Shown here piece by piece: positions 1 to 64,000 of a stretch of 64,000 nt of DNA. The DNA is from a virus. The stretch lies in the IMG/VR virus record IMGVR_UViG_3300027806_000001, positions 119,469 to 183,468 of that record; one strand, 5' to 3'. Below the pieces are notes generated by a model, which ran no database searches, was not told the DNA's origin, and saw only the letters and a list, made by a program, of their open reading frames with translations. Numbering within the stretch: position 1 is the first letter of the stretch; the number at the start of each line of letters is the position of its first letter. A program made the translations under genes and the position numbers.

Positions 1-120
1 GCGGGCTCGTCGCATTTCACGACGATCCAGGTCCGTGAGCCCCGACGAGGGGCCGGATGTGGCGCAAGGAGGATACGCCCTGCACCCGCCCCTGCCCCTA
101 GGGGATCGTGCCGCGGCGCC

Positions 121-157
121 CCCCGGGCCAGGCGGAAACGTTCCGCCTGGCCCGGGG
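121..157. other. Perfect 17-bp GC-rich inverted repeat (stem-loop)
   Basis: ccccgggccaggcggaa-acg-ttccgcctggcccgggg, just downstream of the minus-strand stop at 173; no U-tract. Confidence 0.8.
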
Positions 158-172
158 TGTCACGAAAGGATG

Positions 173-409
173 CTACTGCACCTCGAGGATGCCGATCCGG
201 GACGCCCCGGACTCACCCTCGAGTACTGCGCTGTCCCACACGTCCAGGGCCTTGGAGGCCTGGGCCGGCACCTGGGTGCCGACGATGTGGGGGTTGGACA
301 GCCGCCCACGGGCGGCCGCCAGCAGGCCGGCGACGTCGCCGGCCTGCAGCTCCAGGGACTGGCCGGTGCGGTTGCCGGCCGGGTCGGTCAGATGGAGGAC
401 GCCCTTCAT
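173..409 (-). CDS. Hypothetical protein (78 aa)
   Basis: ATG overlaps the upstream TGA (ATGA); GGAGG RBS; MKGVLHLTDPAG... Confidence 0.65.
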   Translation of the reverse strand: MKGVLHLTDPAGNRTGQSLELQAGDVAGLLAAARGRLSNPHIVGTQVPAQASKALDVWDSAVLEGESGASRIGILEVQ

Positions 410-1041
410 GAGACCTCCTCCTCTTCCATGGCCAGGTCGTGCTGGCCTGCGGACGTCTTCGCGGGGGCCTTCGCCCCCCGAGGCTCCCCCGCGGAGGACT
501 TCTCCTCCTGAGGGATGTAGAGGCGCCCTTCGGAATCCCGGCGCATAGCCTGGACCACCTGAAACACGTTGTTCAGCCTCTGGCGCTGAGCATCTCGGTC
601 GGCCAGCTCGCCGAGCCGACGGTCCTGGGCGTCGGCCGCGGCCTGCCGCTGGGCCGGCGTGTTGAGCTGCTCCTTGCGGCCGGCCGGGGTCAGGCACGCG
701 GCGATGAGCCACACGCCTCCCAGCACCGCCGCGACCGTCATGGCGACGGCCGTGAGGCTCATGCTCGTGATCGAGCTGTTGAAGCTCGATGCGACGGCCT
801 GAGCCCCGGCGGACTCAGCGACGAGGACCGCTGTCTCGGCGGCCTCGGTGGCGCCCCAGGTGCTGGGCGACCACCAGGACTCCTCGATCTTCGGCATCTC
901 GACCTTGGGCATCGCCGGCTTCGTGTCGGCGAACATCGCGAGCGCGATCCACATCGGGATCGCGACGGCTGCGGCCATCGGGATGACCACCAGAAGCGCC
1001 CATCCGAGCCCTGACTTTCCGCTGTCCTTGAAGTTTGCCAT
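406..1041 (-). CDS. Membrane protein with two hydrophobic segments
   Basis: MANFKDSG start with AGGAAG RBS; segments LGWALLVVIPMAAAVAIPMWIALAMF and MSLTAVAMTVAAVLGGVWLIAAC. Confidence 0.7.
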   Translation of the reverse strand: MANFKDSGKSGLGWALLVVIPMAAAVAIPMWIALAMFADTKPAMPKVEMPKIEESWWSPSTWGATEAAETAVLVAESAGAQAVASSFNSSITSMSLTAVAMTVAAVLGGVWLIAACLTPAGRKEQLNTPAQRQAAADAQDRRLGELADRDAQRQRLNNVFQVVQAMRRDSEGRLYIPQEEKSSAGEPRGAKAPAKTSAGQHDLAMEEEEVS

Positions 1042-1122
1042 TTGTCTTTTTCTTCCTTTCTTGAAGGCACCCGGGTCCGGCAACGCGCCTTTCCCGGGTG
1101 CTATTGACGTGGCATGTAATAC

Positions 1123-1148
1123 TCACACGCAAACGCCCGTTGTTTAGC
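1123..1148 (-). promoter_or_regulatory. Bipartite motif copy A (GCTAAACA-N11-CGTGTGA)
   Basis: Variant of the motif at 2024, 2269 and 12061 with the same spacing; upstream of the 406..1041 gene. Confidence 0.5.
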
Positions 1149-1164
1149 CCGCCCCTTGAGGGCT

Positions 1165-1198
1165 AAAAGAAACCCCCGGCGCCACATGGCGCCGGGGG
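1165..1198 (-). terminator. Intrinsic terminator
   Basis: cccccggcgcca/tggcgccggggg stem followed by TTTCTTTT on the minus strand, just after the 1220 stop. Confidence 0.8.
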
Positions 1199-1219
1199 AT
1201 CTCGGTGGGGGAACTCAGC

Positions 1220-1855
1220 TCAGCTGTTCCACCACCACTTGATCCGGGCGATGATGCCCGGATTCGACATGCTCTCAATCTCGCGCTCGTCCTCCAGACG
1301 AGCGCGGATGACCTCCTCGGTCATCTGGATATCGCCGCTGATCGCGGCGAGCACCTGCGCCTCGGCGTATGCCGGGACGTGCAACTGATCCTGGCCGAGG
1401 GTGTTCTTGATGAACACCTCTCCTCGGACCTCGGCCGCCTGCAGGCGTCCAGCCTGCAGGTGATCCGGGGAGGACACAGCCTTCGCCGTGTCCTGGACGA
1501 TGACCGTGCCCGCCAGGGCACGGTCGGTGATCACTTCGCCCCGGTAGACCGGGACAAGGTGATTAAGGGTCTGCCCCGCGGTCGGGGCAGTCTCGAGGGA
1601 CTTGAGGAGGTCGATGACCTCATTCGCCTTCGACTCAGCCGCGGCCTTCTTGGCCGCCGCCACCGCCGCGGCCTTCTTGGCCTTGGCGGTCTCCGCGGCC
1701 GTAGCCGCGGGAGTGGCGGCCGGAGCCGCCGGGGTGGTGGCGGCCGGAGCCGCCGCGGGAGTGGCGGCCGGAGCCGCCGGGGTCGTCGCCGTCGCGGCGC
1801 TCCCCATGGCCAGGAAGGCGAGCGCGGCGACGACGGTACGGATGAGAGTCTTCAT
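1220..1855 (-). CDS. Secreted/periplasmic protein with signal peptide and Ala-Pro-Thr repeats
   Basis: MKTLIRTVVAALAFLAMGSAATA signal peptide; AATPAAAP repeats; AAGGA RBS. Confidence 0.7.
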   Translation of the reverse strand: MKTLIRTVVAALAFLAMGSAATATTPAAPAATPAAAPAATTPAAPAATPAATAAETAKAKKAAAVAAAKKAAAESKANEVIDLLKSLETAPTAGQTLNHLVPVYRGEVITDRALAGTVIVQDTAKAVSSPDHLQAGRLQAAEVRGEVFIKNTLGQDQLHVPAYAEAQVLAAISGDIQMTEEVIRARLEDEREIESMSNPGIIARIKWWWNS

Positions 1856-2023
1856 TGTGTTCCTTTCGTGAACAGGGTGCCCCCGAGGTCTAGGCAGCCG
1901 GCACCCCGGCTGCCAGGAATAGACCTGCAGGCAACGTGCCAACAGGTATTCCCGACCTATGTATGGATACCACGGAAAGGCACCCTGTTTAGGGTGGAAC
2001 CGGTGCGGACCCACATAGAATAA

Positions 2024-2049
2024 TAACACAAAAAGGGCCCTTATTTAGC
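2024..2049 (-). promoter_or_regulatory. Bipartite motif copy B (GCTAAATA-N11-TGTGTTA)
   Basis: Plus strand reads TAACACA-aaaagggccct-TATTTAGC. Confidence 0.6.
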
Positions 2050-2074
2050 CCCCTCCGGGACCCCCTCCAAGGGC

Positions 2075-2117
2075 TAAAAAAGAGGGTTGGCGCCTGCAGC
2101 GCCTGCCTATCCCTCTT
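2075..2117 (-). terminator. Intrinsic terminator
   Basis: aagaggg/ccctctt outer stem and ggcgc/gcgcc inner stem, followed by a T7 run on the minus strand. Confidence 0.65.
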
Positions 2118-2262
2118 AGCCATCATCCGGCCAGGCTCACCCATTTGGTTACCCGGTGGTATTCCGGGCCCGGCTCATGGTGCCGGGGCTGTCATTGTAA
2201 GTCCCTGTTTGTTGGATCCCAGTTGGGCCTCTGGGCAGGAGCAACTGGTAATTGCTCCTATG
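2075..2262 (-). ncRNA. Candidate structured small RNA
   Basis: No credible ORF; bounded by motif copy C and a terminator; several hairpins. Confidence 0.3.
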
Positions 2263-2268
2263 TATGGA

Positions 2269-2294
2269 TAACGCAAAACAGGCCCCTATTTAGC
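2269..2294 (-). promoter_or_regulatory. Bipartite motif copy C (GCTAAATA-N11-TGCGTTA)
   Basis: Plus strand reads TAACGCA-aaacaggcccc-TATTTAGC; overlaps the stop of 2286..2969. Confidence 0.6.
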
Positions 2295-2969
2295 CTCCTC
2301 CGGGCTGGTCCGGTTCCTGTGCAGGGGCAGGGGCCAGGGGCACGGAGGCACGTCCTTGCGGACCAGGAACTCCCGGCGGATGGTCCTCCAGTTCAGGCTC
2401 CCGGAGTGCTGGTCGCCTTTCGGGGTCCGGGCCCTGGAGTACCTGCGGTCCTTGGGCCTGGGGCAGCAGGCGTGGTAGGCGCCCAGGTCGAAGTCCTGCG
2501 GCAGCTCCACGGCCACGAGCAGCCCTGCCATGGGGATGGACCTGGACGACAAGAAGATTCCGGTCGGCATCGGCAGCGGAGCCTGGCGGTCCGAGGCCTT
2601 GAAGCACAGATCGTAGGCGGGCAGGTTAGGCGTCCAGTGCATGGGCAGGCACCGCTTCATGACCGCGTGGACGGCGGCCTTCTTCCGGGCGATGATCTCC
2701 TCCTCGCGCTTGAGCCCGCGGCGCCGCCTTCGCCCGGAAGACGTCACCCAGGGCTGCCATTTCTGCAAGGCCCCCGTCCACTGCCCCAGGTCCGCCCACA
2801 CGGTGTCCCCGTCGTAGTGCAGCAGCGGGTAACCGTGCAGCATCAGCACGGAGCCCCTGTCGCCCACCTCCACGTACATGTTCAGGTTGCGGCTGTCGGC
2901 GTAGTCGACCGGGCGCATCCAGCAGAAGCCGCGGCCCAGGTTCGTGATCTTCTCGTCTAGATCGGTCAC
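2286..2969 (-). CDS. Hypothetical protein (227 aa)
   Basis: AGGAGG RBS upstream; protein-like composition. Confidence 0.7.
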   Translation of the reverse strand: MTDLDEKITNLGRGFCWMRPVDYADSRNLNMYVEVGDRGSVLMLHGYPLLHYDGDTVWADLGQWTGALQKWQPWVTSSGRRRRRGLKREEEIIARKKAAVHAVMKRCLPMHWTPNLPAYDLCFKASDRQAPLPMPTGIFLSSRSIPMAGLLVAVELPQDFDLGAYHACCPRPKDRRYSRARTPKGDQHSGSLNWRTIRREFLVRKDVPPCPWPLPLHRNRTSPEEAK

Positions 2970-3001
2970 TCCGATCCTCCTTGAGGTTGGTTCATGCTAC
3001 A

Positions 3002-3033
3002 GCAAGGCCCGGGGTTTTACCCCCGGGCCTTGC
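3002..3033. other. 13-bp stem-loop downstream of the portal gene
   Basis: gcaaggcccgggg-ttttac-ccccgggccttgc. Confidence 0.7.
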
Positions 3034-3060
3034 CGAGAAAGGGAAGAGTCCTTGTCGCGG

Positions 3061-4953
3061 TCACTGCGGAGGCGGCACCGGCTGCCTCAGCTGGTCGCGG
3101 CCCTGGCCTTCGGCCTGGGCTGTGGCCTGGTCGAGCATGCTCTTGACGACGGCGTGCATGTTCGGATCCTGGCTCTTGATCTGGTCGAGTATCTGCCTGC
3201 GCTGCGGGCTGCCCAGCGGCGCCGTGGCCATGATCTCCTGGACCCGGGCGTTGGCGTCCGCGAAGAAGCTGTCGATGTCCCTGGACGGTCCCGCCGCGGT
3301 GGGGCCCGCGACGCCGTTCTGAGGCATGGACTGGGGCGCCGCGGCCGGAGGAGCCCCAGGGCCGCCCATCATGAGGTTCGGCCCGCCGGGCACGCCCTCG
3401 CCCGCCATGGCCTGGCCGGGGGCGGCTATGAAGGCTCCCGGAGGAGCGCCGAGCACCTGCTCGTTCTCCTGGGCCTTCTGCATGCGGTCCATGTAGGCCT
3501 TCTCCGCCTTCATCTTGAACTCCTGCTCGGCCTGGCGCTTCTTGTAGGTGTCCTTCCAGTCCAGGTTGAACAGGTTGAGGACGTCCTGCTCCGCGGCCAC
3601 GCCCTGCATCATCATCTGGAGCATGATCATGCGGCGCTCCATGTCGTCGGCGTGCGTCGGGCGGACCAGCCGGGCCTCGCAAGGCAGCCAGCTGAGGATG
3701 GCCGAGACGCGGTCGACGATCCAGGAGAGGACGTCCTGGATGCCGTGCAGGAAGATGGACTCGCCGGCCTCGAACAGGCGGGCGGCGAAGGGCGCCGTCT
3801 GGGCGCTGAGGTTCTTGCGGTAGAGCTCCACCGGAATGCCGAGGCCGTTCAGGAAGTCCGCCTGGGCGTTCTGGAGCAGCTCGGGGGTGACGAAGTTCTT
3901 GCCCTCGCCGCCGAGCAGCTGGTAGTTGACCGGGGTGGGCAGCCACTGCCAGCCGGTGGGGTCCTTGCGGGCGCGCTCGATCGAGCGGGTCACCTGCTGG
4001 CCGAAGCTGCCGATGTTGACGCCCTTCATGACGTCGCCGCCCGCACCGACGGACTGGGGGCTGATGAGCCTGATGGGCAGCATGTGGTCGAGGGCGATGC
4101 ACTCGTTGTTGCGCTTCAGGATCTGCGCCAGGTAGGCGTCGCGGAAGCCTGCGATGACCGGGGGCAGGCCCCAGGGGCCCAGCTTGATGTCGCTGAGGTT
4201 GCCCAGGCTGGTGTGGTGGACCATGCCGGGGCTGAACTTGAACATCCTGCCCTGGCGGACCGACTGCACGATGCCCCACGGCACCGACTCCAGGTAGGCG
4301 CGGTCGGACTTGGAGATGGAGCCGATCTCGGCCGTGGGTACCTCGTAGTAGTACTCGGGCTGGCCGCCGTAGTCGTGGGCCACGATGCGCATCTGCTTGA
4401 CGTGCCACCGCTTGAGGTGGACGCGGTTCTCCTCCCTGGTGGGCATGTCGCTGGGATCCAGGACCTTGACCTCCTGGCCGCACTGGCAGCGGAACCTGAA
4501 GCCGTGCTTGAGCTCGAACCTGTAGTCGACCTGCTCGATAGGGGCCGCAAAGCCGCACTCGGGGCACTGCAGCATGCGCTTGAACGGCGCCAGGACGGAG
4601 ATGAAGCTGTTGCCGTAGACCTTGACGTCCCTGCCGATGGAGAACAGGGCCGACTTGAGGGACATCTTCTCGAGCAGGAATTTCTTGTATTCCTGCTGCT
4701 TGTCCTCGTCGAGGGAGTCGTTGGCACCGCCGATCTCGATGTCGGTGCCGACGAAGTAGGACACGACGTACTCGATGGCCTGGGCGAAGGTCCGGTTGCT
4801 GTAGTACATCAGCTCGGCGATCTCGAACGCCTCGTTGAGGTTGGTCGGCAGGTAGAGGGACGCGTAGTCCAGGAACGGGCTCGGAGCATGCTCGGAGTGC
4901 TCCAGCATGCGCTTGCCGCCGCCTCCGGAAGGGTTCATGGATCCCATCGTCAT
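3061..4953 (-). CDS. Probable portal protein
   Basis: About 630 aa; SPFLDYASLYLP N-terminus, VYGNSFISV, MVHH...WGLPPV segment resembling large-phage portals; disordered P/G-rich tail; recognised from memory only. Confidence 0.6.
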   Translation of the reverse strand: MTMGSMNPSGGGGKRMLEHSEHAPSPFLDYASLYLPTNLNEAFEIAELMYYSNRTFAQAIEYVVSYFVGTDIEIGGANDSLDEDKQQEYKKFLLEKMSLKSALFSIGRDVKVYGNSFISVLAPFKRMLQCPECGFAAPIEQVDYRFELKHGFRFRCQCGQEVKVLDPSDMPTREENRVHLKRWHVKQMRIVAHDYGGQPEYYYEVPTAEIGSISKSDRAYLESVPWGIVQSVRQGRMFKFSPGMVHHTSLGNLSDIKLGPWGLPPVIAGFRDAYLAQILKRNNECIALDHMLPIRLISPQSVGAGGDVMKGVNIGSFGQQVTRSIERARKDPTGWQWLPTPVNYQLLGGEGKNFVTPELLQNAQADFLNGLGIPVELYRKNLSAQTAPFAARLFEAGESIFLHGIQDVLSWIVDRVSAILSWLPCEARLVRPTHADDMERRMIMLQMMMQGVAAEQDVLNLFNLDWKDTYKKRQAEQEFKMKAEKAYMDRMQKAQENEQVLGAPPGAFIAAPGQAMAGEGVPGGPNLMMGGPGAPPAAAPQSMPQNGVAGPTAAGPSRDIDSFFADANARVQEIMATAPLGSPQRRQILDQIKSQDPNMHAVVKSMLDQATAQAEGQGRDQLRQPVPPPQ

Positions 4954-4957
4954 CGAA

Positions 4958-5284
4958 TCAGCCCTCGCGGCGCACCCTGGCAAGCAGGTTGGCGCCGAAT
5001 CCGTTGTTGCCCAGGACCGCCCAGTCGTAGGCGGTCAGGCCGTCGTGATCCTCTGCCGCGGGATCGAGGTCCCTGGAGGCGATCACATGGAAGGAGATCA
5101 GGTAGGTCAGGATGGCGGGGTCGCCGTGGTAGGCCGCGTGCATGAGCAGGGTGCGACCCTGCTTGTCCCTCAGCGAGAGCAGGCGGGGGAACCTGTTCAG
5201 CAGCATGTTGGCGCCGACCAGATCTCCGTCCACGAGCGTGCGGACCATCGCCGGGATGGCCTCCTGGATGTTCTTGATGGTCAT
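4958..5284 (-). CDS. Ankyrin-repeat protein
   Basis: DKQGRTLLMHAAYHGDPAILTYLI and DHDGLTAYDWAVLGNN match the ankyrin consensus. Confidence 0.85.
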   Translation of the reverse strand: MTIKNIQEAIPAMVRTLVDGDLVGANMLLNRFPRLLSLRDKQGRTLLMHAAYHGDPAILTYLISFHVIASRDLDPAAEDHDGLTAYDWAVLGNNGFGANLLARVRREG

Positions 5285-5457
5285 CGCGCCTCCTGGTCCA
5301 GGGCCGCCCTGCGGCAGCCGCACCGGCCGCAGCAGCCGGCCTTGGGAGGCGGGACCTCCGCAGCGGCCTTGACGGCCTGGTCGGAGTCGGTGACGACTGG
5401 CGTCTCCTCGGTCTCCCCCTGCACGACTCCCTGCTTGATGAAAGGCTCGTTGTTCAT
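5281..5457 (-). CDS. Small hypothetical protein with GCCGRCGC motif
   Basis: Stop overlaps the ankyrin ATG; AT-rich region upstream. Confidence 0.5.
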   Translation of the reverse strand: MNNEPFIKQGVVQGETEETPVVTDSDQAVKAAAEVPPPKAGCCGRCGCRRAALDQEAR

Positions 5458-5517
5458 GTTTATAATCAACTTTCGTGGAATTTTTGGCGAAGAGGCCGTT
5501 TTTCAGGTCAGAATTTT

Positions 5518-6174
5518 TTACGGGCTAAGTTCTTTTATCACCCGAAGAACAAGCAGGTATCTTGCCTCGGACCTGTCGAACAGCTCCACGTTGAGCATCT
5601 CGCATCGTAGCCGTCGTCCGTGCACCAGGCAATCGAATTCCGGCACCGACATTCTACCATCTTCCTCCAGCACCGATACGGGGGGCAGCCAGCCCGGACG
5701 GCCCGTGGAGAGGTCCAGCTCCAGCTCCAGCATCAGCCAGCCCTGGCCGCCGCGGGACGTGCCCTCGGACTGGAAGACCGCCCTGACGCACGGGATGGAC
5801 AGCTTGGCTCCGTGCCAGTCGATCTGCACCGTCACGGATGCAGTCCTCGGCTCCACCCGTGCAGGCCGGGCGACCGGAGCCGCCTGGACCTCGGCATCCT
5901 CCTCCGCTTCCTCCTGCCCGGACTCCGGATGGGCTTCCTGCGGCACGGCCGCCGGAGGGGGCAGGACGCCCCCTCCGACGAGCACAGGCCTGAACCCCAG
6001 CGGAGCGCGGAAGTTCCTGAACTGGGAGTCCGGGGGAACCGCGGTGCCGCGCACCTGCGACCATCCGTCGGAGTTGTCGGTGACCTTCACCGGCTGCTTG
6101 CCGGAGGAGGCCCGCATCGCGGGCTTCATTCCAAGTGGTGCTTCCGGCTTAGGTCTCTTCATGGCAGGTATCAC
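5518..6174 (-). CDS. Hypothetical protein (218 aa)
   Basis: ATGA coupling with the upstream gene; beta-rich C-terminal domain. Confidence 0.7.
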   Translation of the reverse strand: MIPAMKRPKPEAPLGMKPAMRASSGKQPVKVTDNSDGWSQVRGTAVPPDSQFRNFRAPLGFRPVLVGGGVLPPPAAVPQEAHPESGQEEAEEDAEVQAAPVARPARVEPRTASVTVQIDWHGAKLSIPCVRAVFQSEGTSRGGQGWLMLELELDLSTGRPGWLPPVSVLEEDGRMSVPEFDCLVHGRRLRCEMLNVELFDRSEARYLLVLRVIKELSP

Positions 6175-7694
6175 TCGTCGTCCGCGGCGGCGCTCGGCGA
6201 AAGGTCCGCCTGGCTGAGGGGAGCGAGGATCCCCTCCTGCGCGATGGCCGTGGACAGCGCCTTCCTGGCCACACTATACCACGACTCCCTGGGCAGGAGC
6301 GCCGTGACCAGCGGACCCATTCCGACAGTGACGTGCCCGGCCTCCAGCGCCGGATCGTGCTCCTCCAGGGACTTGCCCATCAGGTTCCTGAAGTCCTGTG
6401 CGGAGATCAGGCCGCAGGAGTACATGACGACGCAGGCCACCTTCGGATCGCTGCTGTTGATCTGCTGGGGAGTCAGGCGGCAGTAGAACCTCTCGGTGTT
6501 GGAGATCAGGTTGCTCTCGGCCGGCACGAACCCCTTGAAGTTCCTGCCGTCGAGCTTGGGCCTGACGCCCAGGACCAGGCACATGACCGCCGGAGACTCC
6601 TCGGGCCCCGTGGGCGACATGGAGTACCGGCTGGTGCCCACCCACCGCAGGTCGTTGTTGGACCTGTGCCACTCGCCGTAGCGCGGGTTGGAGGAGTCGA
6701 TGGTCGCCGCGATGTCCTGGAAGTACGCCTCCATGAGCTTGCGCATCTTGTCCATGGTCAGCTGGTCCTGCACCATGGGCAGCCGGCGGCAGACGTCGGC
6801 CGCCTTGTTTTCGGAACCGCCGTTGCCTCCGAACTTGTCGGAGGGATCCATCAGGGCCATCATGGAGTGGTGTGCCGTGGCGATCGGGCTGCTCTCGCAC
6901 AGGAACCAGTGGTGGTCCATGGTCCAGGGCCACATGGAGCTCTGCGGAGGCTTGCGCCACTTGTGCACCTGGCTCTTGTCGACCTCCGAGGCCGTGCGGA
7001 TGATGCGGTGCGGCAGGCGGGGCGCCACCCTGGAGCCGATCAGGCCCTGGGACAGCTGGTTCGACTGGGGGTCGACGACGTACCACGCCCCGTCCGTGTA
7101 TTCGCCGCCTCCGTAGGGACTCGTCTTCTTGCTGCCGTAGCCCTCGCGCGGGATCGAGTTGTTCCTGCAGGCATCCAGCACCAGGCGGGCGCGGCCGGAC
7201 CACGGCATGTTCTTGACGTGGTTCTCCATCCTGCTGTCCACGAGCAGGAAGGCCGTCACCACGGCCTCGGAGTCCAGCGCCAGCAGCCCCATGGCGAGCG
7301 CCTTGACGACGTCGTCAGGACGGCAGCGGAACGCCCGGGCTCCTCTGCCCGGCGAATTGAAGGCCGTCGAGCCCGGGTCGAGCTGCCTGAGCAGGTTCTC
7401 GCACTGGGACGAGATCTTCAGGCCGGCCTTGGCGACGGCCGCGGCGTCGGGCAGCGAATGGAAGCCGGAGTGGAACGACGGGGCGCAGGACACGCTCGCA
7501 TGGAGCAGGCCGACGGTCTTGCCGTCGACCGACAGCGGGACGTAGAGCACCTTGTCGAAGATGAACGGAGCGGCGGGGTCCGGCCCGTCGAAGTAGGCCG
7601 GGTTCTGGAGCGAAATCCTTCCGGCGACGATGAACGACCGGCGGAAGGAGTCGAAGGTGATGAACGAGTTGTCGAGGTTGACCCTGGTATTCAT
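6171..7694 (-). CDS. Hypothetical protein (507 aa)
   Basis: AGGAG RBS; long ORF with coding-like composition. Confidence 0.75.
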   Translation of the reverse strand: MNTRVNLDNSFITFDSFRRSFIVAGRISLQNPAYFDGPDPAAPFIFDKVLYVPLSVDGKTVGLLHASVSCAPSFHSGFHSLPDAAAVAKAGLKISSQCENLLRQLDPGSTAFNSPGRGARAFRCRPDDVVKALAMGLLALDSEAVVTAFLLVDSRMENHVKNMPWSGRARLVLDACRNNSIPREGYGSKKTSPYGGGEYTDGAWYVVDPQSNQLSQGLIGSRVAPRLPHRIIRTASEVDKSQVHKWRKPPQSSMWPWTMDHHWFLCESSPIATAHHSMMALMDPSDKFGGNGGSENKAADVCRRLPMVQDQLTMDKMRKLMEAYFQDIAATIDSSNPRYGEWHRSNNDLRWVGTSRYSMSPTGPEESPAVMCLVLGVRPKLDGRNFKGFVPAESNLISNTERFYCRLTPQQINSSDPKVACVVMYSCGLISAQDFRNLMGKSLEEHDPALEAGHVTVGMGPLVTALLPRESWYSVARKALSTAIAQEGILAPLSQADLSPSAAADDE

Positions 7695-7713
7695 TGGTTG
7701 TGTCTCCTGTGGG

Positions 7714-7741
7714 CCCCGGGCCGGGCGGACCCGGCCCGGGG
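7714..7741. other. 12-bp stem-loop with UCCG loop on the minus strand
   Basis: ccccgggccggg-cgga-cccggcccgggg. Confidence 0.75.
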
Positions 7742-7755
7742 CTGCATGGCTGTGC

Positions 7756-9090
7756 TCAGCCCTTGACGTGGATGGTGGTGCCGTATGGCGCGATGACCTG
7801 GCTGTTGATGACCCAGATGACGTCGAAGTCCGGCGGCTCGCCGAACTCGCCGTACCCGTCGGTGAAGTAGACCAGCACGTCCGGCCGGTCGTGCCCCATG
7901 TCCGAGATGTGGCGCATGACCGGCACGAAGCTGGTGCCTCCGCCTCCGGTCACCCTGGGGATGTCCTCGTAGGGACCGATCCAGCGGTTTCCGTAGACCT
8001 CGGCGTCGCACTCGAGCAGGTACGTGGGCAGGCCGTAGAGCTTGCGCACGCCGTCGAACTCGGACAGGCCCTTGAGGATGTCCTCCTCGGACATGGATCC
8101 CGAGGTGTCGATCGAGAAGCCCACCGACGGAACCTTGCCGGCCCTGCGGCTGGGCAGGAGGATGTCCTGCCACAGGTGCCTGCGGGACGGAGGCACGAAC
8201 GTGGACCTGCCCTTGACCTTGGTGCAGTACTTGCTGCGCATGCAGTAGGCCAGGGCTTCCTCCCACCTGACCTGAGGCTTGAGCAGCCTGCCGACCGCCC
8301 GCTCCATGTGCGCCGGCAGCTTGCCCTGCAGCTTGGCCCGGGTGGCCGCCTGCGCGGCCGCCTCGGTCCACCCGCCGTTCTCCTTGTTGGGGACCTCCTC
8401 GGTCCTCTCCTTGAGGGCCTGGCCTCCGTCGGGCTGGGGATCGCCGGGCTCGAGGATGTCCTGGCCGATGCCGTCGCGCTCCTGGTCGTCCTGCTCCTGG
8501 TCGCCATTTTCGCCTGAACCAGCCTGGGCGCCGACCTTGCCCTTCTTCCCGTCCTTGCCTTTCCCCTTTCCGTCGCACTGGCGCACAAGCATCTCGTAGA
8601 CGATCTCGGCGGTCGCCAGGTCCAGGTCGACCTCCAGGGCCGCGCAGGTCTCCTGGTCCCAGTAGCAGCCCCGGCTGACCAGCCTGCGCAGGTTGTCGAC
8701 GCCTCCGAAGTGGTTGACCAGCAGGTGGTTGATCATGATGTCGGCGGCGGTGTTCCAGATCTTCCGGTCGCGGGCATGCCTGCGCACGTTGTGGCCGAGC
8801 AGCGGGTGCATGATCTCGTGGGCCAGCAGGAACGCCTTGCTGCGCATGTCCAGGGAGTTCCAGAATCCGAAGTTGAGGTAGATCTTGCCCTCGTAGGAGA
8901 CGCCCGCGGTCGGGACGTACGGATTGTCCGCCGGCAGCATCACCAGCTCGAACTTCTCGATCAGGAAGCCCCAGAACGGGAACTCCCTGAACATCCAGAA
9001 TATGAGCTTCGACAGCCCCCTCCGGGCCGCCTCCAGCTCCTGCTCGGAGATGGAGGCGGCCTTGCCGGAGACGGGGGCCTTGGTTTGCAT
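7756..9090 (-). CDS. DUF2201-type metallopeptidase plus vWA domain protein
   Basis: FLLAHEIMH (HExxH), WNTAADIMIN, MIDAS SIDTSGSM, GGGGTSFVPV, VYFTDGYG. Confidence 0.9.
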   Translation of the reverse strand: MQTKAPVSGKAASISEQELEAARRGLSKLIFWMFREFPFWGFLIEKFELVMLPADNPYVPTAGVSYEGKIYLNFGFWNSLDMRSKAFLLAHEIMHPLLGHNVRRHARDRKIWNTAADIMINHLLVNHFGGVDNLRRLVSRGCYWDQETCAALEVDLDLATAEIVYEMLVRQCDGKGKGKDGKKGKVGAQAGSGENGDQEQDDQERDGIGQDILEPGDPQPDGGQALKERTEEVPNKENGGWTEAAAQAATRAKLQGKLPAHMERAVGRLLKPQVRWEEALAYCMRSKYCTKVKGRSTFVPPSRRHLWQDILLPSRRAGKVPSVGFSIDTSGSMSEEDILKGLSEFDGVRKLYGLPTYLLECDAEVYGNRWIGPYEDIPRVTGGGGTSFVPVMRHISDMGHDRPDVLVYFTDGYGEFGEPPDFDVIWVINSQVIAPYGTTIHVKG

Positions 9091-9128
9091 CGCTGTCACT
9101 TGTCCTCCTCTTTCTCGTGACCCTCGGG

Positions 9129-10160
9129 TCAGACCTTGTAGTCGGCGAGCAGCTGCTTGTGCTTCTCGTTCCAGCTCTTGAAGCTGGCGGACTTGATGAG
9201 CATGGGCATGATCTTCGGATCCTTCTGCGCCAGCATGCCGGCGAAGAACAGGGACGCGATCTCGGGCCGGATGCGGCAGCCGTTCGTCCCGGCCATCACG
9301 CCCGCGGCCTTCTCGAAGATGGAGAGCTTGCGCACGGTGCGGTGCAGGATGTTCGACACGACCGCGTAGGTCAGCGACATCTTGCTGGGGCCGTCCTCGT
9401 AGGACGCCTTGCCGTCCAGCAGGGCGTCGATGTCGGGCAGGTTCTTGGCCTCCCGGCGGTACTCCAGGAACCAGCCCGCCGCGGCCTTGCCCACGGCGCC
9501 CTCGACGGCCTGGCGGTCGTCGATCCCGGCCTTCAGGAGCTTGGACACGGTGGCCCAGGCGCGCGGGGTCGGGAAGTTGCCGTACTCGTCGACCGGCGGC
9601 TGGTACAGGTGCTCGCCGGAGCAGTAGGACATGAAGCCGAGGACGTCGGGCTCGATGGCGCCGATCGTCATGGCCCAGTTGCGCCACTGGTTGAAGTCCG
9701 GCTCCATCTCCACGATCACGAACCGGTTGCGCAGCGGGGCGCTGAGCGGGTTGACGTGGGCCTTGTGGCTGCTCTTGTTGCCGCAGGCCACGATCCACCA
9801 GCCGTCCGCGAGCTTGTGCGGGCCGCACCGGCGGTCGAGGATGAACTGCAGGGCGGCGTTCTGGACCGACGGGTCGGCGGTGTTGATCTCGTCGAACAGG
9901 ATGATGCCGCTGCCCGAGGTCGGCAGGAAGTCGGGCCGGGCCCACGCCACGGTGGGGTCCGAGTCCGAGGTGCGGTTGACGAGCGGCATGCCCCGCATGT
10001 CGACCGGCTCGAGCATGCTGAGGCGGACGTCCTTGACCTCGTCGCCATCGGCGGCCTGCTTGCAGATCTCGGACTTGCCGATGCCGGGGGCGCCGAAGAT
10101 CAGGAGGGGCACTCCTGCGCGGCGGTAGCTCTTGATCATCTCGACGTAGTTGCTGTTCAT
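9129..10160 (-). CDS. MoxR/dynein-related AAA+ ATPase
   Basis: Walker A GAPGIGKS, Walker B ILFDEINTA, PLRNRF arginine finger; adjacent to the vWA gene. Confidence 0.9.
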   Translation of the reverse strand: MNSNYVEMIKSYRRAGVPLLIFGAPGIGKSEICKQAADGDEVKDVRLSMLEPVDMRGMPLVNRTSDSDPTVAWARPDFLPTSGSGIILFDEINTADPSVQNAALQFILDRRCGPHKLADGWWIVACGNKSSHKAHVNPLSAPLRNRFVIVEMEPDFNQWRNWAMTIGAIEPDVLGFMSYCSGEHLYQPPVDEYGNFPTPRAWATVSKLLKAGIDDRQAVEGAVGKAAAGWFLEYRREAKNLPDIDALLDGKASYEDGPSKMSLTYAVVSNILHRTVRKLSIFEKAAGVMAGTNGCRIRPEIASLFFAGMLAQKDPKIMPMLIKSASFKSWNEKHKQLLADYKV

Positions 10161-10206
10161 GGTCTCTGTTCCTTCTTTCTCTGGTTTCTCGTCGTTCCAG
10201 GGGCGG

Positions 10207-10716
10207 TCAGGCGACCGCCTCCTCCATGCTGTCCTCGGTCTCCTGCGCCTCCTCGGGCTGGTCCGCGTCGGCCACGCCGACCACGAACGCCATGCCCATG
10301 CAGCGATCGATCAGCTCCGAATACCCCTTCGACTGGGCCACGGCCTCGGACGAGCAGGCGGAGTTCTTGCCGAAGTCCTCGTTCCCGCCCAGCAGCATCC
10401 TGTCAGCAGTGTCGCTCAGCCTCTGCAGCAGGGGGCCCTCCTTGTCGCCTTTGCTGGACCGGCGGTTGTGTATGCGCCAGTCGTCCTCCGAGTTGCCGAC
10501 GGTCGTCAGGAAGCCGGTCTCGTAGAGGCGGCAGCCGAAGAACCTGGTCAGCGCCTCGATGTGGCGGAGCTCCAGGGCGGACGAGACGGCCGGCCGGCCG
10601 AACAGCTCGTCGAACTCGGCCTCGCGGATCGCCATGATCTCGGCCAGGTTGCGGCGGCTCATGATGTCGCAGGCGACGATGGAGCGGACGACGTGCGTGA
10701 TGTACTCAGACAGCAT
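10207..10716 (-). CDS. Hypothetical protein, possible XRE-like HTH
   Basis: MSRRNLAEIMAIREAEFDELF...HIEALTRFFG loosely resembles an XRE HTH. Confidence 0.5.
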   Translation of the reverse strand: MLSEYITHVVRSIVACDIMSRRNLAEIMAIREAEFDELFGRPAVSSALELRHIEALTRFFGCRLYETGFLTTVGNSEDDWRIHNRRSSKGDKEGPLLQRLSDTADRMLLGGNEDFGKNSACSSEAVAQSKGYSELIDRCMGMAFVVGVADADQPEEAQETEDSMEEAVA

Positions 10717-10783
10717 TCTTCACCTTCCTTCATTCATTTGATTGCTAACGATGGGAAAAGCGCATCTCGAACCCTCGGCCCGG

Positions 10784-10819
10784 CCGCCCCGGGTCCTCCT
10801 CGCGGAGGACCCGGGGCGG
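10784..10819. other. 16-bp stem-loop with GCGA tetraloop on the minus strand
   Basis: ccgccccgggtcctcc-tcgc-ggaggacccggggcgg. Confidence 0.8.
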
Positions 10820-10845
10820 GCCAAGACCTTCGAAGAGGCCGGACG

Positions 10846-11958
10846 TCAGGCAGGCTGATGTCCGCCGGTGGCCTCCAAGCCCCCGGCCATCGGTGTCCGG
10901 TCGCCGGCGGCAGGGTGCACCTGCTGCCGCAGCGCCGCCGTCATGGAAGACGGCAGACCCAGCGACCGGGCCGAACGGTCCCTGCCCTCCATGACGTGCC
11001 AGGTGTCCACGCGCCTGGCCAGGATCAGCGACTCGGTCGGCAGGGGAGCTACGTATTTCTCCCTGCAGTTGACCGCGTCGTGGAACCACCAGGGCACGTA
11101 GTCCGTCAGCCCGGCGGCGCCCTGGGCGCCGATCCAGACCTTGGCCCGCTCCCGCTCCGAGGAGTCCAGCCCCAGCATGCCGAGCGGATCGGCCAGCAGC
11201 TGGGTCAGGGTGCGCGTGAACGCATCCTTGACCTTGGCTCCGGCCTGCTCGATCACGCTGACCAGTCCGGCCGCGCACGTGCCCGACCGCCGGAACACTT
11301 CCCACGGCGTCAGGGTCGAGATCGACTCCAGTATCCGCCGGACCTGCCGGTACAGCGGACTGGAGCTGATGCCGCATCCGCTGAAGACGTGGTCGATGGC
11401 CGGATGCGCCAGGAACGCCGGGTGGTCGACCAGCTGGCACGTCTCCTTCTTAACCAGCAGCAGCGGCTGGCTGGGGCACGTGATCTTCGTGCCGGCCGCC
11501 TGGATCAGCTCGTGCTGGCGCATGAGCAGCTGCAGGGCCCCGGGAGGGGTGCTGCAGCCCACATTGACCAGGGAGGCGAAGTTCTGCTGCACGTACGCCC
11601 GGCGCATCAGCTCGCCGAACCGCACCTGCCCCGACCTGGCGAACTCCCGGATGCAGGGGATCTCCTCCCCCTCGTACATCCAGGCGTACTCCAGGTCAGC
11701 GACGTCGTGCTCCCCCTCCGTGTCCCAGCGGAAGTCCAGCAGCCTGAACTCCCTGGAGCTGACCTCCCAGGACAGGCTCTGCGTGAAGGCCCTCGTGGTC
11801 TCGCCGTCGGTGACGGCCACGAGCGACCTGGCCGAGGAGGCCGGAAGGATGAAGACATCCTGCGGCAGCCTCGACTCCATGATGTACCTCGGAAGGATCG
11901 ATTCCTTCCTCGTGACGAATGCCCTGGTCTCCAGGGCGGTGCCATCCTGTCGGTGCAT
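10846..11958 (-). CDS. Hypothetical protein (370 aa)
   Basis: GGAGG RBS 8 nt before ATG (MHRQDG...). Confidence 0.7.
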   Translation of the reverse strand: MHRQDGTALETRAFVTRKESILPRYIMESRLPQDVFILPASSARSLVAVTDGETTRAFTQSLSWEVSSREFRLLDFRWDTEGEHDVADLEYAWMYEGEEIPCIREFARSGQVRFGELMRRAYVQQNFASLVNVGCSTPPGALQLLMRQHELIQAAGTKITCPSQPLLLVKKETCQLVDHPAFLAHPAIDHVFSGCGISSSPLYRQVRRILESISTLTPWEVFRRSGTCAAGLVSVIEQAGAKVKDAFTRTLTQLLADPLGMLGLDSSERERAKVWIGAQGAAGLTDYVPWWFHDAVNCREKYVAPLPTESLILARRVDTWHVMEGRDRSARSLGLPSSMTAALRQQVHPAAGDRTPMAGGLEATGGHQPA

Positions 11959-11973
11959 TCCGTGCACCTCCAT

Positions 11974-12000
11974 GAAAAACCCCGGCGAGAGTCGCCGGGG
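11974..12000 (-). terminator. Intrinsic terminator in a 5' leader
   Basis: ccccggcga/tcgccgggg stem plus TTTTTC on the minus strand, immediately before the RBS of 10846..11958. Confidence 0.7.
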
Positions 12001-12060
12001 CATTACCCTTACTGCCTCTTGGCCGTGACCGGTTCACGGCGAAGGCGCAGCAGGTAATTC

Positions 12061-12086
12061 TAACGCATGGAGATGCGCTGTTTAGC
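12061..12086 (-). promoter_or_regulatory. Bipartite motif copy D (GCTAAACA-N11-TGCGTTA)
   Basis: Plus strand reads TAACGCA-tggagatgcgc-TGTTTAGC; overlaps the TAA of 12082..12354. Confidence 0.6.
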
Positions 12087-12354
12087 GCAGCTTGTGGGTC
12101 GCGGGCTCGGTCTTGTCGACGTCCAGGACGCGCGGCTGGCCGAGCTCCTCGAGCACCAGCTTGCCGGTGTCGGTGGCCTTCAGCCTGTAGCTGTGCAGCG
12201 GCTTGCCGCCCTCGGTCGTCGTCGAGATCGGGAAAAGCACGCAGCTCTTGGAGCGGCCGTAGAACACGGGCCGGACCTCGAGCGGAAAGCCCCCTTCCTG
12301 GACGTCCTCGACCTGGACCTCCATCGGATCGGGTTCATGCAGTCTGATCTTCAT
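12082..12354 (-). CDS. Hypothetical protein (90 aa)
   Basis: AAGGA RBS; coupled to the upstream gene. Confidence 0.65.
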   Translation of the reverse strand: MKIRLHEPDPMEVQVEDVQEGGFPLEVRPVFYGRSKSCVLFPISTTTEGGKPLHSYRLKATDTGKLVLEELGQPRVLDVDKTEPATHKLR

Positions 12355-12736
12355 TCCTTTGCTCCTTTGCTGGCGCCGGCTTCAGTCCGTCGGCGCAGAT
12401 GGCGTTGTGGATGTCCATGTAGCCGGCGTACATGGCCGGGGCGTAGGCCTCCGGGCCGAACCCGAAGACCTGGTAGAGGACGTAGCGGTAGCTGCCCCCC
12501 AGCTCTATCTCGCCCTTGCGGATGCGGCGGCTGACGGCGCAGAACGCCTGCAGCTGCTGCTCCTTCGTCAGGCTCTCCCAGAAGGCCTCCGAGGCGCAGT
12601 CGTCGTGACGCGGGCCCTTCTCGAACAGCTCGCACGGGATGAAGACCGCATTCAGATGGTCCATCGCTTCCTGGATGTCCTGCTTGCTGCCTCGGATGCC
12701 GGGAGGCAGCGGCTCCTCTGTCTGGTCTTCGCTCAT
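12335..12736 (-). CDS. Conserved-looking phage hypothetical protein
   Basis: MSEDQTEE start; GSYRYVLYQVFGFGPEAY...GYMDIHN motif recalled from other phage proteins. Confidence 0.7.
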   Translation of the reverse strand: MSEDQTEEPLPPGIRGSKQDIQEAMDHLNAVFIPCELFEKGPRHDDCASEAFWESLTKEQQLQAFCAVSRRIRKGEIELGGSYRYVLYQVFGFGPEAYAPAMYAGYMDIHNAICADGLKPAPAKEQRNEDQTA

Positions 12737-13188
12737 GCCCTCTCCTCGGTCTTGTCGGAGGTGCGGGTGCCGAAGGTGATCCACGGCCTTTCCGGCCCGA
12801 ATGGCGCCGGGTCGACCCCCGGCCACATAGGAATTGGGACCGGCGACACCGGGTAAGGCGGCAACGGACATCCAGGAACGGACGGACCCCGGAGCTGGGC
12901 GGACTCCAAGGCCGCGACGCGGCATGTCAGGATGGCCAAATTTCTCCTCAGCGAGTCCAGCTCGGCAGCTGTGGCCGGGGCTGGCTGGGGCGGCCGCTCG
13001 GCCCGCGCCTTGCTTTCGGCGGCCAGGCGGTCGTACGCGTCCAGCAGGGCCTGCACCTCCGAGCTCAACTCGATGTCCCTGGGCGCCTGGATCAGCTGGT
13101 GCTCGGCCCATACGCGCAGCATCGTGATCAGCCTCTCGATGACCCCCCGGTCGAACGGCTCGCCGTCTTGCTTCGGTTCATTACTCAA
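12733..13188 (-). CDS. Hypothetical coiled-coil/Pro-rich protein (TTG start)
   Basis: Start overlaps the end of the Tad1-like gene; stop overlaps the next ATG. Confidence 0.55.
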   Translation of the reverse strand: MSNEPKQDGEPFDRGVIERLITMLRVWAEHQLIQAPRDIELSSEVQALLDAYDRLAAESKARAERPPQPAPATAAELDSLRRNLAILTCRVAALESAQLRGPSVPGCPLPPYPVSPVPIPMWPGVDPAPFGPERPWITFGTRTSDKTEERA

Positions 13189-13501
13189 GGTGGGTGCCCT
13201 CCACGTTGCGACCCTCGCGCTCCGCCGTGCGGGCCTCGAGCGACGCCAGGGCCGCCTCGAGGTGCTCCAGGGCCTTGGCGTTGTGCGCGCAGGCGAACCT
13301 GCTCTCCTGGTAGTAGCGGATGCGCTGCGCCGCCGCCTCGATGACAGTCTCCACGAACGCGCCGTTGGGCTGCTGCCGGTCCGGCCCGCGGCCAAGGGGG
13401 CCGTTCTGCCAGTTGATGAAGATGCCCTCGCCTACGGCAAAGCCGCCGGCGGGATTGCCGTCGGCGTCGTTCCTGTTCTCGCATTTGATCGATTGCTTCA
13501 T
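13181..13501 (-). CDS. tad1: Tad1/Acb2-like anti-defence sponge protein
   Basis: INWQNG...NGAFVETVIEAAAQRIRYYQESRFACAHNAKALEHLEAALASLEARTAEREGRNVEGT matches the Tad1 pattern F/WQxG...RLxxFQ...F...NAxALxHxEEAL...R..R.V.GT. Confidence 0.8.
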   Translation of the reverse strand: MKQSIKCENRNDADGNPAGGFAVGEGIFINWQNGPLGRGPDRQQPNGAFVETVIEAAAQRIRYYQESRFACAHNAKALEHLEAALASLEARTAEREGRNVEGTHLE

Positions 13502-13523
13502 GCTGTGTTCCTTTTGACTGGGC

Positions 13524-14144
13524 TCAGGATTGCCTGAGCTTCTTGAAGAGTTCCGCCGCCTCGCCCTCCCCGGGGCTGTTCTTCTGCACGTAGATGCAGC
13601 TGAAGGGCGGGCCGTTCTTGACGTTGAGGTAGAGTCTGCTGGCCTGGTTGTGGGGCAGGAAGAAGGTGATGTCCACGAACTCCCGGATGCCCACGACCTG
13701 CATCCGCTGCAGCTTGACGGGGTCCCTGACCTGGACGTCCTCCGCGGTGCAGCCGTAGAGGATCTTGCCGTCCTTGCCGTCGCTGGCCAGCCACCGCGAC
13801 GACTCCATCCATGCCCGGAAGCCTGCCCACTGGTCGTGGGGCAGCCCCTGCACGTAGCGCGACCATCCCGGCTCCGGGGGCTTGACCCCCTCCGGATGCC
13901 TGACGTCCTCCTCGAGCAGCGGCTGGGGCAGCTCGAAGTGGACGACGTCCAGGCGGGTGTCGAACTGCCTGGCGTAGAGCTCGAAGAGCGACACCGAGAT
14001 GCGCAGGTACATGTGCATCGTGTTGACGAAGAACAGGGAGTAGTCCTTCGCGAACGACTGCAGGTCCTGCAGCTCCGGCCTGGTCTCCTGGGAGACCGAG
14101 TCGCTCTCCTGGCCGGCCGCTCCTACGTACAGGGGCTCCTTCAT
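13524..14144 (-). CDS. Hypothetical protein (206 aa)
   Basis: GAGGAG RBS; coding-like. Confidence 0.7.
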   Translation of the reverse strand: MKEPLYVGAAGQESDSVSQETRPELQDLQSFAKDYSLFFVNTMHMYLRISVSLFELYARQFDTRLDVVHFELPQPLLEEDVRHPEGVKPPEPGWSRYVQGLPHDQWAGFRAWMESSRWLASDGKDGKILYGCTAEDVQVRDPVKLQRMQVVGIREFVDITFFLPHNQASRLYLNVKNGPPFSCIYVQKNSPGEGEAAELFKKLRQS

Positions 14145-14154
14145 CTCGCGCTCC

Positions 14155-14472
14155 TCAGTCGTTGGAGGGCTGGGCCTTTTCGGAGGGCTGGCCCTGGTCG
14201 GGCCCGGCCTCGGCCGCCTCGACCTGCCGGGCGACCTCGGCCGCCACGATGGCCTGCACCTGGCCGTGCAGCATCTTCAGGCCGGCGAGGATGGCCGACG
14301 ACTGGTCGGGCCCGAGGATCACGGTCTGGATGTTCTCGTGGCCGACCCCGACCGGAGTGCGGGCCCTGGTGTGGATCTTGACCTCCAGCAGCTCGCCGTC
14401 CTTGGACGGGATGCGGGTGAAGGCGCTGCTCTCCGAGAGGAGGGCGAATTCCTGGTTCTGCTGGCTGCTCAT
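14155..14472 (-). CDS. Hypothetical protein (105 aa)
   Basis: ATGA overlap with the RuvC stop. Confidence 0.65.
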   Translation of the reverse strand: MSSQQNQEFALLSESSAFTRIPSKDGELLEVKIHTRARTPVGVGHENIQTVILGPDQSSAILAGLKMLHGQVQAIVAAEVARQVEAAEAGPDQGQPSEKAQPSND

Positions 14473-15023
14473 TTCCTTAGCTCCTTGTATTTCCTGGTGG
14501 CGGTGGCCGCCATGTAGACGGACACCGCATCGTATGCGTGCTCGTTGACACCTCTGAGCAACTTGCCGCCCTTGCCCTTGATCCATCCGTTGAAGTACGG
14601 GAACCTGGCCAGGACGGAGTCCCGTACCTGGTCCTTGGTGGCGTTGGCGTCACCGGTCGCGGCGCGCTTGGCCTCGAACGGAGTGACCAGCGTGCAGCCT
14701 ATGCCCAGCAGGGTGATGGCCCCGCAGGCCGCCCCGCGGGACAGGGCCATGCTCTTCGCCGCCTTGGCGCTCTTCGATCCTCCGGTCGGGCACTCGATGA
14801 AGATGTGCACCGGCTCCCACCTGCCTATGGCATGCTCCAGGCCCAGGACCAGCTCGGAGGTCCTGCGCCAGTCGTCGTCGGACACCCTGGCCTTGCCGGA
14901 CCCTGCCTCCGTCCTGATCACGTCCACCGCCACCAGCCTGTCCGGCTCCCCGAGGGAAAGCACGGCGACCCCGGTGTTGGCCAGGGCTAGGTCGAGGCAG
15001 AGGATGTGGTCGGGAGCGGGCAT
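14469..15023 (-). CDS. ruvC: RuvC-like Holliday junction resolvase
   Basis: ILCLDLALANTG, FIECP, EAKRAATGDANATKDQV, NEHAYDA catalytic pattern. Confidence 0.85.
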   Translation of the reverse strand: MPAPDHILCLDLALANTGVAVLSLGEPDRLVAVDVIRTEAGSGKARVSDDDWRRTSELVLGLEHAIGRWEPVHIFIECPTGGSKSAKAAKSMALSRGAACGAITLLGIGCTLVTPFEAKRAATGDANATKDQVRDSVLARFPYFNGWIKGKGGKLLRGVNEHAYDAVSVYMAATATRKYKELRK

Positions 15024-15134
15024 GGGTTCACCGGCGAGGGAACATGGACTCGAACTCCAGCCAGCCTGCCAGCGCGACCGTGATCGCGAAGACGGGCAGC
15101 ATCAGCTGCGGAGCGAACTGCGTGGCCATGGGTA

Positions 15135-15572
15135 TCACGCTCCGTCGTCCTTTGGATCCTCGTCGTCCAGGGTGAAGTCCTCCGGGTCGAGCTTGACCTC
15201 CGGGGGCTGCTGCGGAGGCATGCCTCCGAACAGGGCCGAGAGCAGGTCCTTCACGCCTCCCGAGGAGGATTCGGCGTCCGGGCGGCCCAGCCTGACGAAC
15301 TTGATGTCCACGTCCTGCGGGGACGGCGGACCCTTCTCCGGCATCGCGTGGCGGGCCGCGTCGTACATGGCCTGAGGGTTGGCCCTGCCGGAGACGATCC
15401 TCGGCTTCAGCGAGACCCAGTTGCCGTCGCAGTCCATCGGCACGCCGAGGAACACGGTGCGGCCCTTGAGGTCGATCGTCTCGAGGATGAGGCCCAGCCT
15501 GCCGTTCTCGGCGATGGCGAACTTCCCGCAGTCCGGGTGCTCCTTGCTGCTGTCCTGCTTCCTGGAGGTCAT
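15135..15572 (-). CDS. Hypothetical protein (145 aa)
   Basis: ATGA coupling. Confidence 0.6.
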   Translation of the reverse strand: MTSRKQDSSKEHPDCGKFAIAENGRLGLILETIDLKGRTVFLGVPMDCDGNWVSLKPRIVSGRANPQAMYDAARHAMPEKGPPSPQDVDIKFVRLGRPDAESSSGGVKDLLSALFGGMPPQQPPEVKLDPEDFTLDDEDPKDDGA

Positions 15573-16087
15573 CCGAGCCCCCTTCCGCCCTTGCGGAGCA
15601 TGTTCTCGGCGGCCTGGTTGACCGGCGAGTCCATGTACTCCTTGAAGTTGCTGACCCGTGCGATGGCTGCCTGGTGCCACATGCGGACCATCACGTCGCC
15701 CAGGTTCTTGAGCACCCAGGTGCGCGACTCCCACGGCAGGTCGGCGAAGCCGGACGCCAGGTAGGCCTCCTCCGGCGTGGCGTGCGACAGGCCCTCGCGG
15801 GACAGGACGTAGCGGAGGGCCAGGACGGCCTTCTCCATGTCCGGCTCCGAGATCTTGAGCACCTGCTCGGCGACGTAGCCGTCCACGTTCTGGATGAGGG
15901 TGCACATGGCGACGAACGCCCCCGGCACGCAGTTGATGATGTCGTGCTGGGGGACGTAGGACTCGTTGACGTTGTTGACTCCCCGCGGGCTGACGGAGAG
16001 CATGTGCCGCGGGTTGAACGGCAGGGGCATTCCGACCGGCATGCTCAGGCTGGCTCGGAGCTGTTCTCTGGCTTCTTCATTGGACAT
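15569..16087 (-). CDS. Hypothetical protein (172 aa)
   Basis: AAGGAAG RBS; MSNEEAREQL... Confidence 0.7.
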   Translation of the reverse strand: MSNEEAREQLRASLSMPVGMPLPFNPRHMLSVSPRGVNNVNESYVPQHDIINCVPGAFVAMCTLIQNVDGYVAEQVLKISEPDMEKAVLALRYVLSREGLSHATPEEAYLASGFADLPWESRTWVLKNLGDVMVRMWHQAAIARVSNFKEYMDSPVNQAAENMLRKGGRGLG

Positions 16088-16812
16088 AGGTTTCTTCCTT
16101 CTATCTTGAGGACCACTTCCCTGACCTCGACCCTGGCCGCCGAATGGGGCCGGCACGACCTGTGGCACCGATCATAGCCCGTCGGACAGGAATGGCAAGG
16201 GCCGTCGAGCCCCTTGTCGCATCTTTTCGCACGCTCCTCCGCCAGGGCCTTGTTGCGCCCCTGCTGCGAGGACGTGGCCCTGATGGCGCCGGCCGAGGTC
16301 CTCCTGGAGTCCTCCCGGAGCATCAGGCCTCCGGCCGAAGGTTCCCAGGACAGCACCGGCACCGGATCCGGCAGGACCAGCACCTCGCACCTCACGGCCT
16401 CCTCGGGCCTGGAGATGCGTATGCGCTCCCGGTCCATGAGCGTCCTGGTGCAGCCCAGGATGTCGCTCAACGGCCGCAGGAACCTGGGCACCGGGGCGTG
16501 GAGGTCCAGGCCGGCGGCCGGGCCGTCCAGGACCCGGATCCGGTAGGACTCCACGCCGCCCGCGTCCACCTGCAGCTCGTCGATCCTGGCGGCCATCCAG
16601 CCCATCTCCTCCCTGCGCCCGCCGTACAGCTGGCATAGGGAGTCCTTGAGCCTCTTCCTGTTGCCGGCCACCTGCCAGCACAGGACGTCGACCGCCCTGG
16701 CGTCCATGAAGCAGTGGAGGAACGGCTGCAGGAACGGCCTGGCCACCTCAGGCACGCACCCGGTCGCCTCCGCCGCGGCCCTTGCGCACTCGGCCAGCAG
16801 CGCGGCGTCCAT
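16045..16812 (-). CDS. Hypothetical protein with Cys-rich C-terminus
   Basis: CDKGLDGPCHSCPTGYDRCHRSC cluster. Confidence 0.6.
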   Translation of the reverse strand: MDAALLAECARAAAEATGCVPEVARPFLQPFLHCFMDARAVDVLCWQVAGNRKRLKDSLCQLYGGRREEMGWMAARIDELQVDAGGVESYRIRVLDGPAAGLDLHAPVPRFLRPLSDILGCTRTLMDRERIRISRPEEAVRCEVLVLPDPVPVLSWEPSAGGLMLREDSRRTSAGAIRATSSQQGRNKALAEERAKRCDKGLDGPCHSCPTGYDRCHRSCRPHSAARVEVREVVLKIEGRNLCPMKKPENSSEPA

Positions 16813-17668
16813 TCTTCTTCCCGGCACGCTTGCCCTTGCGAGCCTTGCCTTCATCTGGGATGAGATCGACGCGCAGTCCTGGGGCTTGGCGTGCAGCCTT
16901 GCCTTTGGCGTTCGGAGATTTTCCGACGTCGCCGCCAGCCTTCGCCACGCCGAACTTAGGGGGATGAAGGACAAGTCCATCTGCCACCTCCTCGCATTTC
17001 ATGACCTCCTTGCCGTCCCCGTCCACCTGCCTCCAGCCGTGGGACCTCACGCGCATGGACCTGTCAGGCTGGGGCTCGTCGAAGTAGGTCCAGGTGTGCT
17101 CGAAGGCGCCCCGGACCACCTGCCGAACCAGCTGCCGCTCCTCCGGTCCGGTCCCGGTCCTGCTGAACTGGGTGCGCTCGAAGTCCCGGGGACCGGTGCC
17201 AACGGTCACGGTGATCTCCCCGGCGCCGCTGGGCTCCAGGGACGTGACGATCTCGGTCACCGTCGGCCTGCAGGGATCCTCCGACGTGCTGTCGCGGGTC
17301 TCGAACTTGACGTGCCTGATCCGGACCGCGACCTCCTCGAGGACGGTCAGCTCGTCATGGACGAGCGTGCTGGAGACCTCGTGGACGAATCCGGACGGGC
17401 GATGCGTCCTGGTCCACCTCAGCGGCACCACGACCTCGCCCCGGCCCGGCATGTGGACCGTGAAGGACTCCTCCGAGACGCAGTCGGTGTGGGAGGGCTC
17501 CTCCTGCCGCATCGCGGCAGGATCGCCGACCTCCTTGACGGCCGTCTTCGACAGGAGCATTCCACCGCATAGGTCGCAGGCGTAGCCCGATTTTCCCTGC
17601 ACCTCCCCGCAGCCCGAACCGTCGGTTCCGTTGCCGATGCACTCGACAGGGCCGTCGATGTCGCTCAT
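16748..17668 (-). CDS. Hypothetical protein with N-terminal zinc ribbon
   Basis: CIGNGTDGSGC...CDLCGG; basic C-terminal tail. Confidence 0.6.
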   Translation of the reverse strand: MSDIDGPVECIGNGTDGSGCGEVQGKSGYACDLCGGMLLSKTAVKEVGDPAAMRQEEPSHTDCVSEESFTVHMPGRGEVVVPLRWTRTHRPSGFVHEVSSTLVHDELTVLEEVAVRIRHVKFETRDSTSEDPCRPTVTEIVTSLEPSGAGEITVTVGTGPRDFERTQFSRTGTGPEERQLVRQVVRGAFEHTWTYFDEPQPDRSMRVRSHGWRQVDGDGKEVMKCEEVADGLVLHPPKFGVAKAGGDVGKSPNAKGKAARQAPGLRVDLIPDEGKARKGKRAGKKNGRRAAGRVRKGRGGGDRVRA

Positions 17669-18099
17669 GCCTCCCCCTTCCGCATCGCGGCGATGGCGTT
17701 GTCGCAGCACGCAGTCAGCTTCATCTTCGCGTCGTGGCTGTGGGTCATGCTGTGGCACAGCATCACCGTTACCCGGTCCATCCATTCGGTCATGGTTTCG
17801 TTCCGCTCGCGCAGGTCGCTGGCGGCGGGCGGCTGCACGGCAGTACCGCCAAGTACTTCCTGCTTCCAAGTCGGCCAGGTCTGAACGACCCTGCTGGCGT
17901 CCTCAAGGTGCTTGACGAACCTCTGTCGCTCGCCCTCCAGCTCACTCCTGAGCCCGTTCCGCTCCGCGACGAGCGCGGTGAGGGTGGCGTAATAGTTCGC
18001 TGCGATATTGCTCGGGATCGTCGCAAAGGAGCGGTCGGCGGCTAGGCTCAGATACCCGAGCAGTCCCTTGATGTCGTTGTCGTTGGTGGGGTCACTCAT
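17665..18099 (-). CDS. Hypothetical protein (144 aa)
   Basis: ATGA coupling at both ends. Confidence 0.65.
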   Translation of the reverse strand: MSDPTNDNDIKGLLGYLSLAADRSFATIPSNIAANYYATLTALVAERNGLRSELEGERQRFVKHLEDASRVVQTWPTWKQEVLGGTAVQPPAASDLRERNETMTEWMDRVTVMLCHSMTHSHDAKMKLTACCDNAIAAMRKGEA

Positions 18100-18422
18100 G
18101 GCTCGACGCTCCAGTTGTTCCCTACGCTGTGCAGAGCCTTCGATGGGGTTCCATCCGATTTCATGGGATGCCCTCTGATGTACGGCTTGGACGGAGAATC
18201 ATGGAGAATGCCAGTAAGGAGGAACCCATCGATCGATGCGACGAAGTACCTCTTCCCGTTGCAATACACGGTCGATCCGACACGAATCCCAAACCGAATC
18301 TCCACCAGTTCGATCAGTTCCTCTCGGATGATCCTGCGGGTTTCGCTCAACTCCTCGGCGAGTTTTGATTCAATCCCTTGCATGTGTCGGATGCTGGCGA
18401 TCTTGTCGTTGATGTCAGGCAT
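18096..18422 (-). CDS. Hypothetical protein (108 aa), lower GC
   Basis: MPDINDK start overlapping the upstream stop. Confidence 0.6.
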   Translation of the reverse strand: MPDINDKIASIRHMQGIESKLAEELSETRRIIREELIELVEIRFGIRVGSTVYCNGKRYFVASIDGFLLTGILHDSPSKPYIRGHPMKSDGTPSKALHSVGNNWSVEP

Positions 18423-18672
18423 TGGCTTTCTTTCGATTCGTAGTCCGAACAGAGCGGACCTTTTTGTTGCGAGGGGTGCGGGCGAGGTGCTCAAGCCGAC
18501 GGAGGAGCTCGGACAAACGGTCGGCCTGACGGGAGAGTTCGCGGATCTCGCTGTCGCTGTCCGAGGAGGCTAGGCGCAGGCGCAGGGCTTCGTGTCCGCC
18601 GGAGAGGGCGTCGATGTATCGGGGGAGGTCTTTGCTGGAGACGATCAGCGTGTCGTTGGTCAGGTCAGGCAT
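18415..18672 (-). CDS. Hypothetical protein (85 aa)
   Basis: GGAGG RBS; MPDLTND... Confidence 0.6.
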   Translation of the reverse strand: MPDLTNDTLIVSSKDLPRYIDALSGGHEALRLRLASSDSDSEIRELSRQADRLSELLRRLEHLARTPRNKKVRSVRTTNRKKANA

Positions 18673-19033
18673 TGGGGGCCTCCTCCTGGTCGTCTCCGTA
18701 CAGCCTGGCCCTGGCGTCCAGGTGGCGGACGACCATCTCCCGGACCGCCTGGCGGCCGGAGCGGGTCGAGCTGAAGAAGTCGCGGATCTCCTCCCGCACC
18801 GCGGCGTTGAGCGCAAGCTTGACCTCCTCGTCGATGACATGCTGCAGGTTCTCGTCGGAGCAGTAGGACTCGACGGCCTTCGCGACCATCGAGTCGACCT
18901 TCACGGTCTCCTCGGACAGGTGCCTGATCATCGTGCTCTTCATGAAGTCGACCTCCAGCTTGATGATCGGCTGCCTCATGAGCTTGGTGGAAAACCTCTC
19001 GGGCAGGAAGGGATTGTTGCGTTCGTCGGTCAC
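18665..19033 (-). CDS. Hypothetical helical protein (122 aa)
   Basis: AGGAG RBS; GTGA overlap. Confidence 0.65.
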   Translation of the reverse strand: MTDERNNPFLPERFSTKLMRQPIIKLEVDFMKSTMIRHLSEETVKVDSMVAKAVESYCSDENLQHVIDEEVKLALNAAVREEIRDFFSSTRSGRQAVREMVVRHLDARARLYGDDQEEAPNA

Positions 19034-19302
19034 GGTGTCTCCTTTTTCTCCAGTCTGGCGAGGGTGTCGGACATCAGTCTGTTAAACAGCCCCAGTTTGG
19101 TCACCAGCTCCTCCGCAGCCTCGGCCCTGCCCTCCTGGAGCCTGGCCTTGTTCTCCATGCACTGGAGCTGCATCTTGGTCAAGGTCAGCTCCTGCTCCCG
19201 CGCGACCTGTTCCGTCAATCGGGAGGCCAGGCGGGCCATCTGCTCAAGCAGCCCTTCAACCTGAGATCGCAACTCCCCGACCTCTTGCTCCAGATCATTC
19301 AT
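19030..19302 (-). CDS. Coiled-coil hypothetical protein
   Basis: Heptad-rich sequence; coupled to the GroES gene. Confidence 0.65.
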   Translation of the reverse strand: MNDLEQEVGELRSQVEGLLEQMARLASRLTEQVAREQELTLTKMQLQCMENKARLQEGRAEAAEELVTKLGLFNRLMSDTLARLEKKETP

Positions 19303-19630
19303 CTGCAGGGCTCCTCGCCGCCAGGATCTCCGTGGCCCGCATGATCAGGTACCCCTCGGGCATCGGGGTCTCCATGCCGGCGAAGGCGCTGTACAGCACC
19401 TCGTCTCCCGGCTTGAGCACAGGGACGTAGCCGCCCTTCCTACGCAGGTTGTCGCACGGGCCGACCTTCACGACCACCCCGTGCTTGGACTGGAAGTCCC
19501 TGCGGTCCTCGGGGACGATGATGCCGTGCTCGGTCGTCTCGGGCGCCTTGTTCTTGCGCACGACCACCCAGTCGTGCAGCGGCTGGAAGCGCTCCAGCTC
19601 CTCTTCCGTCAGTCTCGGAACGATAGCCAT
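19295..19630 (-). CDS. groES: Co-chaperonin GroES (Cpn10)
   Basis: FQPLHDWVVVRK, TEHGIIVPE, GVVVKVGP, LKPGDEVLYSAFAG, YLIMRATEILA. Confidence 0.92.
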   Translation of the reverse strand: MAIVPRLTEEELERFQPLHDWVVVRKNKAPETTEHGIIVPEDRRDFQSKHGVVVKVGPCDNLRRKGGYVPVLKPGDEVLYSAFAGMETPMPEGYLIMRATEILAARSPADE

Positions 19631-19659
19631 GTCCTGGTCCTTTCTTTAAGACGAATTGA

Positions 19660-19914
19660 TCACTTGCCGGCGCGCACGGCGGTCACCCGGTAGGGTCCGG
19701 TCCGGATAGTCTGGCCGACCCCGACACCGAACGACATGTCCACCATGAACGAGTCCTGTTCGCAGGGGACGAACGTCACCGTCGCACCCTCCGAGCTGAA
19801 CACGGAGCGGAGGTACTCCAGCGCCGCGTCGACGGTCCTGAACGTGCTCTTCGAGGGCTGCGGGCTCCACCTGCCGCGCCTCCTGCGCTTCACCATGTAT
19901 ACGGTTCTCTCCAT
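19660..19914 (-). CDS. Hypothetical protein (84 aa)
   Basis: AAGGG RBS; fills the gap in a co-oriented run. Confidence 0.6.
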   Translation of the reverse strand: MERTVYMVKRRRRGRWSPQPSKSTFRTVDAALEYLRSVFSSEGATVTFVPCEQDSFMVDMSFGVGVGQTIRTGPYRVTAVRAGK

Positions 19915-20026
19915 CCCTTCGTCCTTCTCAGCAGAGGGCCGTCGGACCGATGCCGGTCAGCAGCCGCATCCTGGGCGTCATGAAGGGCCATGCGGCCAGC
20001 AGCCATGTCATTGCTCGGGGCCCCTT

Positions 20027-20329
20027 TCATCCATAGCGGCTGACGCGATCGATGGCCACTTGAACAAGCTTTTGCACGAAATCGTCGGTGACGGCCTTGG
20101 CCAAGGCATCCCTGATCTGCGCCTGGATCTGTTCCTTGTAGGTCTCCCGCAGCTGAGTCTCGATGATGGCCGAAACATGATGCTTGATGACCTGGTCGAA
20201 CGGGTTGTTGTAGGTGGCCTGCAGGTCCTTCATCACTCTGGCGACGCTGTCCTTGACGGCGTTGCCGATCTGGCTTTCCAGCACAGCCTTGGCGACGAAC
20301 TCGTTGATCTGCTCCGGGGTAAGCTGCAT
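20027..20329 (-). CDS. Hypothetical helical protein (100 aa)
   Basis: AAAGGGAA RBS; MQLTPEQINEF... Confidence 0.7.
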   Translation of the reverse strand: MQLTPEQINEFVAKAVLESQIGNAVKDSVARVMKDLQATYNNPFDQVIKHHVSAIIETQLRETYKEQIQAQIRDALAKAVTDDFVQKLVQVAIDRVSRYG

Positions 20330-20352
20330 TTGGTTCCCTTTCTTTGTTTTAG

Positions 20353-21276
20353 TTACGGCTTCGGCGGCTCCAGGTCGGCCTTGGTGCGCAGCCCGTTCCG
20401 CTCCTTGATCTTGGCCACGATCTCCTTGGTCAGGTCGCTCTGCACCTTGGAGGCCAGGCCGTCCGGGCCGAAGATCCTGGCCTTCTCGTCGTCCGTCATG
20501 CTCTCCTTGAGGATCTCGATCATCTCGACGATCTCCTTGACCGCGGCCTCCTTGCGGGTGCTGCTCAGGATGGTGCGGGCGATCAGGCCCGCGCCTCCGG
20601 CAAAGCCGATCACGACCAGCACCGCGCCCACCTTGGCGATCTCCTCCATGTAGTAGTGGGAGGCCGCCGCGAACCCCAGCATCATCACGCCGAGCAGGGC
20701 CATGGAGCCGCCGTAGCCCTTGTTGAGGAACAGGGCCACGGCGGCTCCCGCCGCCAGCAGTATGAACCCGATCACCCAGAACATCGTGATGTAGCCGTAG
20801 AGCTTCTCGAGGGCGGCGGCCCTGCCGGCCTCCAGGGCCGACTCGAGCTTGATCAGCTTGTCCTCCAGCTGGTCGACCTTGGTCACCAGCTCGGAGAGCT
20901 TGGCCGTCTCCTTGCGGAGCTTGCCGGCCTCGTCCTCGATGTTCTCCGCCCTGGCCTCGATCTTGTGCATGCCCTCCTGCACCGACTCCAGCGCAGGGCG
21001 CTGAGGCTCGGGCACGGACGGCAGGACCTCCTTGACGGACGCCTTCGCCGCCACGGCGGTCGCCTTGACCTCCACGGCATCCTGCTCGATCGAGCCGATG
21101 GAGGCGTTGGAGTGGTCGAGGACCGACTGCAGGCTGGTGCTGTTGGCCGCCGGCTTGTCGGCAAGCGGAACCGGCGGTTCCTGCTTCGGCGGGCCCTTGC
21201 AGGAGGCGAGGAAGCAGAGGCAGAGGACGAGGGCCGTCAGACCAGCCCGCACGAGAAAGCGATGAGTAGTGCCCAT
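20353..21276 (-). CDS. Lipoprotein with coiled coil and three C-terminal TM helices (spanin-like topology)
   Basis: Lipobox LAS-C26; heptad region about residues 45-160; TM segments ITMFWVIGFILLAAGAAVALFL, SMALLGVMMLGFAAAS, VGAVLVVIGFAGGAGLIA. Confidence 0.7.
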   Translation of the reverse strand: MGTTHRFLVRAGLTALVLCLCFLASCKGPPKQEPPVPLADKPAANSTSLQSVLDHSNASIGSIEQDAVEVKATAVAAKASVKEVLPSVPEPQRPALESVQEGMHKIEARAENIEDEAGKLRKETAKLSELVTKVDQLEDKLIKLESALEAGRAAALEKLYGYITMFWVIGFILLAAGAAVALFLNKGYGGSMALLGVMMLGFAAASHYYMEEIAKVGAVLVVIGFAGGAGLIARTILSSTRKEAAVKEIVEMIEILKESMTDDEKARIFGPDGLASKVQSDLTKEIVAKIKERNGLRTKADLEPPKP

Positions 21277-21318
21277 GCCAGGAATATACCTGCGGCCCGG
21301 GCCAGAGTCCACCACGGC

Positions 21319-22503
21319 CTACGCATGGGGAGGCTCCTGCCTCGTCCAGGACGGGTCGGCCGTCACCGGGATCTCGATCCACTTCTTCTTGTCGCCCAGG
21401 GAAACCTTGCCCCAGGACTTGCTAGCCACCACCAGGCGCTCGGAGGTCATGCCGCCTTGGCCCTTGCGGAGCGCCAGCTTCTGCTCCAGCTGCCGGGAGC
21501 CGCAGGCACGGCCTCGATAGTCGCTCAGCAGTTCGAGGCTGGTCATCGTGCTGAGCAGCCTGCGCCGCATTTCCTCGACCCTGGAGTCGGGCATGGAGAT
21601 GCGCCGCGACTGGATGCGGCGGGCGGCATGCACCAGGTCCAGCACGCCCTGCAGGGCGTGCACGGGGACAGGAGCCAGGTGATCGCCGGTCAGCAGCAGC
21701 TCCAGCAGCAGCCCGCCCTCCGAAAAGTCGGAGTGCATCAGCGACAACCTGAACGCCATGGGCAGCCTTTCCGACAGACCCGGCTTCCAGCAGTCCAGCA
21801 TCCGGTCGAACGGCTCCAGCACCTCCGCGCATGTCCTCACCTCGTCCGAGATGCCGGGACCGAATCCGGATCCGTCAGGAGCCAGCACGGCGGCCAACAC
21901 GTCAGGATGGCTCAGGGCCCCCCAGAGGATCCCGTCGAAGAGACCCCTGAGGGAGCGTCTCTGCAGGATCTTGGCGGGCACATCGTCGGGACGCGAGGCC
22001 CAAAAGACCCCCATGGTCTGCCGGATCTGCTCGGCGTCGGTCAGCACCTTGCGGTTGCAGAACAGCACGTCGTGCGCAAACCTGAGCTGCGTCGCCCTGT
22101 CCATGTGCACGTTGTGGCAGAGTCCCCGGAAGGTGGTCCAGAAGAACATCGGGCGCCGGTTAGGCTGGTCCTCGGCGGCCCAGGCCGCGGAGATCATCCT
22201 GGAGACGAACTCCGGGTCGCACTCGCATCCGGCCAGGACCTGCCAGATCGACTTCTGCATGGCCGACGAGGAGGACAGCAGCCAGTCCCTGGACTCGACA
22301 GGGATCATCCCCCGCACAGCCTCCGGCAGCTTCACCTTCCGGTGGTCGCCGGGGCGGGCCGAGCACATCGTGTTCGTGAAATTGCAGTCTGGGCACTCCC
22401 CGCTGCATGCCTTATGGTCCGCGCCGATCTTCAGCGCGTAGACCCTCCAGTAGTCCTTGACCGGATAGGAGCACACCGGCGGCTCAGTCTTCGTTGCAGT
22501 CAT
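21319..22503 (-). CDS. Hypothetical protein (394 aa) with N-terminal Cys cluster
   Basis: CSGECPDCNFTNTMC; GGAGGGA RBS. Confidence 0.7.
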   Translation of the reverse strand: MTATKTEPPVCSYPVKDYWRVYALKIGADHKACSGECPDCNFTNTMCSARPGDHRKVKLPEAVRGMIPVESRDWLLSSSSAMQKSIWQVLAGCECDPEFVSRMISAAWAAEDQPNRRPMFFWTTFRGLCHNVHMDRATQLRFAHDVLFCNRKVLTDAEQIRQTMGVFWASRPDDVPAKILQRRSLRGLFDGILWGALSHPDVLAAVLAPDGSGFGPGISDEVRTCAEVLEPFDRMLDCWKPGLSERLPMAFRLSLMHSDFSEGGLLLELLLTGDHLAPVPVHALQGVLDLVHAARRIQSRRISMPDSRVEEMRRRLLSTMTSLELLSDYRGRACGSRQLEQKLALRKGQGGMTSERLVVASKSWGKVSLGDKKKWIEIPVTADPSWTRQEPPHA

Positions 22504-22756
22504 GCGAATCCCTCCTTCTCTCTTTCTCGATCCTGGATATCACGGTCCGGGCCACGGATGCGGCCCCGAGCCTCACCAGGGAGCGCAGCGCCGGCGGAGG
22601 CGCCCGCAGCTCCCCGGATTCCGCCTGCCCCACCAGCTGCTCCATGTAGGAGAGCATGGCGGTCAGGTCGTCGAGCGAGACCGCCTCGAGCTTGGAGTCG
22701 GCGGCGGACACCATCTGCTCGGCGCGGACCATCAGCCTCATCTGGCTGGGCGTCAT
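22484..22756 (-). CDS. Hypothetical protein (90 aa)
   Basis: AAAGGAAA RBS. Confidence 0.6.
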   Translation of the reverse strand: MTPSQMRLMVRAEQMVSAADSKLEAVSLDDLTAMLSYMEQLVGQAESGELRAPPPALRSLVRLGAASVARTVISRIEKERRRDSHDCNED

Positions 22757-22784
22757 CGCTTTCCTTTCGGGTTGTGTGTGCGGG

Positions 22785-23222
22785 TCACCTGGCCGACACG
22801 GCCAGGGAGACCACCTCGGCCCTCACGACGACGGCGTCGGAGGCCCTCTCGACGGCGCAGGCCGAAGCCCGCACCCCGTCCTCCAGCTCCTCGGCCATGA
22901 GCTCGGCGCAGTCCCCGTCCTGCAGGACGGCCTCGACGCACCATTCCTCCAGCCGCGGACCGTGGGGGTCCCTGTACCTGACCACCACCAGATGCAGGAT
23001 GTCCTTGGGCGAGGCCTCGAACTCCAGCTCCAGCTCTATGAAGTCGCCCCTGGGCTCCAGCAAGGTGAGGCCCAGGGGCGTGAAGTCGTGCAGCGGCCGG
23101 CGGTCGGACGAGGCGTCGAAGTCCTCGTCCATGTCGTCCTCCAGGTCGAGGTCGTCGCAGTCCGGCTCCTCTTCTTCGGAGGAGATCTCGGAGTACCTGA
23201 GGTAGACGGTGCTGCTCTTCAT
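22785..23222 (-). CDS. Acidic hypothetical protein (145 aa)
   Basis: D/E-rich N-terminal half. Confidence 0.6.
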   Translation of the reverse strand: MKSSTVYLRYSEISSEEEEPDCDDLDLEDDMDEDFDASSDRRPLHDFTPLGLTLLEPRGDFIELELEFEASPKDILHLVVVRYRDPHGPRLEEWCVEAVLQDGDCAELMAEELEDGVRASACAVERASDAVVVRAEVVSLAVSAR

Positions 23223-23235
23223 CTGATGTCCGCGG

Positions 23236-23604
23236 TCACTTGGTCTTGGACTTCGACTCGGGGACGAAGACCGTGCTCTCCGAGCAGCCTGCCGAGCAGC
23301 TGCCGCGGACGTAGCCGATGGCCTGGGTGGACACCGAGTAGATCCAGCCGCCCTCGACCTTGAGCCGGCGGGTGGTGCGGCGGAACGCGTTGGTGGCGTC
23401 CCCGAAGCGGCCGACGTTGAAGGTCTCGCTCCCGAGGTTCTCCCATTCCGCTTCCGAAGCCGCGGCGGGCTCGGCCTGAGGCTCCGGCGCCGGGGACGTC
23501 TCCGGGGCGAACGCCGCCTTCTCCGTGGGGCTCATGTGCGGCGAGGCCGTCGCCTTGAGCGGGGTCTCAGAGATGTTTCCTGTGGTGATCGACTGCATGG
23601 GCAT
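23236..23604 (-). CDS. Phage hypothetical protein
   Basis: AGGAG RBS; TRRLKVEGGWIY motif recalled from other phage small proteins. Confidence 0.65.
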   Translation of the reverse strand: MPMQSITTGNISETPLKATASPHMSPTEKAAFAPETSPAPEPQAEPAAASEAEWENLGSETFNVGRFGDATNAFRRTTRRLKVEGGWIYSVSTQAIGYVRGSCSAGCSESTVFVPESKSKTK

Positions 23605-23606
23605 GG

Positions 23607-24632
23607 CTATTCTCCTGTTTTTCCGAAGGCCGATTCGAGCGGCTCTTGCGCCAGTGTAGCGACTGGCGCCTGGCTTGCAACATCCGTCGCCCGGACCTTC
23701 CGGGGATCGGTGACTAGAAAGATCCTCCTGCGGGCGTGCACGTCGGCCCTGTACCTCTCCAGGCAATGCAGGGTGGAGCTGGACTCCAGCAGGTGGCTCG
23801 AGGCGGCGAGGACCAGGGGACAGCAGTCCATGGCCCTGCGCACCCCGTCGGCCAGGTCGACCGCGGTCCTGACGGTGACCTCGCGGCCGGCCTTCTGCAG
23901 GGCCAGCCGCAGGCGTCCGAGCCTCCTCCTGACCGGCTGGAGCCTGTCGCGGTGCACGAGCACGAGGTACGAGTTGACGTTGTGGGGCACGGTTTCCAGC
24001 AGCGCGGCGCCGGTGGTCCTCGCCGCCAGGGACTCCCTGGAGTCCAGGCAGGCCCTCACGTGCCGGAGGATGTCGGGCTTCCGGGCCGGCTCGTAGCCCG
24101 CCATCGTCTCCCTGAACGGAATCTCCTCGCGGACGACCAGGGCCTCCACCTCCTCGCCCCAGGGCTGCAGCTCGGAGACCTTGTCGAACAGGGCCAGCGC
24201 CGACCGCATGTGGCAGTGCGGGCAGAAGACGGACCGGCAAGGGTGCCCTCCGGTGCCGCCGGCACGGAAGCCCATCGGGGCGCAGGTCTCGAGCCGGACC
24301 ATGTTCTTGTTGTCCTTGCAGTCCATCTTGCTCCAGGCCCGGTACACGAAGCTCCGCCAGAAGGCTCCCATGGCTGCGCGGGTGATCGTGGACCTGCGGA
24401 GGTGCCACGGAGCGTTGGCCAGCAGGGCGGTTCCGCCGGGTATCAGCCTGTCGATGTTGGCCTTCTTCCTGGTGGGCGGCACCAGGTAGCTCTGCACCGC
24501 CAGGTTGGGGCGGCCCTTCAGCGAGTCGAACAGGTCGCTCAGCACGTCGCCGAGCATCGGGGACAGGCCGACGGGCATGCGCACGAGCGACACCGTCGGA
24601 AAGAACGGCTCCGCTTCCTCTTCCACGTTCAT
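23607..24632 (-). CDS. Hypothetical protein with CxxxxCPxC zinc motif
   Basis: RLETC...HPCRSVFCPHC. Confidence 0.7.
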   Translation of the reverse strand: MNVEEEAEPFFPTVSLVRMPVGLSPMLGDVLSDLFDSLKGRPNLAVQSYLVPPTRKKANIDRLIPGGTALLANAPWHLRRSTITRAAMGAFWRSFVYRAWSKMDCKDNKNMVRLETCAPMGFRAGGTGGHPCRSVFCPHCHMRSALALFDKVSELQPWGEEVEALVVREEIPFRETMAGYEPARKPDILRHVRACLDSRESLAARTTGAALLETVPHNVNSYLVLVHRDRLQPVRRRLGRLRLALQKAGREVTVRTAVDLADGVRRAMDCCPLVLAASSHLLESSSTLHCLERYRADVHARRRIFLVTDPRKVRATDVASQAPVATLAQEPLESAFGKTGE

Positions 24633-24648
24633 GCTTCCTCTCTCTTTC

Positions 24649-27225
24649 TTAGGCCGGCAGCTGGACCACGATGATGTTGCCGACTCCTACGTTGTAGTTC
24701 AGGGTGATGGACGTCGCCGTGCCGTAGGCCGCCTGCCTCACCGACGACGCGTTGGCCTGCTTGGCCAGCAGGACGCCCGCCACGTAGACCTGGCACTTGG
24801 GATTCGTCGCGAAGTTCGAAGGCACGACCAGGGCGCCCGGGCTGGACGCGGACTCGTACACCAGCGTCCCCGTGTTCGCCAGGTACACCAGCTGGGTGTC
24901 GAACACCGACAGGGTGAGCGGGTTGGCCGAGGTCCATCCGATCGGCAAGGATACAACGCGGAACGATATCTCGACGATCGCGTTGACGAGTCCGTCGACG
25001 TAGCCCTTGGTGGCGGCGTCGGTGGACGCGGTCGGGGTTCCGACCTCGGAGATCTTGTTGCCGTGCGCCGTGGCGCCGGTGGACGTCGCGGAGAACCTGG
25101 TGGTGCCGTTGACGAACAGCGAGCAGTAGCTGCCTCGGGTCTGCCCCAGGCCGGTGGTGGACTCTCCGGAGAACGAGTAGGTCGGAGTGCCGCTGGTCGA
25201 CGTGCCTCCGTACGTGGCGATCGAGTTGTTCAGGTACACCAGCGGGGTGTTGAATCCCCCGCCGGCTCCGGTGAGGGTCGGACCGGTCATGTTCAGCCGG
25301 AAGAGGGGATTGCCGCTGAGCGAGAATCCGATCTCCGAGCTGGAGTTGGTCATGTACATGGCCAGGGGGCCACGCGACAGCAGGGGATCCGTCGCCGTCG
25401 TGTCGATCTCCACGGACAGGCCGCCCGTGAGGGGCACCGTGCCGTCCGCCCTCAGCAGCCCTGAGGACAGCGTGGAGAACGGCACCCAGGAGGACGTCGT
25501 TCCGGACAGCTGCAGCACGCCGCCGTCCAGGCTGTTCTCCGGCAGCGGGAAGACCGAGTTGGCCGCGGAGACCGGCGCCTTGACCTGGGCCAGGCCGCCG
25601 CCGGACGTCAGCAGGTTGATCCTGCCGGGGCTGGAGACGGAGCCCACGGCCAGGGAACCTCCCTGGTACCGGAGGTTGGGTTCCTCGACGTACCCGGTGC
25701 CGGCGACGGCGATGGCCAGCGCGCCGGCCACCGTGGCGCCCGGGATCCGGCCGTCCACGTACGCCTTGGTGGCCGCGTCCTGGCTCAGCGTAGGGGTGGC
25801 CAGGTTGGAGATCTTGAGGCTCTCCATCGACATGCCGCCGCTGTTGAACTCGACGACCTTGGCGCCCTGGACAGCCACTCCCATGGCATTGGTGGACGCC
25901 CTGAAGACGCCCAGGCCGGTGGCCGATGGGAACGTGTAGGCTGGCTTGGTCGGGTCGTTCTCTCCGACCGTCGCGTCGATGAGGATCTTGGCGGAGGCCG
26001 AGGCGCCCCCGGCGGCCGGCTCGATGCTGGTGGCCGAGATCTTGGCCGTGGCCGCGCCGCCTAGGATCACCTGGACGTCCGTGCCGCCGGAGATGAGGCC
26101 GGCGGTGCCGATGTTCAGCGCCGGCTTGATCACGCTGCCTGCGGCGACGCTCAGGGTCGACGACGGCTGGAGGGCGAAGTCCTTGTTTGCCTCTGCTGTG
26201 TTGACCGTCGAGACGATCGCCTGGCTGCCGATGAAGCGCTGGCCGGAGGCCGAGATCAGCACGATGCCGTCCGAGGACGAGTCGTACCAGATCGATCCCA
26301 CGGGGTTGGAGTTCGGGTCGATCAGGCTGGCGGAGGCCAGGGCCAGGCCGGTGTTCATCTGCAGGTACGGCGCGACGGAGTTGCCTCCCACGTTGGCCGG
26401 CTTGACCGCGCGCCAGACCTCGGCGCCGTCCACCTGCATGACCAGGCGCCGGGCCGCGGCGCCCAGGTTGCCCGGGGTCACGAAGCCGAAGCCGGTGTCG
26501 TACGACGACGAATAGATCGAGCCGTAGCCGCTGAGCACCAGGGACAGCGCCGAGGTCGTGGACGCCGGCAGCGCAAAGGGCTTGGTGTTGGCCAGGTAGT
26601 ACTGGGCCTGGTCGCCGAGCACCGGCTCGGGCATGGGCTGCCAGGACGAGGTGGCCCCGCTGTTCACCAGCACGTAGCCGGGAATCATGGCCGAGGCCGC
26701 AGGCAAGGTGTAGGCCGTGCCGCCCGTGCCGATCCGCAGCCTGTTGACCTCGAAATGGGCGGAGCCGGTCATCGTGACCGACGCCGAGTCAGCCGTGACC
26801 GTCAGGCTGTTGACGACGTGGTTCTCGGCCAGGTCGCCCGAGGTGCTGGTCTGCGAGAACGTGACGCTGTCCACCACGGTGCCGCCGGTGGTGGTGGCGG
26901 CCACCCTCAGGTTCTGCAGGTTGGACGAGCCGTCCAGCAGCCTCAGGGTGAGGTCGGACTCCAGCCTGAGGACCTGGTTGGACGCGAGGTAGGCGTCCAT
27001 CACGGCCTGGACGTTGATCAGGCTGGGCAGCGAGGCGTAGGCCAGGACCGGGCCGGCCGCCACGGACAGCACCTGTCCCACGGACCCGATCGCAGGCAAC
27101 GGGTTCGTCACCTGGTTCAGGACGTAGTCGAAGTTGTCCGCGGCGGCCAGGGCCAGGCCGTTGTGGGCGTCGAGGAGGCCCTTGTCGGACAGCGTGACGA
27201 ACTGCTTGGTCGGGGTCAGTGACAT
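24649..27225 (-). CDS. Tail fibre-like structural protein (858 aa)
   Basis: G/S/T/A-rich beta-type composition; two DAATK(A/G)YVDG motifs typical of phage fibre proteins. Confidence 0.75.
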   Translation of the reverse strand: MSLTPTKQFVTLSDKGLLDAHNGLALAAADNFDYVLNQVTNPLPAIGSVGQVLSVAAGPVLAYASLPSLINVQAVMDAYLASNQVLRLESDLTLRLLDGSSNLQNLRVAATTTGGTVVDSVTFSQTSTSGDLAENHVVNSLTVTADSASVTMTGSAHFEVNRLRIGTGGTAYTLPAASAMIPGYVLVNSGATSSWQPMPEPVLGDQAQYYLANTKPFALPASTTSALSLVLSGYGSIYSSSYDTGFGFVTPGNLGAAARRLVMQVDGAEVWRAVKPANVGGNSVAPYLQMNTGLALASASLIDPNSNPVGSIWYDSSSDGIVLISASGQRFIGSQAIVSTVNTAEANKDFALQPSSTLSVAAGSVIKPALNIGTAGLISGGTDVQVILGGAATAKISATSIEPAAGGASASAKILIDATVGENDPTKPAYTFPSATGLGVFRASTNAMGVAVQGAKVVEFNSGGMSMESLKISNLATPTLSQDAATKAYVDGRIPGATVAGALAIAVAGTGYVEEPNLRYQGGSLAVGSVSSPGRINLLTSGGGLAQVKAPVSAANSVFPLPENSLDGGVLQLSGTTSSWVPFSTLSSGLLRADGTVPLTGGLSVEIDTTATDPLLSRGPLAMYMTNSSSEIGFSLSGNPLFRLNMTGPTLTGAGGGFNTPLVYLNNSIATYGGTSTSGTPTYSFSGESTTGLGQTRGSYCSLFVNGTTRFSATSTGATAHGNKISEVGTPTASTDAATKGYVDGLVNAIVEISFRVVSLPIGWTSANPLTLSVFDTQLVYLANTGTLVYESASSPGALVVPSNFATNPKCQVYVAGVLLAKQANASSVRQAAYGTATSITLNYNVGVGNIIVVQLPA

Positions 27226-27237
27226 GGTCCGGCTATT

Positions 27238-27411
27238 TTACTTCTTTTTCATCTTGGCGCGGATCTCGTCCATCACCCGCTCCAGCTCCCGGATCTCCAC
27301 GATCTCTCGGCCCGAACCGCGGACGATCCTGACCGAGTCCATCCTGGAGTCGACCTGGTCCGGATGGGTGGCTCGGTTCTTTTTTCCTTCCACGGCCTGC
27401 TCCTCGATCAT
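27238..27411 (-). CDS. Small hypothetical protein
   Basis: Start overlaps the upstream stop; GGAGG RBS. Confidence 0.55.
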   Translation of the reverse strand: MIEEQAVEGKKNRATHPDQVDSRMDSVRIVRGSGREIVEIRELERVMDEIRAKMKKK

Positions 27412-27779
27412 AGGGGCTTCCTCCGGGTCTTCCTGACGTACACCTTTCCGTTCGGCTCCATCACGACCAGACCGGCCGACGAGACCGGCCTGCCGGCCAG
27501 GTCGACGAAGGTGGAGTGCAGGTACGGGTTGTACCTGATGCGGCACCTGGGCCTGCCGGTGCGCGAGCCGGGCTCCAGTACCCCCACCGCTCCGGCATGG
27601 ACGTTCTTCTGCCGCGTGAGCAGGACGCGCTGCCTGCCCGCCTCCGAGACCTTGAACACGGCGTCAGACAGGACCACCCGGGCAGCATGGGCGACTACCC
27701 TCCCCGTCGCCGTGTCCTTCACCGACCAGCACCTCCGGTTGAGGTTCCAGTACACCATCGACGTCTTTCGTGTCGTCAC
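27408..27779 (-). CDS. Widespread phage hypothetical protein
   Basis: VYWNLNRRCWSV...FKVSEAGRQRVL..RQKNVHAG...YNPY...FV pattern. Confidence 0.8.
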   Translation of the reverse strand: MTTRKTSMVYWNLNRRCWSVKDTATGRVVAHAARVVLSDAVFKVSEAGRQRVLLTRQKNVHAGAVGVLEPGSRTGRPRCRIRYNPYLHSTFVDLAGRPVSSAGLVVMEPNGKVYVRKTRRKPL

Positions 27780-28260
27780 ATCGCCGCTCCTGTTCTGGCC
27801 TGGTCGCCTGGTAGGCGGGCAGGTCGTTGTATTCCGCAGGCCACAGCCCGCGGGCGATCATCTCCTGGCCGTGCATGATGGCGTCCAGGTTGAATGCGCA
27901 GTGCGCCGCATGGTCCTCGTCCGTCATCCCCATCATGAACTGGAGCAGATGCCGGTTTGCGGACGCCAGGAAGACCGAGAGGGGCATGCCCTTCTCCCAG
28001 TTCCGCTCCCCGTACTTGACCGCACCAAGGGCCATCACCCGGGCCTTCCTCATCGTGGCGAAGGGGCTCAGCAGGTCCGGACGCGGCTTGCCCTCCGCGC
28101 TGTCCCGCTGAGCCCCCGATGAGAACTTCCGGCCGTCGTTGGAGGCGTTGAAGCCGAAGTCCCTGGACGGCGCCTGCGGGCCCCTGAGGGCGGATGTCAG
28201 GCGGCCGGTGGCCATTCCAAGGTCTAGGTGACGGCCCGGCTGTTCCGAATTCTGTGCCAT
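27664..28260 (-). CDS. dATP/dGTP diphosphohydrolase (DUF5664 family)
   Basis: GAQRDSAEGKPRPDLLSP, GAVKYGERNWEKG, ASANRHL, DEDHAAHCAFN. Confidence 0.88.
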   Translation of the reverse strand: MAQNSEQPGRHLDLGMATGRLTSALRGPQAPSRDFGFNASNDGRKFSSGAQRDSAEGKPRPDLLSPFATMRKARVMALGAVKYGERNWEKGMPLSVFLASANRHLLQFMMGMTDEDHAAHCAFNLDAIMHGQEMIARGLWPAEYNDLPAYQATRPEQERRCDDTKDVDGVLEPQPEVLVGEGHGDGEGSRPCCPGGPV

Positions 28261-28281
28261 TGGGTCTTCCTGAGTGCCGGA

Positions 28282-28521
28282 TCAGTAGAAGTTGTCCTGG
28301 GGGGCGACGTGAACCTGCTCCTGCTTCAGGCCCGGCACGGTGCGCAGAAACAGGACCCAGGCGTCTCCCCGGCGCTCCCTTGCGAGCTCCGGATTATCGA
28401 AAATGTAATCCGGATGCCGCAGATAGTCAACCAGGAAGCCGCCCCTTTCGTAGGCCAGCACCCATTTGACCGGGGTTCGTTCTGGTTTTCTTCTCATCGG
28501 GGAAGGGCCTCTGGCCCGCAT
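28282..28521 (-). CDS. Hypothetical protein (79 aa)
   Basis: Co-oriented ORF; start uncertain. Confidence 0.45.
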   Translation of the reverse strand: MRARGPSPMRRKPERTPVKWVLAYERGGFLVDYLRHPDYIFDNPELARERRGDAWVLFLRTVPGLKQEQVHVAPQDNFY

Positions 28522-28951
28522 GCCTCAGCACCAGCTTGCACTTCTCCTGGAGCTCGGCCAACCTGGCCGCGTCCACGGTCGCCAGGCCATCCTCCACCTC
28601 GGCGCCCGCCCCCATCCGGCACACATCATACAGGATGTCGAAGATGCCGGACATGGAGATCCTGGGCTCCAGGCACAGGTCCTCGTCCTCGTAGGGCTTG
28701 GACCCTACCCGGACGCCGAGGATGGACAGGCCGGTCACGGACGGGGAGTCCAGCCAGCCCGCCAGCTCGTCGAACAGGCAGTTCTCGAGGTTGTGCCTGG
28801 CGGGGTTGCGCCCCAGGGCCATGCGGCCCTGGCACTTCGGCGCGTACTCCTTGAGCACGTAGTGGTTGAACGCCGCGGCGCTGGTGATGGCCCCGTCGAT
28901 CGTGAACCCGATTCCGTCCTTCAGCGCGATGCGCTCCGGTTCATCCGGCAT
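28427..28951 (-). CDS. Hypothetical protein (174 aa)
   Basis: GGAGGAG RBS. Confidence 0.65.
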   Translation of the reverse strand: MPDEPERIALKDGIGFTIDGAITSAAAFNHYVLKEYAPKCQGRMALGRNPARHNLENCLFDELAGWLDSPSVTGLSILGVRVGSKPYEDEDLCLEPRISMSGIFDILYDVCRMGAGAEVEDGLATVDAARLAELQEKCKLVLRHAGQRPFPDEKKTRTNPGQMGAGLRKGRLPG

Positions 28952-29183
28952 TTGACTCCTCCCCTGTGTCGGCTCGGTGCTGCCTGGAGAGCTGCCTGGC
29001 GAACGCGGTCACAGGCTCCAGCTCGTGCACGTAGACCGGAACGGTGCGCCCGGTCGACTTCCACTCCTCGGTCGCGTGGCACCACTCCTCGATCCAGGCC
29101 TCGCCGACGTGGCATTCGTCTTCGTACTGAACCTGCATCCGCACGCTCTTGTGCTCCTCGCCCAGCGTGAACTTCGCGATCAT
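28941..29183 (-). CDS. Hypothetical protein (80 aa)
   Basis: AGGAGG RBS; ATGA overlap. Confidence 0.6.
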   Translation of the reverse strand: MIAKFTLGEEHKSVRMQVQYEDECHVGEAWIEEWCHATEEWKSTGRTVPVYVHELEPVTAFARQLSRQHRADTGEESNAG

Positions 29184-29479
29184 GGCTCCTCCTTCACGTC
29201 GGTCAGGGTCTCGGCGTCCAGCACGGGCCGGCGGCCGGCCTGGGCGACCTTTTCCAGGTAATCCATGAGATCCTTCCTCGACTCCGCCGCCAGATGGCAG
29301 GGCCGGCAGGCCCACCCCATCGGCTTGCCGTCCTTCCTGTAGAACACCTCGTGGACGCTGTAGGTCTCCGCGCCCTCCTCGTCGACGGTCCTCATGATCC
29401 TGCAGTTCCAGTGTCCGCTCGAGCAGTCCAGCCCCTGCAGCCTGGGATTGGCAGGAGCCTGGTCGGATTCATCCTTCAT
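29180..29479 (-). CDS. Widespread phage hypothetical protein
   Basis: WNCRI...YSVHEVFY..DGKP..W...P pattern. Confidence 0.7.
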   Translation of the reverse strand: MKDESDQAPANPRLQGLDCSSGHWNCRIMRTVDEEGAETYSVHEVFYRKDGKPMGWACRPCHLAAESRKDLMDYLEKVAQAGRRPVLDAETLTDVKEEP

Positions 29480-29847
29480 CGTCTCACCTTGTTCCTTCTG
29501 TGCGTCACGTCGCACCACTCCCTGTTGGGTCCCCTGACGCTCAGCCGCACGACCTCCATGGTCAGCGCGTCCGTGGTCAGCTCGATCGAATGCAGGTCGC
29601 TCCGCTCCTTGGCCAGCCTGGCGACCGCCCGGGAGGTCACGACCCAGATGTACCTGCCGTGCTTCTCGCCGTAGTTCCACAGCCAGTCGCGGTCCCTGTG
29701 CGCCTGCGCCACGGAGCCGTACGGCCCCCTGAGCACCTGTTCGGCCTCCGGCAGCATGTCGAGGCTCCAGACGCCGTCGTCCAGCTCCGCAGCCTCCTCC
29801 GCGAACCTCCGGCAGAACTCGATGCCCGGCACTATCACGTTCCTCAC
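29476..29847 (-). CDS. Hypothetical protein (GTG start)
   Basis: GTGA overlap; GGAG RBS. Confidence 0.6.
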   Translation of the reverse strand: MRNVIVPGIEFCRRFAEEAAELDDGVWSLDMLPEAEQVLRGPYGSVAQAHRDRDWLWNYGEKHGRYIWVVTSRAVARLAKERSDLHSIELTTDALTMEVVRLSVRGPNREWCDVTHRRNKVRR

Positions 29848-30374
29848 TCCGTCCTCCTTCCTATGGCAGACTCCAGGAACGCATCCATGGTATCCAGCAC
29901 CGCGCCGCCGTCGCCCGAGGACGACGCGCGGACGAGCCTGAAGTACCCCCTGGGGGACTTGGCCCCGATGTTGGTGTGCAGCACCATGTCCTGACCGATG
30001 GCCGCGTTGTAGAAGAACATCGCGGGGAAGCGGCCAGGTGCGCCGCACGCGGCGACGCACCTGGCGAATTCCTCCCACAGCGGCATCGAGTCGAGGGCCT
30101 TGGGGCGGCAGACCAGGTCGTTCAGGCTCCAGGACTGCACCCTGTTGGCCCTCAGGACGTAGGGATGGAGCAGGTCCTCGAGCGCCATCAGGGGCTCGTC
30201 GGACCTCTCCAGCGCCTCCGTCCAGGCCGACTTCTCCACGGGGTTGTCGTGGAAGATCCGGTTCACCAGCTTGCGGCAGACCTTGTTCTCGTAGGAGGCC
30301 TGCCTGTTGGCCTCCCGCTTCTCTCCCAGCCTGCGCACCCCGTCGAAGAAATTCGGTTCGTCTCGCTGCTTCAA
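29844..30374 (-). CDS. Hypothetical protein directly downstream of RecA
   Basis: AGGAG RBS; coding-like. Confidence 0.65.
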   Translation of the reverse strand: MKQRDEPNFFDGVRRLGEKREANRQASYENKVCRKLVNRIFHDNPVEKSAWTEALERSDEPLMALEDLLHPYVLRANRVQSWSLNDLVCRPKALDSMPLWEEFARCVAACGAPGRFPAMFFYNAAIGQDMVLHTNIGAKSPRGYFRLVRASSSGDGGAVLDTMDAFLESAIGRRTE

Positions 30375-30375
30375 G

Positions 30376-31617
30376 TCACTCCTCCTTCGGAGTCTCCTCC
30401 TGGACAGGCCCGCGGTACAGGCTCTGCTCGTACACGTCGGCGTCCTCCTTGGGCAGGCCGAGGCCCTCCCAGACCTTCATGCGGTTGATGCCGAGGGCGT
30501 CCGAGATGCGCTCCCGCAGCTCGACGTTGGCCCGGATGGCCTCCCCCAGCTGCGTGTCCGTCACGGCCACGAGCCCCAGCTCCTTGCAGCTGTACTTGTT
30601 GCCGTTCTCCGTGACGTTCAGGATGTCCGTCAGGCGGCTCTTGACCCCGTTGGGAGACGGATCCGCCAGCATCATGGCCGTGGCGGCGTCCCAGTCGAAC
30701 CAGCACCTGGAGATCTGGCCCGTGCCGGGATCGTTCTCCCAGCGGTACGGGATCTCCAGGTTGCGCTGCGACGTGCCCATGGAGTTCTTGTTCACCTTGA
30801 TCTTGAGGATCTTCTCGGTGAACCCCCGGTTCTTCTTGAACACCGGGGTGGACTTCACCGCGGAGAACCAGAAGTCCAGGACCGCGTGGTAGTCCTGGCC
30901 CGTGCCGCCCGGCTTGCGCTTGGCGCCCGGGATGGGGCTGCCGGGGTCGTCGGACAGGTGGTTGATGTAGATCAGCGAGTAGGGCCGCAGGAAGAGCTTC
31001 TTCGGGATGAACCTGAAGAACTCGTTGTGCGACTTGCACTTGACCATGCCTCCCGTGTTGCGGGGACTGGCCGCGCCCTCCTTGTCGATCCTCTCGCGGC
31101 TCTCCTCGGTGTCGACGCCGCCCAGCGAGTCGACGATGAACATGACCGGGATCTTGTTCAGGCTCTCGTTGACCTCGATGTCCTCGATGGCCTGGGTCAG
31201 CTGCTGCTGCCACTCCTCGGTGTGGAAGGAGAGGAAGTCGATCGTCTTCTGGGTGTTGGCGTATCCGACCACGGCCTGGTACAGGGGCGGGCTCTTCTTG
31301 TTCTCGGTGTCGATGTAGACGCAGATGCCCCCTGCGTCCATGAACAGCCTGGCCATGCTCATGGCGTAGGCGGACTTGCAGCTCTCCTTGGCTCCGGCCA
31401 CGCCGAAGATCTTGCCCATCTGGTAGCACGTGACGTCGGACAGCCAGCGGTACGAGATGTGGTCGCAGGGCAGGCCCCAGACCCTTTCGTGCAGGTCGGA
31501 CGCCAGGCAGACCTGGGAGCCCGACACCTTCGTGGCGCTCTCAATGAGGGCCTTGATGCCCGAGAGCACCGCCGAAGCGGTGCTCTCGGGTGACGGCTTT
31601 TCCTTCTTCTTAGCCAT
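30376..31617 (-). CDS. recA: RecA/UvsX-like recombinase
   Basis: Walker A variant GAKESCKS, YIDTE, Walker B FIVDSLG, IYINHL...PGG, KVNKN. Confidence 0.88.
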   Translation of the reverse strand: MAKKKEKPSPESTASAVLSGIKALIESATKVSGSQVCLASDLHERVWGLPCDHISYRWLSDVTCYQMGKIFGVAGAKESCKSAYAMSMARLFMDAGGICVYIDTENKKSPPLYQAVVGYANTQKTIDFLSFHTEEWQQQLTQAIEDIEVNESLNKIPVMFIVDSLGGVDTEESRERIDKEGAASPRNTGGMVKCKSHNEFFRFIPKKLFLRPYSLIYINHLSDDPGSPIPGAKRKPGGTGQDYHAVLDFWFSAVKSTPVFKKNRGFTEKILKIKVNKNSMGTSQRNLEIPYRWENDPGTGQISRCWFDWDAATAMMLADPSPNGVKSRLTDILNVTENGNKYSCKELGLVAVTDTQLGEAIRANVELRERISDALGINRMKVWEGLGLPKEDADVYEQSLYRGPVQEETPKEE

Positions 31618-31640
31618 TGCGTGTCTCCTTGTTCAGTTTC

Positions 31641-33209
31641 TCAGGCGTTTCCGCTCGGGTGTTCCTTGCGCATCTTCTCCATCGTCTCCCGCATGCGGGC
31701 CGACAGGTCCATCTTGCCGGCCGTCGGAGCGTTCGGCACCGAGGTCACGCCAGGAACCTGCGGGGCCGGAGCCTGCGGAGTCCTCGGAGCCTGCGGGGCC
31801 GGAGCCTGCGGGGCCGGAGCCTGCGGGGCCGGAGCCTGCGGAGTCCTCGGAGCCTGCGGAGTCCTCGGAGCCTGCGGGGCCGGAGCCTGCGGGGCCGGAG
31901 CCTGCGGAGTCCTCGGAGCCTGCGGAGTCCTCGGAGCCTGCGGAGCAGGCGCCCGGGGAGCCGGGGCGCGCGGAGCCGGAGGGGCCTCCCCATCGAGCTG
32001 CTCCTGCCCGTCCTCGCCGCCCTCGTACGAATCAGGCACGCCGACGGACGATCCCGCCGAGATCACGCCGGCACCCTCGAGCGCCCACTCGTCCCCAGGG
32101 AACGCCTCGAGCAGCCACTGGATCTGCAGCTGCTCGTTGTTGTCCGCCAGGTAGTCCGCGATCGGACGGGCCTTCATCAGGACCTCCTCGGGCAGCTGGT
32201 AGCCGCCCATCGCGTCGGCCAGGTTGTCGACCCGGCAGCAGTAGGCGTCCATCTGCGCGGGGCCGGCCTTGTAGCTGGACCAGGTGACGAGCTTCTGCAC
32301 CGACGCGAAGTCGGAGTGCAGGAAGCCGGCCTCCCAGGCAAGCTGGGCGTCGACGTCCTCGTAGATGTCGCCGAACTGCTCGCGGACGTAGTTCTCGTCG
32401 CAGGCCTGGGAGAGAGCCAGGCCGTCGGTGCGCTGGAACCACACGTCGTAGAAGCCCTCCTTGTCGCGGGCGTTCACCGGGCTCTGGATGCCGGTGACCT
32501 GGTTGACGAGCAGCACGCGCTGCTGGGGCCAGCAGGGCTGGTTGTTCTCGTCGACCGTGTAGCTCTTGCCGACGTTGGAGACCATGAACCCGTTGAGCAG
32601 CAGCGTCCGCTTGCCGCGGGCGATGGCCGCCTTGCTGTCAGGGCCGCCGGTGTCGTTCGGCGGGCAGAGCTCGAGGGCCCGGCGCACCTTGGCCGACCGG
32701 GGGTCGACCTGGATGCTCGGGACCGTGCGCTTCAGCGTCCGGTCGAACTTGTAGCCGCCGGCGGTGCGCCAGAGGTAGTCGTAGAGCTTGTACATGGGGC
32801 TGCGGTAGCCCTTGCCCCACTCGCGCTCGACCTGGATGACGGAGCCGTCCTCCCCCTCCTGGATGTTGATCGCGAGGATGTCGCGGCGATTCTTGCGGTC
32901 CGGGTTGTTGCCCACCTTGCGGTAGACGAGGACGTGGTCGAGGCCGTACTGGCCCAGGGTCGGCACGTAGCCGAACTTCTCGTCGCCCCGGACGCCGCCA
33001 CTGGTCATCGCCTGGCTGGCGCCGTGCGACGGGTGCGGAGGCACGAGGATGAAGCTGCACGGGCCCTGGGTGCCCAGGTAGGAGAGCGGCGGAGCCTCGT
33101 CGTTGAGGATCTTCTGCCACTCGGAGCTGCCGTTGCCGTCGCCCCCGGAGGAGGCGTCGTCGCTGATGCGTCGGTTGATGTCACGGAAATTGCGGTTCTG
33201 GCTGGTCAT
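31641..33209 (-). CDS. Probable ssDNA-binding / recombination mediator protein with C-terminal PQA repeats
   Basis: Lies between PolA and RecA; aromatic-rich core, acidic stretch, low-complexity tail; function inferred from position. Confidence 0.5.
   Translation of the reverse strand: MTSQNRNFRDINRRISDDASSGGDGNGSSEWQKILNDEAPPLSYLGTQGPCSFILVPPHPSHGASQAMTSGGVRGDEKFGYVPTLGQYGLDHVLVYRKVGNNPDRKNRRDILAINIQEGEDGSVIQVEREWGKGYRSPMYKLYDYLWRTAGGYKFDRTLKRTVPSIQVDPRSAKVRRALELCPPNDTGGPDSKAAIARGKRTLLLNGFMVSNVGKSYTVDENNQPCWPQQRVLLVNQVTGIQSPVNARDKEGFYDVWFQRTDGLALSQACDENYVREQFGDIYEDVDAQLAWEAGFLHSDFASVQKLVTWSSYKAGPAQMDAYCCRVDNLADAMGGYQLPEEVLMKARPIADYLADNNEQLQIQWLLEAFPGDEWALEGAGVISAGSSVGVPDSYEGGEDGQEQLDGEAPPAPRAPAPRAPAPQAPRTPQAPRTPQAPAPQAPAPQAPRTPQAPRTPQAPAPQAPAPQAPAPQAPRTPQAPAPQVPGVTSVPNAPTAGKMDLSARMRETMEKMRKEHPSGNA
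31754..31945. repeat. In-frame minisatellite of 15-nt and 18-nt units
   Basis: gagcctgcggggccg (x6, PAPQA) and gagcctgcggagtcctcg (x5, PRTPQA); plus-strand order A B A A A B B A A B B. Confidence 0.95.
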
Positions 33210-33240
33210 GGGTCTTTCTCTGGATTTTTTTCTTGCGGGT

Positions 33241-36138
33241 TCACTTGACGTACTTCGCGAGGGAAGGATAGCGGGCCACGTCCTCGTCGGAAAGAGGCTC
33301 GCCCCATCTCACGCACACTTCGGGATCAATCGAAAGCAGCAGGTCCGATCCCGGGATCCTGCAGTTCTCGCACATCGCGGTCGAGACGACCTCCATGGTC
33401 TCCTCGACCTGCTCCACCGGACACTTGAACAGGATCTGATCGTGCACTGACATCAGGATCTTGAACCTCAGGTGCGGCCTCTCGAGCCGCCTCGCGAGGT
33501 ACACGTTGACCAGCGCCAGCGACATGAGGTCGCCGACCGTCCCCTGGATGGGGGAGTTCATGGCCTGGCGCTCCTGATGGGAGAGCATCTCCCGGTCCGT
33601 CGTGGGCTCGAACCGCCTGCGGCGGCCGAACCCGTTCTCCACGTGCCCTACGAGCACCACCGCCGCCTTCAGGGTCTCGAGCCAGTTCGCCAGTTCGGGA
33701 AACGTCGTCTTGAACTTGTTGACCGCGTTCTGGGCCTCCTCCTGCGTGATCTCGATGCCCTCCAGCCGGACCGCCCCGGCGACCGCCGCAGCCCCCCGGC
33801 CGTAGGCGATGCCGAAGACGATCGTCTTGGCGATCGTGCGGAACTTGGTCCACCCCTGCTCCTTGAGCCAGTCCTTCAGGCCCTTGGAGTATTCGGCCGG
33901 AGGCCGCTCGAGCTTGAACATCTCGACGGCCACCTCGGAGTGGAAGTCGGCGTCCGGATCGGACAGCTTGACCTGCATGGCGCTGTCCTTGGCGAGCCAG
34001 GCCATCACGAACAGCTCGGCCTGCTTCCAGTCGCAGTCGAGCAGGCACCACCCCTCCTCCTCGGTGAAGCACGAGCGGATCGGGGGAGGAGGCGACGGAT
34101 CGCCCTTGAACGCCTTGGACACCAGGCCCTCGGCGGTCTTGGGCATCTGCGCCATGTTGGGGTCGCTGTGGCCGTACCGGCCGGTCTCGATCGTCTGCCG
34201 GATCCTGCAGTGGATGCGGCCATCCGGCCAGACCTTGGACAGCAGGCCCTTTTCGACCGAATGCACCCCCGCCTCGTCCTCCTGGAACGAGCCGGTGAAG
34301 TTCTTCACGGTCTGCGCGACCGCGGAGTACAGCTGCATCGCCTCCAGGAACGGATCGTCGGGATGATCGAGCCGGAGGGAGGTCAGCGTCTCCTTGTCCG
34401 TCGACGGCGAGGCTGTCTTCAGGGCCTCGGGCTTGCGGACCACCTCCTCCCACTTGCGGCCGTCGGTCGCCAGCACCGGAGTGAACCTGCGCAGCAGGAC
34501 GCCGGGCGGCACGGCGGCCTCCTTGCCGGGCTTCGACCAGCCGAACATCGCCAGGGCCCTCTGCGGCGGCGAGTCGGGGTTGAACTCCGGCCACTTGAGC
34601 AGGCCCCTGAGCCTGTTGGCCAGCTCGTCCCGCTTGGCGGTGTACTTCTGCGCCAGCAGCACGAGCCTCTCCCGGTCGATCAGCATGCCGGTGTTCTCCA
34701 TCTCCAGGATGGGGAGCGTGGCCGGCATGACGATGTCCCGGAACAGGGAGGAGATCCTCTCGTTGCCAGGGGCCGCCATCTCCTCGCGCTGGATGAGGAA
34801 GATCCTGAAGGTGCCGTCGGCGTCGGCCGCCGCGTACGGCTCCAGGATCTCGTCAGGGATGCCTCCGTAGCCCAGCGTCTCGAGGTCGTACTTGTTGGAC
34901 TTGATCCACTGCGACAGCGGCAGGTCGTACCTGCCCAGGTCGGTGTGCCTGGCGATGTAGTTCTCGAGGCCCTGGGGCCAGTTCTCGTCCAGCAGGTGCC
35001 CGGCGAGGCCGGTGTCCCAGCCTCCGAGGACCCCGAGCTCGACGTCGACCCCGTGGTGCTGCAGCCATGGCAGGTCGGCGCGGATGAAGTGCGCGACCAG
35101 ACCCAGGTCCTTGATCAGCCTGCGGATCTCCGCCCAGGTCTCCTCGTGGCGCTCCTGCAGCTCGGTGGGTGTCTTCCCAGCCCCGTGCAGCACTACCACG
35201 AGGGCCTTGCCAGGGGCCCACGAGAACTGGACGCACCTCAGCCAGCCGTCCTGAGGGTTGGAGCCGCCCCACTCGCAGTCGACCGAGACGTACCCGACCG
35301 CCTCCCGCCGGATGCGGTCGACGTGCTCCCTGAGCTGCTCGACGCCGCGGCAGTAGATGTACTCGGTCTCGACTCGCTCCTGAGCCTTGGCGGGCCCGGC
35401 CAGCTCGTTGGCCAGCCTGGAGAGCTCGAGGCCGATCGGACCGCGGTTCTCGGGCGAGTACTGGATGGACGAGAAGTCCATGACCGCCGCGGTGCGGACC
35501 CCCAGCGGGCTCTCCTCGGCGGACAGGGTCCTGCCCCTCATGGAATCGGCCGTGGCCTTGGCGCCCAGCACGGCCTTGAGGACCTTGCTGCCCAGGAGCA
35601 CGACCATCTCCGGCCCGACCACCTCGATCTCGCGCTTCAGCGCCGGCATGAAGGAATCGACCAGGTCCTTTGGGATGGCCGGCTTCTTGCCGTCGACGCT
35701 GTGCTTGACGAGCGTGGTGTAGTAGCAGTCGGACGGGAAGCCGGACTTGGCGGCCAGGGCCTCGAACTCCGGCACCCAGTCTCCGTGCATCAGGCGGCAC
35801 GCCTGGGTCTCGGCCGTGTTGGGCCAGGATCCCACCAGCATGACCCGGGCCTCCCGCGGGCCCTCCTCCTTGGTGGTCACGTGGATGCCCGGCAGCAGCA
35901 CCACCTGCTGCAGCCTCGACGCCTCCTCGGCCGGCACGGTCATGCAGGTCACCTGGCGCAGCATCTCGTCGAACGCCCAGGCCACCTGCTGCCCGGTCTC
36001 CTCGGCCCTGCGGACCGCGATGGCGCCGTAGCGCTCCAGGTCCGGGTTCACCGGCGGCTTCTCGACCACCGCCTTCTTCCTGCCCTTGGACGAAACGGCC
36101 GCCTCTCCGGCGGCCTCAGACTTGCCCTTGGATGTCAT
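33241..36138 (-). CDS. polA: Family A DNA polymerase with N-terminal UDG-like domain and 3'-5' exonuclease
   Basis: UDG4-like VMLVGSWP...YYTTLVKH...KREIEVVGPEMVVLLG; exonuclease VSVDCE, YAAADAD; motif A DCDWKQAEL, motif B RTIAKTIVFGIAYG, motif C VHDQ. Confidence 0.95.
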   Translation of the reverse strand: MTSKGKSEAAGEAAVSSKGRKKAVVEKPPVNPDLERYGAIAVRRAEETGQQVAWAFDEMLRQVTCMTVPAEEASRLQQVVLLPGIHVTTKEEGPREARVMLVGSWPNTAETQACRLMHGDWVPEFEALAAKSGFPSDCYYTTLVKHSVDGKKPAIPKDLVDSFMPALKREIEVVGPEMVVLLGSKVLKAVLGAKATADSMRGRTLSAEESPLGVRTAAVMDFSSIQYSPENRGPIGLELSRLANELAGPAKAQERVETEYIYCRGVEQLREHVDRIRREAVGYVSVDCEWGGSNPQDGWLRCVQFSWAPGKALVVVLHGAGKTPTELQERHEETWAEIRRLIKDLGLVAHFIRADLPWLQHHGVDVELGVLGGWDTGLAGHLLDENWPQGLENYIARHTDLGRYDLPLSQWIKSNKYDLETLGYGGIPDEILEPYAAADADGTFRIFLIQREEMAAPGNERISSLFRDIVMPATLPILEMENTGMLIDRERLVLLAQKYTAKRDELANRLRGLLKWPEFNPDSPPQRALAMFGWSKPGKEAAVPPGVLLRRFTPVLATDGRKWEEVVRKPEALKTASPSTDKETLTSLRLDHPDDPFLEAMQLYSAVAQTVKNFTGSFQEDEAGVHSVEKGLLSKVWPDGRIHCRIRQTIETGRYGHSDPNMAQMPKTAEGLVSKAFKGDPSPPPPIRSCFTEEEGWCLLDCDWKQAELFVMAWLAKDSAMQVKLSDPDADFHSEVAVEMFKLERPPAEYSKGLKDWLKEQGWTKFRTIAKTIVFGIAYGRGAAAVAGAVRLEGIEITQEEAQNAVNKFKTTFPELANWLETLKAAVVLVGHVENGFGRRRRFEPTTDREMLSHQERQAMNSPIQGTVGDLMSLALVNVYLARRLERPHLRFKILMSVHDQILFKCPVEQVEETMEVVSTAMCENCRIPGSDLLLSIDPEVCVRWGEPLSDEDVARYPSLAKYVK

Positions 36139-36165
36139 GCTTTGCTCCTGTTCCTGATTCCATGG

Positions 36166-36357
36166 TCAGATCTTGATGTCGGTGATGTCGGCCGGACCGT
36201 CGACCATCGTTATGGAGTCCCACTCCTCGTTGAAACCCTCGGTCTCGTGCAGGTAATCGACGAGCCTCTTGACCGTGATGAGCCTGTCGCTCGTCACGCG
36301 GTAGACGAACGAGCCCGCATTGCGGAACTCGACGACCACAAGCGCCTGGTACTTCAC
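36166..36357 (-). CDS. Hypothetical protein (63 aa)
   Basis: GTGA overlap with the upstream small gene. Confidence 0.6.
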   Translation of the reverse strand: MKYQALVVVEFRNAGSFVYRVTSDRLITVKRLVDYLHETEGFNEEWDSITMVDGPADITDIKI

Positions 36358-36464
36358 GCGCCACCCCCAAACAGCAGCCAGCCGATGGCTATGCCGACAA
36401 TGCAGCCGATCGCGAATCCCGCGCCAGCGGCGATGAACCCGAATCGGAGTACCGCGACCCCCAT
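36354..36464 (-). CDS. Small single-pass membrane peptide (36 aa), not in the ORF track
   Basis: MGVAVLRFGFIAAGAGFAIGCIVGIAIGWLLLFGGGA; stop overlaps the next GTG. Confidence 0.5.
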   Translation of the reverse strand: MGVAVLRFGFIAAGAGFAIGCIVGIAIGWLLFGGGA

Positions 36465-36490
36465 CTCGTCGTACAGTTGATTACCCCAGT

Positions 36491-36775
36491 TCACGCGCCA
36501 CCCCCTTCCTTCTTGGCGAAGCAGTTCCAGCCGTTCACCTCAGCCACGTGCTCCGGCTTGACGGGCTCCGTACGAGGCTGGGGGTTGTGCTCGTTCTCGA
36601 TCTCGGCGATGATCTCGCAGGCGGTCCGAAGGTGTGCGGTGCGCTCGGCCAGCTCGGCCTGCAGGCGCTTCATCTCGTCCGCGTACCTTCGCAGGGCCAT
36701 GGCCAGAGGGTAGACGCTCTCCGCGGCGACAGCCCACGCCTGCATCTGGGCAATCATCTCTTTGTCCTTGCTCAT
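36491..36775 (-). CDS. Coiled-coil hypothetical protein
   Basis: ATGA overlap with clpS; AAGGAG RBS. Confidence 0.65.
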   Translation of the reverse strand: MSKDKEMIAQMQAWAVAAESVYPLAMALRRYADEMKRLQAELAERTAHLRTACEIIAEIENEHNPQPRTEPVKPEHVAEVNGWNCFAKKEGGGA

Positions 36776-37077
36776 TGCTCCTTGCCTCCTTCTTCCTCAG
36801 GTTCCACGGTCACGGCAAGTCCCTCGGCCTGCAGCCGCTCCGAGATCAGCTCGGCGAACTCCAGGTGCGTGACCTTGACGGTCCTCTTGCCGAACAGGTG
36901 GGTCTCGATGGCCAGGTCCGTCGCCGCGTTGACGTCCAGCCCCAGGACCTCCATCAGGGCGGCCTCGACCTCGTCGAAGGTGTGCTCCTGGTCGTTGTGC
37001 AGGACGACGCGATACTTGCGCAGCTCCGAGGACCTGGCCTGGGGGCTGCCCTTCTTTCCCTTCCGGGGTGTCTTCAT
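36772..37077 (-). CDS. clpS: ClpS N-degron adaptor
   Basis: YRVVLHNDQEHTFDEV..AL..V...A...IETHLFG...V...E.AE...L...GL.VTVEP. Confidence 0.88.
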   Translation of the reverse strand: MKTPRKGKKGSPQARSSELRKYRVVLHNDQEHTFDEVEAALMEVLGLDVNAATDLAIETHLFGKRTVKVTHLEFAELISERLQAEGLAVTVEPEEEGGKEQ

Positions 37078-37080
37078 GTC

Positions 37081-37521
37081 TCAGCCTTTCTTGAGGTCTT
37101 TCAGCAGGCCCAGCAGCTCGTCGAGCCTGTCCAGCACCATCTCGTGCTTCTCGTCGATCTGGTCTATGCGCAGGTTGAGCCGCTCCATCTCGCAGGTCAG
37201 GCTGATTCCTCCGCGTTCGGCGCCGTCTTCAGGACTCTGTACGACCAGGTCGCGGGCCACGATCGTGCAGACCTGGTCTTTGACATTCATGCCGACGTCG
37301 ACCGAGTCTTTTGTATAAGTCGCCGTCGCCCAGTTGACGCCTGCGTCGGTGCAGACAAGCGTCTGCCCCGGCTGCCCACATTGCGGCAGCGTGAACGGTA
37401 CAGTGACATCGAGGCCGACGTTCGACAGCGTGACGCCGTACGAATCCTGCAATCCAGACTTGCCGGAGATCCAGGGGTCATCGCACTCGGGTTGTGGACT
37501 GGCATCCTCAGAGTCGACCAT
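37081..37521 (-). CDS. Hypothetical protein (fibre-like N-terminus, coiled-coil C-terminus)
   Basis: GGAGG RBS; lower GC than neighbours. Confidence 0.55.
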   Translation of the reverse strand: MVDSEDASPQPECDDPWISGKSGLQDSYGVTLSNVGLDVTVPFTLPQCGQPGQTLVCTDAGVNWATATYTKDSVDVGMNVKDQVCTIVARDLVVQSPEDGAERGGISLTCEMERLNLRIDQIDEKHEMVLDRLDELLGLLKDLKKG

Positions 37522-37537
37522 CGCGCACCTCCCTTGA

Positions 37538-38632
37538 TCATTGCGGCGCGCCGGAACGTCCCAGCGCATCCTCGATCATACCAAGCAAGGTGTCGGAGTC
37601 AAGGCTCGCGGCGTCCTTTCCTTCCGGCAGCAGCACCGTGGTGCAGCCCCCTGCGACCTGCTTTCGGAGTCGCTCGATGCAGCCGTAGATCCGGCCGTTG
37701 GCCGCGGCCTCGGACTCGATCAGGAAGACGATCCGGCCGTCCTTGAACCGGGCGGCCAGCAGCTCCTCCTGCATGGGCCTGGGGTACATGCCGAAGGTCG
37801 AGACGCCGGCCGCCCCGCAGGCGATCGCCGACAGGGTGCCCTCGGAGACCAGGCAGAAGGATCCGCCCGAGAACGCCGCGGCCTCGTCCAGCCGGTACAC
37901 GGTCGTGCCGGTGGCGTACCCCGGCGCGTTCAGGTACTTCCTGATGACCTGCTTGCCGGTGACGGGGTCCTTAGGGATCTCGCCCACGTACCTGGCCAGC
38001 CATCCGTGCCACGCGCCCTGCTGGATGTTGGGGATGATGATTCGGTTCTCGGGAGTGACCAGGTGCCAGTTGCCGGCGCCGTCCTGGATGCTCCTCTTCC
38101 ACGGGCTGCGGCTGCAGTAGACGAACCCGTACTCGTCGGACAGCAGGTCCAGGTCGAACCCTCGGCCGGCCAGGTACTGCGCCGCCGGATGGTCCGACGG
38201 CAGTCCGTTGACCGGGGTCAGGTCCTGCGGGTCGCCCGGCAGGTCCATCCGGTGGTGCGCGCCGGAACGGGCCTCCTGCAGGGCGTGCTCCTGCAGCCGG
38301 GGACCGCCCCTCAGGATGTCGAACAGGTCGACCTTGCAGTCCTCGTTCCAGCACTTCGTGCAGGAGAAGACCCGCCGGTTGGCCTTGGTGCAGAACACGC
38401 CCCACATGTGGCCGACGTAGAACCGGCCGCGCGTGTCCCCGCACTCCGGGCAGTTGACCGAGTAGGTCTCGCCCCAGTCCCTCCACTCGATGAAGCCGCG
38501 GGGCCTGTCCGCGGCGTACGAGTCCAGGTCGATCCGGATCTCGTACGCCGCGGGGGACCCGGGATTGGTGACGTGCACGTGGCCGAAGCAGTTGCCGAGG
38601 GCCTCGCGCAGGTCGGGGTTCAGGTAGGTCAT
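37538..38632 (-). CDS. DnaG-like primase (zinc finger plus TOPRIM) with degenerate acidic motifs
   Basis: CPECGDTRGRFYV...CTKC zinc finger; RIIIPN; KYLN; LVSEGTLSA; FLIESE; GKDAA; ATGA-coupled to DnaB. Confidence 0.8.
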   Translation of the reverse strand: MTYLNPDLREALGNCFGHVHVTNPGSPAAYEIRIDLDSYAADRPRGFIEWRDWGETYSVNCPECGDTRGRFYVGHMWGVFCTKANRRVFSCTKCWNEDCKVDLFDILRGGPRLQEHALQEARSGAHHRMDLPGDPQDLTPVNGLPSDHPAAQYLAGRGFDLDLLSDEYGFVYCSRSPWKRSIQDGAGNWHLVTPENRIIIPNIQQGAWHGWLARYVGEIPKDPVTGKQVIRKYLNAPGYATGTTVYRLDEAAAFSGGSFCLVSEGTLSAIACGAAGVSTFGMYPRPMQEELLAARFKDGRIVFLIESEAAANGRIYGCIERLRKQVAGGCTTVLLPEGKDAASLDSDTLLGMIEDALGRSGAPQ

Positions 38633-40068
38633 CCCAGGTTGCTCCTCACCACGTCGTCGTACCACGGCGCCTCGGCCTTCGGGGCCCTGGACCGGGATCC
38701 CTCGACCTTCATGGTCTCCGTGTTGATGTCCCTCTCGTCGACGGTGCGCCACACCGAGTGGGCGCCGTCCATCTGGATCAGCATGTCCCTGAAGGGCTCG
38801 CCGTTGCGGATCTTCGGGGCGTTGATCCAGGCCAGGTGGCTCTCCTTGTCGCGGTTGCCGACGCAGATCACGGTGTCCATGTAGTGGTGCAGGGTCCTGC
38901 ACATGAACGCGTCCGTGGGCTGCGGCTTGTTGCGGGGACCCTTGGCCGAGGCCTCGGTGCCCAGCTGGTGGAACAGGAACATGTTGACCTTGAGGGCGTC
39001 CCCGGTCTTGCGGAGGTCGTCGGCGATGCGGTTCATCGTCTTCGTGGTCTCCGCCTCCGGGATGTTCCTGGCGGCCATGAAGTTGTTGGTCATGGGGCCC
39101 AGCCAGTCGATGCCGATGTACTCGGGGTTGAACCCGTCGTCCTGCGACCGCTTGACGATGTCCGCGATCTCGGCGGCCCCTCCGCAGCCGCCTCCGTGGG
39201 TCCTGGCGGCCTCGAGCTGGTCGACGATCCGGATGCGGCCCCTGAGCTTGCCCTTGATCTCGTCGTACTTCGCGCGCATGGCGCCGTCGGCTCCGAACTC
39301 GCCCGGGCCTATGCCCTGGAACGCGCCGACGGCGTAGCCCATGGCGCAGGCGTAGATGCGGTTCGTGATGCCCGGGGTGGCCCCCTGCTCGTACGTGATG
39401 ATCAGGCTCTTCCGGCCGATCAGGGCCGTCGTGGTCGCGATCTGCACGTTGGTCAGGGTCTTGCCGCCGCCGGACGGGGCGAGGAACAGCGCGGTCTCGC
39501 CTGGGATCGCCCCGCCGCTGGTCACCCTGTCGATGTAGTCCACGCCCCACGGGGTGCGCTTCAGCGCGGACAGCAGCGGCTCGTCCCCGGCGAACGGGTC
39601 GATGAAGGCCGCCTTGCTGATCGACGCCTTGGCGATCTCCCGGTTCAGGTCCGAGATCTGCCCGATCAGGTCCGGGCTGTCCGACAGCGCCGTGGCCATG
39701 GGCCGGATCTTCCTGTCCAGTATGAACCTGGCCAGGCAGTCCAGCACGTGGCCCTGGAGGTCGTCCAGCGGGCCCTGGTGGTCGAAGTAGACCCACCTGA
39801 CCAGGTCGCAGAAGGCCATGGCGTCGTCCTCCCTCACCGAGCCCGACATCACGAAGTCGTTCTCGAAGGTCGAGACCAGCACCTGGTACGGCATCTCCTT
39901 CGCGCAGGACAGGTGCCACTTCTTGCCCATGACGAACGACAGCCTCAGGGCCACCTCGGGGCGCAGGAAGTCCTTCTCGTCCAGCTTCTGCATGGCCGTG
40001 GCCATGACCTCCGGCATCCTCAGGAAACCGAGGGCCAGCCATCTGACGTCAAGATTCGCGGTGTTCAC
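38629..40068 (-). CDS. dnaB: DnaB-like replicative helicase
   Basis: Walker A APSGGGKT, ITYEQ, Walker B IGIDWL, LFHQL, KIRNG. Confidence 0.9.
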   Translation of the reverse strand: MNTANLDVRWLALGFLRMPEVMATAMQKLDEKDFLRPEVALRLSFVMGKKWHLSCAKEMPYQVLVSTFENDFVMSGSVREDDAMAFCDLVRWVYFDHQGPLDDLQGHVLDCLARFILDRKIRPMATALSDSPDLIGQISDLNREIAKASISKAAFIDPFAGDEPLLSALKRTPWGVDYIDRVTSGGAIPGETALFLAPSGGGKTLTNVQIATTTALIGRKSLIITYEQGATPGITNRIYACAMGYAVGAFQGIGPGEFGADGAMRAKYDEIKGKLRGRIRIVDQLEAARTHGGGCGGAAEIADIVKRSQDDGFNPEYIGIDWLGPMTNNFMAARNIPEAETTKTMNRIADDLRKTGDALKVNMFLFHQLGTEASAKGPRNKPQPTDAFMCRTLHHYMDTVICVGNRDKESHLAWINAPKIRNGEPFRDMLIQMDGAHSVWRTVDERDINTETMKVEGSRSRAPKAEAPWYDDVVRSNLG

Positions 40069-40633
40069 GCCTTGCTCCTTCGAATACCTCCGGGGGAACC
40101 ACTTCCGAGAAACAGGCCTGGTAGACCGGGTTCCAGTACGCCTGCCTGCGCGCCTGCACGAGCACCTCCGGCGGCAGCTCCCCGGTCCTGCCGGAGAGCG
40201 ACGCCATCGAGTACACGAACACCGGATCGAAGCAGTGCACAGGATCCAGCAGCGCGCGCAGCTGGTCCTCGCCGGCCGAGACGAGGAGGTCCAGCTTGGA
40301 GGACATGAGGGCCAGGGCCTGCGCCACCTGCAGCCGGCGCACGTCCGGGGCGCCCTCGGCCCCGTACTTGTCGAGCATCTTCTCGTCGGCGAACTTGGCC
40401 GGGGTCGGGTACCCCGGGAACTCGACGTGGAACCTCCACTCGACGTAGCACCGCGGGTCGAACCCCCTGACCCTGCAGTGCGCCGCCACCTTCCTCCAGT
40501 GGGGGTCCGTCTTGACGGATCCCAGCGAGGCGTGCAGGTCGACCGGGTCCCGGGTGACCCGGACCTTGCACTTCCCGAAGACCTCCTTCAGCAGCCTCAG
40601 GCCTGCCTCAGGTCTATCTCGACGGTCGTCCAT
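40049..40633 (-). CDS. Hypothetical protein between SF2 helicase and DnaB (possible loader)
   Basis: Position only; GAGGAG RBS before MDDRRDRP. Confidence 0.55.
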   Translation of the reverse strand: MDDRRDRPEAGLRLLKEVFGKCKVRVTRDPVDLHASLGSVKTDPHWRKVAAHCRVRGFDPRCYVEWRFHVEFPGYPTPAKFADEKMLDKYGAEGAPDVRRLQVAQALALMSSKLDLLVSAGEDQLRALLDPVHCFDPVFVYSMASLSGRTGELPPEVLVQARRQAYWNPVYQACFSEVVPPEVFEGARREHRES

Positions 40634-42069
40634 TTCTTCTCCTCGTAGCGCTTGAACCTGCTGCGGGACCTGGAGGCCGTCCAGGCGTCGAACCGGTCGG
40701 CGAAGTCTACCTGGATGCCCTTGGACTTGCCGTCGGCGATGCGGCACACGCGGCCCGGCATCTGGGTGTCCTTGATCGGGCTGTTGCCTCCGTCGGCCCG
40801 GACGAGGACCTGGAGCTGCGGGAAGTCCACGCCGGTCGACCAGATGCCAGTGGCGATGGCCCGGCGCACCTTGCCGGAGCTGAAGTCCTGCCGGATGCGC
40901 TCGACCTCCTTGCGGCTGACGGGCTTGCCGTCCGGCAGCAGGCCCTGGTCCTGGAAGTACTTGGCGTTCTCGGCGTCGACCTCGCCGTACACGGCCTTGA
41001 AGTCGGGCAGGAGCTGGGCCAGCCTCAGCGCGTGCTCGACCTTGTCCACCAGGATCAGGATCTGCGGATCGGGATCCGAGAGCCTGGCCGGCACCTCCTC
41101 CTGGACCACCCTGGCGATCGCCGTGTTGCGGGCGACGTTGTTCCAGTAGGCCAGCCGCATCCTGCGCACGTCGGACTTGATGCCGCGCATGGCGTCGGCA
41201 GGGGTGCAGCCCCAGTCCACCCGCCAGACCTCGATCGGGACCACCAGGCCCAGGTCGACGCCCTCCTGGTAGTCCACCTTGCAGACCTTGGTGCCGAAGT
41301 AGGCCTCCATGGCGAGCTTGGTGTTGTCCAGGCGCTGGTCCGGCGATGCGGAGTAGCTGATCAGCTTGCAGCCGCCGAACAGCGGGTAGTAGTCCAGGAA
41401 GCTGGGAGTCAGCAGCTCGTGCACCTCGTCCAGCTGCACGAAGTCGAACTTGTCCAGCTCCAGGCCGCCCAGGGATCCGGACGTGCAGACCATCGGATTG
41501 CCCTGGACGTGCTTGTCCGAGTTCCACACGCCGGCCTGGGGGTGGTTGGCCTTGAGCCGCTGGTGCAGCATGTTGGCCACGGACTTGGACTTGGTCACGA
41601 TCAGGTGGCGCGCCTTGGGGTAGAGCGACACCAGCCTGTCGATGACCACGCCCTTGCCGAAGCCGGTGAGGGCCTCGACGATGCCGTTGTCGGCCTGGAC
41701 GATCGCGTCGATGACCTCCTGCTGGCCGGGCCGGAGCCCGGCCAGGTTCCTGGTCGACGGGACCTGCAGGGCCGAGCACGGCTTGCGCAGGTCGTGCAGG
41801 GCGGGGGCGAACCCGGCCTGCGTCAGCAGGGACATGCACCTTTCCTGCAGGCCGCATGGGAAGTACAGCAGCCCGTTGTCCTCGGCGAACAGCTTCACCT
41901 CGTGCTGCACGAACCGCGGCGCCCTGCCCGGCTTGCGCTCCTGGGTGGAGTGCATGTACCGGAACTTCTCCCTCAGGATGGCGCAGTGCGGGCCGTCCGG
42001 CGTCCGCAGGAACCGCGCGATCCTCTCGATCCTCACCGCATTGCCTTGGCTTGAACTCGACATTTCCAC
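40597..42069 (-). CDS. Superfamily 2 DNA helicase (UvsW/XPB-like)
   Basis: LRPGQQE Q-motif, LTGFGKG, DEVH, SASP, STGVDFP, QMPGRVCR. Confidence 0.9.
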   Translation of the reverse strand: MEMSSSSQGNAVRIERIARFLRTPDGPHCAILREKFRYMHSTQERKPGRAPRFVQHEVKLFAEDNGLLYFPCGLQERCMSLLTQAGFAPALHDLRKPCSALQVPSTRNLAGLRPGQQEVIDAIVQADNGIVEALTGFGKGVVIDRLVSLYPKARHLIVTKSKSVANMLHQRLKANHPQAGVWNSDKHVQGNPMVCTSGSLGGLELDKFDFVQLDEVHELLTPSFLDYYPLFGGCKLISYSASPDQRLDNTKLAMEAYFGTKVCKVDYQEGVDLGLVVPIEVWRVDWGCTPADAMRGIKSDVRRMRLAYWNNVARNTAIARVVQEEVPARLSDPDPQILILVDKVEHALRLAQLLPDFKAVYGEVDAENAKYFQDQGLLPDGKPVSRKEVERIRQDFSSGKVRRAIATGIWSTGVDFPQLQVLVRADGGNSPIKDTQMPGRVCRIADGKSKGIQVDFADRFDAWTASRSRSRFKRYEEKKWTTVEIDLRQA

Positions 42070-42079
42070 TCCTTGTTCG

Positions 42080-42418
42080 TCATTTCAGCGTGAAGAGCAC
42101 GTCGTCCACCGCGGAGAGGTCCAGCAGCGTCGTCCTGAGCTGCTGGACCTCCTTGAACGGCTCGAACGGCTCGTCCTCGTACGTGATCAGGCTCCACAGC
42201 CTGCGGCGCTCCAGGTGCTGCCTGAGCTGGGACGACGTGTTGTCTCCGACGAAGCGGTTTACGGCTGTCGCGACCCGCTCCAGCTCGAACTTGTCCAGGT
42301 CCTGCGGAAACATCGCAAAGGGAAGGCTGATGGCCCGGATGAGCTCCCTCTCGTCCCTGGTGAGCTTCACGACGATCCGTCTCCTGGAACGGAACACCCT
42401 GCGGCGCAGCGAGGTCAT
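42080..42418 (-). CDS. Hypothetical protein (112 aa)
   Basis: AGGAGG RBS; ATGA overlap. Confidence 0.65.
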   Translation of the reverse strand: MTSLRRRVFRSRRRIVVKLTRDERELIRAISLPFAMFPQDLDKFELERVATAVNRFVGDNTSSQLRQHLERRRLWSLITYEDEPFEPFKEVQQLRTTLLDLSAVDDVLFTLK

Positions 42419-42639
42419 GTCGCCGGCCTCCTGATCGGCTTGCATATCTCCGCCTTCACGGTGGCCTTGCCGTCGTGCCACTGGACCGCGATGCGGGTGT
42501 GGTCGGCCTCGTAGCGGACCGAAAGGGACTCGATCGGCACCGGCTCGCCGTTCGAGAGCCGGGTCTGCAGCAGGGCGGCATGTATCTGCAGCTCCAGCAG
42601 GATGTAGGACAGCGTCGGCAGACTGTCGCACGTGCTCAT
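42415..42639 (-). CDS. Hypothetical protein (74 aa)
   Basis: ATGA overlap with the sbcC stop; GGAGGG RBS. Confidence 0.6.
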   Translation of the reverse strand: MSTCDSLPTLSYILLELQIHAALLQTRLSNGEPVPIESLSVRYEADHTRIAVQWHDGKATVKAEICKPIRRPAT

Positions 42640-44810
42640 GATCCCTCCAGCTCGATGTGGCGGCAGCCGTGGGCGGCCAGCGCCGGACTGTGCGTGATGA
42701 CGATGAACTGGCGGCCGGACGCCTGGCCCAGCCTGGCCAGGTAGCTGAACGCCTCCGCCAGGTCCCTCGAGTTCGACTCCTGCATGGCTCCAGACGGCTC
42801 GTCCAGGGCGAGGACGCCCAGGGTGCTGGCGAAGACGTCGTTGACCGCCAGGAGGTAGCAGACGCTGGCCTGCTGCTTCTGGCCGCCGGAGAGGCGCTTC
42901 GCCGAGTGGACCAGGCCGTCGTTCTTCCTCGCCATGAACTCCAGGCTCTCGTCGATGTAGGCGGTGAAGTCCGCCCGCACCGTCTGCAGGTAGAAGTCCA
43001 GCCGCTCGTTCAGCGCCTGGATGTACTGCATGGAGAGGATCCTCGGCAAGGCGTCCTTGGCCAGGGCGGTGCCCGCCAGGGACAGGACCTGCCTGAACCT
43101 GATGGTCGGCTCGACCGCGGCCTTGCGCTGCTCCTGTACGAGCACCTTGGCCTCGGCCCGCTCCACGGAGGTCTTCAGCTGCTGCAGGACGCCCTTGAGC
43201 CGGATGGCGTCGGCCGCCACCGCATCGGAGTCCTGGCGCGCCTTGAGCAGCCTGGCGTGCTCGTGAGGATCGAACCTGACGTCCGGGATATCGTCCAGCT
43301 TGTCCTGGAGGTCGGCCTGCACCGTCTCGGAGTCGGTCAGGTGGTCCCTCAGGGACGAGATGCCGGACTCCGCCGCCGAGATGCTCCGCAGCAGCATGTC
43401 GTGCAGCCGGGCCCGCTCGGCCAGCTGGGTCTTGATCTGAGGGGTCATGGGGGCGGGCACGCCCACCTCGTCCAGCTCGGCCTGGATCCTGTTGGCCTCC
43501 TCCAGGGCCTTGGCCGCCTTGGCGGAGTAGGAGGCCGAAGCCGAGTCGTGGAGCCGCCAGGCCTCCGCCAGGCCGCGGATCTCCGTCAGCCTGGAGGCCT
43601 CCTCGGCCTTGAGCGCCCGGGATGCCGCCAGCTGGTCGGACATCTCCTGCAGCTGGTCGCCAGGCAGCGCCGTGCTCTGACCGCACTCCGAGCACTGGCC
43701 CTTGGCCGCCAGGGCCACCTTGCGGGCCAGGTCGGCCTCCAGCAGGCGGATGTCCGACAGGCTGTCCAAGCACTGCTGCTCGTCGTCCTTGCTCGGCCTC
43801 TCCTTGGCGGGGGCGACCGGCTCGGCTGCCAGCAGGCCGTCCAGCTCGGCCTGCGACGAGGCGGCCTTGGCCAGCAGGCGGCTCCTGCGCTCGTTGGCCT
43901 GCAGGAGCAGGTCTGCCGAGTACAGGTTGCGCTTGGCCTCCTCGGCCTCCTCGCGGGTCGCCTCCTCCTTGGCACGGTACGAGACCAGGCTGGAGACCTC
44001 GTTCTCAAACCGGGTCTTCAGCTGGGCCTGCCGGGCGGTCTCCTCGCGGATGCGGGAGGCCAGGTCCTTGCGCCGCTGCTCCTGGAGCTGGTCCCGCTGC
44101 ATCTGGTCGAGCCGAGCCCTGATGACGTCGATGTCCAGGGTCTTGAGGGCCTGGAGCGCCTGGTCCAGCTCGCCGCGGCGGCCAGCCTGTTCGCCTAGCA
44201 GGGTGTTGCGCTCATGGATGGCCTCGGCCAGCGGACCCTCGACGTCGGGCACCGTGACGGTCGCCATCAGGTCGCGGACGCCGCACCGGACCTGCTCCAT
44301 CTCGGAAGCCCTGGTCAGGACGTGCAGGGTCTCCTTGAACTTGGCAGGGGTGGCCGAGACGGGAGCCGTGATCGAGTCCTGGTCGACGACCAGGTGCCCG
44401 TCGATGACGGAGGCCGGCAGAGGGATCATCGACTGGGCGCGGTCGAGCGCCTCCTTGGAGCCCTCGACGTCCTCGACCTGGCCCGAGTCGTGCTCGATGC
44501 GCAGGCGGGGAATGCCGAGTCCGGCGAACCGGCGGTCGCCGGCCAGGCACTTGGCGATGTGCAGCACCTTGCTGCCGATGCGCCAGCTGGCCACGAAGTA
44601 CGACAGGTCGCCGGACTCGATGCCCCAGGAGACCCAGCTGGACACGCCGCCGGGAAAGGAGTTGGTGAGGGAGGCCCGGATCATGGTCAGCAGCGTGGAT
44701 TTGCCGCTGCCGATCGGACCGGTGATGACTGTGAGCGAGTCGTCGAACTCGAACTCGAAGTCGCCGCGGAGCAGGCCGACGTTGCGGCCCTTGAGTGAGA
44801 TCAGCTTCAT
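42636..44810 (-). CDS. sbcC: SbcC/Rad50-like SMC ATPase
   Basis: Walker A GPIGSGKST, coiled coils with central CSEC zinc hook, LSGGQ signature, LDEP, ITH. Confidence 0.93.
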   Translation of the reverse strand: MKLISLKGRNVGLLRGDFEFEFDDSLTVITGPIGSGKSTLLTMIRASLTNSFPGGVSSWVSWGIESGDLSYFVASWRIGSKVLHIAKCLAGDRRFAGLGIPRLRIEHDSGQVEDVEGSKEALDRAQSMIPLPASVIDGHLVVDQDSITAPVSATPAKFKETLHVLTRASEMEQVRCGVRDLMATVTVPDVEGPLAEAIHERNTLLGEQAGRRGELDQALQALKTLDIDVIRARLDQMQRDQLQEQRRKDLASRIREETARQAQLKTRFENEVSSLVSYRAKEEATREEAEEAKRNLYSADLLLQANERRSRLLAKAASSQAELDGLLAAEPVAPAKERPSKDDEQQCLDSLSDIRLLEADLARKVALAAKGQCSECGQSTALPGDQLQEMSDQLAASRALKAEEASRLTEIRGLAEAWRLHDSASASYSAKAAKALEEANRIQAELDEVGVPAPMTPQIKTQLAERARLHDMLLRSISAAESGISSLRDHLTDSETVQADLQDKLDDIPDVRFDPHEHARLLKARQDSDAVAADAIRLKGVLQQLKTSVERAEAKVLVQEQRKAAVEPTIRFRQVLSLAGTALAKDALPRILSMQYIQALNERLDFYLQTVRADFTAYIDESLEFMARKNDGLVHSAKRLSGGQKQQASVCYLLAVNDVFASTLGVLALDEPSGAMQESNSRDLAEAFSYLARLGQASGRQFIVITHSPALAAHGCRHIELEGS

Positions 44811-44885
44811 GGTTTTTCTCTGGCGCGAGGAGACAGCAGGGCGGCCCTTTCGGACCGCCCTGCCGCCGTACCCACGCGAAGGGTT

Positions 44886-45131
44886 TCAGATGGAATGGGG
44901 CCGCTGGCGGCCCTTGGAACGGACGGCCACGCCGCACCGGCGCAGCGTCGAGATCACGCAGGTGACGGAGACTCCGTACTTGGCCGCGATGACCTTGGAG
45001 CTGGCGCCGGCAGCGTAGAGCTCGCACACCTCGGCCTGGACGGAACCGAGCTTGTGCGGCGCGCCGCGGCGGCCTGGACTGGGGGATTCCTGGAGCTGGA
45101 CGTCGGAGTTGGTCTGGTTGAGGTCTTCCAT
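44886..45131 (-). CDS. Small helix-turn-helix protein
   Basis: EVCELYAAGASSKVIAAKYGVSVTCVISTLRRCGV. Confidence 0.75.
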   Translation of the reverse strand: MEDLNQTNSDVQLQESPSPGRRGAPHKLGSVQAEVCELYAAGASSKVIAAKYGVSVTCVISTLRRCGVAVRSKGRQRPHSI

Positions 45132-45183
45132 GTCCGGATTGTAGCTCCGGAAAAGCAGCCGTCAACTCATTCCGAAAATTCTT

Positions 45184-46329
45184 TCAGACCAATCCGACCT
45201 TTCGCTTCAGGTCGTCGATCGCGTGATCCAGGCCGGAGTTCACGGCCTGCTCCACGAACTCGGCGGCATCCTTGGCCGCCGGGTCCTGCATATCTAAGAC
45301 CTGGGCCAGCGCCTCGGTCAGGGTGGCCCGTCCGGACGGAGAGCCACCCTGCACGGGCGACTCTCCGTCCGAAGCGGACAGGACCTTGCGGAAGACATGG
45401 GCCTGCTCCTCGAAGTCCTTCAGCGCCGACCGCAGGGCCGGCGTCAGCTCGAGCGGGACGGTCAGGTGCATGCGCGGCAGGACCGGACCCATGAACCTGC
45501 GCATGGCGTCGCAGTCCTCGGGATCGCGGTTCGCCTGCAGCCAGGCCGCAGCCTGCTCCACGTGCTGCTCGTCCAGCAGCATGCCCTGGTAGAAGGGCCT
45601 GCAGCGCAGCGGCCTGCGCTCGACCGACAGGTCGTCGTTGACCACGATGAAGGACTTCTCCTGCGGTTCGCCGAGCCGGTGCATCCACATGGAGCCGCTG
45701 TAGAGGAACCGGGTCCCCTTGGGGCCGGTCCAGTCCCACTCCATGTGGACGTCGCCCATCAGCACGAGCCGGTGGTTGCCGTCGAACCAGGACAGGTCCA
45801 GGTCGCACAGCGGGCCGTCGATGCCGGGCAGGTTGAGCAGCGGCACGGACTGCTGGGCCAGGCCGTGCAGGACCAGGATGTCCGTCTCCGGCAGGGCTCC
45901 GCCCTCCAGCAGGCCCTCCCACTGCTTGCGGGTCCGCCAGTTGTAGCCGGCGATGCTGAAGCCCTGGCCGAAGCCTGCGAAGACCTCGTGGTCGTTCCAG
46001 GCCTCCATGTTCTCGGCGCAGCTGGCGGCCCCTCCCTCGAGGGACAGCCGGCGGAAGCCCCGCTCGTGGTTGCCGTCGACGTACAGGTTGACGTTGCCGG
46101 CGTCCACGTTGCGGCGGAGGATGCGGCGGAGCTCGATGACGTGGGAGTCGCCGATGACCGGAGTGTCGACCTGGTCGCCGCCGAGCACCAGCGGCAGGCC
46201 GTTCCCTGTGCAGTGGTCCACGACCTGGGTCAGGGCGTAGAGGTCGTCTCCGTACAGCTCCCGGACGGCCTTGTAGGCGGATTCGCGGGCCTGGAGGTCC
46301 GCACAGAAGACAAGCATTGGCTTGGGCAT
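45184..46329 (-). CDS. sbcD: SbcD/Mre11-like metallophosphoesterase nuclease
   Basis: ADLQ, GGDQVD, DGNHE, VLHG, GDVH, YSGS motifs; paired with sbcC. Confidence 0.9.
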   Translation of the reverse strand: MPKPMLVFCADLQARESAYKAVRELYGDDLYALTQVVDHCTGNGLPLVLGGDQVDTPVIGDSHVIELRRILRRNVDAGNVNLYVDGNHERGFRRLSLEGGAASCAENMEAWNDHEVFAGFGQGFSIAGYNWRTRKQWEGLLEGGALPETDILVLHGLAQQSVPLLNLPGIDGPLCDLDLSWFDGNHRLVLMGDVHMEWDWTGPKGTRFLYSGSMWMHRLGEPQEKSFIVVNDDLSVERRPLRCRPFYQGMLLDEQHVEQAAAWLQANRDPEDCDAMRRFMGPVLPRMHLTVPLELTPALRSALKDFEEQAHVFRKVLSASDGESPVQGGSPSGRATLTEALAQVLDMQDPAAKDAAEFVEQAVNSGLDHAIDDLKRKVGLV

Positions 46330-46361
46330 TTTCTTCCTCTTTCGATGGGTTGGGGTGCGAG

Positions 46362-46479
46362 GCCGGACCCCTCGACTCCTGCGTACGTTATATGGCCTCT
46401 ATATACCTAGGGGTTCTACCTATGGGTATACCTATTAGGTTATACAATCATCTAACGTACGCAACAGTCGGGGGTCCGG
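46362..46479. other. Large imperfect palindrome enclosing AT-rich TACCTA repeats (origin-like)
   Basis: About 28-bp arms gccggacccctcgactcctgcgtacgtta / taacgtacgcaacagtcggggtccggc around a 62-nt AT-rich core. Confidence 0.6.
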
Positions 46480-46493
46480 CTCCAGGGGTCGTG

Positions 46494-46817
46494 TCAGGGT
46501 TCCTTGGGCTCGTCCAGCAGGCCGACCTTGCGGTTGACGGCCATGGCGCAGGCGTAGATGGCCGCGGTCATGACGAGCCAGGTCCAGAGCCCCCGGTGGA
46601 AGGCCAGGCACTGGGCGGCCGCCAGGGCCATGGAGACCTGCACCGTGAGGCAGGACTCGCAGGACACCATCCTCTGCAGGAAGGTCTCCTGGCGGTCGGC
46701 CCAGGCCATCACGGTGTCGACGAAGATGCTCAGGTTGTGCAGGCTCCAGACGATGGCGTAGGCCGCCAGGCCCAGCACCAGTCCGGACAGCAGGATCTCT
46801 TGCAGCCAGGGGATCAT
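46494..46817 (-). CDS. DUF1360-like membrane protein
   Basis: Hydrophobic segments flanking a CESC (CxxC) motif. Confidence 0.6.
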   Translation of the reverse strand: MIPWLQEILLSGLVLGLAAYAIVWSLHNLSIFVDTVMAWADRQETFLQRMVSCESCLTVQVSMALAAAQCLAFHRGLWTWLVMTAAIYACAMAVNRKVGLLDEPKEP

Positions 46818-46930
46818 TTCTTGCCTCCGAGGACTCCGCGGCCCAGGATGTAGATGCCTGCCGCGGCGATGGCGGTGCAGGGGTAGTTGTAGAGGGCGAT
46901 CAGGAACAGGATCAGGATGATGAAGGGCAT
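46814..46930 (-). CDS. Small membrane peptide (38 aa), not in the ORF track
   Basis: MPFIILILFLIALYNYPCTAIAAAGIYILGRGVLGGKK; AAGGAGG RBS; stop overlaps the next ATG. Confidence 0.6.
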   Translation of the reverse strand: MPFIILILFLIALYNYPCTAIAAAGIYILGRGVLGGKK

Positions 46931-47027
46931 GGGCCCCTCCTTCGGACGGGGTTTCTCTTGCCTGCCCTCGATGGGCGGGTCGGGATTGTTCCGCGCCGGC
47001 CCGGGCCGGCGGCTTGGGGCCGGCGGC

Positions 47028-50000
47028 TCAGGCGATGTTCGCGGAATATGCCGGCATTCCCGGCACGGTCCTGATCAGCCACACGCCTCGATCGTTGTTG
47101 TCCACGTTGGACGGGGTCATTATCGTCGCAGGCAGGTCCGTCTGGCCGGCGTCGGTCCTGGAGAGGGACACGACGTTCGGAGCAACGGTGATGCGCCAGA
47201 TGTACCTCGGCACCATGGATCCCACGACCATGCCTCCGCTGACGACCATGCGGGCGGCCTGGTTCAGCTGGAGCCGGTCTACGGGCTGCGAGACGCTGCC
47301 GGCCTGGTTGGAGCAGGGCCGGACCTTCTTGTCGTTCGAGATCCTCGACCACTCGTCGATGGCCCGCTGCATGAAGTGGTCGTCGGCCACCGGCTGGTTG
47401 AAGTACTGGATGAACTTCGCCCCCGCCAGGAACGAGTGGTAGCAGATCTCGTTGAAGTACTTGGCTCCGCCGGAGTCCGTGCCGTACCGGCTGAAGCTGT
47501 TCTGCGCCACAGGGGAGCAGATCCACGGCGCCAGGTCCTGCCAGGCCTGCGGATAGGACCGCAGCATGCCTCGAAGCCTCACGCAGTCGGTGACGAACGC
47601 CATGTAGAGGGCGCTGGGCATGGCCGTCGCTCCGGCGGTCCAGGCGTACCTCTGGGCGTCCGTGGTCGGCGACGGGACGTAGCCGTAGCCTGAGTAGAAG
47701 CCTCCCGACAGCTCGCCGTAGAGCACCGGCGCCGCGCCGATGTCCGGCATGGCGTTCACCTTGGGCCCGGAGTAGTGGCCGTTGCTCTCGAAGACGTACC
47801 TGCCCTCCTCGACGCTCAGCGGAAACTTGGCGTAGTTGTAGTACCCAGGCATCTGCCCGGTGGCGTCCAAGTAGGCCGGTAGCCCGGCCCACTTGCCAAG
47901 GTTGTGCTGGATGCAGGTCATCGCCTCCAGGACGGAGGTCCACGCATGCCATATGGCCCTGGACTCGTCCGTGCCGATGCCCCACGGGGACCTGAAGTCC
48001 TGCCTCGAGGAGATGTTGGTGTAGATCCCCATCAGCGACCTGGCCGCGGCGACCTTGTCGGCAGGCGTCGGGATGGTCGCGCCGAACTGAGCCCGGATGG
48101 CCTGGTAGTAGTCGAAGAACAGCTCCGCGAAGGACTTGCCCTGGTACACAGGGGTCGTGCCGAACCTGACGTCGTCGACGATCGCGACCGTCCTGCGGGG
48201 ATCGGGAACGGTCTTCCAGCTCGTGTTCGGGTTGGTCGTCCAGCCGGCAGGCAGGCCGTTGACGTCGAACGTGCCGTCGTAGGCGTTGTACGGCGAACCC
48301 AGGCCCAGGCCGTTCCAGCCCTCCCAGTCGTCGCAGACCAAGTTGATCTCGGCTCCCCGCTGGCGCAGGGCGGACAGGGTGGCCGTGATCGATGCTCCGC
48401 AGTGGGCGGTGCTGGTGTAGGCCCACGGCGTCATGAACCTCAGCGGGCTGGGATCGCCGTAACCGACGATGTTGCCGGTATAGGTCGTGCCGTCGGAGGT
48501 CGCGGCGTAGTAGTTGTTGAGGTTCAGTTCCTCGTTCGGAGGGGACTCGTACATCCAGTAGGTCGGCAGGATCGCCCGCCTGTTTGGCGGCCGGGACATG
48601 ATCTCGTTCACCAGGTTGTCGAGCGCGGTGCCCGAAAGGGCGGCTCCCGGCCCCGGAGGACGGATCCCTGGAACGTTGACCAAGGGCACCACGTCCTTGA
48701 TCGCTGTTCCGTTGGATGTAGTGCCAAGAACGTTGTTGTTGGTCCAGCATGCAGACCAGACCCTCTGGTTCTCGCCGAGGCCGGGACTGGAGGAGTTGAT
48801 GTCGGCGGGCAGTACCTGGATGCTGACGTAGTCGTCGGGGTAGGTGTTGCCTGCCCAGCTGGGGGATTCGATCGAGCCTCCCTGCAGGGCCCGGATGCGC
48901 TGCACCAGATCCAGCATCAGCAGCTCGAGTCCGTCCTTGATTGCCTGGGCCGTGGCGGGCAGGGCCCAGTAGGCGTCGTCCGAGGTCGAGACGGTCTGGC
49001 CGGGCATGAACCTGGCCGCGTAGGCGGCGCGGATGGCCAGCTGGGAGGTCCTGGTGGGATCTCCGACCGGGGCCAGCGCCGAGAACAACAGGGTGCTGTG
49101 CTCGCTCCACGGGTGATGCACGACGACCGCGTCGGCGCCCTTGAGCAGGGCTGGGACGACGCAGTTGCCGATGATCTGGGCCGGGTGGGTGAATGTGTAG
49201 TCCCCGACTCCGGAGTTGGACGAGACGTTCAGCAGCTCGAACGACCTCATGCAGAGCCGGACGACCGCGACGGATTCCTTGGACGGGTTGTCGGCCTTGA
49301 ACGCCTGGATGGCGCCCATGACGTCCTCGGACATCATCCGGTCGGCCTGGTCGTCGTCGACTATGAATGAGGCCATCCGCACGCTCTGCCTCAGCACGGC
49401 GGCCGCGAGGTCGGAGTCCGCCAGGACGTCGGCGGCCTGGTACCCGATCCACCTGGAGGCGGCGTCGCGGGTCGCGGAATCCGCGCGGTCGATGCGGACG
49501 TAGTCGCCCTCGCAGTTGGGGTTGAGCGGAGAGCCGAGGTCGCAGAGCAGGGGCTCCATCCTGGGGACGTCCAGGAAGCCCCACTTCTTGGCCGGGTAGG
49601 CCGCGCGCACCGCCTGCAGGCAGGACTTCATCGAGGCGATCGTCGAGGCCCTGGTGGCGTACGGAGGGACCTGCGGTTCGTAGAGCGGTCCGCCTTGCAG
49701 CAGGGAAACGTACGGGGTGGCAAAGTCCAGCAGGACCATCTCCGAGGAGGCCACGGTCGGCAGCACCCCGAGGGACAGCCCTCCGGTGCCCGCTATGCGG
49801 GCAAGCAGTTCGGCCGAATCGATCGTGCCGAGCGTAGAGTCGTGCGTCTGGTTGGCCTTGGCTTGCGGGATCATGCAGCAGCGCTTCGCCCCGAGGACGG
49901 TGAACTGCGGGAGGCCGGTCTCGTAGGGCAGCTCTGAGACGTAGACGTCGACCTCCCGCATGACCGGGAGCTTCGCGGATGGAGGAGCCGCCAGCGACAC

Positions 50001-51710
50001 GAAGTCCGCCAGGAACTGCACGAAGGCCGAGAACGACGGCCGGCGCACCTGGGTGTCCCAGTAGGTGTTGCCTTCCGGCGTCCAGTAGCCTTCCGAGTAG
50101 GTGGCCGGGTTGGCCAGGAAGCTCGTCTTGTTGAACGCTGGACGATACGAGTCGAAAACGGCGTAGGTCACGCGGGCGTACTGCGTTATGTCGGAGCCGT
50201 TGTAGGCGTAGTGGACGCTGCCTCCGCCGAAGATCTCGTGGCCTACCGCGATCAGCGCCGGCGTCTTGACGTAGACGCCCTTGTGCTGCTCGCGGCCCTG
50301 CTTCAGGTTGAAGTAGTTCCTGTAGTTGTCGGCCAGGTTGTAGAGGGCGTCGAGCCTGTAGTGCGGCGTGTAGTAGGTGACCCTGCCGGCCAGGATCTCG
50401 TCCAGGAGGTTTCTCCTGGCCGCGCCGCTGGCCACGACGTGAGTGCCTCCGAGCGGCTCCTTGGACGCCTGGACCGGGTAGTTGGAGTCCTGCACGTGGA
50501 ACAGCTTGCCGGCCTGCTCGTTCGACAGGAAATCCTTGAACCCCGGATCGCCGAGATCGGGATCGGAGAAGCGCAGCCAGTAGTAGCCAGCCGAAAACTT
50601 TCTCCACTCGGACTGCGTGGCCTGCGGAGATGGAATGGATCCAAGTCCGGAGTTTGGCGCGGTCATAGTCAGGCGAGGACGGGACTCGATGAAGACCTCG
50701 ATGCCCGCCTGCTCCAGCTGGGTGGCGATGTACCAGTCCGACAGCTCGTGGATGTCCGAGCGGCTGTCCGCCAGTTGCCTGAACAGGGACAGGGTGGACG
50801 GGGTGGCCGCCTCGCTGCCGACGTCGAGCGTGACGTACAGCCTGCCCGAGCCGGGGGTGCGGCCCCGCATGGCCTTGAAGTCCTCGACCAGGTCGTCCAG
50901 GAGCGCCTTGTAGGCTGTGTCGCGTTCCGCGGCGGTGGCCCCCAGGGAGTCCCAGATGGCGATCGTCTTGCCCCGCCAGACGGGATCGCCGGCAAACCCC
51001 TCGTGGTAGATCATCACGTTGGACGGTTCGAGGATAGGCGGCCGGCTGCCCGGCACCATGTTTCCCTCGATCAGGGACCGGATGGCCTGCGTATAGCCCA
51101 TCCACATGGCCGGAGACTGGTACAGCGGAGTGGAGACGCCGGCACTGGTGAACGTCCTCTTGCGCATCGTCCTGCCGAGGCCGTTGCGCTCGAGCAGGCC
51201 GCCTCCGGCCTGGAACCCGCCGTTCGGCCAGTAGATGCAGAAGCTCCTGGCTCCCCACTCGTGAAGGGGCTGGAAGGCCTCGTAGATGGCGTTGTGCCAG
51301 GGGCTCGAGACCTCAGGGTCGGCAGGGATCTTCTCGATCGGATAGGCCCGGCCGGCGATTCCTCCGGACGGGTGCGGGCTGCCCTGCAGGAACGAGATGA
51401 TGTCGGCCTGGGTTCCCAGCCAGTCCGACTGCCCTGGATTGGTGTTGTTGCCGAAGAACCGCTGGAAGAAGATGCGGTTGGCTTCCTGCAGCTCTGGATC
51501 GCCCTGGGGGGGCGCCGTGCCGGCCGCCCTCTGCACAGGCGGAGCGAACCGAGGATCGCCCTCCAGGGGCGCCTTGGGCTGCCTGAGCGCGCCCAGGAAG
51601 TCCTGCGAGATGGTCGGTCCGACCGGGGCAGGCGCCACGGCGCCGTCGTAGACCAGGCCGGCGTCTCGGTGCATGGCGTCGGGATTGCCGGATCTATCGG
51701 GGGTCGTCAT
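47028..51710 (-). CDS. Large multidomain protein with putative glycoside-hydrolase-like barrels (virion depolymerase candidate)
   Basis: 1560 aa, W/Y/D/N-rich; motifs VLLDFATP...VRAAYPAKKWGFL and LVCDDWEGW. Confidence 0.5.
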   Translation of the reverse strand: MTTPDRSGNPDAMHRDAGLVYDGAVAPAPVGPTISQDFLGALRQPKAPLEGDPRFAPPVQRAAGTAPPQGDPELQEANRIFFQRFFGNNTNPGQSDWLGTQADIISFLQGSPHPSGGIAGRAYPIEKIPADPEVSSPWHNAIYEAFQPLHEWGARSFCIYWPNGGFQAGGGLLERNGLGRTMRKRTFTSAGVSTPLYQSPAMWMGYTQAIRSLIEGNMVPGSRPPILEPSNVMIYHEGFAGDPVWRGKTIAIWDSLGATAAERDTAYKALLDDLVEDFKAMRGRTPGSGRLYVTLDVGSEAATPSTLSLFRQLADSRSDIHELSDWYIATQLEQAGIEVFIESRPRLTMTAPNSGLGSIPSPQATQSEWRKFSAGYYWLRFSDPDLGDPGFKDFLSNEQAGKLFHVQDSNYPVQASKEPLGGTHVVASGAARRNLLDEILAGRVTYYTPHYRLDALYNLADNYRNYFNLKQGREQHKGVYVKTPALIAVGHEIFGGGSVHYAYNGSDITQYARVTYAVFDSYRPAFNKTSFLANPATYSEGYWTPEGNTYWDTQVRRPSFSAFVQFLADFVSLAAPPSAKLPVMREVDVYVSELPYETGLPQFTVLGAKRCCMIPQAKANQTHDSTLGTIDSAELLARIAGTGGLSLGVLPTVASSEMVLLDFATPYVSLLQGGPLYEPQVPPYATRASTIASMKSCLQAVRAAYPAKKWGFLDVPRMEPLLCDLGSPLNPNCEGDYVRIDRADSATRDAASRWIGYQAADVLADSDLAAAVLRQSVRMASFIVDDDQADRMMSEDVMGAIQAFKADNPSKESVAVVRLCMRSFELLNVSSNSGVGDYTFTHPAQIIGNCVVPALLKGADAVVVHHPWSEHSTLLFSALAPVGDPTRTSQLAIRAAYAARFMPGQTVSTSDDAYWALPATAQAIKDGLELLMLDLVQRIRALQGGSIESPSWAGNTYPDDYVSIQVLPADINSSSPGLGENQRVWSACWTNNNVLGTTSNGTAIKDVVPLVNVPGIRPPGPGAALSGTALDNLVNEIMSRPPNRRAILPTYWMYESPPNEELNLNNYYAATSDGTTYTGNIVGYGDPSPLRFMTPWAYTSTAHCGASITATLSALRQRGAEINLVCDDWEGWNGLGLGSPYNAYDGTFDVNGLPAGWTTNPNTSWKTVPDPRRTVAIVDDVRFGTTPVYQGKSFAELFFDYYQAIRAQFGATIPTPADKVAAARSLMGIYTNISSRQDFRSPWGIGTDESRAIWHAWTSVLEAMTCIQHNLGKWAGLPAYLDATGQMPGYYNYAKFPLSVEEGRYVFESNGHYSGPKVNAMPDIGAAPVLYGELSGGFYSGYGYVPSPTTDAQRYAWTAGATAMPSALYMAFVTDCVRLRGMLRSYPQAWQDLAPWICSPVAQNSFSRYGTDSGGAKYFNEICYHSFLAGAKFIQYFNQPVADDHFMQRAIDEWSRISNDKKVRPCSNQAGSVSQPVDRLQLNQAARMVVSGGMVVGSMVPRYIWRITVAPNVVSLSRTDAGQTDLPATIMTPSNVDNNDRGVWLIRTVPGMPAYSANIA

Positions 51711-51891
51711 GCAGGGAGTCCTGTTGGAATCGGGAGTCGCCGTGCATTTTACGCTTTTCCTCTTGCCGAGGCTTGACGACCGCCGCGTGCAGGCCGTCGA
51801 AGATCAGTTTGCCGACCACGATCAGGCCGACCGCTATACTGCAGACCAGCTGGACCAGCAGCAGGAAGAACTGCCTCAGCAGGCGGAGCAT
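51694..51891 (-). CDS. Small membrane protein (65 aa)
   Basis: GGAGG RBS; FFLLLVQLVCSIAVGLIVVGKLIF segment. Confidence 0.6.
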   Translation of the reverse strand: MLRLLRQFFLLLVQLVCSIAVGLIVVGKLIFDGLHAAVVKPRQEEKRKMHGDSRFQQDSLHDDPR

Positions 51892-51928
51892 CAGCTCCTC
51901 CGGCCTTTCTCTTTCGGAATTTGAATTC

Positions 51929-54871
51929 ATGAGCGACTCCAAGGATCTAGTGACAGAGGGGATGCCCGAGCTGCCGGACTGGCTCAGGAAGATGGTTTCC
52001 GGCATGAAGTCCCTGAGGGAGATCGACCAGCTCGACGACCTCATCATGACCATGCCGGCGGAGAGGCTGAAGGAGCTGCACGGCCGTTTGGACATGGACC
52101 TGTTCAAGAGGTTCATGGAGTGGCACGTGGCGTCGAACCCCTCCTCGCCCGTCAGGCTGACGTCGCTGCTGAGGATCAACGGCAGGCCGTTCACCCTGTC
52201 GAAGCATCCGTTCTTCGAGCCGATGTTCTACCCGGACCTGCCTGATTCCCTGCTGCTGGTGTGCGCCCGTCAGGTGGGTAAAGCCCTGAGCGTCGATACT
52301 CCGGTGCCCACGCCGTCAGGCAGGTGCAGGATCCGCGACCTGAAGTCCGGCGACTTCGTGCTCGGCATTCACGGAACTCCGGTCAAGGTGCTGGCCGTGT
52401 CTCCAACGTTGCCTGCGCCGGTCTCCTTCAAGGTGTCGTTCAACGACGGCCACTCCGTCCTGGCCTGCGAGGACCACCTGTGGACCGTCCACCACCCCGT
52501 GGGTGGCAGGCAGGGCAGGCGGACCATGAAGATCCGAAGGCAGGAAACGCTGACCACCCGTCAGCTGCTGGACCGCGGAGTCATGATGAAGCAGGAATAC
52601 CGGTTCGCCCTGCCGGAGGTCAAGCCGGTCGAATTCCCGGAGGCCGACCTGCCCATCGACCCCTACGTCCTGGGCGTCTGGCTGGGGGACGGACACAGCT
52701 CATGCGGCCGGATCTCCTCCCACATGGACGACCCCGCGGTCGTGGACGAGGTCTCGAGCGTCTACCCTGTCTACACGGTTGGCAGGTGCAGGGGCTCCAA
52801 GGGGATCTACTTCAACGTGCTGGGATTGAAGAGCCGTCTTCGAGGACTGGGGCTGTTGAACGACAAGCGCATTCCGATCGAATACCTGCGGGCCAGCGTC
52901 TCTCAGCGCCTGGCCTTGCTGCAAGGCCTCATGGACACGGACGGAACCGTGACACCCCGGGGCCTGTGCTCGCTGGGATTCTCGAATCAGCGCCTGGCCG
53001 ACGACGCGTTCGAGCTGCTGTGCAGCCTGGGATTGGTCGTCAAGAGGTCGACCAAGCAGCCGAAGTACCCGGGCTCCAAGCTGCATCACAGGATGAACTT
53101 CACGGCCCGCAGGGACGAGCTGCCGGTGTTTCGCCTGCCGCGAAAGCTGATGAGGATGAGGACGGCGGCAGAAGCCAAGGGCAAGCCGACCCAGACGCGA
53201 TGCAAGAAGATCGTCTCGATCGAGCCTGCGGGCCCGGTCCCCATGTGCTGCATCGAGGTGGACAGCCCGGACGGACTCTATCTTTGCGGGGACAGCTGGA
53301 TCCCCACGCACAACAGCACACACCTGGCGGCGCAAGGGGTGCTGCAGGCGGGGGCGCTGCCGCGCTTCAAGATCCTCTTCATGGCGCCGCAGTTCGAGCA
53401 GATCCGGCGCTTCAGCCACCAGTACATCCGCCAGTTCGTCCACGAGTCCTACATCAAGGACGAGCTGATGGACCGCGGCTCGGTCGACTCGGTCATGCAG
53501 AAGGGGTTCCGCAACGGGTCGGAGCTGTGGTTCTCGTTCGCGAAGATGTCGGTGGACCGCGTCCGCGGCCTCTCGGTCGACGCGATCCGCATCGACGAGG
53601 TGCAGGACATGAACCCGGAGTTCCTGGACATCGTCCGGGAGTGCATGTCGGCGTCCGAGCGCAGGTCGGAGATGTACTCCGGCACCAGCAAGACCGTCGA
53701 CAACACCATCGAGCAGCTGCGCCTCAGGTCCAGCCAGGCGGAGTGGTTCATGAGGTGCGAGTCGTGCTCGCACTGGAACATCCCCACGGTCGAGGGGTCG
53801 GGCCAGGGCCTGGGCGTCATGGAGATGATCCGTCCCGAGGGCATGAGCTGCGCCAAGTGCCGGGCGCTGCTCAGCCCGGAGCGGGGCCAGTGGGTGCACC
53901 GGTACGTGGAGCGGGCCAAGACCTTCCCCAGCTACCACATCCCCCAGGTGATCTGCCCCGTCCACTACGCCAACCCCAAGAACTGGCGCAGCCTGCTGGC
54001 CAAGCGGGACAGGACCTCCACGGCGACGTTCGTCAACGAGGTGCTGGGCGAGGCCTGCGACGCCGGGCAGCGGCTGGTGAGCCTGACGGAGCTCAAGCAG
54101 GCCTGCGTCCTGGGCCCCAACACCCCGGACAGCGCGTCGCTCGCCGACAGGTACGTCGACCGGGTGCTGGGGGTCGACTGGGGCGGCAAGGGCACCAACT
54201 TCCAGTCCTTCACGGCCGCCGCGGTGGCCTGCTACTCGCCGGGCCAGGACCGCATCGACGTTCTGTTCGGCAAGGTATTCCAGGCCCTGATGGACCCGGT
54301 CATCGAGACCAAGGAGGTCATCGACCTGTCCAGCAAGTACTCCTGCACGCTGATCGCCCACGACGTGGCCGTCGCAGGAGAGGTGCGCAGGAGCATCATG
54401 AGGAGCATGGGAGTGCACGACGGCCGCCTGGCGAACTGCCGGTATGCGGCCAGCGGCAGCATCAAGGCCATCCTCCAGCACGTGCCGTCGACCGACATCA
54501 ACCCGACCGAGTACTACAACCTGGACAAGAGCCAGGTCGTGTCCGCGGTCTGCCTGGCCATCAAGAACGGCAGCATCCGCTTCCCGCAGTACGAGACCAT
54601 GAAGGACGACTCGGGGAACAACATGCTGGAGCACTTCCTGGCCGTGTACGAGGAATCCTCCGAGAGCATGTTCGGATCCGAGAAGAGGTTCATCAGGCGC
54701 AACCCCGGCATGCCAGACGACTTCCTGCACGCGGTGGCCTTCGCGGTCATCGTGCTGTGGAGGCGCTATCCGGAGCTGGTGCCCGACCTGATGGACGCGG
54801 TGCTCGACGGGGACGAGCTGGCGTCCTTCGGCGACCCCAGGGCCTACTACATGCCGGGCGACATGGATTGA
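51929..54871 (+). CDS. terL: Terminase large subunit (intein-containing)
   Basis: Spliced Walker A ARQVGK|ST, RVRGLSVDAIRIDEVQD Walker B, SGTSKT, CxxC..CxxC zinc motif, nuclease VLGVDWG and PDDFLHA. Confidence 0.9.
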   Translation: MSDSKDLVTEGMPELPDWLRKMVSGMKSLREIDQLDDLIMTMPAERLKELHGRLDMDLFKRFMEWHVASNPSSPVRLTSLLRINGRPFTLSKHPFFEPMFYPDLPDSLLLVCARQVGKALSVDTPVPTPSGRCRIRDLKSGDFVLGIHGTPVKVLAVSPTLPAPVSFKVSFNDGHSVLACEDHLWTVHHPVGGRQGRRTMKIRRQETLTTRQLLDRGVMMKQEYRFALPEVKPVEFPEADLPIDPYVLGVWLGDGHSSCGRISSHMDDPAVVDEVSSVYPVYTVGRCRGSKGIYFNVLGLKSRLRGLGLLNDKRIPIEYLRASVSQRLALLQGLMDTDGTVTPRGLCSLGFSNQRLADDAFELLCSLGLVVKRSTKQPKYPGSKLHHRMNFTARRDELPVFRLPRKLMRMRTAAEAKGKPTQTRCKKIVSIEPAGPVPMCCIEVDSPDGLYLCGDSWIPTHNSTHLAAQGVLQAGALPRFKILFMAPQFEQIRRFSHQYIRQFVHESYIKDELMDRGSVDSVMQKGFRNGSELWFSFAKMSVDRVRGLSVDAIRIDEVQDMNPEFLDIVRECMSASERRSEMYSGTSKTVDNTIEQLRLRSSQAEWFMRCESCSHWNIPTVEGSGQGLGVMEMIRPEGMSCAKCRALLSPERGQWVHRYVERAKTFPSYHIPQVICPVHYANPKNWRSLLAKRDRTSTATFVNEVLGEACDAGQRLVSLTELKQACVLGPNTPDSASLADRYVDRVLGVDWGGKGTNFQSFTAAAVACYSPGQDRIDVLFGKVFQALMDPVIETKEVIDLSSKYSCTLIAHDVAVAGEVRRSIMRSMGVHDGRLANCRYAASGSIKAILQHVPSTDINPTEYYNLDKSQVVSAVCLAIKNGSIRFPQYETMKDDSGNNMLEHFLAVYEESSESMFGSEKRFIRRNPGMPDDFLHAVAFAVIVLWRRYPELVPDLMDAVLDGDELASFGDPRAYYMPGDMD
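52283..53314 (+). mobile_element. Class 3 intein with LAGLIDADG homing endonuclease (344 aa)
   Basis: Starts with Ala (ALSVDTPVPTP); block B HLW, block F PMCCIEV, block G IPTHN followed by Ser; LAGLIDADG boxes LGVWLGDG and LQGLMDTDG. Confidence 0.95.
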
Positions 54872-54907
54872 TAGTTAGCGAGACGGCGGCTATAGTCGTG
54901 CAGGCCG

Positions 54908-54991
54908 GCCGCCCCGTCCACTCGATCCTGATCCTTGGGCTCCCTGGAATGGGGCTGCTTTGGAGATTGAGGATTGAGTGGATTGGGCGGC
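54908..54991 (+). other. 22-bp imperfect stem in the intergenic region after terL
   Basis: gccgccccgtccactcgatcct pairs with aggattgagtggattgggcggc (2 G-U pairs, 1 mismatch). Confidence 0.6.
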
Positions 54992-55073
54992 AGGAAGGTC
55001 CGACTGCGAAGCGGTCGGCAAGATATTTTACCCCAGACCGGGCAGTAATTTAGCCCCTGAAGCGGAGACAGCC

Positions 55074-55322
55074 ATGAACATCGAGATCGTCAAGTTCGAG
55101 CCCCAGTCCGACGGAACCGTCAGCGTGCACCTCTCGGGAGGCTCGGACCTGGCCCTGCAGGGCCCCGACGCCCGCCGGGCGGTCTTCGCCAGGGCCAAGG
55201 AGGCCGGCTATCCGGCCCATGGCCTGAACCGCTACGTGCAGGGTCCCAAGGTCGACGGCAAGTCGACCGGCCAGTGGATCATGGTCAGCAGCCAGTGGCC
55301 GGCAAAGTCGGTGAGGGTCTGA
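55074..55322 (+). CDS. Hypothetical protein (82 aa)
   Basis: GGAGA RBS; MNIEIVKF... Confidence 0.65.
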   Translation: MNIEIVKFEPQSDGTVSVHLSGGSDLALQGPDARRAVFARAKEAGYPAHGLNRYVQGPKVDGKSTGQWIMVSSQWPAKSVRV

Positions 55323-55324
55323 GC

Positions 55325-55684
55325 GTGCCGAGCATCCTGACGCCTGCCGAGAGGAAGCTCTTCATCCGCAAGCCGGAATGGGCCAAGGCCCTGCTGCCGC
55401 TGTGCGAGGCCATGAAGCAGGCTGAGTTCGAGACGGCTACCGTCGCCGACATCATGGGCGTGCTGCAGGACGAGCCGGAACTCCCGTCAAAGTTTTATAT
55501 TGTTGACAACCGGTACCTGGTGCCATCAAAGAAGACCTGCTACGATCTCAACCTGGCGGAGCGGCTTGACCGCCTGCCCTACTGGCCTCCCCGTATCCTG
55601 AGCGTCACCTTCTGGATCCATCGCGATGAGAGTCAAGCTGCGACAGACTCGTTGGACGCTGGAGAGGATGGACCTTGGTCCTAA
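55325..55684 (+). CDS. Hypothetical protein (119 aa, GTG start)
   Basis: Starts just after the upstream stop. Confidence 0.55.
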   Translation: MPSILTPAERKLFIRKPEWAKALLPLCEAMKQAEFETATVADIMGVLQDEPELPSKFYIVDNRYLVPSKKTCYDLNLAERLDRLPYWPPRILSVTFWIHRDESQAATDSLDAGEDGPWS

Positions 55685-55919
55685 GCTCCGCGGCAACATC
55701 GATCATCCGGACCGGGCGAGAAGGTACATACGCATCTCGACGCGCCTGACGCGCGGCGAGGAGATCCTCGAGGTGCTGCTGCACGAGTTCCTGCACGGCT
55801 GCTTTTGGGACATGGACGAGGAGGCCATCACCCAGGCCGCCAAGGACATGGCCCGCGCGCTGTACAAGTGCGGCGCGAGGATCGACGTGGACAAGATCCC
55901 TGTCCGCAAGCCCAAGTGA
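55626..55919 (+). CDS. Small HExxH metallopeptidase-like protein
   Basis: EVLLHEFLHG...DEE. Confidence 0.7.
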   Translation: MRVKLRQTRWTLERMDLGPKLRGNIDHPDRARRYIRISTRLTRGEEILEVLLHEFLHGCFWDMDEEAITQAAKDMARALYKCGARIDVDKIPVRKPK

Positions 55920-55930
55920 AGGCCTAAAGG

Positions 55931-55960
55931 AACAACCCCCGGCGAGAGCCGGGGGTTGTT
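55931..55960. terminator. Bidirectional terminator between convergent genes
   Basis: Perfect aacaacccccggc-gaga-gccgggggttgtt. Confidence 0.85.
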
Positions 55961-55974
55961 CGTCTTCGGGTAGA

Positions 55975-57111
55975 TCAGGCGGTGTTCTTCGGACGGGGGT
56001 CGCCGAGCTGAGTGTTCAGCTCGACGATCTGCTTGTGGAGGGCGTTGGCCTCGGGTCCCGGAGGCGTCGTCGCCAGGGTGTTCAGCATGTCCTGCAGCTG
56101 CTGACTCTTGGCATCACGCTGGAAATCTCCGCCGTGCGCCGGGGTCGGCGAACCCTCCTCCTCCACGGGGGCGCCCTTCGCGAGCAGGTCCATGATGCCG
56201 CGCGTGCCGAGGCCCGCCGCACCGCCGAGGCCGCCGCCGACCAGGGCGCCCTGCGCCACCGACTGATCGCGGAGGTAGTTGACGAGGGCGCCGAGGCCTG
56301 CACCGCCGAGGGCACCTGCTCCGCCGTACATGGCGTAGTCGCCGGCCGAGGAGGCCGACCGCTTGCTGCGAGCCGAGGCTCCCTTGTTCCGAAGACGATC
56401 AAGGGCAGCAGGATCGAATCGATTGTCCAACTGCATGATTTCGGCGCTGCTGTCCCGGCCCTGACGCACTTCCGGACTGTTCTGATAGTCGTTGTACGCC
56501 TTGAGCTGCTTCTCGTACTCGGCATAGGCCCTTGCGGCCTCCAGATCCGCCGCGTCGATCTTGAGCTGACCCTGCAGTGCCTCGAGTCCCGGGAGCCCCT
56601 CTCTGAGATTCTTCAGGCGCTCAGCTCCGGTTTCGCCAGGGATCGTACCCTGGCTGAGCTGATCGACGAGCTGCTGTCCAGGCAAGGCGTCGCGGTACGC
56701 AATCATGTCCTCGAGAGTCTTGACACCTGCGTCGTACTTGGCTTGGATGTAGCGAGGATCCTTCTCAAGATCTCGGAGAACCTTGCGCATCGGATTGGCC
56801 CGGTCCTTCAGAGGACCTGCGCCGGGCAGCTCCTCTTCGCGGGTCTCGGCATTTGACCAAACCCTCTCAGGGCCACTGCGAGCCAGCAGGTCCATGATGC
56901 CGCGCGTGCCGAGGCCTGCCGCACCGCCAATGCCGCCGCCTACCAGGGCGCCTTCGGCGACCGACTTGTCACGGAGGTAGTTGATGAGGGCGCCGAGGCC
57001 TGCGCCGCCGAGGGCGCCTGCACCGCCGTACATGGCGTAGTCGCTCATCGGCGAGGCCTTTGCCGACCGCTTGACCAGGTTCTGAAGGTTGCTCGCAAGC
57101 TTGATCATCAC
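55975..57111 (-). CDS. Virion-like protein with two duplicated KRSA/glycine-zipper modules
   Basis: DYAMYGGAGALGGAGLGAL(I/V)NYLRD...GALVGGG(I/L)GGAAGLGTRGIMDLLA occurs twice. Confidence 0.8.
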   Translation of the reverse strand: MMIKLASNLQNLVKRSAKASPMSDYAMYGGAGALGGAGLGALINYLRDKSVAEGALVGGGIGGAAGLGTRGIMDLLARSGPERVWSNAETREEELPGAGPLKDRANPMRKVLRDLEKDPRYIQAKYDAGVKTLEDMIAYRDALPGQQLVDQLSQGTIPGETGAERLKNLREGLPGLEALQGQLKIDAADLEAARAYAEYEKQLKAYNDYQNSPEVRQGRDSSAEIMQLDNRFDPAALDRLRNKGASARSKRSASSAGDYAMYGGAGALGGAGLGALVNYLRDQSVAQGALVGGGLGGAAGLGTRGIMDLLAKGAPVEEEGSPTPAHGGDFQRDAKSQQLQDMLNTLATTPPGPEANALHKQIVELNTQLGDPRPKNTA

Positions 57112-57761
57112 ATGAGTCCTTTTCGAATTAGCTGCCTTTGGAAGTCCCGGGCAAGCGCCTGGCGGAACTGGGGGTTGCTGTACAGCTCGATGTCGCCGAT
57201 GTCTGCCCCGACGGGCAGGTCTTCCATTGTATCCTCGATAAGCCTATTTTGCCTGCTGCGGCTGTGATGGCCGTAGATGCCGCCCAGCAGGGCGCCGAGG
57301 GCCGCACCTCCGGCACCGGCCGGAATGGCTCCGATTCCCGACAGCGCCCCTGCGCCCGCGCCGACTCCGCCTCCCAGCAGGGCGCCAAGGGCGCCGGTGC
57401 CGATCGAGGCCCAGGCCGGGCTGGACATCTGGCTGGAGATCGGATCGGCCTCGGTGGCGAGGATGTCCGGGAACATCTGCCTCTTGGCAGCCTCGACCTC
57501 GAGCCGTTCCTGAGGCGTCAGGAGGCGCTTGCAGCCGAAGCCCGGGGTGCATCGGACAGGGACGTCGACGATGGACTCGGAGCTCGAGACCGCGGACTTC
57601 TTCTGAGTCTTCTTCGCCTTGGGCTTGGGCACGCCGCCGGCAGGCACGCAGTTGGGGACCTCGCGGCCGCCCTTCATCTTGGTGCCCACCTGGGTGTAGC
57701 CCTTCCAGCAGGCGTTCTGCTGTTCGGCGAGCTTTAGGAGGTTGGCTGCGATCTTGATCAA
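57108..57761 (-). CDS. Virion-like protein with CWKGY...VPNCVP motif and glycine zipper (TTG start)
   Basis: TTGA overlap; CWKGYTQVGTKMKGGREVPNCVP; GALGALLGGGVGAGAG...GALLGG. Confidence 0.75.
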   Translation of the reverse strand: MIKIAANLLKLAEQQNACWKGYTQVGTKMKGGREVPNCVPAGGVPKPKAKKTQKKSAVSSSESIVDVPVRCTPGFGCKRLLTPQERLEVEAAKRQMFPDILATEADPISSQMSSPAWASIGTGALGALLGGGVGAGAGALSGIGAIPAGAGGAALGALLGGIYGHHSRSRQNRLIEDTMEDLPVGADIGDIELYSNPQFRQALARDFQRQLIRKGLM

Positions 57762-58459
57762 GCGGAAAGGCCCTTGGAGAACGTGTCTACGAACGAATTC
57801 CAGGACTTGGTGTCCCTGTTCATCAGCGGCGCGCCGTTCAATTGTACCATCAGCCTGTTGGTCTGTCTCTGGACGTAGGACTGGACGTCGTCCCGGAACT
57901 GGACCTGGTTCTGCACGATCATCTGGGCCTCGACCGTGTCGGCGGCGTGCGACTCCATGTTGGCCGTGTAGTCGTCCCTGCCCATGTCGGAGACCTTGGC
58001 CAGGGCTGGCGGCAGCCGGTACAGGCCCTGTTCCTTGCACACCTCGCCGATGTACCGCCTGACCTCCGGGCTCAGCCTGGAGGGCGTCTCGGGGTCGAGC
58101 ATGGTCAGCTCGGTGACCGCCCAGGCGCACTCGTAGACGTCGGCGATGTCGAACACGTCGTAGCTGAGCGGGGTGCCGGACAGCACGTTGGCCGTGTTCA
58201 TGAAGGTCGAGACGTCCTTGTGCACCAGGTCCGTCGTCAGGGAAGACCAGAGAGCCCAGACCTTGTCCGTGTTGACGGCCGGGATGTCGTCGATGCCGAA
58301 CCCCTCCTCGAGCTCCTTGCGGAAAGCCTGGGGATCCTGGTCGAAGATCTCCTGGCCGTACGAGTCGAGGACCAGGGTCAGCAGGACGGTGCCGACGGTG
58401 TCGGCGCTCTGCCACAGCTGCTCGTACGCCTGCTTGGATGCGATGCTCCGGATGGGCAT
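57758..58459 (-). CDS. Probable virion structural protein (233 aa)
   Basis: Coupled to the glycine-zipper genes; acidic composition. Confidence 0.6.
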   Translation of the reverse strand: MPIRSIASKQAYEQLWQSADTVGTVLLTLVLDSYGQEIFDQDPQAFRKELEEGFGIDDIPAVNTDKVWALWSSLTTDLVHKDVSTFMNTANVLSGTPLSYDVFDIADVYECAWAVTELTMLDPETPSRLSPEVRRYIGEVCKEQGLYRLPPALAKVSDMGRDDYTANMESHAADTVEAQMIVQNQVQFRDDVQSYVQRQTNRLMVQLNGAPLMNRDTKSWNSFVDTFSKGLSA

Positions 58460-58477
58460 GCAGGATCCTCCGAGGGG

Positions 58478-59866
58478 TTACTGAGTCGGGGCTGACTGCG
58501 GCATGCCTGGCTGAGGAGCGTTGGCCTGGCCGTACGGAGCCGCGGCGAGCTGCTGCTTGGCCTGACGGGCCTTGGAGGCCGCCAGGGCGGCGTTGGCGTC
58601 CAGGGTCTCGATCTTGGCCATCTCCTTCTTCTCGTTCATGCGCGCTTCAAAGGACTGGTCGTCCTCCCACGGCTCGGGCTTCTGAACGTCTTCCTGAGGC
58701 TGTTCCGGAATCTGGATCGCCGGATGTTCCATCGAGATGGCCGGATCCTGGCTCTCCTTGAACAGGTCCTCGATCAGGTCGTCCGCGGTCGCCGGACGGT
58801 AGCCCGCCTTCTTGACCGCGCTCTCGAAGCGATGGGCCTCCGGCTTGGGCAGGGTGGGCAGGATCTCGGCGGCCTTGGACCGGTCGACGTTGATGCCGTC
58901 CGGCTGGCAGTAGGACAGGAAGTCGTCGCCGGCGACCTTGAGGCCCTTCTCCAGCTGGTGGTCGGTGATGTTGCGCAGGTCGACCGGCGTGCCGGTGGTG
59001 AGGTAGACCACGGTCTCCGTCTGGGAAGCCGCCTTGGAGAAGCTGACGCGGAAGCAGACGTCCACCGGGTGCTGGATGGAAGTGCCCCACTTCGACGCCA
59101 GCTTGTGGCGGACGTCCACGGCCTCGAGGGCCGAGGCGATCAGGTCGCCGCTGCGGCATACCTCGGAGGGCCTGCTGTTGAGGTCCTGCGCGACCTTGAG
59201 CAGCTCGTCCTCGAGCTCGGTCCACTTCGACATGGGGATGGCCGACAGCCGGTCCGTGATGGCCGCCGCGACCTTGGTGTTCAGGTTGAACCAGACCTGG
59301 GGATTGGCCAGGCGGTCCAGGTACATCTTCGCCCGGGTGTCCATGGTCGCCCCCGAGGCGGCCTTGAGCAGCCTGGCGGCGGCCTCCTTCTGGGCGCCGA
59401 TCGGGAACTTGAAGCGGTTCTGGTGGAGCCAGCCGGCGCTGGCCGCCGCGGCCTCCTTGGTGTGGCAGGGGCAGCGCTCGATGCGCTGGCCGCGGTAGTC
59501 GAACGAGAGGGCGTACGAGACGGGGATCTCCTTGACCTCGAAGGCGCGCTTGATCGCCTGCACGTCGTCCACGATGCCCCAGACCTTGGCCGCCTTGACG
59601 AGCCTGTCCTCGGCTTGTGGACTGGCCGGCGCCGAGGTACACTGGTTCCCGTAGAAGTAGAGAGCAGAGCACCAGCAATTGGCCTTGCTGTCCAGGGCGA
59701 ACTTCCGGTTCGACTGGTCCGCGAAGGCCGCCGCAGGCAGCCCGTCGGCCGCCTCGCGGTCCAGGACCTGGGCCGACTTGACGTATTCCGGCATGTCGAC
59801 CCGACGAATGAACGCGTTGTAGTACCTACGGGAGACGTCGTCGGTCATGTCGATCCAGAGGCTCAT
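58478..59866 (-). CDS. Probable head-associated protein with DUF6582-like motifs (start uncertain)
   Basis: GLPAAAFADQSNRKFAL...ANCWCSALYF and a second ERCPCHT..AAAAS..W unit; Q/P-rich tail. Confidence 0.55.
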   Translation of the reverse strand: MSLWIDMTDDVSRRYYNAFIRRVDMPEYVKSAQVLDREAADGLPAAAFADQSNRKFALDSKANCWCSALYFYGNQCTSAPASPQAEDRLVKAAKVWGIVDDVQAIKRAFEVKEIPVSYALSFDYRGQRIERCPCHTKEAAAASAGWLHQNRFKFPIGAQKEAAARLLKAASGATMDTRAKMYLDRLANPQVWFNLNTKVAAAITDRLSAIPMSKWTELEDELLKVAQDLNSRPSEVCRSGDLIASALEAVDVRHKLASKWGTSIQHPVDVCFRVSFSKAASQTETVVYLTTGTPVDLRNITDHQLEKGLKVAGDDFLSYCQPDGINVDRSKAAEILPTLPKPEAHRFESAVKKAGYRPATADDLIEDLFKESQDPAISMEHPAIQIPEQPQEDVQKPEPWEDDQSFEARMNEKKEMAKIETLDANAALAASKARQAKQQLAAAPYGQANAPQPGMPQSAPTQ

Positions 59867-62534
59867 AGACGGTATTCCTTCGGAAGGGTTCTACTCTTCC
59901 CTGCATTATACGAAAGTCCTGGAATTGCTGGGAGCAGGGGAATCCTGCGTCCCGGGTTCCAAGGTCCGGTGCCCTGCGTGCAAGACGGCCACCATGACCG
60001 TCTTCGAGCTGGACCACATCGGCGCCTGGATGCACTGCTCGCGGTGCAGCCTGGCCGGGGACGGGATCCGCATGTACGGTGCAGCTTACAGGATCTCGGA
60101 TCCGGAGGAGCTGCTGGAGCGCGTCGCGGGCGACCTCAAGGCGCGCAACCTGGCCCCCGAGGACCTGTCGGCCTACTGCAAGACCTACGACTTCCTGTAC
60201 AACAGGGTCGACAGGCTGTGGAGCCGGGCCAGGGCGGCCATGGCCGGCCAGGCCAACCGCATGGGCGCCGGCCGGCTGCACGAGCTGAACCTCTGGCTGA
60301 GCCAGGACGTCTTCGACCGCGGGCTGGCCAAGTGGGTCGGCTTTGCCTTCAAGAGCGAGGCCGAGGAGATGCTGGACTGCAAGATCGCCGGGATTCCCAA
60401 GAAGCACGAGGGGCTGCTGGTGGTCCCGTTCCACCTGCGGCCAGGCCTGATGGCCGGCTTCGGCTTCATCGGAGCCTCGGACCAGCTGGCGTACGTCAAC
60501 CTGCTGCAGGGGCACGAGGCGGGGGTCTGCGGCCTGCCGGCCTGCGTCGACGCCGACGACACCAAGGTCTACGTGATGCAGCACCCCATGCAGGCCCTCC
60601 GCATAGCCCACAAGTGCGCCGTGGAGGGCTACCGGAAGATCCGCGCCGTGGCCAAGTCCCCCATGGGCCAGCTGGATCCCGCCACCCTGCTGGGCATGGA
60701 CCAGATCGCCTGGATCGACCTGCCCGAGACGTCGGTGCTCAAGGCCTGCGCCAAGGACCGCAACTTCAAGGTCATGCAGCTGGACACGCCGTACGTGTGG
60801 CGGCCGGCCGAGAAGACGTCCAGGCTCTGGGAGAACTCCCTGATGCCGGTGATCCACAGGACCGTCGACGAGACGCCGCGGCACGGCCCGGTGGACTTCC
60901 TGGCCGGCCACCTGGCGGCCATGGGCGTCCTGGCGGCGCGAGGCGAGGTCGAGGCCATGGAGCTGACCCAGTTCGAGCGGAACCTGCTGCTGGTGTCCTG
61001 CACCAACGAGGATCTGCGGGAGAAGATGAAGGACATCGTCTCGGCGTCGCCGATGGGCTCGGCGCCGATCATGGTCGACAAGAGGATCATCGTCGAGAGG
61101 GACGGCAAGCTCTGGGCCCAGGGATCCCGCGAGGTGTCGGACGAGATGGTGTGCGACGTCATAGTCCGCATCCAGCACATCTGCCGGTCGTCCGTCTCCG
61201 GCGAGGCGTCGCTGTTCGGCAAGATGTCCACGGGGGCGGTAGAGGTGGAGTTCCAGCTGCCGGAGGCCTGGCTGCGGGACGAACCGGCCAAGACCCTGGC
61301 CCGGCTGGCCGCCAAGGCCAACCTGTCGAGGCAGCCGTTCCTGGCCGACTCGATCGCCAGGAAGTACCTCGACATCCTGGTGCGCATCAGCTGCCCGGAG
61401 GTCCACTCGGTGCAGGAGCACGTCGGGTTCGACCAGGACGGCCTGCGGTTCAGCCTGCCGAGGATGTGCATCTCCTCCGACTCGATCCGGGCCGGCGTGC
61501 CGTTCGTCATGTCGGACGGGGAGCTGCCCGCGGCCTCGGCCGAGATCGACCCCCAGGCCAAGCTCACGTCCATAGCCGGGATCTTCCGCCCCGGGGCCGA
61601 GAACGCCTGCTACCTGGCCGCCATGGCCTCGGTCATCTCGGGCTGCCACGCCGCCAGGTCGGGCCCCAGGGGGGCGGGTACGATGCTGGTGGGCGAGAAG
61701 GGCGAGCTGGCCGAGTACGTCTTCGACCTGATCCGGATGGACCTGGGCCTCGAGGCGGTGGTCCTGGGGTCGCGCGCCGAGATGGACGCAGCCCTGCGCA
61801 TGTCGGCCGGGCACCACGTCCCGGTGGCGATCGACGCCCTCAGGTCGGCTCCGCGGCTCGTCGCGGACTGGCTGGAGGGCTCGGGCCGCAGCACCCTGAT
61901 GCTCGCCTCGCCCATGACGGCGTGCAGCCTCGGGGCCGATCCCGACTGGAACTTCGTCAGGGCCAACGTGGAGTTCCGCGCCGAGGGCAGGGGCCTGCTG
62001 AACAGCGAGCTCTTCTTTCCCTTCGCCATGCAGTACTCCATCACCATGGGCGGAGGTCCGGCGAGGCAGCTGCTGGAGTCGCTGAAGTACCTGTCGGACT
62101 CCCTCGGCGGCGACAGGTCGGCCCTGGACCAGGCCGCCCGGTGCCTGTCCTCGTGCGGGCTGGTCAACGCCCGGTCCCCGGGCATCCAGCTGATGAGCTT
62201 CCTCAACGAGGGCGTCGAGGCCGGCATGTTCAAGACCTTCACCGGCGAGGCGTCGGCCAAGCGGAAGTACGTCGTGCTGCGCGGCATCGACGACACCGTG
62301 TCCATCGACCTGACGGCCCTGCTGGGCCAGATGAGGTTCTACCACCTGCCGGTGCGCACCTGGACGGCGTCCGTCGAGCATCTCAAGATGCTCGGCGCCG
62401 AGGAGCTGCAGCACGAAGGCGGCACCCTGCTGAGGTTCAGGAAGCCGCTGTGGAACACCCTGGTGGCCGCGGTGAAGCGCATGAAGTCGCTGCGCCGCGC
62501 CTTCCTGTCGGAGCTGGCCGCTACCTCTCGATGA
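59847..62534 (+). CDS. Large DnaG-like protein (zinc-binding domain plus degenerate TOPRIM) with unknown C-terminal region (895 aa)
   Basis: CPAC...WMHCSRCSLAGDGI...S.PEELL..V; LVVPF...G.MAGFG; VYVMQHPMQAL. Confidence 0.65.
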   Translation: MSIQRLIDGIPSEGFYSSLHYTKVLELLGAGESCVPGSKVRCPACKTATMTVFELDHIGAWMHCSRCSLAGDGIRMYGAAYRISDPEELLERVAGDLKARNLAPEDLSAYCKTYDFLYNRVDRLWSRARAAMAGQANRMGAGRLHELNLWLSQDVFDRGLAKWVGFAFKSEAEEMLDCKIAGIPKKHEGLLVVPFHLRPGLMAGFGFIGASDQLAYVNLLQGHEAGVCGLPACVDADDTKVYVMQHPMQALRIAHKCAVEGYRKIRAVAKSPMGQLDPATLLGMDQIAWIDLPETSVLKACAKDRNFKVMQLDTPYVWRPAEKTSRLWENSLMPVIHRTVDETPRHGPVDFLAGHLAAMGVLAARGEVEAMELTQFERNLLLVSCTNEDLREKMKDIVSASPMGSAPIMVDKRIIVERDGKLWAQGSREVSDEMVCDVIVRIQHICRSSVSGEASLFGKMSTGAVEVEFQLPEAWLRDEPAKTLARLAAKANLSRQPFLADSIARKYLDILVRISCPEVHSVQEHVGFDQDGLRFSLPRMCISSDSIRAGVPFVMSDGELPAASAEIDPQAKLTSIAGIFRPGAENACYLAAMASVISGCHAARSGPRGAGTMLVGEKGELAEYVFDLIRMDLGLEAVVLGSRAEMDAALRMSAGHHVPVAIDALRSAPRLVADWLEGSGRSTLMLASPMTACSLGADPDWNFVRANVEFRAEGRGLLNSELFFPFAMQYSITMGGGPARQLLESLKYLSDSLGGDRSALDQAARCLSSCGLVNARSPGIQLMSFLNEGVEAGMFKTFTGEASAKRKYVVLRGIDDTVSIDLTALLGQMRFYHLPVRTWTASVEHLKMLGAEELQHEGGTLLRFRKPLWNTLVAAVKRMKSLRRAFLSELAATSR

Positions 62535-62802
62535 ACGTCATGCCCTCGGAGAAGACGAGGGCGTCCACCCCGAGCACGCGCTTGATCCGGTCGATCTCGG
62601 CGTCGGGGGCGCGACGCAGGTTGGCCAGCAGGCCGGACGCGGCCTCGGCCGCCATCTTCCTGCGCTCGCACTTGGAGCAGGTCCCGGGGTGGGCGCCGCT
62701 GGCGTGGGCGTGGGCGTCGCGGACCGACGGCGAGACGCCGCGGACGGCGGCGTTGTTCATCAGGTCGAGCAGGGTGGAGTGGGTGACTGGCTGTCGTCTC
62801 AT
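62521..62802 (-). CDS. Hypothetical protein with CxxC (93 aa)
   Basis: GTCSKCERR; convergent with the 895-aa gene. Confidence 0.65.
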   Translation of the reverse strand: MRRQPVTHSTLLDLMNNAAVRGVSPSVRDAHAHASGAHPGTCSKCERRKMAAEAASGLLANLRRAPDAEIDRIKRVLGVDALVFSEGMTFIER

Positions 62803-62804
62803 GG

Positions 62805-63218
62805 TCAGAATGCCGGGGAGATGTAGGTCTCGGTCCGCTGCGCCTCGAACTTGGACAGGATCCTGACATCCTCCGCCAGGTCCTTCACCTGGGCGCGCAT
62901 GAGGGCCAGCGACTCCTGCATGGTCTCGAGATTGTAGAAGACCAGCGTCCATGCGTGCGCCCTGTAGAGCACCTGGCCCTCGGCCGGGCCGCCACGCTGG
63001 AACGCCGCGAAGTCGCCGGCCTTGACGATGCCGTAGAACTCGTCGACGTAGCCGTCCGTGGTCGACTTCCTCTCGATGAGCAGGATGTCCTGGTCGAAGG
63101 ACGTGTTCGCGTAGAGGGGAGTGCCCACGGTGCCGGTGACGATGCCGACCCGGTAGATCGGGGTGGGGCGGGCGTCGCCTTCGTTGGAGATGGTGAAGTT
63201 GATGGTGAAGTTCGCCAT
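62805..63218 (-). CDS. Hypothetical protein (137 aa)
   Basis: GAAGG RBS; MANFTINF... Confidence 0.7.
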   Translation of the reverse strand: MANFTINFTISNEGDARPTPIYRVGIVTGTVGTPLYANTSFDQDILLIERKSTTDGYVDEFYGIVKAGDFAAFQRGGPAEGQVLYRAHAWTLVFYNLETMQESLALMRAQVKDLAEDVRILSKFEAQRTETYISPAF

Positions 63219-63220
63219 GG

Positions 63221-64000
63221 TCAGACCCTGCCTTCGGTGCTCGAGCTTCCGTAGAACTCGCCGGCTGAGAGGAGATTGCGGCTTGGCATGAGGGACTGCT
63301 GGCCGCCGGTGGCCGGGCAACTGCCCTGGAACGTGAGCTGCTCGTCGAAGAACCACACGATCTTGCACGAGCAGTCGGCCTGGGTGGCTTCCTTCGCCCA
63401 CGGCACGTAGCCGTAGAGCAGGATCGGGGTGTCGTTCATCACGGGCACGGGGTAGTAGCCCTTCTCGTACATAGCCACCAGGTCCGTGCCCGGAGGGAGA
63501 TGGGTCGCCGTGCCTGTCCTGGGCAGCACCGTCTCCTTGATGTTGAAGGCGGTCATCTCGCCTGGGCTGGTGCCGGGCGGGACTATGCCGTGACCAACCT
63601 CGCCCTGCTCGTACCACTTGTCCGCAGTCGTGCAGGTGGCGTTGTCGATGGAGCCCAGGTTGCTTCTCAGGATGTCCCTGATGTTGCCCACCAGCTCCGC
63701 CTTGTACTCCCAGGTCGTGATTATCGACACGCCTCCGGGCCCCGGAACGCCGCCTATGCTGCTGGAGCTCTTGACCTTGGCCAGCATGGGGCCGATGATG
63801 CTGTAGTTCGAGACCTGGGAGCCGAACGCCTCCTTGCCGTTGCACTGGTTGCAGTCGTACTCCTCGGTCCAGGGGGTGACGGGGATGAAGCTCTCGGCGC
63901 CGAACTCCTCGGCGAAGAACGCCTCCGGCGTGGTGTAGTCGTCGAAGTCGGGCCCGAGGTTGCCGATGCGGTAGCCCCTGCCGAGCGAGGTGTAGCCGCA
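63221..64000 (-). CDS. Hypothetical, probably structural protein, truncated at the window edge
   Basis: Frame stays open from the ORF-track start at 63787 up to base 64000. Confidence 0.7.
   Translation of the reverse strand, partial: CGYTSLGRGYRIGNLGPDFDDYTTPEAFFAEEFGAESFIPVTPWTEEYDCNQCNGKEAFGSQVSNYSIIGPMLAKVKSSSSIGGVPGPGGVSIITTWEYKAELVGNIRDILRSNLGSIDNATCTTADKWYEQGEVGHGIVPPGTSPGEMTAFNIKETVLPRTGTATHLPPGTDLVAMYEKGYYPVPVMNDTPILLYGYVPWAKEATQADCSCKIVWFFDEQLTFQGSCPATGGQQSLMPSRNLLSAGEFYGSSSTEGRV

Follow-up and report, generated by a model that had tools for sequence, protein, structure and literature searches.

A predicted derivative of a DnaG-type primase-helicase encoded beside head and terminase genes in a large phage

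Results

Gene content of the locus

We analyzed a 64,000-nucleotide stretch of phage DNA (the window), in which an open reading frame on the plus strand (59847-62534, P0001) encodes a protein of 895 aa with an ATG start, exactly at the coordinates given by a first-pass annotation made from the sequence alone. This is a real gene, as its GC content by codon position (0.63/0.46/0.95) is typical for coding sequence in a genome of 66% GC. The N-terminus MSIQR[LI]I is kept in 14 of 21 homologues, which confirmed the start of the protein. All the motif strings named in that annotation (CPAC, HCSRC, GDGI, VYVMQHPMQAL and LVGEKGEL) were found in place, and the gene indeed belongs to a minority, since only 4 of the 44 genes called in the window are on the plus strand. 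The features discussed below are as follows:

37538-38632, minus strand: separate 364-aa primase adjoining the DnaB-like helicase (phrog_47 DNA primase, E 4.6e-19)
38629-40068: DnaB-like helicase (phrog_19, E 2.8e-19)
51773-54871, plus strand: large terminase (terL), GpA-type ATPase, with intein (Pfam GpA_ATPase and LAGLIDADG_3; PHROG terminase families; synteny)
58478-59866, minus strand: divergent partner, 462 aa, Lys-x-Ala-rich, probably a protease-processed head protein (homologue synteny, KxA count)
59847-62534, plus strand: whole 895-aa gene, with zinc ribbon, DnaG-like core and Cch/Rep-like helicase-fold module (ORF, GC3 0.95, homologues, AF2 model)
59958-60101, plus strand: C4 zinc ribbon, residues 38-85, CPxC ... 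W..C..C...GD.I (family conservation, hhalign to the E. coli DnaG zinc-binding domain)
60189-61055, plus strand: DnaG RNA-polymerase-domain fold, residues 115-403, with TOPRIM and C-terminal helical subdomains (VIA-align, Foldseek)
60567-60599, plus strand: end of TOPRIM strand 1, VYVMQHPMQAL, residues 241-251; DnaG counterpart VVEGYMDVVAL (model, column counts)
60714-60794, plus strand: rest of the TOPRIM acidic cluster, residues 290-316 (column counts; register from model strands)
61056-62468, plus strand: Cch/SaPI Rep-like module, residues 404-874, with beta-rich N-domain, AAA+-like core, helical lid and winged-helix-like domain (VIA-align, Foldseek)
61677-61718, plus strand: degenerate P-loop, residues 611-624, GTMLVGEKGELAEY, a strand, 4-residue loop and helix without GK[ST] (column counts)
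61812-61847, plus strand: Walker-B-position strand, residues 656-667, HHVPVAIDALRS, with a single Asp and no acidic pair (column counts)

Sequence family and predicted fold

Sequence searches of Pfam, PHROGs, NCBIfam and PDB with the 895-aa protein gave zero matches; TIGR01391 and the Pfam DnaG models both fell below threshold, and neither the Toprim nor the DUF927 sequence model matched its family. This family is large and unnamed, with 21 close homologues (43-91% identity) and 222 cluster representatives at E<=1e-3. Motif columns were counted in 137 aligned members, comprising a close clade (n=22) and distant members (n=115), and the zinc ribbon and structural Gly/Pro/Trp positions are under strong purifying conservation across the family.

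The high-confidence AF2 model of the protein (pLDDT 91.8) contains two modules, which together give it the complete outline of a DNA primase joined to a ring helicase. First, the N-terminal region resembles DnaG. The zinc ribbon is the best-conserved element in the family: its cysteines are C42 and C45 (CPAC) and C64 and C67 (HCSRC), of which C64 and C67, together with W61, are nearly invariant in the 137 sequences, and C42 and C45 are present in every member whose N-terminus is called. A profile of 70 family members aligned residues 15-206 with residues 10-219 of E. coli DnaG in hhalign (probability 96%, E 4e-9), with all four cysteines mapping onto the DnaG zinc ligands; the first-pass annotation had noticed this zinc-binding pattern. 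This profile comparison, which takes in the zinc ribbon and the beginning of the core, showed that the N-terminal third of the protein is homologous to DnaG. The stretch LVVPFHLRPGLMAGFGF lies at residues 191-207, and the fold of residues 115-403 aligned in VIA-align with the E. coli DnaG core 1eqn_B at Z 14.2 (249 residues aligned, DnaG 115-422), with 5vaz, 3b39 and 1dd9 at Z of about 14 (range for DnaG cores, 14.2-12), and with T4 gp61 (Z 12.6), T7 gp4 (Z 11.3) and Twinkle (Z 10.0); the Foldseek PDB match of this core had an E of about 2e-6 (1.8e-6). Second, residues 404-874 matched along the whole chain of SaPIbov1 Rep (8tch_A, Rep 23-557) at Z 13.6, with 401 of 484 residues aligned, and SCCmec Cch (5dgk_B) at Z 11.1, with 396 residues aligned (Foldseek E 5.5e-9 and 1.4e-7, respectively). 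In BFVD, the best Foldseek matches (E 2e-13 to 1e-9) were to phage proteins annotated as Toprim or DUF927 domain-containing and 870-1016 aa long. The earlier guess of a DUF927/SF3-type helicase fold was borne out.

The probability that this resemblance is due to chance or a modelling artefact, the fold being unrelated, appeared negligible. The lack of any sequence match in the four databases for this single protein would suit such a reading, but two independent models gave the same structural matches, and Z scores of 13-14 span whole domains, against a background of 7-8 quoted by the tool. Taken with the hhalign probability, the Z scores of 14.2-12 to DnaG cores show that the DnaG likeness is not a chance one.

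Catalytic positions of both modules

In the TOPRIM region, the model places a strand at residues 240-244 and a helix at 247-260, so that Q245 occupies the position of the catalytic Glu and Q249 that of the Asp. The first-pass annotation had proposed that Glu and Asp were both replaced by Gln. Q249 is nearly invariant, being found in 21 of the 22 close-clade sequences. On the other hand, position 245 is variable in this clade (P10 Q3 D3 T3 E2 S1), and thus the replacement of Glu by Gln is specific to the protein studied here. The H246-P247 pair is invariant across this clade; among the 115 distant members, 77 have Asp at position 246, i.e. beside the lost TOPRIM Glu. As for the other acidic positions, D291-L-P-E294 stands at the place of the DnaG DxD and D313-T-P-Y at that of DPD, in a register taken from strand order in the model (285-290, 308-311) and not from residue-level superposition. 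The close clade retains these acids (D291, 21/22; D/E294, 22/22; D/E313, 22/22), whereas none of the three positions is conserved among the 115 distant members, where the DxD position is Pro, Arg or another residue. Thus, according to the column counts, the family as a whole conserves neither the TOPRIM Glu nor the DxD.

The helicase-like module is similarly depleted. The string LVGEKGEL (residues 614-621) was correctly described as a degenerate P-loop: GK[ST] is absent from this region in 135 of the 137 members, the other two carry it out of register, and the loop is shortened by 3 more residues in 67 of the 115 distant members. The Walker-B-position strand has two conserved residues, H656 and P659; at position 663, D is present in 19 of 22 close-clade sequences and D or E in only 41 of 115 distant ones, and no second acid forming a Walker B pair follows it in the 137-sequence alignment.

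The phage has other candidates for priming and unwinding. The 364-aa protein is encoded next to the DnaB-like helicase. This protein had been considered degenerate, which put phage priming in question; such doubt was weakened by its phrog_47 match and by the acidic residues it keeps when its sequence is read directly, namely a Glu (SEGTLS) following TOPRIM strand 1, E-S-E at the expected DxD, and KD. It is a credible and likely working primase. With a separate primase and a DnaB-like helicase side by side at 37.5-40 kb, neither priming nor unwinding depends on the 895-aa protein.

It is quite improbable that the 895-aa protein is an enzyme with non-canonical active sites, for example a primase or nucleotidyl-transferase acting through His246 (Asp246 in distant members) together with the acids that are left, or a DNA remodeller that works independently of nucleotides. 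The acids of the close clade and the Asp at 246 in distant members mean that some metal binding is possible, and the surroundings of the former active site, with the H246-P247 pair and Q249, are conserved above expectation for an unconstrained region. However, no TOPRIM acidic position is kept family-wide, the truncated P-loop lacks Lys-Ser/Thr in nearly all members, and the genome has its separate primase and helicase.

Gene neighbourhood

The partner gene and the 895-aa gene are arranged head-to-head with start codons overlapping by 20 nt, the partner start also being confirmed by homologues. The partner product is probably a protease-processed head protein: it contains 14 KxA motifs against 4.6 expected (z 4.9), and 8 homologues are likewise enriched (z 4.3-7.2), in every lineage tested. 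In relatives, terL comes next downstream of the family member, in convergent orientation; in this genome a block inversion has left the two genes 5 kb apart. The order of partner (leftward), family member (rightward) and terL (leftward) was found in the 19 close-relative loci reaching both sides (L002-L014, L016-L022), fits four more that are cut on one side as far as their sequence reaches, and recurs in 8 of 11 distant loci, whose family members share only about 17-25% identity with the 895-aa protein. Thus, the gene does stand beside virion genes and far from the replication cluster, as claimed earlier, being 20 kb from PolA, the primase and DnaB.

The partner and terL are missing from the remaining 3 distant loci. 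In two of these three, the family member is part of a replication module or close to one: in L026 (a Pirellulales contig) it comes directly after a run of genes for a DUF927 helicase, a primase homologous to that of this phage, and PolA, and in L032 a DUF927 protein is encoded 2.4 kb upstream of it. The L027 homologue belongs to a bacterial contig and has a reverse transcriptase-RNase H gene nearby.

The adjoining head genes and the L027 setting could suggest a decoy or cargo, i.e. a protein that is packaged in the virion and delivered along with the DNA, or a mimic titrating a host factor for replication or defence. Many enzymes are packaged by phages that have a virion-borne RNA polymerase of this kind, and in phage Arash they include a primase and helicases (PMC10585845). 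Since Arash has no homologue of the 895-aa protein, its proteome is uninformative on this family. A decoy or cargo role is quite improbable, as Lys-x-Ala is not enriched in the 895-aa protein (3 vs 4.1 expected), unlike in its head-protein neighbour.

The L026 and L032 settings bear instead on a role as replication initiator or helicase-loading factor, which would bind the origin through winged helix and zinc ribbon and recruit the DnaB-like helicase and primase, with no need for its own ATPase or primase activity (cf. origin binding by SaPI Rep, Cch and P4 alpha). The closest solved relatives, 8tch and 5dgk, are origin-binding initiator helicases, and no other replication initiator or helicase loader was recognised in the window. 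Nevertheless, we consider this role rather unlikely. The gene keeps company with the head-protein gene and terL here, in close relatives and in most distant loci, away from the replication genes; its flanks contain neither iterons nor an origin-like, AT-rich region, and the 270 nt downstream of it are coding on the opposite strand; and this class of initiator normally requires ATP for DNA melting and loading.

Discussion

The 895-aa protein very probably descends from a primase-helicase of the DnaG-Cch/DUF927 type. Its ancestor would have been a phage or mobile-element protein in which a DnaG-type zinc ribbon and TOPRIM primase were fused to a DUF927/Cch-type self-loading helicase. The protein is also likely, with somewhat less confidence, to be non-catalytic. 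Catalysis would have been lost from both halves, and the protein would survive as a DNA-binding scaffold that may grip single strands with the zinc ribbon and primase groove and duplex DNA with the C-terminal winged helix, as in active relatives, and would neither synthesize primers nor unwind DNA. The first-pass annotation had suggested a primase(-helicase) fold repurposed for another job; the fold of both halves and the family-wide absence of their catalytic residues agree with this, whereas no finding points to transcription, one of the jobs named.

Because both halves lack their catalytic residues and, in most of these big phages, the gene lies between a head-protein gene and the packaging motor gene, the protein seems to be an old replication enzyme retained for non-enzymatic DNA handling. 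We tentatively propose, as a whole, that the protein is a primase-helicase derivative that has lost both chemistries and serves as a non-catalytic DNA-binding scaffold at the handover of replicated DNA to the packaging machinery. For example, it might assist the large terminase as its DNA-recognition or recruiting partner, a job normally done by the small terminase. No small terminase was recognised in this lineage: the genome has neither Phage_Nu1 nor Terminase_2, and the small ORFs adjoining terL have no PHROG matches and are not conserved. Against such a role, a typical small terminase is small, differs in fold and is encoded on the same strand as terL, upstream of it. That the process served is packaging or head-linked rather than replication is possible but doubtful: the inversion has already parted the gene from terL here, the conserved gene order in large phages can reflect simple inheritance without shared function, and the settings of L026 and L032 fit a replication role at least as well as packaging.

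Several known systems can be compared with this protein. In animals, the primase-like half of Twinkle is regarded as inactive. Human Twinkle (7t8b/7t8c) is a precedent for a DnaG-type primase fold without primase chemistry in a primase-helicase; however, its helicase half is a working RecA-type motor (DnaB/T7 gp4-like), whereas the 895-aa protein has an AAA+/Cch-type fold whose motifs are also missing. Herpesvirus UL8, described as an inactivated B-family polymerase and non-catalytic helicase-primase subunit (Kazlauskas and Venclovas 2014, cited as ref. 36 in PMC4889955), likewise keeps a viral replication enzyme fold as a non-catalytic scaffold, although fold and virus group are unrelated and this is an analogy only.

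Like DnaG (E. coli 1eqn/3b39/1dd9; Aquifex 2au3), T4 gp61 and T7 gp4, the protein has a zinc-binding domain followed by a complete RNA-polymerase domain, and the DnaG-like motifs PF..D.PGR..GF and GD.IEL are recognisable in its family. It differs from DnaG in its zinc ligands (C4, not CHC2), in its catalytic Glu/Asp, which are replaced or not conserved, and in the Cch-like module that stands where DnaG has its DnaB-binding C-terminal domain. The self-loading initiator helicases SaPIbov1 Rep and SCCmec Cch share with residues 404-874 the order of N-domain, AAA+-type core, lid and winged helix; however, identity is about 10% with no profile-level sequence similarity, the 895-aa protein has a truncated nucleotide-binding loop and no Walker B acidic pair, and neither Rep nor Cch has a primase domain fused in front. 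Finally, DnaG-DUF927 fusions have been described as putative phage replicative primase-helicases (Kazlauskas et al. 2016, PMC4889955). Such DnaG(Toprim)-DUF927 proteins, e.g. A0A1B0WMN5 of Flavobacterium phage 23T (903 aa, 'Toprim domain-containing protein') and the uncultured-phage DUF927 proteins A0A6J5MH03 and A0A6J7WYP4, resemble the 895-aa protein in length (about 850-1000 aa), in Foldseek matches (E 2e-13 to 1e-9) and in architecture, with a DnaG-type primase first, then a DUF927/Cch-type helicase with a C-terminal DNA-binding domain. In contrast with this family, they match the Toprim and DUF927 sequence models and are considered functional replicative enzymes, whereas the family described here has neither the TOPRIM Glu/DxD nor Walker A/B and is mostly encoded next to terL rather than in a replication module.

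Identity and transcription of the gene

The open reading frame reported by the first-pass annotation at 59847-62534 on the plus strand was confirmed. It comprises 895 codons beginning with ATG, and its GC contents at the three codon positions (0.63/0.46/0.95) mark it as genuinely coding, given the 66% GC of the genome. All motif strings described for its product (hereafter the target) were recovered, and VYVMQHPMQAL corresponds to residues 241-251, exactly nucleotides 60567-60599. The plus-strand orientation is indeed rare, being shared by only 4 of the 44 genes called in the window. The source record is a 183,468-bp uncultured phage with terminal repeats, the window forming its final 64 kb, and near-identical DNA occurred in freshwater and lake metagenomes from many studies.

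RNA-library contigs from three freshwater studies covered 55.97-60.2 kb, which includes the adjacent gene g58478 (the partner), the neighbours of the partner and the first 350 nt of the target gene, and also three short pieces inside the target; this coverage is partial and gives no expression ranking or timing. It fits transcription of the target region, short of proof. The promoter motif of the GCTAAA-N-GTTA type proposed for this phage did not occur near the target, and neither a sigma-70-like promoter nor an intrinsic terminator was found at it. Origin-like repeats were absent from the stretch downstream, which codes on the opposite strand. The last 14 nt of the target are shared with a 93-residue reading frame of high GC3 (62521-62802, minus strand), whose product combines a CSKC motif with a region rich in His and had no PHROG match.

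A large family without a name

Searches with the target alone against Pfam, PHROGs, NCBIfam and all PDB chain sequences returned nothing significant, nor did tblastn of target and partner against 50,697 cultured-phage records or megablast of 14 kb of the window against phage records. In a collection of 5.8 billion proteins, we found 21 clusters with 43-91% identity to the target (approximately 840-895 residues, on contigs of up to 179 kb), and phmmer, run exhaustively on 1.84 billion representatives, gave 222 proteins at E<=1e-3. Of the 150 family matches listed, most had 780-970 residues and were 15-35% identical to the target. The family thus comprises at least 222 clusters at 50% identity, originating from large freshwater phages and Planctomycetota-associated contigs, and is unnamed in databases; its size and anonymity are both new.

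Three consensus strings characterize the family (CPxC...GxWxxCxxCxxxGDxIEL, LVxPFxDxPGRIxGFxFxG and VxAxxDPxxALxLQ), the first two of which read as recognisably DnaG-like. Established sequence models did not recognise this likeness: the target had no Pfam match, the genome had no DNAG_N or Toprim_2 match, and TIGR01391 reached 14.5 bits in one distant family member against a cut-off of 283.6. Similarly, the helicase-side models DUF927 (PF06048) and HTH_56 (PF18662) matched neither the target nor anything in the genome, and a PDB sequence search with two family profiles gave nothing beyond Aquifex primase at E 0.53. When profiles were aligned by hhalign, a diverse 70-member family profile placed residues 15-206 on residues 10-219 of E. 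coli DnaG with a probability of 96%, whereas a narrow 22-sequence profile gave no match to DnaG. Against two true DUF927 proteins, the hhalign probability was below 1%.

Fold and domain architecture

The pLDDT of the fold model increased from 72.6 with 22 close sequences to 91.8 with 84 diverse sequences, and both models yielded identical matches. Foldseek against the PDB retrieved SaPIbov1 Rep (E 5.5e-9), SCCmec Cch (E 1.4e-7) and the E. coli DnaG core (E 1.8e-6), together with T4 gp61, mycobacterial and Pseudomonas DnaG and Twinkle. The top matches of VIA-align span whole domains, with generic AAA+ matches further down at Z 6-8.

Table. Whole-domain matches of the target model by VIA-align
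Model residues 115-403; E. coli DnaG 115-422 (1eqn_B); Z 14.2; 249 of 313 aligned
Model residues 404-874; SaPIbov1 Rep 23-557 (8tch_A); Z 13.6; 401 of 484 aligned
Model residues 403-867; Cch 4-547 (5dgk_B); Z 11.1; 396 aligned

Among predicted viral structures, the best matches were phage proteins of 870-1016 residues labelled 'Toprim domain-containing', 'DUF927 domain-containing', 'DNA helicase' or 'Replication protein B' (E 2e-13 to 1e-9). Both resemblances claimed in the first-pass annotation were therefore borne out, that to the DnaG zinc-binding domain by profile alignment, in which the zinc ribbon was matched, and that to a primase-helicase fold by Foldseek and VIA-align. In the hhalign alignment, C42, C45, C64 and C67 fall on the zinc ligands of DnaG, and the CPxC...CxxC pattern is kept family-wide; the ligand set is C4 in the target and CHC2 in DnaG. 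Taken together, the structural and profile matches define a zinc ribbon, a DnaG domain and a Cch/Rep module, which are arranged, with a C-terminal helix, as follows:

Residues 38-85: zinc ribbon
Residues 115-403: full DnaG RNA-polymerase domain with TOPRIM
Residues 404-874: full Cch/Rep-type module (N-domain, AAA+-type core, lid and C-terminal winged helix)
Residues 866-894: conserved basic C-terminal helix

Missing catalytic residues in both halves

The target is a derivative of DnaG-DUF927/Cch primase-helicases that lacks the defining catalytic residues of either enzyme. Active-site residues were tallied per column in an alignment of 137 sequences, 22 from the close clade (the target and 21 homologues) and 115 from distant members; the TOPRIM register follows the strand order in the model and could be off by one. 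First, after TOPRIM strand 1 (residues 240-244), the target has Q245-H246-P247-M248-Q249 where DnaG has E-G-x-x-D. The glutamines noted earlier in place of Glu and Asp are thus present in the target, but the one in place of Glu does not hold as a family feature, since position 245 is variable even among close relatives. H246-P247 is invariant in the close clade, and 77 of the 115 distant members have Asp at position 246. The DxD position of DnaG (after strand 3) corresponds to D291-L-P-E294 and the DPD position (after strand 4) to D313-T-P; the close clade retains these three acids (D291, E294 and D313), the distant members do not, and no acidic TOPRIM position was conserved across all 137 sequences.

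Second, in the helicase-like module, the strand at 611-615 is followed by just four loop residues (E-K-G-E, within LVGEKGEL) before the helix, and this P-loop is shorter still in 67 of the 115 distant members. A Walker A GK[ST] motif was absent from the P-loop region of 135 of the 137 members, the two exceptions being out of register. At the end of the Walker B strand, the target has one Asp (position 663) and no acidic pair, and D or E occupies this position in just 41 of 115 distant members. Conservation of the candidate arginine finger, R705, is complete within the close clade and drops to 26 of 115 outside it. The family-wide loss of both catalytic residue sets with retention of the full architecture is new.

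Finally, conservation across the whole family is confined to the zinc ribbon and to Gly, Pro and Trp residues dispersed along the sequence, which suggests that the fold is kept for binding or scaffolding rather than for catalysis. The target is under purifying selection. Because the DNA-binding parts of its active relatives are those best kept or best modelled in it, we infer that the target works through binding; as in these relatives, the zinc ribbon and primase groove would grip single-stranded DNA and the winged helix would grip the duplex. Beside this conservation pattern and the missing catalytic residues, we consider it very improbable that the target is a residual enzyme of a non-canonical kind.

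A separate primase and helicase

Two genes in the replication cluster bear on the suggestion that priming by this phage is in question:

37538-38632, minus strand: 364-residue primase (phrog_47, E 4.6e-19)
38629-40068: adjoining DnaB-like helicase (phrog_19, E 2.8e-19)

The first of these had been described as a degenerate primase. At the TOPRIM positions it retains SEGTLS (with the Glu), ESE and KD and, judging by these residues and its match to a PHROG primase family, it is probably functional. Genes for PolA (which carries a UDG-like domain), SbcCD and an SF2 helicase lie near the pair, and models for AEP Prim-Pol, DUF927, DNAG_N and Toprim_2 had no match elsewhere in the whole genome. With this separate pair present, priming need not be explained by the target, which is not required for it. 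The observation that the target lies far from the replication cluster basically agreed with our results, the genes of the working primase and helicase lying elsewhere.

Gene neighbourhood of the family

The genes of main interest around the target are:

51773-54871, plus strand: terL, large terminase with an intein
58478-59866, minus strand: the partner (g58478), 462 residues, rich in Lys-x-Ala
59847-62534, plus strand: the target

Among 24 related viral contigs, 19 extend past both sides of the target homologue, and all 19 share one gene order: a homologue of the neighbouring gene g57758 and a partner homologue, both pointing left, the target homologue pointing right, terL pointing left, and sbcD and sbcC pointing right. 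Four further contigs are cut on one side and are consistent with this order as far as they reach, and another (L014) follows it as far as terL. Compared with all related contigs (L009, L013 and others), the block from g54978 (54978) to the end of the target (62534) is inverted in this genome, which has separated the target from terL, now 5 kb upstream of it, and placed it beside g62805. The partner begins 20 nt inside the 5' end of the target (59847-59866) in head-to-head orientation, and this overlap is kept in all close relatives. On the other side of terL, the adjoining 1560-residue protein (47028-51710, minus strand) had no Pfam or PHROG match, and its counterpart is absent between terL and sbcD in related contigs.

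The trio of partner, target and terL was also present in 8 of 11 loci carrying very distant family members (17-25% identical to the target; L030, L031, L035-L039 and L041), on contigs of up to 208 kb. In these loci, the partner homologue is divergently oriented; it overlaps the family gene in two of them (L030 and L031) and is within approximately 15-125 nt of it in the others. The terL homologue, 37-39% identical to that of this phage, is convergent downstream. The partner contains 14 Lys-x-Ala motifs compared with 4.6 expected (z 4.9), and the target has no such enrichment (3 compared with 4.1 expected). Since the excess was shared by all eight partner homologues tested (z 4.3-7.2), the partner is likely to be a head-core protein processed by the prohead protease; neither a protein atlas nor a PDB profile search assigned it a function. 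The virion proteome of phage Arash is not transferable to the family, as a whole-genome profile search found no homologue, and its gp217, a 'DNA helicase', is an unrelated 472-residue protein.

The other 3 of the 11 distant loci differ. In L026 (Pirellulales MAG, JBGTJT010000539.1, 1-7511), a replication module consisting of a DUF927/HTH_56 helicase, a homologue of the 364-residue primase (E 1e-19) and a 536-residue family-A polymerase (PolA) precedes the family member, which is followed by host-like FGE-sulfatase genes. This module, possibly a prophage edge or a mobile element of another kind, recalls the SCCmec operon of a polymerase-like primase and Cch2 (PMC7581432). In L032, an 840-residue DUF927 protein is encoded 2.4 kb upstream of the family member. 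In L027 (Schlesneria MAG, JAYUFF010000376.1, 5542-12643), the family member lies amid host-like genes, with a DUF1016-like gene upstream and a reverse transcriptase-RNase H gene 2.5 kb downstream, and the contig carried no recognisable phage genes. The neighbours in L026 and L032 favour a role of the target as a replication initiator or helicase loader, as does its kinship with origin-binding initiators, its closest solved relatives. We regard this role as rather unlikely.

A possible link to DNA packaging

Packaging is suggested by the position of the family between the head-core gene and terL, which has stayed stable over very deep divergence, and by the lack of a recognisable small terminase. 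Phage_Nu1 and Terminase_2 models both had no match in the genome, the small reading frames beside terL had no PHROG match, and those upstream on the terL strand in six related loci (L009, L030, L031, L035, L039 and L041) were neither conserved nor matched by PHROGs. These negative results leave the slot open and prove nothing. We consider it possible, if somewhat short of probable, that the target is a packaging-linked scaffold, in which case it would serve the terminase as a DNA-recognition or hand-off factor; gene order by itself cannot decide between packaging and replication. Other roles take up the remaining probability.

A small terminase gene usually lies upstream of terL and is co-oriented with it. 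In close relatives, as in 8 of the 11 distant loci, the target homologue adjoins terL but converges with it, and in this genome the two lie 5 kb apart. The target had no match to Pfam or PHROG small-terminase models, its fold being of the primase and helicase type. We regard as unlikely the stronger proposal that the family is the terminase DNA-recognition subunit of this lineage of approximately 180-210-kb phages, namely, an initiator primase-helicase stripped of both activities, re-used to choose DNA and present it to the packaging motor and locked head-to-head with the prohead-core gene. If true, it would represent a new sort of 'small' terminase and would directly connect the evolution of the origin-recognition machinery with that of packaging-site recognition.

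Relation to known primase-helicases

The target fails membership in both the DnaG primase and the DUF927/Cch helicase classes on catalytic features and sequence models, and should therefore be filed as a derived variant. Structure-based annotation pipelines would label it a primase or helicase, which makes the family an annotation trap. The fold type and the primase-helicase fusion are already known; the fixed place in the head and packaging neighbourhood of an approximately 180-210-kb phage lineage is new. This place, between a putatively protease-processed head protein and terL and with no recognisable small terminase, provides a concrete and testable hypothesis. Few replication machines are as well understood as primase-helicase fusions, and cases with one silent half, such as animal Twinkle and herpes UL8, have been informative on how replisomes are constructed. 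In contrast with Twinkle and UL8, in which one half is silent, both halves appear to be silent in the target family, with the architecture under selection.
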